Part shown: one piece after another, positions 1-516 of the stretch
Layout of the letters: every line of letters starts with the position of its first letter
How positions within the stretch are numbered: position 1 is the stretch's first letter
Source: Escherichia coli
Lineage (GTDB): Bacteria > Pseudomonadota > Gammaproteobacteria > Enterobacterales > Enterobacteriaceae
DNA: 516 nucleotides
Strand: one strand, 5' to 3'
Assembly: GCF_003334815.1 (NCBI RefSeq)
Contig: NZ_QOWO01000129.1
The notes under the pieces: generated by a model
Database searches by the model: none
Seen by the model: the letters and a program-made list of their open reading frames with translations, nothing else
Told to the model about the DNA's origin: nothing
Program-made: the position numbers and the translations under genes

Positions 1-113
1 TATGCAAGATTTGCCTGAACAGCACGATTCTGCATGATGTCGATTTGTGCGATTGCGTCCTTCTGCTGATCACCGGTTGGCTGATAAGTGGTGTTAAAAG
101 AAAATGCGCTCAT
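1..113 (-). CDS. N-terminal ~37 codons of a protein-coding gene (hypothetical protein); gene continues leftward beyond position 1
   Basis: ATG at 113..111 on the minus strand, preceded by AGGAGG (118..123) with a 4-nt spacer. An in-frame stop lies upstream at 149..147, so this ATG is the first start in the frame, and the frame stays open to position 1. Translation: MSAFSFNTTYQPTGDQQKDAIAQIDIMQNRAVQANLA. I do not recognise the family. The plus-strand frame 3 is also open over 3..131 but gives a Cys-rich peptide with no start, so the minus strand is favoured. The gene is absent from the supplied ORF track, presumably because it is edge-truncated. Confidence 0.55.
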   Translation of the reverse strand, partial: MSAFSFNTTYQPTGDQQKDAIAQIDIMQNRAVQANLA

Positions 114-117
114 GTTT

Positions 118-123
118 CCTCCT
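118..123 (-). promoter_or_regulatory. Shine-Dalgarno sequence (AGGAGG) for the minus-strand CDS starting at 113
   Basis: Plus-strand CCTCCT at 118..123 is AGGAGG on the minus strand, 4 nt upstream of the ATG. The spacer is on the short side but the SD core is perfect. Confidence 0.6.
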
Positions 124-143
124 GTGTTTAATGTTTTCAGCCC

Positions 144-158
144 CCATCACCCGTTGAG
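144..158. repeat. Direct repeat copy 1: CCATCACCCGTTGAG
   Basis: Matches 220..235 (CCATCACCCGTTTGAG) apart from one extra T. The copies start 76 bp apart, in the region upstream of the minus-strand gene. Confidence 0.8.
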
Positions 159-172
159 TTTCGGGAGCCGCG

Positions 173-188
173 GTTTTGACGTTTTGCG
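173..188. repeat. Tandem octamer GTTTTGAC-GTTTTGCG
   Basis: Two adjacent 8-mers differing at one position. The second copy starts the TTTTGCGG motif that recurs at 327..334, as a variant at 503..511 and inverted at 293..300. TTGACG (176..181) resembles a -35 hexamer, but I found no convincing -10 at 16-18 bp spacing. Confidence 0.55.
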
Positions 189-219
189 GGGACCTGCCGT
201 TTGTTCCCTCCGGTATTAA

Positions 220-235
220 CCATCACCCGTTTGAG
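220..235. repeat. Direct repeat copy 2: CCATCACCCGTTTGAG
   Basis: 15/16 identity with 144..158, with a single T insertion. Candidate paired protein-binding sites; function not established. Confidence 0.8.
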
Positions 236-292
236 AACCTTCGCCGCAAGGGGCATCACTGCCACGACCGGAAACGACTGTCCGGGGGCAGA

Positions 293-334
293 CCGCAAAA
301 GTTTTTGCCTGCTTTTGGGCAAAAAGTTTTGCGG
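293..334. repeat. 42-nt imperfect palindrome / hairpin-capable inverted repeat
   Basis: Arms 293..311 and 316..334 pair as 293-300 with 327-334 (8 bp), one G/G mismatch at 301/326, 302-309 with 318-325 (8 bp), and two G-U wobbles at 310/317 and 311/316, around a CTTT loop (312..315). That is 16 Watson-Crick pairs. No U-tract follows on either strand, so it does not look like an intrinsic terminator; an operator-type dyad or RNA hairpin is more likely. Confidence 0.85.
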
Positions 335-339
335 GATGT
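327..339. repeat. Direct repeat TTTTGCGGGATGT (left copy; partner at 503..516)
   Basis: Near-identical to TTTTGCCGGGATGC at 503..516 with one extra C. The two copies flank the GC-rich domain. The core CGGGATGT (332..339) is also the reverse complement of ACATCCCG (489..496). Confidence 0.75.
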
Positions 340-489
340 ACATTTCACCCCTGGACTGGCGGAGACGGTTGTGGCTGTCTGTGCCCCCGGCGACAGGGAC
401 TCATACGGGTGTGTGGCACCGGACACAACAACGGGCAGGGACCCGCCGCAACGACGAAGAGCGCGTGCGCGAAACGGCGTTGCCCCTCA

Positions 490-515
490 CATCCCGGCGG
501 CCTTTTGCCGGGATG
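490..515. other. GC-rich stem-loop (9-bp stem, 8-nt loop); function undetermined
   Basis: 490-498 (CATCCCGGC) pairs perfectly with 507-515 (GCCGGGATG), with 7 of 9 pairs G-C, around loop GGCCTTTT. The window ends at 516, so a plus-strand U-tract cannot be checked. There is no U-tract on the minus-strand side (the reverse complement of 480..489 is TGAGGGGCAA). Confidence 0.7.
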
Positions 516-516
516 C
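503..516. repeat. Direct repeat TTTTGCCGGGATGC (right copy; partner at 327..339)
   Basis: See 327..339. This copy also forms the 3' arm of the 490..515 stem-loop. Confidence 0.75.

Follow-up and report, generated by a model that had tools for sequence, protein, structure and literature searches.

The best described systems of the kind reported here are single-stranded DNA promoters of conjugative plasmids, foremost Frpo of the F plasmid (also named ssiD, Frpo1 or ssp1a; Masai and Arai 1997; Couturier et al. 2023). According to the accounts of Masai and Arai (1997) given in PMC9849209 and PMC7690428, the Frpo stem-loop recreates a -35 and a -10 box and recruits the RNA polymerase of E. coli, and the resulting RNA can prime DNA synthesis. 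Deletion of Frpo1 abolished the early expression of ygeA in transconjugants and lowered transfer from ~92% to ~25% (PMC9849209), and the start sites of class 1 promoters have been mapped by 5' RACE (PMC12672017). Transcripts of ssp1a and ssp1b (Frpo1 and Frpo2) act in vivo as primers for the complementary strand, and both promoters are switched off once the DNA has become duplex (bioRxiv 10.64898/2026.01.09.698686). Frpo2/ssp1b, which precedes ssb in F and in F-like plasmids, drives ssb-psiB and not the oriT-proximal operon. Further class 1 elements are ssi1-3 of the IncI1 plasmids ColIb-P9 and pESBL (Bates 1999; Nasim 2004; Wen 2025), and five reference Frpo/ssi sequences are compiled in Supplementary Table 2 of Samuel et al. 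2024 (PMC11541004). Promoters of classes 2 and 3 (ssp2, ssp3 and 'Frpo3'; upstream of ardB/klcA and M.EcoGIX) lie in the same leading region and are likewise T-strand hairpins that rebuild a promoter; ssp2 is also a replication roadblock, which was not reported for ssp1a (bioRxiv 10.64898/2026.01.09.698686). That the Frpo elements of F are GC-rich relative to their plasmid has already been remarked upon in a preprint (bioRxiv 10.1101/2025.04.03.647016).

Here we analyse a stretch of 516 nucleotides from Escherichia coli (GCF_003334815.1, NZ_QOWO01000129.1, positions 1-516), hereafter the window, which the initial annotation had taken to contain the boundary of a possibly inserted element on account of its GC steps. 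The element is of an already known kind (Frpo1/ssiD/ssp1a); the composition had been correctly seen, and the insertion reading is wrong. With a probability that we put at about 93%, window 141-487 is a Frpo1-type (ssiD, ssp1a, class 1) single-stranded DNA promoter of the leading region of an F-like conjugative plasmid. It aligns end to end with F ssiD (D90178.1), the experimentally characterised member of this promoter class, at 91.5% identity (349 of the 351 nt of D90178.1 align). In the F reference sequence (NC_002483) the identity is 92.5% for Frpo1, which is found upstream of the gene in the ygeA position, and 85.3% for Frpo2, which is found upstream of ssb. The window and Frpo1 of F thus have 91.5-92.5% identity over the whole element and share the same long imperfect hairpin, the location, with the hok/flm locus on one side and the first operon after oriT on the other, and the T-strand orientation. 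They differ by ~30 substitutions or indels, several of them compensatory in the stem, and in the gene that would be driven, a 98-aa protein in the plasmid type of the window and an unrelated 95-aa protein in F; moreover, the plasmid type of the window carries three copies of the element, whereas F has two.

Matches to the window were found in thousands of enterobacterial plasmids, with identities of up to 98.6%. More than 5000 PLSDB records match it, ~79% of them predicted to be conjugative, and in complete E. coli genomes plasmids account for 10564 of the 10676 matching places, the median genome having 3 of them; the phage collection searched yielded no match to the window. The other 112 matching places are chromosomal (e.g. 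in NZ_CM135810.1, 98.6% identity) and presumably represent integrated F-like plasmids. In the IncFIA/FII plasmid CP099088.1, the window is situated 2 kb from traM/oriT, between the Hok toxin gene and the hypothetical gene for the 98-aa protein, in a leading region whose further genes include psiB, a parB-like gene and ssb. The leading genes of this plasmid are all encoded opposite to the window's + strand, and each of its three repeat copies is placed upstream of a leading-region operon. The nic motif of F, which we take to be GGGGTGT/GGTGCTTT, occurs 5' of the element on the strand equal to the window's + strand in F and in a Klebsiella IncF plasmid, and CP099088.1 has a variant with two mismatches. 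The + strand is therefore the transferred strand (T-strand), and transcription of the leading genes uses it as template.

It is this strand, in the leading region near oriT, that folds. As single-stranded DNA, the + strand reaches -113.1 kcal/mol, compared with -73.8 +/- 4.8 kcal/mol for shuffled sequences (z = -8.2), in a fold consisting of a single imperfect hairpin with 116 pairs (158-476; Table 1) and several internal loops, including 215-220 opposite 414-417. We aligned 11 homologues (from three plasmids, F, a Serratia plasmid and two insect-metagenome elements), in which 88.3% of the cells are standard-paired, compared with 41-48% when the partners were slid by 1-3 columns, and in which 19 pairs have changed on both sides, compared with 3-9 in the slid controls. 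Such compensatory changes support the predicted hairpin as an imperfect single-strand stem-loop of ~300 nt that has been conserved in evolution. The apical stem (293-334, helix 10), which is also found in the ssi repeats of ColIb-P9, is 94.6% paired and shows 4 double changes, and 13 of the 14 class 1 sequences that we compared have a CATTT core in the adjoining bulge (339-347). In all 14, ColIb-P9 ssi1-3 included, the + strand is 7-17 kcal/mol stabler than its complement, as one would predict if the strand that really folds tolerates G-T pairs. The sequence GTTTTGCGGG was seen twice in the hairpin, low on the 5' arm (181-190) and in the 3' half of the apical stem (326-335).

Table 1. Coordinates of the features recognised in the 516-nt window; strands are given relative to the window.
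Feature	Position	Strand	Basis
First 37 codons of the 98-aa leading-region gene; ATG at 113-111	1-113	-	Annotated 98-aa CDS in CP099088.1
Shine-Dalgarno GGAGG, four bases before the ATG, in the gene-specific spacer 114-130	118-122	-	Sequence
F ssiD/Frpo orthologue (Frpo1, ssp1a)	141-487	+ (transferred and template strand)	91.5% identity; nic motif for the strand
Direct repeat, exact, 12 nt: CCATCACCCGTT	144-155 and 220-231 (in 5' arm)	+	Repeat search; conserved in alignments
Hairpin 5' arm	158-309	+	Pair map, folding, covariation
TTGACG, alternative -35 candidate, 5' arm	176-181	+	TTGAC invariant in 11 of 11 F-type copies
TATTAA, 5' arm, -10-like unpaired patch for an alternative placement	214-219	+	Internal loop 215-220 opposite 414-417
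A/T-rich apical stem CCGCAAAAGTTTTTGCC / GGCAAAAAGTTTTGCGG	293-334	+	Inverted repeat I1, 17 nt, 94% complementary
Apical loop TGCTTTTG	310-317	+	Pair map
Hairpin 3' arm, holding most of the '67% GC block'	318-476	+	Pair map, covariation
Unpaired 9-nt bulge TACATTTCA, 3' arm	339-347	+	Pair map
TACATT, alternative candidate, in the bulge	339-344	+	Pair map, scan
TGGACT, preferred candidate -35, non-template arm	352-357	+	Alignments, ColIb sequences, scan
CTGTCT, candidate -10, 17 nt after TGGACT	375-380	+	Pair map, scan
GCGACA, alternative candidate, used together with an internal loop	390-395 (with 413-418)	+	Pair map, scan
Separate 9-bp hairpin CATCCCGGC / GCCGGGATG with 8-nt loop	490-515 (L001 12490-12515)	+	Folding, pair map

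The other described elements resemble the window to different degrees. Frpo2/ssp1b belongs to the same repeat family (85-87% identity) and shares both the fold and the ~600-bp repeat unit, GC-rich upstream extension included, but its apical and -35-proximal stretch differs from that of the window (TGGACAGTCAGTG against TGGACTGGCGGAG). With ssi1-3 of ColIb-P9 and pESBL, the window has the apical half in common (GTCCGGGGG...CAAAA-TTTTT stem...CATYT bulge...CCCTGGAC...TGTGG...CCCCCGG), and in these, too, the T-strand folds better than its complement, whereas the basal half of their hairpin is shorter and unrelated in sequence and, unlike the window, they contain neither TTGACG nor the CCATCACCCGTT repeats. 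The class 2 and class 3 promoters show no sequence similarity to the element in the window.

Any DNA hairpin also folds as RNA, and the structure might act at the RNA level, as a structured 5' UTR, an antisense RNA or a small RNA transcribed from ordinary double-stranded DNA. The - strand folds well too (-104.8 kcal/mol, z = -7.3), and a transcription start at the base of the hairpin would place the whole hairpin in the mRNA. We nevertheless regard this as very improbable, given that the G-T pairs favour the + strand in 14 of 14 homologues and this strand is the template, not the mRNA-sense strand, of every flanking gene. Furthermore, the promoter scan detected no canonical sigma-70 promoter on either strand of the duplex sequence, and an Rfam scan at a permissive threshold returned only microRNA noise below threshold and no family above it; the terminator scan of the duplex gave a single terminator-like site, at chance level. 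In published work, the activity was confined to single-stranded DNA and disappeared upon conversion to duplex (PMC9849209; bioRxiv 10.64898/2026.01.09.698686).

For the single-stranded promoter, our own data provide homology, position, strand, fold, covariation and strand asymmetry, and recognition by RNA polymerase, early expression, priming and switch-off are taken from published work on the F element; from the ~92% identity, the identical position and the conserved fold we infer that the copy in the window is probably active as a promoter as well. During conjugation, the + strand of the window would arrive in the recipient in single-stranded form, as part of roughly the first 2.5 kb that follow the nick at oriT. 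Positions 158-476 would then snap back into the 116-pair hairpin and recreate a sigma-70 promoter that is double-stranded except for part of its -10 region, to which the RNA polymerase of the host could bind in order to transcribe the + strand towards its 5' end (leftwards in the window), and the gene starting at 113 would be driven before any complementary strand exists. The hairpin transcripts might also prime the synthesis of the complementary strand, and once the DNA is double-stranded, the hairpin would be gone and the promoter off. Elements of the Frpo type control the first seconds of plasmid establishment (anti-defence, SOS inhibition and second-strand priming), and this control is of relevance to the spread of antibiotic resistance.

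Where the promoter boxes lie within the hairpin is less clear-cut: the pair map and a weight-matrix scan suggest four candidate placements, none with a strong -10 hexamer, and the scan found no single strong promoter that is positionally conserved across the F-type and ColIb-type copies. Our preferred placement, for which the odds are roughly even, is on the 3' arm, with TGGACT as the putative -35 and CTGTCT as the putative -10 box. TGGAC is retained in 13 of the 14 class 1 sequences (TAGAC in the remaining one), and T376, C379 and T380 of the candidate -10 are unpaired. The A/T-rich apical stem may possibly act as a mimic of an UP element, positioned once the 9-nt bulge is looped out. This placement would put the transcription start near template positions 244-250, with a 5' UTR of ~135 nt.

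The stepwise GC content from which the initial annotation had started (~45% to 55% to 67%) was recovered on recomputation, with 45.1% in 1-113, 54.4% in 114-339 and 67.5% in 340-502 (chi-square test of heterogeneity among the three segments, p = 8e-4). The leading region around the window has 56% GC overall, so that both the low-GC gene and the high-GC right arm depart from an intermediate background. In bins of 100 nt, a ramp from ~0.5 through 0.57 to 0.67-0.71 is seen at all three repeat copies of CP099088.1, where it precedes different genes and is independent of the GC content of the gene downstream; the gradient is not specific to the junction in the window. The two arms of the hairpin have 62.9% (3' arm) and 58.6% GC (5' arm), the 5' arm having T where the 3' arm has G and also containing an A/T-rich unpaired patch. 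The steps are most probably an outcome of the architecture, i.e. of a GC-rich, stem-forming repeat that abuts an AT-richer cargo gene, and the larger G content of the 3' arm resides in the G-T pairs, mismatches and unpaired patches. The proposal that the GC-rich sequence is either horizontally acquired or functionally constrained holds in its second part, as the sequence belongs to a conserved, structured single-stranded DNA promoter. A sharp rise in GC beside a plasmid gene can therefore signal a structured single-stranded DNA promoter rather than an insertion.

An insertion had been suggested by two direct repeats, at 327-339 and 503-516, which would represent target-site duplications around a mobile or foreign segment at 340-502, with the GC steps separating host from acquired DNA. 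The repeat is real (TTTTGCGGGATG at 327-338 and TTTGCCGGGATG at 504-515; 13 of 14 bases, one indel) and the block it encloses has 67.5% GC, yet we consider this explanation hardly credible. The block is mostly the 3' arm of the hairpin: positions 340-476 pair along their whole length with 158-309, with covariation, so that their removal would destroy the element. Each copy of the repeat is the 3' half of a local inverted repeat, the first belonging to the apical stem (293-334) and the second to the small hairpin (490-515), and in Frpo2- and Frpo3-type copies the first repeat copy reads TTTTGTGGGCTGT while the second is unchanged, which makes for a weaker match there. A search for strains that lack 340-502 and retain a single copy of the repeat, as proposed in the initial annotation, was carried out with an artificial empty-site query; the best 25 of more than 5000 plasmid matches all carry the block, aligning as two pieces that span 377 nt, and the block is already present in F ssiD. 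The inner ends (340-... and ...-502) do not form an inverted repeat, and the window contains no transposase, integrase or other mobility gene, its ORFs being short and without family match. An insertion sequence or transposon with target-site duplication was thus rejected (no terminal inverted repeats, no mobility gene, no empty site in the best 25 of more than 5000 matches).

That the region codes for protein is next to impossible, because, even though a 68-aa ORF (window 137-343, - strand; 12137-12343 in locus L001) is labelled 'single-stranded DNA-binding protein' in GenBank records and as many as three 'hypothetical proteins' are given for the window in RefSeq, the internal ORFs have no NCBIfam match and run within or across both arms of a hairpin whose conservation is at the DNA level and whose copies differ by indels and compensatory changes, and the true plasmid ssb is located elsewhere (L001 16964-17491, 5 kb away). 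The label of the 68-aa ORF looks like a propagated mis-annotation, and public annotations thus place spurious ORFs inside the Frpo hairpin; the ~400 nt beyond the coding fragment contain no credible gene.

A boundary does exist in the window, though not at 340-502, which is mostly a hairpin arm: the true module boundary is at ~131-146, where the conserved Frpo repeat meets the gene-specific ribosome-binding region. Homology to F stops at 133, copy 3 of CP099088.1 diverges at 145, and the spacer 114-130 is common neither to F nor to copy 3. The 98-aa gene occupies the position of ygeA in F and its product is unrelated to the 95-aa protein of F, without similarity between the two (positions concerned: 1-133 in the window, 11817-12113 in L001 and 12033-12320 in L004). 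The 98-aa protein is encoded in 1784 plasmids and falls into two allele groups, one with ~69% and the other with at least 90% identity to the query; searches of Pfam, NCBIfam, PHROGs and the PDB sequences gave no match to it, nor does the 95-aa protein of F match a PHROG family. Plasmid lineages have exchanged the gene driven by Frpo1, an indication that Frpo is a portable expression cassette for the cargo of the leading region.

The repeat unit is larger than the hairpin and is cut by the window: the GC-rich stretch continues for ~200 nt past 516, and the unit as a whole comprises ~570-600 bp, from window 117 to ~205 nt beyond 516. The extension beyond the window (L001 12517-12720) has 68% GC and several small hairpins and is common to all three copies of CP099088.1 and to both Frpo1 and Frpo2 of F; the GC-rich upstream extension as a whole is not significantly structured (z = -1.7). 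The separate hairpin at 490-515 (helix 12), before which the published ssiD fragment ends, is 98.6% paired and kept in every full-length copy, with one compensatory change from T:A to C:G in the insect-metagenome copies. It was considered as an intrinsic terminator and rejected, for the stem is present but there is no T-run on either strand and the terminator scan made no call.

Of the two copies of the direct repeat CCATCACCCGTT, the inner one pairs with 400-411 and the outer one is just outside the stem, ~30 nt from the start codon; the repeat extends to GAG with one indel. Both copies and their partner in the 3' arm covary across haplotypes (CCCG, CCTG and CCTT versus CGGG and CAGG), a joint change that could reflect alternative pairing or mere linkage. 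The outer CCATCACCCGTT(T)GAG copy (144-158) could compete with the inner one (220-235) for 400-411, and, if so, the alternative pairing would be able to tune promoter opening or the access to the ribosome-binding site. That the ~600-bp unit holds functional modules beyond the Frpo hairpin, namely the 490-515 hairpin, the ~200-nt extension and the duplicated CCATCACCCGTT(T)GAG motif, is in our view rather doubtful, and no role for any of the three is described in the Frpo literature examined. In two IncF plasmids, a gene for a group II intron reverse transcriptase (ltrA; L002 24474-26141 and L003 1104-2771) adjoins a Frpo copy, and in L002 the upstream extension of this copy diverges from the others after ~100 nt; at the ltrA-adjoining copy, the intron may have inserted into the extension of the repeat.

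Follow-up and report, generated by a model that had tools for sequence, protein, structure and literature searches.

The window, by which we mean the whole 516-nt stretch of DNA analyzed here, carries the 5' end of a gene on its minus strand and a long hairpin element upstream of it. Positions 1–113 (minus strand) hold the first 37 codons of a 98-amino-acid gene that we place in the yeiA family of plasmid R100 on the basis of its translation, the full open reading frame (ORF) in locus L001, dN/dS and a structure model. A 19-nt gene-specific leader (114–132, minus strand) carries the Shine–Dalgarno sequence, and positions 141–489 of the plus strand form a putative single-stranded DNA (ssDNA) promoter of the Frpo/ssiD type (class 1, 'ssp1'), recognized by alignment to ssiD, by its fold and by covariation.

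Thousands of Enterobacteriaceae plasmids match the window, the best at ~98.6% identity over all 516 nt. Nearly all window matches lie on plasmids, with 3,932 of the best 5,000 records typed as conjugative, and phage genomes gave no DNA match to the window. In two annotated examples, the order along the direction of transcription is psiB, psiA, hok, a Frpo-type hairpin, the 98-amino-acid gene, a DUF932 gene, an SLT transglycosylase gene, oriT, traM and traJ, an arrangement that R100 shares (Frpo hairpin, gene, DUF932, SLT, oriT). A check of the gene neighborhood, which an initial annotation of this stretch had proposed, thereby returns a hairpin directly upstream, a DUF932 gene downstream and an F-like leading region, and we assign the window to the leading region of an IncF-type (F-like) conjugative plasmid.

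The gene lies ~2 kb from the traM/SLT oriT interval in L001, L002, R100, L004 and L005. Which strand enters the recipient during transfer is established F plasmid biology. Because the plus strand of the window runs 5' to 3' away from oriT, it is, with the polarity of transfer taken from F, the transferred strand, and it is the template for the 98-amino-acid gene, which is encoded on the opposite strand. The gene points the same way as ssb, psiB and psiA and against SLT, and the plus strand of the window corresponds in orientation to the ssiD strand published as active. The arrangement in F is alike, the SLT gene (ygfA) being the only leading-region gene in the opposite orientation (Couturier et al., PMC9849209).

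Start and coding capacity of the 98-amino-acid gene

Translating the minus strand of 1–113 yields the 37-codon peptide MSAFSFNTTYQPTGDQQKDAIAQIDIMQNRAVQANLA, identical to the one given in the initial annotation, which had described a gene start with a perfect Shine–Dalgarno sequence. That description is borne out by the DNA: the start codon is an ATG at 113–111 (minus strand), and AGGAGG (118–123, minus strand) precedes it across a 4-nt spacer, AAAC. The closest in-frame stop codon 5' of the ATG is a TGA at 149–147, and the interval from this TGA to the ATG contains no ATG, GTG or TTG. With a stop codon upstream and no alternative start codon between the two, the start of the gene is well defined. 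Its reading frame extends past the window edge, which explains its absence from the ORF list, and in near-identical plasmids the full ORF is 98 amino acids, the N terminus encoded at L001:7817–8113(−) being identical over the 37 residues.

Thirty-seven open codons would arise by chance with p ~0.17, which is weak evidence for a gene, and an exact AGGAGG at a usable distance has a chance of ~0.002, which is unlikely. The decisive support is comparative. The start codon and Shine–Dalgarno sequence are kept in all relatives examined (AGGAGG in L001, R100, L004 and L010; AAGGAG in L005), pairwise dN/dS is 0.09–0.28 among five lineages, with synonymous sites saturated, and a length of 87–98 amino acids is kept in the four full-length lineages compared. 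Together with the full-length ORF, these comparisons argue firmly that the 98-amino-acid ORF is a real coding gene.

We also considered that the ORF might have no protein function, with the region serving as a leader or primer RNA made from the ssi/Frpo site and the ORF itself incidental or decaying. Frpo was originally described as a signal for priming, its transcripts are able to prime the synthesis of DNA, and many truncated or frameshifted versions of the gene exist in public data, all of which could be read in this way. However, an incidental ORF would fit poorly with the dN/dS values and the retained length, with a conserved strong Shine–Dalgarno sequence, with a helical-bundle model that is confident and with the intact form of the gene found in ~1,700 plasmids; we regard this reading as extremely improbable and treat the ORF as a gene.

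The Frpo/ssiD-type hairpin and the genes behind it

The F counterpart of the element upstream of the gene reportedly goes by several names: ssiD of F in the 1997 work of Masai and Arai, Frpo1 and Frpo2 in that of Couturier in 2023 and class 1 ssDNA promoters, or ssp1, in that of Wen in 2025. Positions 141–489 (plus strand) align end to end, at ~91% mean column identity, with F ssiD (D90178), a known Frpo/ssi element as listed by Samuel et al. (2024), and over 385 nt the hairpin region shares 92.5% identity with the Frpo1 region of F (NC_002483). Folded as ssDNA, it reaches −113 kcal/mol (z = −8.2 against shuffles) and forms an imperfect hairpin of ~330 nt, with a main stem at ~158–472 and an apical loop at ~307–320. 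RNAalifold on 10 copies, two of them from ColIb-P9, gave 84 consensus pairs, 23 with compensatory changes. The likeness to F Frpo/ssiD lies in the same long imperfect hairpin, its pairs maintained by compensatory changes, and concerns the element upstream of the gene rather than the gene itself.

At E ≤ 1, Rfam returned one negligible miRNA match (E 0.15, 20.5 bits against a gathering score of 197), and the lack of a credible Rfam match fits an element that acts at the DNA level. By homology, then, we identify 141–489 as a counterpart of the published ssDNA promoter and not as an ncRNA. The initial annotation had placed the gene next to a heavily structured regulatory or ncRNA region; the structure and its tight linkage to the gene stand, whereas the ncRNA interpretation gives way to a Frpo/ssiD promoter homologue.

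A sigma-70 consensus scan of the window found no promoter, and a relaxed scan produced only candidates matching 8 of 12 positions, from which −35 and −10 boxes could not be placed. Two weak candidates on the plus strand are TTGAGA-17-CATCAC at 231–259, with its −10 on a mismatched stretch of the stem, and TGGGCA-17-TACATT at 316–344, with TACATT (339–344) lying where 9 nt of the 3' arm bulge out unpaired; F reads TGCATT at this site. Distal to the Frpo hairpin and adjoining it, outside the ssiD homology, is a small perfect hairpin at 490–515 (CATCCCGGC...GCCGGGATG) that the fold resolves into a 9-bp stem (490–498/507–515) and an 8-nt loop, conserved in F. It is probably not a typical terminator, because no T-run follows it on the minus strand within the window; its plus-strand side lies past the window end.

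The ORF list also contains a 68-amino-acid ORF wholly within the hairpin (137–343, minus strand; also at L001 13555–13760), which public records label as 'hypothetical protein' and in some cases as 'single-stranded DNA-binding protein' or as an SSB pseudogene with a frameshift. Its frame is interrupted in F by a 1-nt indel, and 53 amino acids remain from a TTG start. It is probably not a gene, and its label looks like an annotation artefact, perhaps one that spread from plasmid SSB entries over-extended at their N termini.

Comparison of 11 Frpo-to-gene junctions showed that the repeated module ends in ...GGGGGCTGAAAAC, ~20 nt before each start codon, and that each gene family has its own leader, with AGGAGG in the yeiA type and AGGAG in ygeA and ssb; these joints delimit the leader in the window. 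Copies of the hairpin precede ssb, ygeA, a 107-amino-acid ORF and the 98-amino-acid gene. Because these genes are unrelated, the Frpo hairpin is best described as a general-purpose promoter module with different cargoes, and its link to the gene in the window would be that of a promoter to its gene, not of an element to its partner.

This bears on a proposal in the initial annotation, namely that the protein could be the partner of the adjacent element. On that reading, its target would be the Frpo hairpin or the RNA made from it, and binding might, for example, autoregulate the promoter or help priming. In favor, the hairpin lies directly upstream in four locus types (window-type, R100-type, P0120 and P0115) and two genes upstream in L011, and an exposed basic loop of the protein, H-T-P-V-I-R-K-K, is conserved. 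Yet a partner specific to this gene is hard to reconcile with a hairpin family that also precedes ssb, ygeA and the 107-amino-acid ORF, and the Frpo1 of F has a different downstream gene and still drives early expression in vivo (PMC9849209). Moreover, the protein is acidic overall and matches no nucleic-acid-binding family, and in L011 two genes, the first of them ygeA-like, separate the homologue from the hairpin. We therefore consider binding to the hairpin or its transcript very unlikely, and we keep to the promoter-to-gene relationship.

Two loci show further arrangements of the module. L004, plasmid pSTW0522-31-1 (typed IncFIA/IncFIC), has an R100-class allele and, between it and hok, an extra Frpo copy; this copy (980–1365) is followed by the 107-amino-acid ORF (1380–1703) with a much weaker Shine–Dalgarno sequence, GAGGTG. 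In L011 (1–9078; E. coli contig DADYAV010000064), psiB, psiA, hok, an IS66-family element and a group II intron reverse transcriptase are followed by Frpo, a ygeA-like gene, a 110-amino-acid ORF, a yeiA-family homologue, a 112-amino-acid ORF and an MqsA-like antitoxin. As this locus shows, cassettes in the Frpo1 operon can form a longer array.

The yeiA family and its product

The R100 (NR1) ORF at 48,440–48,736 (WP_001272251.1) belongs to the same family as the gene in the window: the window-type and R100 proteins are 69–70% identical over the full 98 amino acids (E ~1e-35), and full-length homology to WP_001272251 and WP_021558926 ranges over 69–97% identity across 98 amino acids (E 1e-35 to 1e-55). 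From map-based naming, in which F ygeA lies at 64 kb, we infer that this R100 ORF is 'yeiA', and an AlphaFold DB entry, 'YeiA protein [E. coli]', that matches our model at 73% identity is consistent with the name. Every database member of the family is labeled 'hypothetical protein'. Our literature search found no paper linking 'yeiA' with the leading region or R100 and nothing joining DUF932 with the leading region, and the supplements of Samuel et al. (2024) contain neither the family accession numbers nor the N-terminal peptide.

The family is widespread on plasmids and narrow in sequence. In PLSDB, a yeiA-family gene occurs in ~1,760 plasmids in two classes, ~270 of the window class (at least 90% nucleotide identity) and ~1,485 of the R100 class (~78%). 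Searched exhaustively with an HMM, 1.84 billion cluster representatives yielded only 50 matches, which, save one spurious match, are members, fragments or frameshifts of one narrow family; all those with a source name come from Enterobacteriaceae. The exception, P0127, is a repeat protein of 2,628 amino acids with 13 matching stretches, and we rejected it as a family member. A second profile search that included distant members added a few proteins at ~50% identity, all 'hypothetical'. Divergent relatives at 43–62% amino acid identity likewise have the hairpin directly upstream.

Identity between the window and R100 classes is unevenly distributed along the gene. When L001:7817–8113 is compared with R100 (L014:6441–6737) over nucleotides 1–120 and 121–297 of the gene, the first 120 nt (40 codons) are 96% identical, and identity over codons 41–98 then drops abruptly to 50–77% (15–23 of 30 nt per block) with dS saturated; the flanks of the gene are 87% (upstream) and 83% (downstream) identical. 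This sharp drop and the saturated dS indicate a mosaic gene in which helices 2 and 3 of the product exist as old, divergent alleles on a common N-terminal module. Because codons 41–98 diverge so strongly from R100 yeiA, the homologue in the same position, we assign the gene in the window to an allele class distinct from the R100 class.

Truncated and frameshifted alleles are abundant in public assemblies (P0066, P0051, P0109, P0076, P0122 and others), including one 67-amino-acid form on 311 contigs. They suggest recurrent inactivation or sequencing error, and, given the many broken alleles, the gene may be dispensable in many lineages.

An AlphaFold2 model from a 10-sequence alignment (mean pLDDT 81.6) predicts a three-helix bundle with helices at residues 14–41, 44–64 and 70–89 and a disordered tail at residues 1–13, so that the window codes only for the conserved N-terminal module, that is, the tail and the start of helix 1. 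Relatives at 40–60% identity conserve an M-[SG]-A-F-x-F motif within the disordered tail, the core hydrophobic residues and the inter-helix loop E-x-H-T-P-[VL]-[IV]-R-K-K-A. The initial annotation could assign no motif to the N terminus, and the full-length protein behaves in the same way: it has no match at E ≤ 0.001 in Pfam, NCBIfam, PHROGs or PADLOC, or among PDB sequences searched with phmmer and a profile, and these searches gave no match to an enzyme or DNA-binding family. Fold searches with the model returned generic three-helix bundles only and no specific fold match. Membership in the known anti-defense, anti-restriction and SOS-inhibitor families (ArdA, ArdB/KlcA, PsiB, Acr and similar) found no support, with no profile match at E ≤ 0.001 in the libraries just named and only generic fold matches. 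The initial annotation would have been refuted by a well-characterized housekeeping protein without a link to the adjacent region; the product is not a housekeeping protein and is tightly linked to the hairpin. Because it is modeled as a small, acidic helical bundle (pI 4.6) without a catalytic signature, it most plausibly acts as a non-enzymatic protein by binding a partner macromolecule.

The slot shared with F ygeA and early expression in the recipient

In F, the same slot after Frpo1 and before the DUF932 gene (ygeB) is occupied, in the same orientation, by ygeA (orf95, 95 amino acids; NC_002483 64,032–64,319). The flanks of F are 90% (upstream) and 93.5% (downstream) identical to those of the window-type plasmid, whereas the ~290-nt segment between them is unrelated: DNA homology is lost at the start codon and picks up again at the stop codon, so that the unlike segment matches the coding sequence almost exactly. 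YgeA gives no BLASTP alignment to the protein of the window at E ≤ 100, and it is basic (pI 9.7) where the latter is acidic. Membership in the F YgeA family is ruled out by this absence of sequence similarity.

PLSDB holds the ygeA-type sequence in 2,925 plasmids and a near-identical DUF932 gene in 4,205, and, judged by these totals rather than per record, most F-like plasmids appear to carry either the ygeA type or the yeiA type. The two families are not strict alternatives, since a ygeA-like gene and a yeiA-family gene coexist in the L011 operon, and they are not plain alleles of one function.

A rival reading makes the protein a dedicated partner of the downstream DUF932 protein (the equivalent of F YgeB), such as an antagonist, a chaperone or an antitoxin-like modulator, the two forming a functional pair. 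In the main types of plasmid (window-type, R100-type and P0120, the last 43% identical), the gene lies directly upstream of DUF932, but distant homologues in L008 and L011 sit in other neighborhoods with no adjacent DUF932 gene. Deletions in F make the genes of the slot look interdependent, because transconjugant frequency falls further in ΔygeA (3.9%) than in ΔFrpo1 ΔygeAB (33%), with ΔFrpo1 at 25%, and ΔygeB alone could not be constructed (PMC9849209). However, the DUF932 proteins of F and the window type differ at ~5 of 273 residues (~98% identical) and stand beside unrelated, oppositely charged upstream proteins, and a lock-and-key pair would not be expected to swap partners in this way. 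We consider a dedicated DUF932 partner distinctly unlikely.

What is known of F provides the frame for the reading we prefer. Deleting Frpo1 abolishes early YgeA–sfGFP production, and leading-region proteins of F appear before ss-to-ds conversion and stop 25–35 min after it (PMC9849209). Early, transient, hairpin-dependent expression is known for F ygeA, ssb, yfjA, yfjB and psiB (PMC9849209, PMC12672017), genes regulated by Frpo1/2 show transcript enrichment in recipient cells (PMC12672017), and Frpo transcripts are able to prime complementary-strand synthesis (bioRxiv 10.64898/2026.01.09.698686). The gene in the window follows the logic of plasmid SSB, PsiB, ArdA/ArdB and YfjB, being downstream of an ssDNA promoter with the transferred strand as template. 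Like those proteins, the protein of the window would presumably act in the recipient just after entry, and it has no sequence or specific fold relation to them.

Starting from the observed identity, position and orientation of the gene, the homology of the hairpin, the conservation of its structure and the selection on the coding sequence, we think it probable that this is a yeiA-family gene, the first in the oriT-proximal Frpo1 (ssp1a) operon, that is expressed early from the hairpin and whose product aids establishment by binding. During conjugation, the plus strand of the window would enter the recipient first, as ssDNA, and ~141–489 would fold into a Frpo hairpin that mimics duplex promoter DNA. 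Host RNA polymerase would then transcribe from the hairpin toward oriT, through the 98-amino-acid gene and the DUF932 gene, and the strong AGGAGG site would allow rapid translation. Complementary-strand synthesis, which the hairpin-started transcript may also prime, would remove the hairpin and switch expression off. Frpo-dependent early expression of this gene is extrapolated from F ygeA, ssb and psiB. On its activity we can only speculate: as an early and transient binding factor, the product would most likely bind a host or plasmid macromolecule in the first minutes in the new cell and so help the plasmid to establish itself.

A new host expresses leading-region genes before any other plasmid function, and these genes are a current focus in work on how resistance plasmids spread. 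The F ygeA gene has among the strongest conjugation phenotypes of any leading gene, and R100 and the ~1,760 PLSDB plasmids hold an unrelated, equally uncharacterized 98-amino-acid protein in the ygeA slot, a natural swap experiment that makes the yeiA-family gene a concrete candidate for functional work. The setting, Frpo-driven early genes, is known for F at textbook level, and the yeiA family is annotated but uncharacterized; we see the result as an incremental advance within a known system rather than a system of a new kind.

A more ambitious extension, which we consider unlikely, is that the slot behind the oriT-proximal Frpo is an exchangeable 'first-expressed' cassette, with the yeiA protein as a new establishment or anti-defense factor whose conserved N-terminal module (tail and helix 1) would be joined by recombination to alternative helix 2–3 modules that set target specificity. 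If true, the range of recipients open to establishment would depend in part on the cassette carried, be it YgeA, YeiA class 1 or YeiA class 2.

One further feature lies outside the window, in the gap between the 98-amino-acid gene and the DUF932 gene. At 7771–7808 of L001, just past the stop codon, an inverted repeat (CCCCTGATT...AATCAGGGG) precedes a stretch rich in A and T that includes TTGACT, and this feature could work as an attenuator or terminator, or could give the DUF932 gene a second promoter.

Follow-up and report, generated by a model that had tools for sequence, protein, structure and literature searches.

In the 516-nt stretch of Escherichia coli DNA analyzed here (the window), a minus-strand gene starts at position 113, and the roughly 400 nt upstream of its start codon lack a convincing gene yet are dense in repeats and dyads. 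The question raised by this locus is what so large an apparently intergenic region does. The original prediction had allowed for a complex regulatory region, a long structured 5' leader whose promoter would lie beyond position 516, or an embedded non-coding element, and had named a conserved small protein or a degraded pseudogene as findings that would speak against it. Feature coordinates are collected in Table 1. The best-matching plasmid record is referred to as L001 and the record of the F plasmid as L003.

Table 1. Features located in the window, with strand and the basis on which each was placed.
Feature	Position	Strand	Basis
98-aa leading-region gene, 5' end (37 codons)	1..113	-	CDS annotated at L001 8817-9113
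Start codon ATG of the 98-aa gene	111-113 (complement)	-	Agrees with annotated CDS
Shine-Dalgarno AGGAGG of the 98-aa gene, 4 nt ahead of ATG	118..123	-	Direct sequence reading
Repeated module of ~620 bp, promoter-proximal two thirds in window	133..516	+	F alignment, paralogue coordinates
Long imperfect T-strand hairpin, Frpo/ssiD homologue	140..478	+	Fold, homology, covariation, RNAalifold
Alternative geometry on 5' arm: TTGAGA 231-236, 17 nt, CATCAC 254-259	231..259	+	Candidate assignment
Predicted start (template positions), opposite 388-390	244..246	+	7-8 nt downstream of 381 via pairing map
3-nt bulge CAA, conserved, adjoining the predicted start	247-249	+	
Mismatch patch, CATCACT facing 376-382	254-260/376-382	+	All folded homologues
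Perfect helix GTCCGGGGG/CCCCTGGAC	280-288/348-356	+	Common to all folded homologues
A/T-rich apical stem-loop, arms 293-309/318-334, loop 310-317	293..334	+	Inverted repeat I2, 94% complementary
Motif GTnCATnT in asymmetric unpaired 3'-arm bulge (339-347)	338..345	+	Conserved columns
Preferred -35-like hexamer TGGACT, 3' arm as non-template strand	352..357	+	Putative assignment
Preferred '-10' TGTCTG, 18 nt past the -35, in mismatch patch	376..381	+	Putative assignment
Small GC-rich hairpin: CATCCCGGC, 8-nt loop, GCCGGGATG	490..515	+	Inverted repeat I9, 9/9 complementary

Coding potential and setting in the plasmid leading region

Open reading frames called mechanically within positions 114-516 were short, the longest being two minus-strand frames of 68 aa (137-343) and 56 aa (256-426). 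Coding sequences have also been placed over the long hairpin described below in RefSeq and GenBank records, under the labels 'hypothetical protein' and 'single-stranded DNA-binding protein'. While these frames and annotations would favor a small protein, the homologues argued against one. In 10 of 14 homologues the 68-aa frame met a stop at codon 12 or codon 28, the 56-aa frame was likewise interrupted, and in most homologues frames were stopped or shifted despite DNA identity of 80-93%. Searches of NCBIfam and Pfam with the internal ORFs produced no match, and comparison of their products with SSB revealed no similarity, although one public record carries the SSB label. With the frames broken and similarity to NCBIfam, Pfam and SSB absent, the protein reading of the internal ORFs was rejected. 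There is next to no chance that the region is a decayed gene or codes for a small protein, and the public CDS annotations over the hairpin are probably spurious. The original prediction of a stretch without a convincing gene therefore stands, and neither the conserved small protein nor the pseudogene remnant emerged from the homology tests.

The 98-aa product of the minus-strand gene itself had zero matches in NCBIfam, Pfam, PHROG and PADLOC, and a variant of 70% identity was located on a Klebsiella plasmid. The gene occupies a position equivalent to that of ygeA in the F plasmid but is not homologous to it, BLASTP of the 98-aa protein against F YgeA having returned no alignment.

More than 5000 plasmid records, from Escherichia, Klebsiella, Salmonella and Shigella, matched the window, and 3932 among the 5000 best-scoring plasmid records were typed as conjugative. 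Matching places numbered 3 per E. coli genome at the median and up to 22 in a single genome, and a phage collection searched with the window gave no match. The comparison between strains that had been proposed as a check showed the stretch to be conserved as a unit, as part of a repeated module of about 620 bp found in these >5000 plasmids. In L001 this module spans 9117-9738 and reaches approximately 220 nt past the window end; homology to F starts at 133 and homology to paralogous copies at about 117. Plasmids carried 3-4 co-oriented copies. Among five plasmids, all 14 located copies were co-oriented on the T-strand, with three per IncF plasmid and two in F. The window copy is the oriT-proximal one, and a second copy directly abuts ssb.

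The gene order in IncF plasmids was tra operon, traM, oriT, SLT (orf169), DUF932, the 98-aa gene and the element, followed on the far side by hok, psiA, psiB, a parB-like gene, a DUF905 gene and ssb. In this IncF context the location is the leading region, which enters the recipient ahead of all other plasmid DNA, and the element lies about 2.1 kb from a nic-like motif of L001. The F nic motif, GGGGTGTGGTGCTTT, was found on the minus strand of L003, which is the strand homologous to the window plus strand, and a version with two mismatches was found on the plus strand of L001 about 2 kb to the left. At F oriT, the strand bearing the nic motif is nicked and transferred 5' end first. Together, the strand of the nic motif and this knowledge of F oriT identify the window plus strand as the T-strand and as the template of the downstream genes. 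The T-strand thus carries the hairpin and templates the downstream minus-strand genes, with the step from nic to T-strand drawn from general knowledge of F oriT.

A conserved hairpin on the transferred strand and its identity

A repeat scan returned 16 inverted-repeat pairs, which resolved into a single hairpin spanning 140-478 with its apex loop at 310-317. Folded as DNA, the plus strand had a minimum free energy of -113.1 kcal/mol compared with -73.8 +/- 4.8 kcal/mol for dinucleotide shuffles (z = -8.2), and none of 100 shuffles folded as well. The dense repeat and dyad structure noted from the letters alone is therefore real and far above chance. Structural conservation was analyzed in an alignment of 15 sequences comprising IncF paralogues, F Frpo1 and Frpo2, and copies from S. 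boydii, Serratia and insect metagenomes, the Serratia and insect-metagenome sequences being taken from PMC11541004. Across the 15 copies, 88.6% of cells were paired under the window hairpin versus 42-49% with slid partners, a percentage somewhat favored by the fact that the reference structure came from one alignment member. Pairs changed on both sides numbered 17 versus 5-12 in the slid controls, and the covariation score was 0.118 versus 0.03-0.05. RNAalifold, run independently, yielded the same long hairpin. The hairpin was kept in the S. boydii copy, from which 48 nt of the apex are deleted, in insect copies with a short GC hairpin at the apex, and in a Serratia copy with a longer apex. 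A conserved, very stable imperfect stem-loop is thus present on a single strand. In all 15 copies the T-strand folded more stably than its complement, with a margin of 7-16 kcal/mol, and the G.T wobbles on the T-strand were invariant across the alignment. These compensatory changes and the strand asymmetry point to selection acting on folded T-strand DNA rather than on mRNA.

The anatomy from the A/T-rich apex to the long lower stem was common to all folded homologues. The sequence of the apical stem-loop was conserved in IncF, in IncI1 ColIb-P9 ssi1-3 and in Salmonella Frpo*, and this segment (293-334) had been lost or exchanged in the copies from S. boydii and insect metagenomes. Below it, the 3'-arm bulge was seen in every folded homologue, and within its GTnCATnT motif the G, T, A, T and T columns were invariant across IncF, IncI1 and Salmonella relatives. 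The perfect helix and, next to it, a helix with two G.T wobbles were likewise present in all folded homologues. In IncF, Serratia and insect-metagenome copies, the lower half of the hairpin (140-236 paired with 398-478) equalled the promoter core in conservation; the IncI1 ssi elements do not share this half. A direct repeat, CCATCACCCGTT, is conserved within the part of the 5' arm at about 114-245. Directly 3' of the main hairpin on the T-strand, and still within the repeated module, the small GC-rich hairpin was found in all IncF copies, and the insect-metagenome copy preserved its pairing through a T-A to C-G change. It is conceivable, if rather unlikely, that the hairpin does more than serve as a single promoter, and that a further function not yet described resides in the lower stem, the CCATCACCCGTT-TGAG duplication and the small hairpin next to it. 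Such a function could be a timed barrier or hand-off in complementary-strand synthesis (as in ssp2), control through a leader RNA, or a second direction of initiation.

Comparison with the characterized element of the F plasmid identified the hairpin. Window positions 141-487 were 91.7% identical over 347 nt to F ssiD (D90178, drawn from Supplementary file 4 of PMC11541004), which itself shares 98.3% identity with the F Frpo1 locus and 87% with Frpo2. Positions 133-516 aligned to F directly upstream of ygeA with 92.5% identity. As well as sequence, F Frpo1 has an equivalent position, with hok/flm on one side and the first oriT-adjacent genes on the other, an equivalent strand relative to nic, and an equivalent hairpin anatomy (A/T-rich apex, 3'-arm bulge, GTCCGGGGG/CCCCTGGAC helix, mismatch patch and CAA bulge). 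It differs from the window copy at several stem positions, partly with compensation, and in the downstream gene, which encodes YgeA in F and an unrelated 98-aa protein here. Window positions 140-478 can with high confidence be assigned as a Frpo-type (ssiD, class 1, ssp1a/Frpo1) single-stranded DNA promoter of the IncF leading region. The element is of a known kind, an orthologue of the founding member, and involves no new biological principle; its identification as a Frpo element accounts for the seemingly oversized intergenic region.

With homology to F Frpo1/ssiD and no coding frame, the embedded non-coding regulatory element among the original suggestions proved right in outline. The suggestion of a complex regulatory region was correct as to regulation and not as to action in the duplex, since by homology to F the region would work as folded, single-stranded T-strand DNA. 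A long 5' RNA leader with its promoter past position 516 does not fit, as the same homology makes the region itself the promoter.

The F element has been studied in some depth. According to the accounts of Masai & Arai (1997) given in PMC9849209 and PMC7690428, the Frpo stem-loop with its -35 and -10 boxes recruits RNA polymerase in vitro, and the F orthologue directed RNA polymerase-dependent transcription and priming in vitro. Frpo and ssiD are two names for the single-stranded DNA promoter reported by Masai & Arai (1997), which was later given the name Frpo1 and placed upstream of ygeA and ygeB by Couturier et al. 2023 (PMC9849209). Deletion of Frpo1 abolished early YgeA production in transconjugants and lowered transfer, and the leading genes downstream of Frpo1 were silent in donors (PMC9849209). 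Samuel et al. counted 13,089 Frpo homologues across 6,006 conjugative elements (PMC11541004). Frpo has been classed as a class 1 ssDNA promoter, with the starts of class 1 mapped by 5' RACE (PMC12672017), and Frpo1 has been named ssp1a, with in vivo support for priming from ssp1/Frpo transcripts (bioRxiv 10.64898/2026.01.09.698686).

From its homology to the F element, the copy in the window is predicted to be active as a ssDNA promoter. During conjugation the window plus strand would enter the recipient as single-stranded DNA, and would do so within seconds because the window lies only about 2 kb from the nick site. The incoming strand would fold into the long imperfect hairpin of approximately 340 nt, the paired stem of which would mimic a duplex promoter, presenting a -35-like helix and a pre-melted mismatch patch at promoter spacing. 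Host sigma-70 RNA polymerase could then initiate on the T-strand before a complementary strand exists and transcribe toward lower coordinates, through the 98-aa gene and then the DUF932 gene, and the same transcript could prime complementary-strand synthesis. Formation of the duplex would remove the hairpin and hence the promoter, so that expression would be limited to a transient pulse. Under this scheme the 98-aa gene is predicted to be an early, zygotically induced leading-region gene. As the downstream gene differs from F ygeA, the regulated cargo here is not the characterized one, and the module may drive an uncharacterized 98-aa early gene unrelated to ygeA. From Frpo elements, anti-SOS, anti-restriction and establishment genes are expressed on the incoming single strand before the host responds. 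Such elements also help to prime second-strand synthesis and are central to the establishment of resistance plasmids in new hosts.

Promoter geometry within the hairpin

A sigma-70 consensus scan of both strands of the duplex sequence identified no promoter, and a relaxed weight-matrix scan of 15 homologues produced weak, ambiguous candidates only. The best linear score in the window was that of a -10 TACATT in the 3'-arm bulge with TTGGGC/TGGGCA. This candidate was rejected on two grounds: F Frpo1 and Frpo2 (TGCATT, TTCATT) do not preserve the A at -11, and its '-35' would fall in the apex loop. TTGACG (176-181) was also rejected as a -35, having no -10-like partner and lying in a segment that is absent from functional IncI1 relatives.

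The upper half of the hairpin is common to the functional IncI1 elements ssi1-3 and to distant Salmonella relatives, and the promoter elements should therefore lie in this half. With moderate confidence, we favor a geometry in which the 3' arm would serve as the non-template strand, with TGGACT (352-357) as the -35, 376-381 as the '-10' and a start near template positions 244-246. At the preferred -35, which overlaps the conserved helix 280-288/348-356, CCCTGGAC was found in all homologues. The first T of TGGAC (T352) faces G284 in a G.T wobble and faces T in other copies, never A, which would make the hairpin -35 better than a duplex one. In the '-10', TGT was invariant and the following 3-4 bases varied, and the match to TATAAT was weak. 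The distance on the template arm from the -35 helix to the mismatch patch was constant among folded homologues, since a 3-nt bulge in the 3' arm of Frpo2-type copies takes up the extra bases. In class 2 sequences the -35 and -10 boxes are clear and lie on the 3' arm, and a working Frpo2-acrIIA4 construct stops at the equivalent of window position 400 (both PMC11541004). The preference for this geometry follows from the 3'-arm boxes of class 2, the end of the construct just past the putative start, the pairing of TGGAC and the constant spacing. Under it the 5' UTR would measure about 130 nt, and the apical stem-loop, lying upstream of the -35, would be a candidate UP-like element.

An alternative geometry would use TTGAGA and CATCAC of the 5' arm, in which case transcription would run over the apex. 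These two hexamers were invariant among IncF, Serratia and insect copies, and this arrangement was not conserved in ColIb-P9 ssi1-3. Among IncF copies the 5'-arm side of the patch (CATCACT) was more conserved than the 3'-arm side, which fits the alternative better than the preferred geometry. The mismatch patch (254-260/376-382) is flanked by -35-like helices 17-18 nt to either side, with weak -10 matches. Both geometries draw on this one patch, and the one with its -35 on the 3' arm is considered the somewhat more probable.

Competing explanations and relation to known elements

A structured 5' leader RNA (or a riboswitch or sRNA), transcribed from a conventional promoter beyond position 516 and acting through its RNA structure, would explain several of the same observations. 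The complement of the window also folds well (-104.8 kcal/mol, z = -7.3), the 5'-arm part at about 114-245 probably forms a transcribed leader whichever model applies, and it is within this part that the conserved direct repeat CCATCACCCGTT lies. However, the mRNA-sense strand was the less stable one in 15 of 15 copies, and the G.T wobbles of the T-strand would become A.C mismatches in RNA. An Rfam scan at E <= 10 returned only chance miRNA matches far below gathering scores. The loss of recipient expression on deletion of the F orthologue, together with silence in donors (PMC9849209), is also unexpected for an ordinary duplex promoter, and a leader RNA is accordingly considered very unlikely.

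The abundance of the element could instead suggest a dispersed mobile or recombinational repeat (MITE-like, or a cassette boundary) that has no promoter function and whose hairpin consists of terminal inverted repeats. The 3-4 copies per plasmid, the spread over >5000 plasmids and as many as 22 sites in a genome, and the abrupt end of F homology at 133, ahead of a different cargo gene, are all consistent with such a repeat, and gain or loss of leading-region modules through recombination between Frpo repeats has been proposed (PMC3817090). Against this, every copy is co-oriented with the T-strand and lies in the leading region, and the inverted repeat, graded and interrupted by conserved mismatches, is an internal one and not a pair of terminal repeats. 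The compensatory changes and the strand asymmetry again point to selection on the folded T-strand, and promoter activity has been demonstrated for the F orthologue. A repeat devoid of promoter function is thus extremely unlikely, and a role as a recombination hot spot does not exclude one as a promoter.

Assigned as a Frpo-type ssDNA promoter, the element can be placed among related systems. F Frpo2 (ssp1b), located upstream of ssb, is a paralogue that is approximately 85-88% identical and has an equivalent fold; a Frpo2-like copy also lies ahead of ssb in the window's own plasmid type (L001 14551-14908). Frpo2 differs in its upper stem, rewritten through compensatory changes, in a 3-nt bulge on the 3' arm, and in the genes under its control, which are ssb, yfjA, yfjB, psiB and psiA and not the oriT-proximal ones. 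The ssi1-3 elements of IncI1 ColIb-P9 (Bates 1999; Nasim 2004) and the class 1 elements of pESBL (Wen et al. 2025) have the upper-hairpin core in common with the window. The core common with IncI1 ssi1-3 consists of the A/T-rich apex, the GTnCATnT bulge, the CCCCTGGAC helix and the mismatch patch. While these IncI1 and pESBL class 1 ssDNA promoters have an equivalent leading-region location and role, the lower stem of IncI1 ssi1-3 is unrelated in sequence and their overall similarity falls below the 80% blastn band. The class 2 and class 3 promoters of F and pESBL (ssp2 and ssp3, the latter also known as 'Frpo3') are likewise leading-region hairpins of the T-strand that rebuild -35 and -10 elements, but are without sequence homology to Frpo, and ssp2 is in addition a replication roadblock resolved by UvrD (bioRxiv 10.64898/2026.01.09.698686).

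Extent of the repeated module and annotations across it

The repeated leading-region module was found to run approximately 220 nt beyond the window end, to L001 9517-9738 in the best-matching IncF plasmid (L001; equivalent to window 517-738), a segment which is rich in GC. When L001 9117-9738 was compared with the other copies on this plasmid, an 89% match to 14538-15153 and an 86% match to 17875-18424 were observed. A frameshifted pseudo-CDS is annotated across L001 9517-9738.

Public records also annotate coding sequences across the long hairpin, variously named 'hypothetical protein', 'single-stranded DNA-binding protein' or 'frameshifted SSB'. Since most homologues interrupt the minus-strand reading frame at this site, and the frame shows no SSB similarity, these entries appear, from sequence comparison, to be artefacts of annotation that have spread through thousands of plasmids. 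With respect to chromosomal occurrence in E. coli, 112 of the 10,676 matching places were not plasmid-borne, one of them, in strain WGI31CT, being a full-length match at 98.6%; plasmid integration or joining during assembly presumably accounts for them.

Features of the module and its surroundings (L001, best-matching IncF plasmid)
Feature	Location	Strand	Details
98-aa gene	window 1-113, part of L001 8817-9113	minus	directly downstream of promoter module
Annotated CDSs over hairpin, examples	region of window 137-343	minus	CP099088 NFK77_24020; NZ_CP074882 KIN90_RS30515, RS30465
Exact 12-nt direct repeat	window 144-155 and 220-231		CCATCACCCGTT; 5' arm, 76 nt apart
Small hairpin	window 490-515		CATCCCGGC, 8-nt loop, GCCGGGATG
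Perfect small hairpin	L001 9550-9566		GCGACCG-GAA-CGGTCGC; within module extension

Sequence variation within the hairpins

The copy on the S. boydii plasmid NZ_CP026837 (L005 3001-3311) is missing 48 nt covering the entire A/T-rich apex, and the remaining -35-like helix is just 4-5 bp, providing a natural test of whether the apex is required. At the mismatch patch (window 254-260) the 1991 ssiD entry, D90178, reads CATACT, while the F sequence NC_002483 and all IncF copies examined read CATCACT, a difference which alters the -10 resemblance of that hexamer. The two F entries differ at approximately six positions in total, and the discrepancy is probably an old sequencing error. Both copies of the direct repeat in the 5' arm are strongly conserved, with (T)TGAG coming right after each; under the preferred promoter geometry both would fall within the transcribed leader.

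The small hairpin at 490-515 is present in every IncF copy, and in an insect-metagenome copy a compensatory replacement of T-A by C-G preserves its pairing. With no T-run on either strand, it lacks the appearance of an intrinsic terminator. In the related elements of the IncI1 plasmid ColIb-P9, the equivalent position is taken by another small hairpin, different from this one.

Cargo behind the promoter module

The 98-aa protein gave zero matches to NCBIfam, Pfam, PHROGs or PADLOC, and no similarity to F YgeA was found. A 70% identical variant of the gene occupies the equivalent position on a Klebsiella plasmid. Because homology to F begins exactly at window 133, the promoter module precedes interchangeable cargo, with the position held here by the 98-aa gene being occupied in the F plasmid by ygeA.

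Follow-up and report, generated by a model that had tools for sequence, protein, structure and literature searches.

Single-stranded-DNA promoters of the F plasmid are the closest described systems to the locus analysed here. Frpo1, originally described by Masai and Arai, is such a promoter and is needed in vivo for the early expression of ygeA in transconjugants; the genes downstream of it have been named ygeA and ygeB, and leading-region genes are silent in established plasmids (Couturier 2023). Its function is also covered by Wen 2025 and by a 2026 bioRxiv preprint, where the later naming of these elements as class 1 ssDNA promoters, ssp1a and ssp1b, is found. It is already known from the literature that F Frpo1 and Frpo2 are transcribed by sigma-70 RNA polymerase only from the single-stranded form, with early expression in the transconjugant. 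The class 1 elements ssi1-ssi3 of the IncI1 plasmids ColIb-P9 and pESBL have the same role as F-type elements, upstream of ssb, psiB and ardA, and have the apical hairpin in common with the F type (TGTCCGGGGG..CAAAAAGTTTTG..CCCCTGGAC). The putative Frpo* candidates of Salmonella (Samuel 2024 Supplementary Table 2) likewise consist of a long hairpin before leading-region genes. Short repeated motifs upstream of plasmid establishment genes are also known from the Reg576 operators of p576 and the ArdK/ArdR repeats of pKM101, although those sites are duplex DNA, serve a trans-acting repressor and occur at several promoters, whereas the motif discussed below lies in a single-strand hairpin and varies among the modules of one plasmid.

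The window, i.e., the whole stretch of 516 nucleotides of Escherichia coli DNA that was analysed, is on sequence grounds orthologous to the class 1 single-stranded-DNA promoter Frpo1/ssiD of the F plasmid. Thousands of enterobacterial plasmids contain matching sequence, the top matches being 98.6% identical and lying in IncF leading regions, and the window aligns over the whole module with D90178 and with Frpo1 and Frpo2 of NC_002483 (nhmmer, 317-335 bits for the two F modules), and the F ssiD sequence given in Supplementary Table 2 of Samuel 2024 aligns with the window from the first repeat copy through the 3' flank. Like F Frpo1 (Frpo/ssiD, ssp1a), it is located between hok/flm and ygeA-ygeB and next to oriT, has the transferred-strand orientation and a hairpin of about 320 nt, and carries two direct copies and one inverted copy of a short motif, the two elements aligning end to end. 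From this orthology with F Frpo1 we infer the same ssDNA-promoter activity for the window. When a phage collection was searched with the window there was no match, and Rfam returned no relevant family, its sole match being a chance plant miRNA model with 20.5 bits against a gathering score of 197. A double-stranded promoter scan of the window gave no sigma-70-type sites.

In two annotated IncF plasmids (L001 and L002), the order is traM, the oriT side, an SLT transglycosylase gene, a DUF932 gene (ygeB), a 98-aa gene (ygeA), the window, hok, psiA, psiB, a ParB-like gene and ssb, with the ygeA-like coding sequence at 5817-6113. F DNA enters the recipient 5' end first and oriT lies at lower coordinates, so the plus strand of the window is the transferred strand; since the ygeA-like gene is on the minus strand, the plus strand is also its template. 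The Shine-Dalgarno sequence of this gene, GGAGG, is the complement of 118-122. The gene and the copies of the motif are placed in the window as follows:

1-113, minus strand: 5' end of the ygeA-like gene of the leading region (full length 98 aa; ATG at 113-111).
144-158, plus strand: direct repeat copy 1, CCATCACCCGTTGAG, with the core TCACCCGTTGAG at 147-158 (repeat finder, alignment).
220-235, plus strand: direct repeat copy 2, CCATCACCCGTTTGAG, in the 5' arm of the hairpin, pairing with 400-413.
400-413, plus strand: inverted third copy, CTCATACGGGTG at 400-411 plus 412-413, pairing with copy 2.

An initial annotation had described a pair of 15/16-nt direct repeats 76 bp apart in what should be the promoter region of the minus-strand gene, and on both points it was right. 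The repeat finder confirmed the pair as two identical 12-nt sequences, CCATCACCCGTT, which occupy 144-155 and 220-231 in direct orientation and have their starts 76 nt apart; copy 1 is extended by GAG (156-158) and copy 2 by TGAG (232-235), and the two are identical at 15/16 positions, with one additional T in copy 2. The promoter in question is the hairpin promoter Frpo/ssiD, which precedes the ygeA-like gene. The third, inverted copy had been overlooked; the repeat finder gives it as an inverted match of 224-240 vs 395-411. Exact direct repeats of at least 12 nt were obtained in 24 of 2000 dinucleotide-preserving shuffles of the window (approx. 1%). The repeat is therefore only modestly unlikely by chance in the window alone, and the case for it rests on conservation. 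A 68-aa ORF spans both copies, which it reads in different frames; this ORF was rejected as a real gene because it has no family match and because the indels found inside it in homologs are not multiples of three.

The conservation was followed in 57 full-length homologous modules (54 unique), gathered from IncF plasmids of E. coli, Klebsiella, Salmonella and Shigella, from genome contigs of Pantoea, Erwinia, Edwardsiella, Cedecea, Raoultella and others, and from metagenome contigs. Both direct copies are present in all 57 modules, which belong to many enterobacterial genera, and the copies are 76 nt apart in 46 of the modules and 75 nt apart in a further 8. The expectation that the two copies and their spacing would be kept in homologs is thus borne out (75-76 nt in 54/57), and neither conservation of one copy alone nor a spacing left to drift was found among the 57 modules. 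In the distant set, which comprises the 28 homologs with less than 80% overall identity to the window, the copy 1 core is 99% and the copy 2 core 98% identical to the window, with 75% for the arm separating the copies, 70% for the inverted partner, 36% for the gene-side flank and 34% for the hairpin tip. The direct copies are the best-conserved segments of the module, and because they are better conserved than the partner of copy 2, pairing alone is insufficient as an explanation. The homology between modules from diverse loci starts at position 144 of the window, which is copy 1; on the gene side of copy 1 the modules are unrelated to one another, and this side bears the ribosome-binding site of the following gene. 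The repeat is genuine, is under functional constraint and lies within the F-type Frpo (ssiD, class 1) promoter as one of its components; the element itself is already known. A mention of the motif or of the repeat was not found in the searchable literature.

A search for further copies, which the initial annotation had proposed, found none outside Frpo modules in 12-40 kb of three plasmid regions (up to 2 mismatches), and within the modules the motif is always present as two direct copies and one inverted copy; it is not a dispersed operator. The ColIb-P9 ssi elements differ from the F type in having another lower stem and no TCACCCGTT(T)GAG motif, either direct or inverted. The motif is accordingly a feature of the lower stem of F-type modules and no general requirement of ssDNA promoters. 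The Salmonella Frpo* candidates contain a related motif, CCATCTCTC[GA]GTGAG, with an inverted partner, but they have a single direct copy at the hairpin foot and are without copy 1 and the lower arm. An origin of Frpo* by deletion between copies 1 and 2 was considered and rejected, since the 5' flank of Frpo* aligns with the upper portion of the lower arm of F-type modules, and Frpo* elements are accordingly shorter versions and not clean deletions.

The hairpin that surrounds copy 2, and the elements beside it, have the following positions:

158-475, plus strand: long imperfect hairpin of the transferred strand, 318 nt, the Frpo1/ssiD body (dG -113 kcal/mol, z = -8.2).
176-181, plus strand: TTGACG, conserved, in the lower 5' arm; -35-like, with no -10 partner at 16-19 nt.
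293-334, plus strand: A/T-rich palindrome at the hairpin tip, with arms 293-309 and 318-334; common to the ColIb-P9 ssi elements and replaced in other lineages.
476-489, plus strand: conserved single-stranded 3' flank of the hairpin, GGCGTTGCCCCTCA.
490-515, plus strand: small G+C-rich hairpin in which 490-498 pairs with 507-515, the stem being preserved by compensatory changes in homologs.

When the fold of the window was projected onto the alignment of 54 sequences, 86.5% of the pairs were canonical, vs 38-48% in slid controls, in which the partner column was shifted by 1-3 positions, and compensatory changes were seen at 21 pairs, vs 6-16 in the same controls. This excess of canonical pairs and of compensatory changes argues that the hairpin is selected as a structure. 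Copy 1 ends precisely on the first paired base of the hairpin, of which it is the single-stranded 5' foot, and in the sense of the transcript it lies about 25-30 nt before the ribosome-binding site of the following gene. The conservation of 476-489 is 0.90-0.95, in a sample that was partly picked using that very sequence as the search pattern. There is no T-run after the 490-515 hairpin on either strand.

The modules fall into three types according to the sequence of the copies, where the partner is the inverted copy that pairs with copy 2:

Type a (the type of the window): copy 1 TCACCCGTT, copy 2 TCACCCGTTT, partner ACGGGTG.
Type b: copy 1 TCATCTGTT, copy 2 TCACCTGTTT, partner ACAGGTG.
Type c: copy 1 TCATCTTTT, copy 2 TCACCTTTTT, partner usually ACAGGTG.

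F Frpo1 is of type c (TCATCTTTT in copy 1, TCACCTTTTT in copy 2) and differs in this respect from the type a of the window (TCACCCGTT) by allelic variation only. The two copies change in parallel: substitutions recur at matching positions of both copies, and the partner shows a compensating change for only one of these substitutions. In IncF lineages, CCCG has become CCTG and then CCTT in both copies alike; in one module (L081), TCAC has become TCAT in both copies, its type-c copy 2 reading TCATCTTTTT; and in a divergent module (L025_6811), both copies read CTTTCGTT while the partner remains CTCAAACGGATG. In Frpo2 of F, type-c copies face a type-a partner. Types a, b and c are found together on single plasmids, which excludes a trans-acting protein of single specificity as the cause of the matching and leaves a constraint or homogenisation that works within the module. 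The difference between TT in copy 1 and TTT in copy 2 is preserved in all modules, the length of the partner fitting copy 2, and the persistence of this one-base difference speaks against frequent exchange between the copies. The parallel change may result from selection for matching, from local conversion or from shared ssDNA mutational hot spots. Modules on one plasmid do exchange sequence with each other, as mixed haplotypes were seen.

The positions of the -35, -10 and +1 of Frpo are not given as text in Couturier 2023 and its supplement, Samuel 2024 and its supplement, Wen 2025, the Virolle 2020 review, Fomenkov 2020, Val-Calvo 2018 or the 2026 preprint. The -35/-10 assignment used here is one that we infer from the sequence, as distinct from published coordinates, and it involves four features of the two hairpin arms:

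231-236, plus strand: TTGAGA, invariant and paired; -35-like (5/6 matches), made up of the 3' end of copy 2 and the next base.
253-260, plus strand: 5'-arm side of a mismatched bubble that is conserved among the modules, GCATCACT; candidate -10 region.
352-357, plus strand: TGGACT (TGGACA in most homologs) in the 3' arm; a second -35-like hexamer, paired, 17 nt from the bubble's other side.
376-384, plus strand: 3'-arm side of the mismatched bubble, TGTCTGTGC.

The pairs 253-384, 254-383, 255-382 and 256-381 are canonical in 17-67% of the sequences, vs more than 90% for the flanking pairs, and the pairs of 280-283 with 353-356 are 100% canonical. TTGAGA stands 17 nt from the bubble on the 5' arm. 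On this side of the bubble most homologs have an A at -11 at a spacing of 17-19 nt (CATCAC, TAAACG, CAAAGA), whereas the 3'-arm side is mostly without an A at -11 at the allowed spacings (CTGTCT, TTGTCT). In the 1990 ssiD entry, D90178, TTGAGA-17-CATACT is the best sigma-70 match, with a score of 10.1 and the next at 6.2, and it probably corresponds to the boxes as originally drawn. CATACT occurs in the 1990 entry only, the complete F sequence and every other module reading CATCAC(T), which is a weak -10 match; the near-consensus -10 of the 1990 entry may be a sequencing difference. That copy 2 carries the -35 is weakly favoured over the 3'-arm reading, and we would give it about an even chance of being correct. 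The explanation as a whole, namely that the repeat is a component of Frpo in which copy 2 is the upstream part of the promoter and copy 1 is kept matched to copy 2, seems to us somewhat probable.

According to this explanation, the transferred plus strand would fold in the recipient into the 158-475 hairpin, in which copy 2 (220-235) and the inverted copy (400-413) would make up one stem helix and copy 1 (144-158) would be single-stranded at the foot. Host sigma-70 RNA polymerase would use the hairpin as a promoter, and ygeA would be transcribed before the complementary strand is synthesised. The end of copy 2 would provide the -35 (TTGAGA), the bubble of 253-260 and 376-384 would be a pre-opened -10, and the 5' arm would act as the non-template strand; polymerase would begin on the 3' arm, pass round the loop and go on through the 5' arm, copy 2 and copy 1 into the gene. 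A promoter in a hairpin can be read from either arm and the polymerase still travels in the same direction, towards ygeA. Copy 1 would be an unpaired duplicate that selection keeps matched to copy 2 of the same module. The likeliest cause of the matching would be that both copies are complementary to one shared strand, which could be the 3'-arm partner or a nascent RNA or DNA made from one of the copies, e.g., during unwinding and refolding of the hairpin or, speculatively, handover of a primer.

Two results on related elements bear on the part assigned to copy 2. The Cas9-protecting Frpo fragment of Samuel 2024 ends at GGGAC, which is at about position 399 of the window, so that this fragment includes neither copy 2's partner nor any of the lower 3' arm. 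As it works in this form, it speaks against a need for double-stranded TTGAGA, or else for read-through from upstream promoters. The validated ssDNA promoters of ColIb-P9 are without the motif, and this counts against the motif as a part of the promoter.

Another reading is that the same element holds a promoter that faces the opposite way, with the 3' arm as the non-template strand and copies 2 and 1 as an early transcribed leader. The -35 would then be TGGACT/TGGACA (352-357), or TTGCGG beside the A/T-rich tip as the UP element, the -10 would be near 375-380 or at TGGAC, and RNA synthesis would begin on the 5' arm and proceed directly down it. TGGACA agrees with the consensus at 5/6 positions, is kept in nearly all modules, is fully paired and is also present in the ColIb-P9 ssi elements; the working construct of Samuel 2024 retains exactly the apical part and omits the copy 2 helix; and the hairpin tip is the only tract of the module that would suit the A+T-rich UP element described in the same study. 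However, most homologs have no A at -11 within 16-19 nt on the 3'-arm strand, as already noted for CTGTCT and TTGTCT, the spacing is 20-23 nt in Frpo2-type modules, position-weight-matrix scores on this strand are low, and the far better conservation of copy 2 than of its pairing partner is left unexplained, so we regard the opposite orientation as rather unlikely. Whichever promoter assignment holds, the copies are transcribed, and their role could then lie in the mRNA, where the leader copies CUCAA(A)CGGGUGAUGG would be recognised repeatedly by the ribosome or an RNA-binding factor and would aid the translation or the release of a transcript produced from single-stranded DNA. The 3' end of 16S rRNA, AUCACC, is complementary to GGUGAU; a host-invariant target such as this fits the near-invariance of the copies across genera, and copy 1 is always found about 25-30 nt before the Shine-Dalgarno sequence of the following gene. 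On the other hand, GGUGAU itself is not kept, as most genera have GGUGAA in copy 2 and IncF types b and c have GAUGAU in copy 1, and it would account for just 5-6 of the 12 invariant bases. The leader has no conserved RNA structure or covariation (-9.2 kcal/mol, covariation term approx. 0), and a trans-acting target does not explain why the copies change in parallel within a module, which together make a role in the mRNA improbable in our view.

The initial annotation had put forward a different reading, in which the spacing of roughly seven helical turns serves the cooperative binding of a regulator to double-stranded DNA. A pair of nearly identical sites, set at a constant distance upstream of a gene, does look like operators through which the minus-strand gene is repressed or activated, and the silence of leading-region genes in established plasmids would agree with it. 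The 76-nt spacing, however, is set by the length of the lower hairpin arm, the silencing is already explained by the loss of the hairpin on conversion to double strand, and the scan of the window found no double-stranded promoter of sigma-70 type. In the 12-40 kb plasmid sequence searched, the motif is restricted to Frpo modules and is always accompanied by the inverted copy that pairs with copy 2, and single plasmids carry types a, b and c side by side; we consider an operator pair very unlikely. Inspection of the consensus sites of IHF, CRP, LexA, DnaA, CsrA, sigma-32, sigma-E, ops, Chi and the F nic site gave a fit of at most 5-7 bases, with the invariant CCCG unexplained, and these candidates were rejected. 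The other suggestions of the initial annotation, iteron-like elements and recombination half-sites, fared no better: there are only two direct copies and no array, and the neighbourhood offers neither a rep gene or origin nor a recombinase context. A neutral relic of duplication, homogenised by gene conversion, belongs to the same group of explanations, and it has on its side that the copies evolve in concert and that modules on one plasmid exchange sequence. A conservation of 99% beside a flank of 36% is not expected of a neutral leftover, however, and the one-base length difference between the copies has never been evened out; outside the 16-nt core, moreover, the 76-nt units are dissimilar (score -16 vs a shuffle mean of -14.5), and a tandem duplication of the 76-nt unit was rejected on this ground. 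Iterons, half-sites and a relic, taken together, are the least probable of the explanations weighed here.

Returning to the explanation in which copy 2 is the upstream part of the Frpo promoter and copy 1 its matched duplicate, a more specific form of it can be proposed. The three copies could be a cis device in which a strand synthesised on one direct copy, or paired with it, moves to the other, so that copy 1 has to equal copy 2. In a first, speculative version, refolding of the hairpin would displace the nascent RNA from copy 2, and this RNA would re-anneal at copy 1, beyond the hairpin, and prime DNA synthesis at that point; in a second, equally speculative one, the 3' arm would toggle between copies 2 and 1. 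Even with both versions counted jointly, we think that such a device is doubtful. If it is true, the firing of an ssDNA promoter would be tied to the handover of a primer or to the release of the messenger, a step that is undescribed for F-type Frpo.

To the description of these elements the present analysis adds a testable detail, namely a motif of 12-13 nt that is present twice in direct orientation and outdoes the putative promoter boxes and the hairpin tip in conservation. Copy 1 is nearly invariant, sits at the foot of the hairpin and changes in step with copy 2, which makes it reasonable to test it by mutation. If copy 1 is necessary, models of hairpin use by polymerase, SSB and the replisome would need an additional step; if it is dispensable, the lower stem and the repeat could be omitted from minimal ssDNA-promoter designs. 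Frpo elements provide the first burst of anti-defence and SOS-inhibition genes as resistance plasmids enter a new cell, and they are in this way central to plasmid establishment.

The module, by which we mean the Frpo unit with its hairpin on the transferred strand, is found at a further position on IncF plasmids. On the Klebsiella IncF plasmid L174, where modules lie at 19989, 25464 and 28767, a third full F-type module is present beyond the ygeA and ssb positions, and such a module also occurs in L175-L179. The gene it precedes is small and hypothetical, and next come genes for DUF3560 and a SAM-methyltransferase. Its repeat motif is the variant of the window (type a), even when the other two modules of the same plasmid are of type b. 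Among the homologs, the hairpin tip (window 289-347) exists in at least three interchangeable versions, while the lower stem and the repeat are constant across all of them:

Version 1: A/T palindrome CAAAAGTTTTTG..CAAAAAGTTTTG, shared with ColIb-P9
Version 2: a longer tip, of the Klebsiella and Serratia type
Version 3: a short GCGCGGTTTACCGCG tip, of the Pantoea, Erwinia and Cedecea type

Conserved sequence continues 3' of the hairpin. The flank at 476-489, which is single-stranded, reads GGCGTTGCCCCTCA and includes GTTGCCC. These letters are CCCGTTG of the first direct-repeat copy (147-158) spelled backwards rather than complemented, so that the two flanks have nearly the same letters when read outward from the hairpin foot; the likeness may be a coincidence. 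Just 3' of the module, the following feature was found:

490-515, small G+C-rich hairpin

Its sequence varies among genera, with the stem preserved through compensatory changes (e.g. CATCCCGGC/GCCGGGATG, GTGCCGGC/GCCGGCAC, AGTCCGGC/GCCGGACT). An ordinary terminator was considered for this hairpin and rejected, since no T-run follows it on either strand. Just past the 3' end of the window, CCGGGAGCGCAGGTCACGGCGCGACAG (6516-6545 of the annotated IncF plasmid L001) is nearly identical to GGGAGCGCAGGTCACGGCGCGACAG, the 3' end of the ssi elements of ColIb-P9 (IncI1 class 1 ssDNA promoters), and therefore the unit common to F-type and IncI-type modules reaches beyond the window.

One open reading frame covers the repeat itself:

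137-343, minus strand, 68-aa ORF spanning copy 1, copy 2 and one half of the hairpin

Many plasmid entries in GenBank name its product "single-stranded DNA-binding protein", RefSeq gives "hypothetical protein", and no family match was obtained for it in NCBIfam. The frame is shifted by indels between homologs, and copy 1 and copy 2 are in different reading frames within it. The ORF is probably not a true gene but an erroneous prediction over the Frpo hairpin, with a name propagated between records.

When read in the mRNA, the motif (144-158 and 220-235) is CUCAA(A)CGGGUGAUGG, whose GGUGAU is complementary to the 16S rRNA 3' end (AUCACC). This complementarity is not preserved in every lineage, and the real Shine-Dalgarno sequence always follows about 25-30 nt after copy 1 in the transcript.

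In D90178, the 1990 ssiD entry of F, window 254-260 corresponds to GGGGCATACTGCC, giving a near-consensus -10 (CATACT). The same positions read GGGGCATCACTGCC in the complete F sequence (L181, NC_002483, about 7630-8024) and in all 56 other modules, and D90178 further differs by two additional bases, a C in copy 1 and an A close to the hairpin tip. A sequencing difference may thus be the source of the "canonical" Frpo -10. Samuel 2024 reported that a Frpo fragment driving acrIIA4 protected a plasmid from Cas9; this fragment (supplementary file 11) stops at GGGAC, about window 399, and is without the inverted copy and the entire lower 3' arm. This could mean that expression does not need the lower stem, or else that native promoters contributed by read-through. 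Within the stem, three conserved features were observed:

253-260 with 376-384, mismatched bubble
231-236, TTGAGA, fully paired -35-like hexamer on one arm, 17 nt from the bubble
352-357, TGGACT/TGGACA, fully paired -35-like hexamer on the other arm, 17 nt from the bubble

Since both hairpin orientations would direct the polymerase to the same gene, use of the Frpo element from the one arm or the other is possible in principle.

Follow-up and report, generated by a model that had tools for sequence, protein, structure and literature searches.

Recurrent motif copies in an Escherichia coli leading-region sequence form stem arms of a probable Frpo/ssiD-type single-stranded DNA promoter

Introduction

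Why should one short word recur on both strands of a non-coding stretch of Escherichia coli DNA? The window, by which we mean the whole stretch of 516 nucleotides analyzed here (NZ_QOWO01000129.1), contains several copies of TTTTGCGG and of related words, which the initial annotation had read as a short motif used five or more times and indicative of either a shared binding determinant or a modular origin of the region. Reading the window in full, we located every one of these strings exactly where that annotation had placed it (Table 1), and also found a mirror copy, GGCAAAAA at 318-325, that it had overlooked. What the recurrence means depends on what the non-coding region is, which strand of it matters, and how that strand folds.

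Table 1. Features of the 516-nt window (coordinates from the first letter of the window)
Feature	Position	Strand	Remarks
98-aa leading-region ORF, 5' end (37 codons)	1-113	-	hypothetical protein; 5817-6113 of locus L001
Frpo1/ssp1a homologue (probable class 1 ssDNA promoter)	140-490	+	plus strand is the transferred (T) strand; from similarity and nick-site orientation
Long imperfect ssDNA hairpin (predicted)	158-475	+	113 pairs, essentially one hairpin of ~320 nt
Motif copy GTTTTGAC	173-180		followed in tandem by GTTTTGCG at 181-188
Basal 5' arm tandem GTTTTGAC-GTTTTGCGGG	173-190	+	-35-like TTGACG at 176-181
Helix GTCCGGGGG / CCCCTGGAC	280-288 / 348-356	+
Inverted motif copy CCGCAAAA	293-300		inverted form of TTTTGCGG
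Apical stem, 5' arm CCGCAAAAGTTTTTGCC	293-309	+	includes CCGCAAAA and TTTTTGCC
Related word TTTTTGCC	302-309
Apical loop TGCTTTTG	310-317	+
Related word TTTTGGG	313-319
Apical stem, 3' arm GGCAAAAAGTTTTGCGG	318-334	+	includes TTTTGCGG and GGCAAAAA
Motif copy TTTTGCGG	327-334
Unpaired 9-nt bulge TACATTTCA	339-347	+	3' side; contains -10-like TACATT
Preferred -35 candidate TGGACT	352-357	+	inferred; inside the GTCCGGGGG/CCCCTGGAC helix
Preferred -10 candidate CTGTCT	375-380	+	inferred; 17 nt after the -35 candidate; TG at 372-373
Basal 3'-arm partner CCCGCCGCAACGACGAAGA	442-460	+	contains the partial mirror word CCGCAA
Separate 9-bp hairpin CATCCCGGC-GGCCTTTT-GCCGGGATG	490-515	+	inverted repeat I9
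Variant motif copy TTTTGCCGG	503-511

The window carries a homologue of the F plasmid Frpo elements

Positions 140-490 of the window are 92.55% identical over 349 nt (E = 1e-145) to Frpo1 of the F plasmid, which lies just upstream of ygeA (14005-13658 of the F locus, L002), and 84.8% identical to the second F copy, Frpo2, upstream of ssb. The ygeA-proximal copy was named Frpo and then renamed Frpo1, with Frpo2 for the ssb-proximal copy (PMC9849209); the names ssp1a and ssp1b, for 'class 1' ssDNA promoters, are later (PMC12672017; bioRxiv 10.64898/2026.01.09.698686). The window also matches the F ssiD sequence D90178.1 (Supplementary Table 2 of Samuel et al. 2024), one of five reference Frpo/ssi sequences in that study, in which the family is delimited by a BLAST E value of at most 1e-6 to a reference; the window falls within that limit. 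The total reported in that study is 13,089 Frpo homologues, spread over 6,006 elements.

Sequences of this kind are common on plasmids. By megablast the window matched 4162 E. coli records, nearly all of them plasmids, at a median of about three places per E. coli genome having any match, and in PLSDB it matched at least 5000 plasmids, mostly conjugative MOBF plasmids, from Escherichia, Klebsiella, Salmonella and Shigella. No match was found in a phage collection. The best-matching plasmid, CP099088.1 (IncFIA/IncFII, MOBF, MPF_F; locus L001), shows the gene order traM, oriT, SLT gene, DUF945 gene, 98-aa ORF, element, hok, psiB, ParB-like gene and ssb, with oriT/nic mapping near 3990 and the element, flanked by the 98-aa ORF and hok, occupying 6114-6516. 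This neighbourhood is the plasmid leading region, and the position of the element in it is that of Frpo1 in F, upstream of ygeA/ygeB.

The gene that the element would drive is the 98-aa ORF, whose ATG is the complement of 111-113 and is accompanied by the Shine-Dalgarno sequence AGGAGGA (complement of 117-123). Its product matched no Pfam or NCBIfam family and, when the two were compared, was not homologous to F YgeA. A further ORF of 68 aa (137-343, minus strand), which some records annotate as a 'single-stranded DNA-binding protein', was considered as a real gene; having no family match, it was treated as spurious. The element region is non-coding in function, and the proposal in the initial annotation that this non-coding stretch is a functional element holds up, in that the stretch is a homologue of the Frpo/ssiD promoter.

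The transferred strand is predicted to fold into one long hairpin

To set the strand we used GGGGTGT/GGTGCTTT, which we take to be the F nick-site sequence. This sequence is on the minus strand of the F locus, and an R100-like variant of it is on the plus strand of the CP099088.1 locus, about 2.1 kb before the element. As the window likewise aligns to the minus strand of the former and to the plus strand of the latter, its plus strand is the strand transferred during conjugation. The leftward ORF beginning at 113 has this plus strand as its template too.

Folded as DNA, positions 114-516 have a minimum free energy of -113.1 kcal/mol, compared with -73.8 +/- 4.8 kcal/mol for shuffled sequences (z = -8.16), and none of 100 shuffles was as stable. 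The same folded architecture as that of the window (Table 1) was found in 13 homologues from at least five lineages, namely the F, CP099088 and Klebsiella paralogues, the three copies of ColIb-P9, and Serratia, insect-metagenome and two Salmonella candidates. In a ten-sequence alignment (A1), 86.8% of cells were paired, versus 44-49% when the partners were slid by 1-3 columns, with the structure taken from one member of the alignment, a choice that favours that structure; 17 pairs carried changes on both sides. Covariation of this kind backs the hairpin, and we regard it as supporting rather than decisive.

The window holds, we conclude with high confidence, a copy of the Frpo/ssiD-type ssDNA promoter of F-like conjugative plasmids, in the Frpo1/ssp1a position, which would be active only as the folded T-strand. 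In the present analysis this conclusion draws on homology and position, on the strand and its fold, and on covariation together with strand asymmetry (see below); promoter and primer activity come from the literature on its homologues.

The motif copies are arms of stems in separately inherited modules

On both strands of the window TTTTGCGG occurs three times, against 0.08 expected, a count of three or more being reached in 0 of 200 dinucleotide-preserving shuffles; with one mismatch allowed it occurs four times (1.27 expected), which 10 of the 200 shuffles equalled. Within 114-516 there are six copies of TTTTGC (0.8 expected; 0 of 500 shuffles as high) and eight of TTTTG (3.0 expected; 1 of 500 as high). 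The motif therefore stands above the composition background, no shuffle having equalled the counts of TTTTGCGG or TTTTGC, and the initial annotation was right to regard it as non-random. The copies of TTTTGC are not independent events, because four of the six hits (303+, 327+, 300- and 324-) belong to a single 17-nt inverted repeat, 293-309 with 318-334, whose arms are 94% complementary. Each of these arms is in turn near-palindromic, so that the repeat was listed twice, once as inverted (I2) and once as direct (D2). A 9-nt direct identity, TTTTGCGGG, connects the basal copy (182-190) with the apical one (327-335); by itself it is not significant, an exact direct repeat of at least 9 nt being present in 40% of shuffles.

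The predicted fold accounts for each of the copies. In the apical stem, which is A/T-rich, 17 bp long and interrupted by the single mismatch G301 x G326, CCGCAAAA is the base-for-base partner of TTTTGCGG, and TTTTTGCC that of GGCAAAAA; TTTTGGG runs from the loop into the beginning of the stem. The basal tandem GTTTTGAC-GTTTTGCGG (173-189) pairs imperfectly with 442-460, and TTTTGCCGG comprises the loop end and the start of the 3' arm of the separate hairpin at 490-515. The copies thus occur in three contexts: the basal 5' arm, the apical stem, with four hits, and the separate small hairpin. They recur on both strands because the DNA is self-complementary, and the TTTTGCGG family is a by-product of the hairpin architecture.

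Two candidate terminators were set aside. The 490-515 hairpin has no T-run after its stem on either strand and was not reported by the terminator scan; its stem is kept, with a T-A to C-G change, in the insect Frpo'5 copy. The single terminator-like site in the window (447-434, minus strand) lies inside the stem, and one such site is the number expected by chance.

Comparison among homologues separates the basal copies from the apical ones. The basal tandem is near-invariant in IncF, Serratia and insect-metagenome copies and missing from the IncI copies of ColIb-P9. Compared segment by segment with the window, the ColIb-P9 copies gave 76-81% matches in the apical stem and 57-79% in the 3' promoter segment, and 9-19%, which equals the shuffled background, in the basal arms; the Serratia and insect copies gave 75-88% in the basal arms and 21-31% in the apical stem. 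These matches show the family to be mosaic, with a basal module and an apical/promoter module as its two parts. A 'modular origin', as first suggested for the region, is upheld to this extent, that the element is such a mosaic; the 8-mer is not its repeating unit.

What is preserved in the apical stem is pairing. In most homologues TTTTGCGG is replaced by TTTTGTGG, which gives a G.T wobble; the arms of Frpo2-type and IncI copies read ACGCAAAA(T/G)TTTTT(A/G)CC and GG(T/C)(A/T)AAAA(A/G/T)TTTTGTGG, and in these copies the central apical mismatch becomes a pair. In Frpo2-type copies G307-C320 is changed to A-T, a compensatory change. The duplex of A-tract and T-tract is kept in IncF, IncI, Salmonella and Serratia copies; insect-metagenome copies have a short GC-rich cap in its place, and the apical A/T stem is therefore not indispensable to the family. 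The pattern xxCATxTx of the 9-nt bulge is kept across lineages.

The most serious alternative to the hairpin reading is that the TTTTGCGG-like words are repeated duplex binding sites, of the operator or iteron kind, for one plasmid or host protein that regulates leading-region genes. Enrichment of the word over shuffles would be expected of such sites, the basal tandem hardly varies among IncF-like copies, and the apical arms, near-palindromes of the form GCAAAA-N-TTTTGC directly repeated 24 bp apart, have the look of sites for a dimer. The copies, however, are mixed in orientation and irregular in spacing, unlike iteron- or operator-type sites, and are spread over three structural contexts. 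Basal and apical copies are not inherited together, IncI elements having the apical part only and Serratia and insect elements the basal part only; as parts of modules with separate inheritance, they cannot represent a single common determinant. Most homologues, moreover, carry in the apical arm not the word itself but TTTTGTGG or variants that keep pairing or wobble, the G307-C320 to A-T change points to selection on pairing, and the papers on these promoters that we consulted describe no such protein. We consider binding sites very unlikely, and the claim that one short determinant is reused at least five times gives way to a reading in which the copies are stem arms of a ~320-nt ssDNA hairpin, in three unrelated contexts and, for the basal and apical copies, with different phylogenetic distributions.

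Whether the basal module (158-219 with 412-475), which carries GTTTTGACGTTTTGCGGGGACCTGC, is more than a stem is a separate matter. That it has a sequence-specific job of its own is a tentative and rather improbable reading, put forward because the module is the best conserved part in IncF, Serratia and insect copies yet is absent from functional IncI copies; such a job could be the positioning of the RNA-to-DNA primer hand-off, polymerase pausing, or a second -35-like entry (TTGACG).

An exact 12-nt direct repeat, CCATCACCCGTT, has its outer copy at 144-155, just outside the stem, and its inner copy at 220-231, in the 5' arm, and so brackets the basal module on its 5' side. Direct repeats of at least 12 nt occurred in 2% of shuffles, and the two copies of CCATCACCCGTT co-vary among homologues. 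The 5' base of the shorter Salmonella hairpins resembles the outer copy. The repeat and the Salmonella hairpins together suggest that an older, shorter hairpin later acquired the basal module, which may have joined this ancestral form as a discrete unit.

Strand asymmetry favours folded DNA over folded RNA

The plus strand was more stable than its complement in all 13 homologues, by a mean of 11.6 kcal/mol. In the window itself the values were -101.9 kcal/mol for the plus strand and -93.7 kcal/mol for the minus strand, the latter also folding well, as expected of any inverted repeat. A second strand test, likewise independent of the structure of the window, pointed the same way, with 83 G.T cells against 34 A.C cells. 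A consensus scan of both strands detected no duplex sigma-70 promoter in the window, which fits activity in the folded form only.

These results bear on a second alternative, namely that the hairpin acts not as folded DNA but as RNA, serving the downstream ORF as a structured 5' UTR or as a small RNA. Any transcribed inverted repeat will fold as RNA too, and an Rfam scan (E <= 1) gave one hit, by cmscan, to the precursor model of a long-hairpin miRNA, MIR8622. This hit is weak (20.5 bits against a gathering threshold of 197; E = 0.15) and reflects generic long-hairpin similarity, no Rfam family having been found at threshold. The sense RNA of the ORF, however, has the sequence of the minus strand, which folds less well in 13 of 13 homologues, and the pairs that would be wobbles on that strand (A.C on the plus strand) are in the minority. 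Nor was an upstream duplex promoter detected in the window, and published deletion and in vitro data attribute the activity to ssDNA (PMC9849209; PMC7690428; bioRxiv 10.64898/2026.01.09.698686). We accordingly give an RNA-level role even less credence than binding sites and retain the folded T-strand as the active form.

Candidate promoter boxes and a proposed mechanism

On sequence grounds, our preferred promoter boxes are TGGACT (-35) and CTGTCT (-10), which would place the start of transcription near 387-390. In the predicted fold T376, C379 and T380 are unpaired. The IncF, IncI, Serratia and insect copies all have either TGGAC(A/T/G) or TAGACA, and T372, G373, T376, G377, T378 and T380 are invariant in alignment A1, two of them (T376 and T380) despite being mismatched. 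IncF and IncI copies cease to resemble each other exactly at CCCCCGG (384-390). Both candidates match the consensus weakly (TGGACT 4/6, CTGTCT about 1/6), and the linear spacer is 20 nt in Frpo2-type copies, compared with 17 nt in the window.

Other candidate elements are TACATT in the 339-347 bulge, as an alternative -10, and the near-consensus TTGACG at 176-181. We rejected the combination of TACATT with TGGGCA (316-321, in the apical loop) as -35, since this -35 would be unpaired and insect-type copies are without TGGGCA. TTGACG was likewise rejected as the -35 of the family: it has no acceptable -10 at a distance of 16-19 nt and is absent from active IncI copies.

The apical A/T duplex may serve as an upstream element, either UP-like or curved. 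Like the UP elements and the upstream A-tract curvature of sigma-70 promoters, the apical stem is an AnTn-type A/T duplex upstream of the -35 candidate, and a UP element is indicated in the Frpo structures shown by Samuel et al. (2024). The composition of the stem fits a UP element; its position does so only on condition that the 339-347 bulge is extrahelical. UP elements, which stimulate transcription through binding of the alpha-CTD of RNA polymerase, lie at about -40 to -60, whereas linear numbering puts AAAAAGTTTT at roughly -66 to -57 as long as the 9-nt bulge is not looped out. If the model is correct, the two apical copies could possibly share a role as an A/T-tract duplex of this UP-like kind upstream of the -35 box.

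We propose that the plus strand enters the recipient as ssDNA during conjugation, whereupon 158-475 would snap back into the imperfect hairpin, with a stem that mimics duplex promoter DNA. Sigma-70 RNA polymerase of the host would bind this stem and transcribe the same strand toward lower coordinates, reaching the ORF whose start is at 113; the transcript could also prime synthesis of the complementary strand. Once the strand had been copied the hairpin would no longer form, and the promoter would be off.

Most of these steps have precedents in the F and IncI homologues. According to Masai and Arai (1997), as reported in PMC9849209 and PMC7690428, the ssDNA form folds into a stem-loop in which the -35 and -10 boxes are reconstituted; this stem-loop is bound in vitro by E. 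coli RNA polymerase, and the RNA made there can prime DNA synthesis. Early expression of leading genes in vivo depends on Frpo1 and Frpo2 (PMC9849209), start sites of class 1 promoters have been mapped by 5' RACE (PMC12672017), and ssp1a and ssp1b prime in vivo, early conversion downstream of them being rifampicin-sensitive (bioRxiv 10.64898/2026.01.09.698686).

The priming data are relevant to a third alternative, in which the element is a primosome-type ssi site (a PriA n'-site or a primase G4-type site) that serves only in complementary-strand priming and has no promoter role. The name under which the F homologue was originally catalogued, ssiD, denotes a single-strand initiation sequence, and the priming by ssp1a and ssp1b would be expected of such a site as well; but that priming is abolished in vivo by rifampicin and hence depends on RNA polymerase (bioRxiv 10.64898/2026.01.09.698686), so that priming and transcription are the same RNA polymerase event. 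A pure ssi site is therefore the more doubtful still. Least credible of all is a chance recurrence arising from the T-rich, GC-clamped local composition, for although the 9-nt basal-to-apical identity alone would be expected in 40% of shuffles, the TTTTGCGG and TTTTGC counts exceed those of every shuffle (0/200 and 0/500) and the copies lie within conserved stems.

Discussion

The window is most like Frpo1 of F (Masai and Arai 1997; Couturier et al. 2023), with which it shares the strand, the long hairpin, the apical CCGCAAAA...TTTTGCGG stem, the basal GTTTTGACGTTTTGCGG and a location in the leading region with hok/flm on one side and, on the other, the first genes after oriT. The two differ by about 7%, and the similarity stops at window position 133. 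The genes downstream are unrelated, the 98-aa ORF in the window and ygeA in F, so that the cargo differs. Frpo2 (ssp1b) of F and the ssb-proximal IncF copies are 85-87% identical to the window and have the same basal arms and fold; they differ in their apical arm, ACGCAAAATTTTTTACC/GGTAAAAAATTTTGTGG, which forms a perfect stem with a G.T wobble, and in having 3-4 extra nt in the 3' arm between the -35 and -10 candidates.

The ssi1-3 elements of the IncI1 plasmids ColIb-P9, R64 and pESBL (Frpo1-3; Bates 1999, Nasim 2004, Wen et al. 2025) resemble the window in overall hairpin architecture and also have the apical A/T stem, the bulge, the GTCCGGGGG/CCCCTGGAC helix and the TGTGG...CCCCCGG segment, whereas their basal arms are unrelated and thus without GTTTTGACGTTTTGCGG. 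The principle extends to ssp2, likewise a T-strand leading-region hairpin that rebuilds -35 and -10 boxes; ssp2, however, has no sequence homology to class 1 according to its authors and is also a replication roadblock.

With its sequence similarity, leading-region position, T-strand orientation and single long hairpin, the window is an ordinary member of a family that is already known, characterised by experiment and catalogued widely, and the recurrence with which we began is explained. The element and its mechanism have already been published (Masai and Arai 1997; Couturier 2023; Samuel 2024), and to these the window adds nothing new. Its modest added value is anatomical: the motif copies have been placed in the hairpin, the family has been shown to be a two-module mosaic, and the T-strand hairpin has been found to be consistently the stabler one. 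Frpo-type promoters allow conjugative plasmids, within minutes of arriving in a new cell and ahead of second-strand synthesis, to express protective genes, among them those for anti-SOS and anti-restriction functions. The same promoters also help to prime that second strand, and they thereby bear on the establishment of resistance plasmids in new hosts.

The gene downstream of the Frpo copy

The first gene putatively driven by the Frpo copy in the window encodes a 98-aa protein for which we found no Pfam or NCBIfam family, and which has no similarity to YgeA, encoded downstream of Frpo1 in the F plasmid. As similarity to F also ends at window position 133, the promoter has been kept and its cargo gene exchanged, relative to F. 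Three Frpo-like copies occupy a single leading region of the K. pneumoniae plasmid pKPC2_020037, located upstream of the 98-aa ORF, ssb, and a DUF3560/methyltransferase operon, respectively. BLAST placed matches at 8 positions in all on this plasmid, indicating more copies elsewhere on the cointegrate.

Features of the window and related loci
Feature	Window	Other locus	Strand	Remark
98-aa ORF	1-113	L001 (leading region of CP099088.1) 5817-6113	-	first gene putatively driven by the Frpo copy
68-aa ORF	137-343	L001 6137-6343	-	wholly within main hairpin
CCATCACCCGTT, exact 12-nt direct repeat	144-155 and 220-231
Third, weaker copy of repeat	69-79
9-bp GC-rich hairpin	490-515			directly 3' of main hairpin
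Three Frpo-like copies		L003 (pKPC2_020037) 14525-14876, 20001-20352, 23300-23644		one leading region

Elements in and around the main hairpin

In CP099088.1, as in other plasmids in GenBank, the 68-aa ORF is labelled "single-stranded DNA-binding protein"; in RefSeq it is labelled hypothetical. A search for an NCBIfam match returned none, and the alignment of homologues contains single-base gaps that would frameshift the ORF; the annotation is probably an artefact carried over from the neighbouring ssb context.

The exact copies of CCATCACCCGTT are spaced 76-77 nt apart, and a direct repeat of at least 12 nt arose in only 2% of shuffles. The first lies just beyond the hairpin base, adjoining the Shine-Dalgarno sequence, and the second lies within the 5' arm, where the hairpin fold pairs it with 400-411. 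Both copies covary across homologues (CCCG/CCCG, TCTT/CCTT, TCTG/CCTG). Read on the mRNA strand, the repeat is GGGUGAUGG and includes the anti-16S-like GGUGAU.

The small 3' hairpin was considered as a terminator and rejected, as it is not terminator-like. Its stem is retained in the insect Frpo'5 copy with a T-A to C-G change. Past the window end it is followed by GGGAGCGCAGGTCACGGCGCGACAG (L001 6516-6545), a sequence that ColIb-P9 Frpo3 likewise has as its 3' tail.

Mosaic composition of the Frpo family

We compared window segments 158-249 and 391-475 (basal arms), and 250-390, with the Frpo/ssi reference sequences of Samuel et al. 2024. The IncI ColIb-P9 copies have only the apical/promoter module in common with the window, the Serratia and insect-metagenome copies only the basal arms, and the Salmonella candidates have a shorter hairpin whose 5' base is similar to the outer CCATC...GAG repeat. 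Judged by sequence, Frpo-family elements are mosaics, and these patterns of sharing suggest that their modules have been exchanged or added.

Follow-up and report, generated by a model that had tools for sequence, protein, structure and literature searches.

The DNA analysed here, called the window, is a 516-nt stretch of Escherichia coli contig NZ_QOWO01000129.1 (assembly GCF_003334815.1). Its left end holds the 5' part of a gene for a 98-aa protein. The element to the right of this gene aligned base for base, over window positions 140-490, with ssiD of the F plasmid (D90178, taken from supplementary file 4 of Samuel 2024). The features are collected in Table 1. Among E. coli plasmids, 10,564 places matched the window, with a median of three per genome. 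The surroundings were read from NZ_CP074882, which is 98.6% identical to the window, with all seven differences located left of position 131. The order there is traM, the oriT region, an SLT transglycosylase gene, a DUF932 gene, the 98-aa gene, the element, hok, psiA, psiB, a parB-like gene, and ssb. Every leading gene in NZ_CP074882 is on the minus strand, and the arrangement in F is alike. Transfer begins at oriT, with the leading region the first to enter; the window's plus strand is therefore the transferred strand (T-strand) and the template for the leading genes.

Table 1. Features of the 516-nt window, in window coordinates
Feature	Position	Strand	Remarks
98-aa leading-region gene, 5' part	1..113	-	ATG 113-111; GGAGG ribosome-binding site 122-118; annotated CDS WP_021558926.1
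Homologue of F plasmid ssiD/Frpo (Frpo1, alias ssp1a), class 1 ssDNA promoter	140..490	+ (= transferred T-strand)	alignment
Long imperfect single-strand hairpin, ~320 nt	158..475	+	apical loop 310-317; DNA fold
Frame-2 ORF, often called "hypothetical protein" or "YubN"	176..516	+	TTG 176; runs off the window; judged spurious
TTGACG, candidate -35-like hexamer (5/6)	176..181	+	5' arm, paired with 452-457
TATTAA, candidate	214..219	+	mostly unpaired; 215-220 unpaired in the fold
TTGAGA (231-236), 17 nt, CATCAC (254-259), candidate sigma-70-like pair	231..259	+	5' arm
Stop-free stretch, all three frames	235..516	+	by-product of composition and of the alleles of the present variant
A/T-rich apical helix, CCGCAAAAGTTTTTGCC + 8-nt loop + GGCAAAAAGTTTTGCGG	293..334	+	inverted repeat I2
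TACATT (339-344) and TGGACT (352-357), alternative candidate -10 and -35	339..357	+	3' arm
Small perfect hairpin, 9-bp stem, 8-nt loop	490..515	+	inverted repeat I9; on the T-strand, 3' of the main hairpin

The 98-aa protein begins MSAFSFNTTYQPTGDQQKDAIAQ..., and the full gene lies at L001 5817-6113 on the minus strand. Searches of the protein against Pfam, NCBIfam, PHROG, and PADLOC gave nothing significant. YgeA of F is encoded at the same position; identity of the 98-aa gene with it was rejected, as the two had no detectable similarity. The first cassette after the promoter therefore differs among F-like plasmids. The 98-aa gene is uncharacterised and is probably expressed early.

Over a 630-base block (window-equivalent 130-760), the sequence was 93% identical to Frpo1 of F, also known as ssiD or ssp1a (Masai and Arai 1997, as described in papers that cite it; Couturier 2023, PMC9849209). 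Like F Frpo1, the element is on the T-strand, has a long imperfect hairpin, and lies between hok/flm and the oriT-proximal genes. Frpo2 of F (ssp1b) is a paralogous repeat upstream of ssb-yfjA-yfjB-psiB-psiA. It was 88.6% identical to the same block over 570 aligned bases and had the same fold and orientation. It differed in its inner-stem alleles, in two 1-nt indels that put its reading frame out of step with that of the window, and in carrying TGA at 270 and TAA at 320.

Three features of the class 1 Frpo/ssi elements were thus present: sequence homology to F ssiD/Frpo, a leading-region position next to oriT on the T-strand and upstream of genes templated by that strand, and a long imperfect stem-loop in the T-strand. 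The element itself is already known, being a member of an experimentally characterised family. Window 140-490 is very probably the known non-coding Frpo-type single-strand promoter of F-like conjugative plasmids, with the stop-free run and the frame-2 ORF as its side effects. Three differences from the F prototype were observed. The window is a mosaic of Frpo1 and Frpo2 alleles, it accidentally lacks plus-strand stops (from 235 to 696 with its right flank included), and the first gene, which the element would drive, is the 98-aa gene instead of ygeA.

The DNA fold of plus-strand positions 130-516 gave -113.1 kcal/mol (z = -8.0 against shuffles), with pairing from G158-C475 through C309-G318. 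A structure alignment was made with 13 distinct homologues, comprising paralogous copies from five plasmids and published Serratia and insect-metagenome sequences. Their consensus contained 78 pairs, in which 96.9% of the cells were paired, whereas only 37-49% were paired when the partners were slid by 1-3 columns. Compensatory changes were found at nine consensus pairs, compared with 2-3 in the slid controls; the homologues behind this covariation are related paralogues, and the shuffle statistics overstate their independence. In all 13 homologues, the plus strand was more stable than its complement by 7-18 kcal/mol, as expected where G-T wobbles are tolerated on the strand that folds. The genuine strand asymmetry of this DNA resides in folding, not in stop codons.

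The initial annotation had read the scarcity of plus-strand stops as a hint that any element or transcript here is plus-oriented. The part about the element stood, though not for the reason given, with the plus strand being the T-strand that folds into the hairpin (13/13 homologues). The part about the transcript did not: the RNA would be minus-sense, and the plus strand its template. The stop asymmetry itself is no evidence of orientation and was absent from every other copy examined.

Within the hairpin, the 17-nt arms of the apical helix (inverted repeat I2) show 94% complementarity. By eye in the alignment, Frpo2-type copies keep this helix, with G307-C320 changed to A-T and the G301/G326 mismatch changed to T-A. 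The helix may be a UP-like element. It is deleted in the insect-metagenome homologues and so is possibly dispensable. The small hairpin at 490-515 also appeared in the folds. As judged by eye in the alignment, paired changes preserve its stem in the insect-metagenome homologues, and the stem that ColIb-P9 has at this place is a different one. A second large structure was sought by folding the flank 479-760, and small hairpins alone were found (z = -2.1).

Another source considered for such an inverted repeat was an element functioning as RNA, either a structured RNA gene or a long 5' leader, in place of a DNA hairpin. The repeat would also fold in a minus-sense transcript, the minus strand having z = -7.2, and a leader would include the hairpin if transcription starts in the 3' arm. 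However, the G-T wobble pattern favoured the plus DNA strand in 13/13 homologues, and the plus strand is the template, not the RNA-sense strand. Published genetics places the function in the single-stranded DNA form. A search of Rfam at a permissive E-value found no RNA family: its four hits were all microRNA precursor models, matched as generic hairpins, and the best scored 20.5 bits against a threshold of 197. A function at the RNA level is barely conceivable on this evidence, and the DNA hairpin is the preferred reading.

A script confirmed that the plus strand has no TAA, TAG, or TGA in 235-516 and that its final stop is TGA 232-234. Each minus-strand frame has a stop within 340-516, as had been noted: 345-347 in frame 2, 401-403 in frame 3, and 487-489 in frame 1. 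Frame 1 has another at 256-258. The minus-strand stop at 401 (TCA on the plus strand) is the hairpin partner of TGA 232-234, which bounds the run. Those at 256 and 345 are at or beside unpaired positions, and that at 487 is outside the hairpin. In NZ_CP074882, the openness of all three plus-strand frames extended to 696, giving a run of 462 nt. The initial annotation had proposed extending the sequence rightward, with stops in all plus frames just beyond 516 as the sign of non-coding DNA. No such stops followed, and this sign would have misled.

Dinucleotide-preserving shuffles of 235-516 contained 5.0 stops on average, and the probability of none was 0.0014; for the 462-nt run, it was 0.00075. 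A plus-strand run of at least 282 nt anywhere in the window had P = 0.0005-0.003, and such a run on either strand had P = 0.013-0.036. All of these shuffle P values are nominal, being uncorrected for the number of features a reader could select. Although real and nominally unusual, the stop-free run was not conserved: in the part aligned to 235-516, each of the 20 other copies examined had 1-8 plus-strand stops. The experimentally active F Frpo1 and F Frpo2 had four each, so a complete lack of stops is unnecessary for function.

The lack of stops could mean that stop trinucleotides, or the T-purine motifs within them, are selected against on the transferred strand for a reason other than translation, such as avoidance of a nuclease or restriction target or of a sequence disturbing SSB or RNA polymerase on single-stranded DNA. 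Most of the 20 other copies had fewer plus-strand than minus-strand stops in 235-516 (typically 3-6 vs 8-9), with the counts equal or reversed in four of the 20. TA was scarce in the run, occurring twice and both times within TAC, and none of the 21 TG dinucleotides was followed by A, against about 4.1 expected. Yet the TA scarcity was strand-symmetric, which leaves TGA alone as the residual signal (P ~0.01). The active F elements tolerate their four stops each, and the window merely combines stop-free alleles that are each found elsewhere. Selection of this kind is very unlikely. The absence of plus-strand stops is an accident of one variant.

How the accident arose can be seen in the alleles. 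Stops recurred among the copies at about seven polymorphic sites (270, 320, 402, 410, 432, 457, and 676). At every one of them, the window has the alternative, stop-free allele, and the same alleles exist in other copies. The alignment further revealed a mosaic of Frpo1-type and Frpo2-type blocks in the window, a pattern that recombination among dispersed repeats would be expected to give. Three causes would together account for the long frame-2 ORF and the run without stops: a composition of about 63% GC that is poor in T and nearly TA-free; nucleotide conservation imposed by the hairpin; and, in this mosaic copy, stop-free alleles at all of the roughly seven sites that have a stop in its relatives. 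Such an account, chance plus composition, is an after-the-fact one for a run that is nominally improbable (P ~0.001, plus strand).

The mosaic was also visible in the stem. At 224-240 with 395-411, a Frpo1-like inner left arm is joined to a Frpo2-like right arm, CTCATACGGGTGTGTGG. The left-arm allele CACCCG of the window restores full pairing with this Frpo2-like right arm. Mixed Frpo1 and Frpo2 types were also seen at the alleles 270, 320, 402, 410, 432, and 457. The mixing of alleles and the pairing-restoring allele suggest gene conversion among dispersed repeats, followed by compensatory selection.

The long plus-strand ORF was examined as a gene. In NZ_CP074882, frame 2 is open from 158 to 770 (204 open codons in the present variant), giving a 199-aa ORF from the TTG at 176, whose product reads MTFCGDLPFVPSGINHHPFENLRRKGHH.... 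If real, it would be a "YubN"-like gene of about 199 aa overprinted on the hairpin and expressed after the plasmid has become double-stranded. Its start signals are present: besides the TTG, GGAG at 361-364 stands six nucleotides ahead of GTG at 371-373, as first reported. In many plasmids, gene-calling programs place a protein here. Public data contained 839 predicted products at E <= 0.001, including one with the name YubN, and some clusters had more than 500 members. PHROG gave weak matches, only to families of unknown function.

The reading frame, however, was not preserved. Of 14 local copies, 10 had a broken ORF, and both copies in F were among these. Several database products switched frame over the same DNA: in internal segments, P0037 corresponds to reference frame 3, and P0050 and P0080 correspond to frame 1. 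The variable columns fell at codon positions 1, 2, and 3 in numbers of 33, 36, and 24 (p = 0.30), so the third-position periodicity that the initial annotation had proposed as a check gave no excess. Among the indels in the aligned copies, 46 of 64 were 1 nt long. Pfam had no domain on any of the 120 listed homologues of the ORF, NCBIfam had no match, and in the PGAP annotation the locus is a pseudogene with a frameshift. Eight Arg codons were read downstream of GTG 371, and seven of them were of types that E. coli uses rarely (AGG, AGA, CGA, or CGG). A literature search on "yubN" returned nothing relevant.

With its frame not preserved, no third-position excess, mostly 1-nt indels, and no curated family, the "YubN"-like gene was rejected. 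This alternative is largely refuted already, and we hold it to be extremely improbable. The earlier doubt about a real gene was well placed: the Arg-rich, rare-codon peptide is not a conserved protein. The plus-strand ORF is a by-product of non-coding DNA that is strongly conserved, rich in GC, and poor in T. There is an equally slim chance that the intact frame-2 ORFs (~199-268 aa, in a minority of plasmids) are translated once the DNA is double-stranded. They would then be a young overprinted gene inside a ssDNA promoter, and their openness would reflect recent selection.

PGAP also called a 68-aa ORF on the minus strand, WP_032342234.1 (MYIPQNFLPKSRQK...), at window positions 137-343, wholly inside the hairpin. 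In the Frpo2-type sequence of the reporter construct, this frame ends after 12 codons. It is probably another spurious call.

Candidate promoter boxes were sought in the plus strand. A strict consensus scan for promoters and terminators found no promoter and one terminator-like site, which was at chance level. A relaxed hexamer scan gave TTGAGA-17-CATCAC, TGGGCA-17-TACATT, and GGGACC-19-TATTAA, which are weak and mutually exclusive candidates. The first of them was one of two top linear sigma-70-like candidates, tied at 8/12. Its TTGAGA was invariant in the aligned homologues. In the minimum-energy fold, C257 of CATCAC and the neighbouring T260 were unpaired and the rest was paired; in the 13-sequence consensus, the CATCA stretch was unpaired.

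The other candidates had features of their own. TTGAC of the -35-like hexamer TTGACG was invariant across 13/13 aligned F-type, Serratia, and insect homologues and was paired in the minimum-energy fold. No matching -10 was found 17 nt from TTGACG, and the motif was absent from the ColIb-P9 sequences used. In the 3' arm, positions 339-347 were unpaired in the fold, and 348-356 paired with 280-288. TGGAC was common to most copies, including ColIb-P9 and Serratia (as TGGACA/G/T), and was TAGAC in one insect copy.

Box placement was tried by homologue conservation, by pairing state, by the extent of the Frpo2 fragment in the reporter construct of Samuel 2024 (window-equivalent ~114-399), and by the relaxed hexamer scan. 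By these four approaches, no -35/-10 assignment was consistent over the F-type, ColIb-P9, Serratia, and insect homologues. Because polymerase would head leftward into the gene with either arm as the non-template strand, the start site may be in the 5' or the 3' arm.

The shared repeat at the Frpo1 and Frpo2 positions was about 610-630 nt long, some 270 nt beyond the published 351-nt ssiD. The extra part is on the 3' side of the T-strand, at L001 6490-6760, equal to window coordinates 490-760, with 490-516 inside the window. It is GC-rich and has several small conserved hairpins, for example the one at 490-515 and another with GCGACCGGAACGGTCGC, and a purine-rich tail at its end. As a whole, it folds weakly. 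Upstream of each promoter, the extra part might serve as an insulator or a terminator. In the alignment, the tail varied by copy through short tandem expansions, with, for example, (CAGTAG)n in other copies and (GAAGAG/GAA)n in F Frpo2. The variable sites were at ~7997-8060 in L002 (F), at ~12120-12175 in L001, and at the equivalent places in L003 and L004 (window coordinates ~700-760).

Some F-like plasmids had three or four class 1 copies per leading region, compared with two in F. Four were found in L005 (18352-18983, 19999-20582, 25556-26187, and 28873-29501) and three in L003, and the search table contained one Klebsiella plasmid with up to eight matching places. The additional copies sit upstream of further small genes without assigned function.

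Single-stranded DNA hairpins that act as promoters have other forms. Filamentous-phage minus-strand origins and the sso of rolling-circle plasmids are ssDNA hairpins that mimic promoters, with which the host RNA polymerase makes a primer. Unlike Frpo-type elements, they make a short primer and are not known to drive mRNA of downstream genes or to be related in sequence. Among conjugative plasmids, related elements outside the F type are ssi1-3 of ColIb-P9 (IncI1; Bates 1999, as described in citing papers). They share the inner hairpin core TGTCCGGGGG...GCAAAA(G/T)TTTTT...AAAAA(G/T)TTTTG...CCCCTGGAC...CCCCCGG and, within the leading region, precede the ssb, psiB, and ardA operons. They differ in the outer stem, in the lack of a TTGACG block in the sequences used, and in having 1-3 plus-strand stops. 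In ssp2, a T-strand hairpin likewise reconstitutes a promoter for zygotic induction, but it has no sequence similarity to the window and is additionally a replication roadblock (bioRxiv 10.64898/2026.01.09.698686).

The function of the family is published. The single-stranded form folds as a stem-loop that recruits RNA polymerase, and transconjugants need Frpo1 and Frpo2 to express the downstream leading genes early (PMC9849209). Start sites of class 1 ssDNA promoters were confirmed by 5' RACE (PMC12672017), and class 1 transcripts prime complementary-strand synthesis in vivo (bioRxiv 10.64898/2026.01.09.698686). Leading-gene transcription from the single strand is published for both F and ColIb-P9. 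Experiments with these two plasmids indicated SSB-stimulated RNA polymerase binding, activity confined to the single-stranded form, and inactivation on conversion to duplex.

With homology, genomic position, strand, and a conserved strand-biased hairpin observed for the present variant, its promoter activity is predicted by analogy. Polymerase recruitment, priming, and switch-off are carried over from the published F and ColIb-P9 experiments or are our own extension of them. During conjugation, the plus strand would enter the recipient single-stranded and snap back into the ~320-nt hairpin, the stem of which would mimic a double-stranded sigma-70 promoter. Host RNA polymerase would bind this stem with the plus strand as template. 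The RNA would hence be minus-sense and run leftward into the 98-aa gene, whose start is at 113. Complementary-strand synthesis could also be primed by the RNA-DNA hybrid. That synthesis would destroy the hairpin and turn the promoter off.

For annotation, this locus is a case in which a GC-rich conserved hairpin yields long ORFs on the sense that is not transcribed. These ORFs are widely mis-annotated, with hundreds of entries, one YubN, and a PGAP pseudogene. The initial annotation had named protein homologues as a guide; the 839 ORF calls would have been taken as such, yet the region is non-coding. A test that extends the ORF and seeks homologues would wrongly confirm a gene here. For the plasmids, the importance of Frpo-type hairpins is already established: within minutes of entry, and before the second strand is made, they allow conjugative resistance plasmids to express genes for SOS inhibition, anti-restriction, and other establishment functions.

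Follow-up and report, generated by a model that had tools for sequence, protein, structure and literature searches.

A 42-nt palindrome as the probable tip of an Frpo1/ssiD-type single-stranded DNA promoter in the leading region of an IncF plasmid

The 516-nt stretch of Escherichia coli DNA analyzed here (the window) raises the question of what a near-perfect 42-nt palindrome at positions 293-334 is for, as an earlier note made from the letters alone had considered it typical of an operator for a dimeric or tetrameric regulator. The left (5') arm of the palindrome on the + strand (293-309, CCGCAAAAGTTTTTGCC) and its right (3') arm (318-334, GGCAAAAAGTTTTGCGG) form 16 Watson-Crick pairs out of 17 around the 8-nt spacer TGCTTTTG, with G301·G326 as the sole mispair. 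An arm match of 16 of 17 with a loop of 3-12 nt was seen in one of 2000 dinucleotide-preserving shuffles of the window, so the 16 pairs and single central mismatch described in the note are borne out. As delimited by an inverted-repeat search and the pair ladder of the fold, the left arm consists of a CCGC clamp, the tract AAAAGTTTTT and a GCC clamp. The apical loop TGCTTTTG (310-317, + strand) is conserved solely among the IncF copies, and the right arm, which would be the non-template arm upstream of a -35-like hexamer, holds AAAAAGTTTTG at 321-331.

The symmetry of the palindrome is also nested, as the note had remarked, in that the 14-nt cores at 295-308 and 319-332 are each self-complementary at 12 of 14 positions. 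This nested symmetry is real but has no thermodynamic consequence: as single-stranded DNA (ssDNA) the palindrome folds into a long hairpin at -17.2 kcal/mol vs. -6.0 kcal/mol for two mini-hairpins, and we rejected the latter arrangement as energetically uncompetitive. The nesting arises because the A-tract/T-tract motif, A4-5 N T4-5, is its own near-complement, and a tetrameric binding protein is not needed to explain it. The note was right to set a terminator aside, and we exclude one, as no T tract is present past position 334 on either strand and a duplex scan for rho-independent terminators (a GC stem followed by a T/U tract) returned nothing at the palindrome. The note's placement of the palindrome at a boundary between GC blocks was roughly right but misleading, since the GC content falls to 0.48 at 271-360 from 0.53-0.65 on the left and 0.65-0.68 on the right, that is, the palindrome is an AT-rich dip inside a GC-rich hairpin.

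When positions 158-475 of the + strand were folded as ssDNA they gave one imperfect hairpin of ~318 nt (-113.1 kcal/mol, z = -8.16), a stability equaled by none of 100 shuffles. The inverted repeats of this hairpin (186-214 with 418-446, 224-240 with 395-411, and 245-255 with 382-392) are concentric with the palindrome at ~313-318, and because of this shared center the palindrome is the mere tip of the ~318-nt structure. The fold, the pair ladder and the identity to Frpo1 and D90178 mark 158-475 as a complete Frpo1/ssiD-type hairpin of the + strand, the transferred strand, when it is single-stranded. Thus the palindrome is real and far beyond chance, yet the element of which it forms the tip is a known one. 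The main hairpin is closely followed, 3' on the same strand, by a separate 9-bp GC-rich hairpin (490-515; CATCCCGGC/GCCGGGATG, 8-nt loop, no T tract), and small GC hairpins like it also end the ColIb, insect-metagenome and Salmonella members of the family. There is also an exact 12-nt direct repeat, CCATCACCCGTT, whose second copy (220-231) forms part of the left arm, where its partner is 397-411, and whose first copy (144-155) is just outside the hairpin base, where it could compete for the same partner to produce an alternative conformation.

The window is 92.5% identical to Frpo1 of the F plasmid (NC_002483) over 385 nt and 85.3% identical to Frpo2 over 407 nt, and its non-coding part matches ssiD D90178, which Samuel et al. 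(2024) include in their list of "known" Frpo and ssi elements. The element named ssiD in the accounts of Masai and Arai (1997) was subsequently called Frpo1 (Couturier et al., 2023), "class 1" (Wen et al., 2025) and ssp1 (Fraikin et al., 2026). As summarized in PMC9849209 and PMC7690428, Masai and Arai (1997) described how the 328 nt of Frpo, when single-stranded, form a stem-loop with reconstituted -35 and -10 boxes to which E. coli RNA polymerase is recruited, the transcripts also priming DNA synthesis; the same two summaries state that RNA polymerase and SSB suffice in vitro and that conversion to duplex shuts the promoter off. Early expression in transconjugants is abolished by deletions of Frpo1 and Frpo2 (Couturier et al., 2023), an Frpo-driven anti-CRISPR works solely from the T-strand leading region (PMC11541004), the predicted start sites of class-1 promoters of an IncI1 plasmid are matched by 5' RACE (PMC12672017), and transcripts from class-1 promoters prime duplex conversion in vivo (bioRxiv 10.64898/2026.01.09.698686). 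For the copy in the window, ssDNA promoter activity and a role in vivo would be expected by analogy with this literature on F Frpo and the ColIb ssi sites.

Having homology to F Frpo, a T-strand placement in the leading region and an imperfect hairpin of ~300 nt, the window shows three of the features expected of the Frpo class. We consider the palindrome to be almost certainly the apex of an Frpo element, and very probably the apical stem-loop of a class-1 ssDNA promoter of the Frpo1/ssiD type in the leading region of an IncF plasmid. The element was already known, and our analysis re-discovers the tip of a described promoter, for which we show identity, location, strand, fold, covariation, tract invariance and constant spacing.

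In complete E. coli genomes we identified 10,676 matches to the window (median of three per genome), of which 10,564 are on plasmids and 112 are chromosomal, and in PLSDB matches are present in at least 5,000 plasmids of Escherichia, Klebsiella, Salmonella, and Shigella. With so few of its places chromosomal, we rejected assignment of the element to the REP/BIME chromosomal repeats; it is a dispersed repeat of plasmid leading regions, present 2-4 times per plasmid, and the copies of IncI plasmids are known as dispersed repeats R1-R3 (PMC3817090). The note had set its stand-alone dyad against membership of a known dispersed repeat family, and such membership is what was found, so the stand-alone reading fails.

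The order of genes in the plasmid pO26_2 is traM, oriT, an SLT gene, a DUF932 gene, a gene for a 98-aa protein, the window, hok, psiA, psiB, a parB-like gene and ssb. The motif GGGTGT/GGTGCTTT, which we take to be the nick sequence of the F TraI literature, is on the + strand 2 kb upstream (5') of the window, at 9986-9999 of our sequence L001, and in F itself is found on the corresponding strand. Transfer starts at the nick and proceeds 5'-to-3' through the leading region, so the T-strand corresponds to the + strand of the window. This T-strand also serves as template for the downstream gene, which is encoded on the - strand. The 5' end of this downstream leading gene occupies 1-113 of the window (- strand; ATG, complement of 111-113) and encodes a hypothetical protein of 98 aa (MSAFSFNTTYQ...), whose N-terminus is identical to that of the annotated CDS WP_001272241.1 in pO26_2 and in which a Pfam scan detected no domain. 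A putative ribosome-binding site, AGGAGG (complement of cctcct, 118-123, - strand), can be read 4 nt upstream of the ATG.

The locus resembles that of F Frpo1 in its place (from the oriT-proximal DUF932 region to hok/flm), strand, long hairpin, apical palindrome and bulge. In the NC_002483 Frpo1 the left tract reads AAAATCTTT, making the palindrome of the F copy less perfect. A further difference is in what lies downstream, which in F is the 95-aa product of ygeA and here the 98-aa protein; the gene after the Frpo1-type copy here is unrelated to ygeA (window 1-113 on the - strand; L002 16033-16320), and from these differing downstream genes it follows that the same promoter module fronts different cargo among IncF plasmids. 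RefSeq places small "hypothetical protein" genes or pseudogenes wholly inside the Frpo hairpin, recurring with each repeat copy (window 137-343 on the - strand and 413-516 on the + strand; L001 12137-12343, 12413-12585, and 17992-18198), which resemble spurious gene calls made within structured, non-coding DNA.

For comparison we used 34 distinct elements, taken from 11 plasmid leading regions and the published list, that represent IncF, IncI1, Klebsiella, Enterobacter, Serratia, Pantoea, Salmonella, and Yersinia. The fold of the T-strand was more stable than that of the complementary strand in every one of the 34 (mean difference 13 kcal/mol; G·T pairs 241 vs. 107). In the alignment of the upper hairpin, whose fitting to a covariance model itself favors structure, 90.4% of cells are paired vs. 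79% in shuffles (none of 500 reaching the observed value) and 58% or less with slid partners, and compensatory changes are present at 17 of the 27 pairs. The covariance model detected 22 full-length copies in 300 kb, all of them in the T-strand orientation. This strand-specific folding and orientation-specific placement suggest a function as a single strand. A search of Rfam with both strands of the window identified no family at gathering score (chance miRNA matches were far below threshold), and the absence of a model for the Frpo/ssi hairpin is as expected because it is a DNA structure.

With a plus-strand template and transcription necessarily toward lower coordinates, it is the right arm, in the tip-to-base direction, that provides the non-template strand. 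This arm has a single conserved -35-like motif, CCCC followed by TGGACT (348-357, + strand), in which TGGACT (352-357) is our candidate -35, matching TTGACA at four of six positions and reading TGGACA in many relatives. Its left-arm partner, GTCCGGGGG (280-288, + strand), belongs to helix 1 of the alignment, in which 92.9% of cells are paired and six of nine pairs have compensatory changes. A patch of mismatches and bulges separated from this hexamer by 17 helical steps contains TGG followed by CTGTCT (372-380, + strand), a candidate extended -10 region whose hexamer matches weakly (2/6). F Frpo2 has an extra 3-nt bulge in its right arm, and its spacing is still 17 when counted on the continuous left arm. 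The exact -35 and -10 boxes are our own assignment, inferred here from the sequence; with these boxes the start site would fall near 387 of the right arm (template position ~250) and the leader would be ~135 nt. Mismatches at the -10 of Frpo are needed for the promoter, and the placement of the boxes fits both this need and the published boxes reconstituted in the stem.

A duplex scan of the window found no sigma-70 promoter, consistent with activity only when the DNA is single-stranded. Several other hexamers were considered and rejected. TTGACG (175-180) and TATTAA (214-219) of the left arm are 33 nt apart and absent from the ColIb ssi sites, TACATT of the bulge would lose its key A as a -10 in F Frpo1 (TGCATT), and TTGCCT at the end of the left palindrome arm has no suitably spaced -10 to serve as a -35. 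TTGACG and TATTAA (the latter in an internal loop) are kept in IncF, Serratia and insect copies and are outside the promoter model adopted here.

More distant relatives share the promoter-proximal parts of the hairpin to differing extents. In ssi1-3/Frpo1-3 of ColIb-P9 (IncI1; Bates, 1999; Nasim, 2004) only the upper hairpin can be aligned with the window (~78% over 111 nt). The parts in common are GTCCGGGGG, the A/T palindrome, a CAT-containing bulge and CCCCTGGAC, whereas ssi1-3 have an unrelated lower stem and flanks, a different loop and a shorter hairpin of ~177 nt. A second group, which we term type B to distinguish it from type-A copies such as that in the window, is ~70% identical to the window along the whole hairpin and has the same -35-like stem, bulge motif and mismatched -10-like patch; in it, however, the 42-nt A/T palindrome is replaced by GCGCGG-TTTA-CCGCG, a 5-bp GC mini-hairpin set directly on the -35-like stem. 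The type-B tip is present in 2,691 PLSDB records, mainly from Klebsiella and also from Yersinia pestis, often upstream of ssb, where type-B copies are found in Klebsiella, Yersinia, and Citrobacter plasmids. Examples are copies 1 and 3 of K. grimontii, those of Yersinia ruckeri, one Enterobacter copy and Frpo' 5/6 (Samuel et al., insect metagenome), and type-B relatives are at 14988-15375 and 22499-22888 of L128, 14984-15330 of L131 and 25351-25680 of L005. Type-A and type-B copies can share one plasmid. The palindrome cannot be essential to the family given these homologues without an A/T tract, which suggests that its role is accessory and modulating and not a core one. Absence from homologous loci, which the note had named as counting against its proposal, applies in part: the palindrome is absent in ~2,700 type-B elements and kept in the type-A copies.

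Between the palindrome and the -35-like stem the right arm alone has a 9-nt unpaired bulge, TACATTTCA (339-347, + strand; from the pair ladder). Its motif, T-R/Y-CAT-Y-T-C/A-A, is kept in IncF, IncI, Salmonella, Enterobacter, and Pantoea copies and in the type-B elements, and as it is retained even where the palindrome is lacking, the bulge is more conserved than the palindrome.

Within the palindrome, the A/T tracts differ from their surroundings in how they have been conserved. Each of their eight or nine A·T pairs is the same in 16-18 of 18 distinct copies that share only ~70% identity outside the tracts, while the GC clamp pairs next to the tracts switch among CG, GC, AU, and GU. Ascertainment, or gene conversion between copies, may account for part of the invariance of the tracts. 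Since the tracts are invariant while the clamps covary, it is sequence, and not pairing alone, that is conserved in the tracts. The central position of the palindrome is unpaired in 8 of 17 copies, mostly as G·G, which could be retained ancestry or a non-pairing that is tolerated or selected. Mismatches of the G301·G326 type recur in IncF, IncI, Enterobacter, Serratia, Pantoea, and Salmonella, and some copies have G-C or T-A instead. The spacing between the tract and the -35-like hexamer is also near constant. Counting along the continuous left strand, between the bases that pair with the start of the hexamer and with the first A of the tract in the right arm, we obtained 21-22 nt for 15 of the 16 copies with a correctly located tract; on the bulged right strand the range was 29-34 nt.

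The UP-element consensus credited to Estrem et al. 1998 reportedly reads NNAAAWWTWTTTTNNNAAANNN and spans -59 to -38, with rrnB P1 as an example, and its distal half is said to be AAAWWTWTTTT. The best matches to this distal half in the window are both arms of the palindrome, 9 of 11 at 321-331 (AAAAAGTTTTG) and at 297-307. A UP element is expected at -40 to -60 relative to the start site. Given the candidate -35, 22 steps along the continuous left strand place AAAAAGTTTTG at -57 to -47, and the linear distance on the bulged right strand places it at about -66 to -57; the former register holds only if the 9-nt bulge is extrahelical. The bases corresponding to the proximal subsite AAAAAARNR (-46 to -38) are CGGGATGCC, which do not match it. 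The resemblance to a sigma-70 UP element is thus of an A-tract and then a T-tract upstream of the -35, with the distal half in place on the continuous strand, and the differences are the folded single strand, the bulge before the -35 and the missing proximal subsite. From these sequence features we infer that the palindrome may serve as a hairpin cap together with a UP-like upstream element; for the UP-like role of the right-arm tract in particular, we regard the case as plausible but still tentative. An A+T-rich UP element upstream of the -35 was among the criteria by which Samuel et al. (2024) searched for Frpo candidates.

In the mechanism that we propose, the + strand of the window would enter the recipient during conjugation in the 5'-to-3' direction ~2 kb behind the relaxase, the left arm emerging before the tip and the tip before the right arm. 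The entering strand would fold into the ~318-nt hairpin and so mimic duplex promoter DNA, whereupon host sigma-70 RNA polymerase would take the right arm as non-template, using the candidate -35-like TGGACT (352-357) and the -10-like patch (372-380), and transcribe along the left arm until it reads into the leading gene beyond (ATG at 113). The same RNA could prime synthesis of the complementary strand, and the conversion to double-stranded DNA would remove the hairpin and turn the promoter off. In this scheme the palindrome would have two roles, the closing of the hairpin and the provision, some two helical turns upstream of the -35-like hexamer, of an A-tract/T-tract duplex (AAAAAGTTTT), which would most likely assist polymerase recruitment in the manner of a UP element or of bent upstream DNA.

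It is feasible that the palindrome does only the first of these, that is, that it is a purely structural cap which nucleates or closes the hairpin and whose A/T composition has no specific role. It is indeed more regular than any other helix of the hairpin (16 of 17 positions paired, small loop), its clamp pairs covary, and the presence of a GC-rich cap at the same place in type-B elements indicates that the cap is exchangeable. However, if pairing alone mattered the tracts should swap pair types, which in 16-18 of 18 copies they have not done; moreover, the central G·G is kept in many lineages, the 21-22 nt spacing to the -35-like stem is fixed, and an AT-rich stem is a poor nucleation clamp, leading us to consider a purely structural cap rather unlikely. 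A bolder reading is that the A/T dyad is a true sequence-specific docking module on the folded single strand, with A4-5-N-T4-5 kept in both arms whatever the pairing, the recurrent central G·G included, with 21-22 nt on the continuous strand up to the -35-like stem, and with the conserved 9-nt CATTTCA bulge looped out, a possibility that we would also call rather unlikely.

The operator favored by the earlier note can be framed here as binding of the dyad by a dimeric or tetrameric regulator, plasmid- or host-encoded (e.g., H-NS, IHF, or Fis on bent AT-rich DNA), that silences leading operons in the donor or tunes them in recipients. It gains something from the recurrence of the dyad upstream of 2-4 co-expressed leading operons per plasmid, from the conservation of its sequence and not of pairing alone, and from an HTH gene that adjoins one ColIb-P9 copy. 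No regulator gene is consistently linked to the dyad in the IncF, IncI, Klebsiella, Enterobacter, Serratia, and Pantoea loci, however, and the HTH regulator that the note had proposed to look for nearby is not a consistent neighbor in the 11 leading regions. Nor does the dyad occur as an independent site at several promoters, the regulon pattern that the note had proposed to search for, since all 14 matches across seven of the 11 regions (L001-L007, ~192 kb) are apices of Frpo-type hairpins, with no free-standing dyad among them. Together with the ~2,700 homologous elements that do without the dyad, and the sufficiency of polymerase and SSB in vitro with duplex conversion as the shut-off, as the summaries cited above have it, these results leave the operator without support and very improbable. 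When the generic dyad AAAANTTTTT-N6-16-AAAAANTTTT was searched in 100,044 species genomes, the matches listed were chance occurrences in AT-rich genomes, none of them Enterobacterales, the pattern being too loose to tell. The note's other suggestion, of a replication or transfer origin, came close, in that the element is a single-strand initiation (ssi) site and ssDNA promoter next to oriT. A cruciform extruded from the duplex palindrome might promote rearrangement between copies, and the copies are dispersed repeats, between two of which a 9.7-kb leading segment has been lost or gained in related IncI plasmids; Couturier et al. (2023) also pointed out the risk of recombination between Frpo1 and Frpo2. 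Yet homologous crossover spanning hundreds of bases, and not the tip, accounts for the IncI event, nothing ties breakpoints to the palindrome, and the strand-specific folding in 34 of 34 elements and orientation-specific placement point to a single-strand function, making a recombination hot spot the least probable of these explanations, and one we regard as extremely so.

Our preferred reading is thus of a known promoter whose tip both closes the hairpin and may present upstream DNA to the polymerase. A literature search found no further mechanistic work on the Frpo apex, and what our analysis adds to the described element is modest: the sequence constraint on the tracts, the fixed spacing on the continuous strand and a widespread sister variant without the tip. 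Together these raise the question of upstream-element recognition on a folded single-strand promoter. If the docking of a protein on the A/T dyad proved true, a UP-element-like (alpha-CTD) or architectural-protein site would for the first time have been shown to work on a hairpin promoter, and the split between type A and type B would be a built-in control of the strength or timing of zygotic induction for each leading operon. Resistance plasmids survive entry into a new host through a burst of anti-restriction, anti-SOS, SSB, and further establishment functions whose genes are driven by Frpo-type promoters, and because of this role in plasmid establishment the anatomy of the promoter is of practical interest.

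Follow-up and report, generated by a model that had tools for sequence, protein, structure and literature searches.

Positions 158–475 of the 516-nucleotide stretch of Escherichia coli DNA analysed here (the window) very probably form a class 1 single-stranded DNA (ssDNA) promoter of the Frpo/ssi family, specifically the Frpo1 (ssiD, ssp1a) copy of an IncF-type conjugative plasmid. The element is an already known, well characterised and very common ssDNA promoter. By BLAST, positions 133–516 share 356 of 385 residues (92.5%) with Frpo1 of the F plasmid, which lies upstream of ygeA, and positions 113–516 share 348 of 408 (85%) with Frpo2, upstream of ssb; the two F sequences were given these names in PMC9849209. 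The copy in the window shows the homology, location, strand, structure, covariation and non-coding character expected of Frpo. Its function would be carried over from the identity to F Frpo1 and the context common to both.

At least 5,000 plasmid records match the window, mostly from Escherichia, Klebsiella, Salmonella and Shigella. Among the plasmid matches listed, 3,932 of 5,000 are typed as conjugative, and about three places per record are typical. Complete E. coli genomes carry a match in 3,472 of 5,426 cases, and 10,564 of the 10,676 places found in them are on plasmids. A search of a phage database with the window gave no match.

The genomic context was taken from near-identical plasmids, the window itself holding neither oriT nor tra genes. 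L001, the best-matching plasmid (98.6% identity), runs from traM through the oriT gap, an SLT-domain gene, a DUF932 gene, a gene for a 98-residue protein, the hairpin, hok/sok, psiA, psiB and a ParB-like gene to ssb, which has another copy of the hairpin directly upstream. This locus is the leading region of an IncF-type plasmid, in which some 2.3 kb separate the hairpin from traM and the oriT gap. The same leading-region layout is found in F and in a Klebsiella IncFII plasmid. In L001 and F each copy begins only a few bases from the start codon of a leading gene, for example ssb, and so do two of the three L003 copies. The third L003 copy (23306–23676) and the L004 copy (5630–6000) represent a third copy type, placed upstream of a DUF3560/methyltransferase operon. 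About 230 bp separate this type from the start codon of the nearest annotated gene downstream, a gap that may hold a small gene missed by annotation or a long leader.

In conjugation, transfer starts at the oriT nick with the 5′ end of the transferred strand, and the leading region comes next. Judged from gene order and strands relative to traM and oriT, the plus strand of the window is the transferred strand. The flanking genes are on the minus strand, and the transferred strand is therefore their template. Copies are co-oriented in nine of nine cases across four loci.

The features of the element, as predicted for the plus strand, are as follows.

142–489, plus strand: equivalent of the deposited F ssiD/Frpo sequence (D90178), collinear with it (Supplementary file 4 of PMC11541004).
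158–309, plus strand: 5′ arm of the hairpin (DNA fold, helix list and consensus fold of 11 homologues).
215–220 opposite 414–417, plus strand: 6-by-4 internal loop, the largest in the stem (helix list).
310–317, plus strand: apical loop TGCTTTTG, eight bases, between the A/T-rich stems 293–309 and 318–334.
318–475, plus strand: 3′ arm of the hairpin, to which positions 340–516 mostly correspond (DNA fold, helix list and covariation).
339–347, plus strand: nine-base bulge TACATTTCA on the 3′ arm (helix list).
490–515, plus strand: small hairpin CATCCCGGC-N8-GCCGGGATG, a perfect 9-bp stem of 490–498 with 507–515 (100% complementary in the inverted-repeat search).

Folded as DNA, the plus strand of positions 120–516 reaches −113.1 kcal/mol, compared with −74.3 ± 4.4 kcal/mol for shuffled sequences (z = −8.79); the minus strand of the same region reaches −104.8 kcal/mol (z = −6.20). 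The ssDNA fold and its helix list describe a single long imperfect hairpin of 318 nt, in which 158–309 are paired with 318–475; the published length of the Frpo stem-loop is 328 bp. The long complementary partners found by an inverted-repeat search are 186–214/418–446, 224–240/395–411 and 293–309/318–334, the last of which forms the apex and is 94% complementary. A 9-bp helix of 280–288 with 348–356 makes a −35-like sequence at 352–357 double-stranded. The CAT(T/C)T core of the bulge at 339–347 is kept in F-type, ColIb and Salmonella copies.

The sequence-only reading of this DNA had been concerned with positions 340–516, in which it saw several internally complementary segments and a candidate structured non-coding RNA. 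The long partners revealed by the inverted-repeat search have their 5′ members outside that block. Because the helix list pairs 318–475 with 158–309, the block is, in the predicted fold, the 3′ arm of the hairpin together with one small extra hairpin. When the block is folded alone and compared with dinucleotide-preserving shuffles, the z-scores are −1.16 (RNA, plus strand), −0.38 (RNA, minus strand) and −1.10 (DNA, plus strand); thus the control that the reading itself had proposed found the block no better folded than shuffled sequence, and the claim of internal complementarity does not survive. Neither do the boundaries. The element begins near position 158, and the GC-rich block runs about 185 bp past the end of the window, spanning 6350–6700 of L001 at 69–71% GC. 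The only conserved local stem within 340–516 is that of 490–498 with 507–515.

A short direct repeat, ATCACCCGTTGAG at 146–158 and ATCACCCGTTTGAG at 222–235, was seen along the 5′ side. The copy at 222–235 has its partner in the 3′ arm at 400–411, whereas the one at 146–158, which lies at the hairpin's foot, has none. Homologues hardly differ in this latter copy, which could pair with 400–411 instead.

The proposed pairing is kept in homologues. In an alignment of 11 sequences made for covariation (A1), 87.0% of the cells are standard pairs, compared with 43–48% when the 3′ partners are slid by one to three columns. Eighteen pairs are altered on both sides in a compensatory manner, and the covariation score was reached by none of 500 column shuffles. 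A consensus fold of the 11 homologues, run independently, again gave the long hairpin, along with the small one on its 3′ side. Both strands were folded separately in 15 homologues (eight IncF copies, one from Serratia, two from insect metagenomes, ssi1–3 of ColIb-P9 and one Salmonella variant), and all 15 favoured the transferred strand over its complement, with a margin of 7–17 kcal/mol. The aligned stems contain 108 G·T wobbles and 47 A·C mismatches on the transferred strand, a count biased towards G·T because the structure was derived from that same plus strand. A comparison of homologues for covariation had been among the checks suggested by the sequence-only reading, and it supports the pairing of 158–309 with 318–475 in a unit larger than 340–516.

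The insect-metagenome variants Frpo′ 5 and 6 differ at the apex (A1 columns 155–220), where the A/T-rich segment equivalent to 293–334 of the window is swapped for a short GC hairpin. The lower stem and the CATTTACCCTGGAC motif are retained. Since these variants replace the apex in this way, an A-tract apex is not obligatory in the family.

The composition of the block had been described correctly. Positions 340–516 are 66.7% GC, compared with 45.5% for the coding part (1–112) and 54.2% for 113–339, in agreement with the earlier estimate of about 67% and some 20 points above the coding sequence. The accompanying statement that there is no credible coding frame also holds. The open reading frames of at least 20 residues that overlap the block are only 28–56 residues long and all on the minus strand; none is kept in frame, length or strand among the 11 homologues compared, and the candidate peptides of the block matched no family in NCBIfam or PHROGs. 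RefSeq/PGAP nevertheless annotates in L001 a 68-residue hypothetical protein on the minus strand (window 137–343, L001 6137–6343) and, from window position 413 onward, a frameshifted pseudogene on the plus strand (L001 6413–6733). Since neither frame is kept among homologues, both very probably arose as artefacts of annotating GC-rich non-coding DNA. In F Frpo1, a single nucleotide is deleted within the 68-residue frame.

How the element may work can be set out by analogy, RNA polymerase binding, early expression, priming and silencing in the duplex all being drawn from published experiments on F and ColIb-P9. During conjugation the transferred plus strand would enter the recipient 5′ end first; the first genes would therefore precede the hairpin, whose 3′ arm would be the last part to arrive. 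With both arms in the recipient, the long imperfect stem would form and mimic double-stranded promoter DNA, with its stability supplied by the high GC content. Host sigma-70 RNA polymerase would bind this stem and transcribe the transferred strand towards lower coordinates, so that the gene for the 98-residue protein and the DUF932 gene could be expressed ahead of any complementary strand. The same transcript would be able to prime synthesis of that strand. Completion of the complement would then flatten the hairpin into duplex and turn the promoter off. A sigma-70 promoter scan of the linear sequence on both strands found no consensus promoter, which fits a promoter that is silent as duplex.

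The published findings behind this scheme are as follows. In the accounts given by PMC7690428 and PMC9849209 of the work of Masai and Arai (1997), the single-stranded Frpo stem-loop presents −35 and −10 boxes and binds host RNA polymerase, and the RNA made on it can be extended by DNA polymerase III. Deletion of Frpo1 abolished early YgeA expression in transconjugants and reduced transfer from 92.6% to 25.2%; the induction of leading genes precedes duplex conversion, after which they are shut off, and Frpo2 drives early expression of ssb, yfjA and psiB in vivo (PMC9849209). Transcripts from ssp1/Frpo prime conversion in vivo, and rifampicin-sensitive early conversion occurs downstream of ssp1a (Frpo1) and ssp1b (Frpo2) (bioRxiv 10.64898/2026.01.09.698686). 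The start sites of class 1 promoters have been mapped by 5′ RACE (PMC12672017), and Frpo regions are known to be GC-rich, Frpo1 having 58.0% GC compared with 48.2% for F overall (bioRxiv 10.1101/2025.04.03.647016).

The gene that would be transcribed first occupies the 5′ end of the window.

1–113, minus strand: 5′ part of the first gene downstream of the promoter, which encodes 98 residues in the full plasmid, with its ATG at 113–111 (L001 CDS 5817–6113).
117–122, minus strand: ribosome-binding site GGAGGA, 3 nt ahead of the ATG (read from the sequence).

The repeat common to paralogous copies begins at this ribosome-binding site. The 98-residue protein has no detectable similarity to F YgeA (95 residues); the product of the next gene, DUF932/YgeB, shares 98% identity with its F counterpart. 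The difference resembles a cassette-like exchange of the first gene behind the promoter. The variant with the 98-residue gene is present in about 880 of 4,160 matching E. coli records.

Under the promoter model, RNA polymerase would read the 5′ arm (158–309) as its template on the way to the gene. The 3′ arm in the plus direction, within 340–516, would then serve as the non-template strand. Three placements of the −35 and −10 elements were considered there (352–380, 390–418 and 339–344), none of which is near consensus in both hexamers. Two of them are described here.

352–380, plus strand: candidate promoter core, comprising the −35-like TGGACT at 352–357, 14 nt, TGG at 372–374 and CTGTCT at 375–380.
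390–418, plus strand: alternative candidate, comprising GCGACA at 390–395, a 17-nt spacer and GTGGCA at 413–418 at the largest internal loop.

The pair TGGACT/CTGTCT is the best candidate for the core, and this tentative placement could well be the right one. The insect and Salmonella variants show its geometry too, as do ssi1 and ssi2 of ColIb; ssi3 keeps the spacing without the TG. The equivalent region lies within the Frpo2 fragment that drives an anti-CRISPR gene (PMC11541004). TGGACT sits in the fully paired 9-bp helix, and CTGTCT in a partly mismatched stretch; on the other side, CTGTCT matches TATAAT poorly, and Frpo2-like copies have three extra spacer bases. It is less likely, though still conceivable, that polymerase would use GCGACA at 390–395 together with the internal loop at 414–417. 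F Frpo1 reads GTGACA where the window has GTGGCA, and the position of the hexamer varies widely among homologues and falls outside the Frpo2 fragment of the PMC11541004 construct. Use of TACATT at 339–344, in the nine-base bulge, as a −10 element is unlikely: it has no opposing template bases, a 9-bp GC helix lies next to it, and position 2 of the hexamer is variable among homologues. A further pair on the 5′ arm, TTGACG at 176–181 with TATTAA at 214–219, was rejected, the hexamers being 32 nt apart and pointing to the apex.

The observations on GC content, coding and structure can be set against other readings of the same DNA. The sequence-only reading was right in treating the block as non-coding, and the homologues show it to be conserved for nucleic-acid structure; where that reading appears to fail is in the molecule, which would be ssDNA, in the unit, which is only the 3′ arm, and in the families that it named. 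A stand-alone RNA acting as such (a retron RNA, a recombinase guide RNA, a ribozyme or a long leader) could account for a GC-rich, non-coding block in a strongly structured wider region, and a transcription start inside the stem would place part of the 5′-arm complement in the 5′ untranslated region of the downstream gene. This is nonetheless very unlikely. The Rfam search that had been recommended gave as its best hit a plant microRNA model, MIR8622, at 20.5 bits compared with a gathering score of 197; at permissive thresholds over the 1.7-kb parent neighbourhood only sok passes, about 650 bp away and beside hok, and the rest is microRNA noise. No reverse transcriptase or recombinase is encoded within 6 kb on either side in L001, which argues against the retron and guide RNA families. 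As RNA the block folds no better than shuffles on either strand, and the strand that folds better in every one of the homologues is the template and not the RNA-sense strand. Under the promoter model, moreover, most of 340–516 would lie upstream of the start and would not be transcribed from its own promoter. A protein-coding origin for the block, either as the small hypothetical proteins of PGAP or as the start of a high-GC gene, is scarcely tenable. It could draw on the RefSeq annotations in the near-identical plasmid and on the long open frames in the extended GC-rich DNA, but such frames are expected in DNA of 70% GC, base pairing and not codons governs the substitutions, and the lack of any retained frame, the deletion in F Frpo1 and the absence of family matches all stand against it.

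The hairpin might also be mainly a structural barrier or processing site, one that stalls complementary-strand synthesis or that terminates, insulates or triggers RNase processing of transcripts from the upstream operon. The ssp2 hairpin of F does stall DNA synthesis at the base of its stem (bioRxiv 10.64898/2026.01.09.698686), the element here lies between two co-oriented operons, and extra small hairpins 3′ of the main stem recur in the F-type, ColIb and Salmonella versions. As the principal role, however, it is hardly credible. No stem is followed by a T-run, so none is a canonical intrinsic terminator; the delay in conversion has been placed at ssp2, ssp1a and ssp1b being early transcription-dependent conversion starts (bioRxiv 10.64898/2026.01.09.698686); and the promoter activity of Frpo1 was demonstrated directly by deletion (PMC9849209). 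A barrier function is possibly better viewed as a secondary role than as a rival. There is next to no likelihood that the element is a dispersed palindromic repeat (MITE-like, or a recombination hotspot) devoid of a function of its own. An imperfect inverted repeat of about 320 bp, present two to eight times per plasmid and at 10,676 places in E. coli genomes, has the look of one, but almost all of those places are on plasmids, the copies of one locus are all in transferred-strand orientation, neither target-site duplications nor association with a transposase was seen, and compensatory changes preserve the pairing. The balance thus favours the class 1 ssDNA promoter.

The 3′ side of this promoter carries additional conserved elements. 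The hairpin at 490–515 lies just outside the deposited ssiD and is conserved in all F-type copies; it corresponds to helix 12 of A1, which is 98.9% paired, with one compensatory pair and several G·T changes. Salmonella variants carry ATGCCGGC..GCCGGCAT at its site. No T-run follows the stem on either strand, the sequence that follows being CCGGGAGC on the plus strand and TGAGGGGC on the minus strand, and because none follows, 490–515 is not a standard terminator. Its candidacy as an intrinsic (Rho-independent) terminator was rejected, and the terminator scan did not report it; that scan of the window found one terminator-like site, at 447–434 on the minus strand, which is no more than shuffles give.

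The paralogous repeat unit extends to the equivalent of window positions ~695–738, about 200 bp past the window end. In L001, positions 6517–6760 (window-equivalent 517–760) contain a AGCGCAGGTCACGGCGCGACAG motif, which ColIb ssi3 also has, and a GCGACCG-GAA-CGGTCGC hairpin. Also in this stretch are a block of some 90 nt that is almost invariant and a simple-repeat tract rich in purines. The region past the window is weakly structured, with z-scores of only −2.2 and −1.7, and a second strong hairpin there was rejected on these values. In the Klebsiella copies (L003 a and b; A2 columns 66–82, L001 ~6550–6566) the loop of the GCGACCG-GAA-CGGTCGC hairpin reads TTC, so that the entire palindrome is inverted when compared with the E. 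coli copies. The minus strand of L001 6587–6787 holds an unannotated open frame of 66 residues with a hydrophobic N-terminal half and a conserved C-terminus (...FPGVPLAGRAVVNGASEAVSALAGFHP). A comparison of this frame with protein families gave no match. Of eight copies checked, seven keep it open in spite of numerous indels, and the other is without the anchoring motif; the sense strand is pyrimidine-rich, and the openness of the frame is therefore weak coding evidence.

The small hairpin, the AGCGC..GGCGCGACAG and GCGACCG-GAA-CGGTCGC motifs and the ~90-nt block always accompany class 1 promoters on their 3′ side, as read on the transferred strand. A functional unit larger than the published Frpo of about 328 nt, with the 3′-side elements as an undescribed accessory module, is a doubtful proposition. 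Possible roles for such a module include a loading or pausing site for the complementary strand, an insulator separating one leading operon from the next, and the end of an unannotated gene for a small hydrophobic protein.

Comparison with known systems places the element closest to F Frpo1 (Frpo, ssiD, ssp1a), with which it shares its leading-region place by DUF932/ygeB and oriT, its strand, the long imperfect hairpin and the small 3′-side hairpin. The two differ in the downstream gene, YgeA being encoded there in F and the unrelated 98-residue protein in the window, and by about 29 substitutions or indels, of which the internal loop at 411–415 has several. Frpo2 (ssp1b) has the same fold and the same repeat unit, including the ~200 bp beyond the window, at the identity given above. 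It drives another operon, upstream of ssb, differs in the sequence of the upper stem, and has three extra bases between the −35-like TGGACA and the conserved TGG-CTGTAT. The class 1 elements ssi1–3 of ColIb-P9 (IncI1) have the same apex core, GTCCGGGGG...CAAAA(G/T)TTTT...CAT(C/T)T..CCCCTGGAC, a long transferred-strand hairpin that is 14–17 kcal/mol better than its complement, and small GC hairpins on the 3′ side. In contrast, their lower stem is unrelated and their main hairpin is shorter, at about 229 nt, so that the apex core alone is common to them and the F type. Binding of RNA polymerase to the single-stranded form, a fixed start and priming are known for F Frpo1 and ColIb ssi3 (PMC9849209, PMC7690428, PMC12672017, bioRxiv 10.64898/2026.01.09.698686).

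More distant systems use the same principle. The class 2/3 ssDNA promoters (ssp2/“Frpo3”, and those upstream of ardB, klcA and M.EcoGIX) are likewise transferred-strand hairpin promoters active only before the duplex is formed, but they have no sequence similarity to the window, and ssp2 is in addition a replication roadblock resolved by UvrD. In rolling-circle sso sequences and the M13/f1 minus-strand origin, host RNA polymerase also primes on folded ssDNA (PMC7690428 and general knowledge). Those origins serve in priming only, whereas Frpo transcripts are additionally mRNA.

The present copy adds nothing new to the picture of Frpo. It does illustrate how such DNA is handled: annotation pipelines still call it “hypothetical protein” genes, very likely wrongly, Frpo hairpins are absent from Rfam because they act as DNA, and scans for GC-rich blocks devoid of open reading frames will keep rediscovering them. 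The conjugative plasmids that use Frpo include most IncF resistance and virulence plasmids. For these plasmids, Frpo-type elements explain the expression of establishment genes, those for anti-SOS and anti-restriction functions among them, within minutes of entry and before the transferred strand has become duplex.
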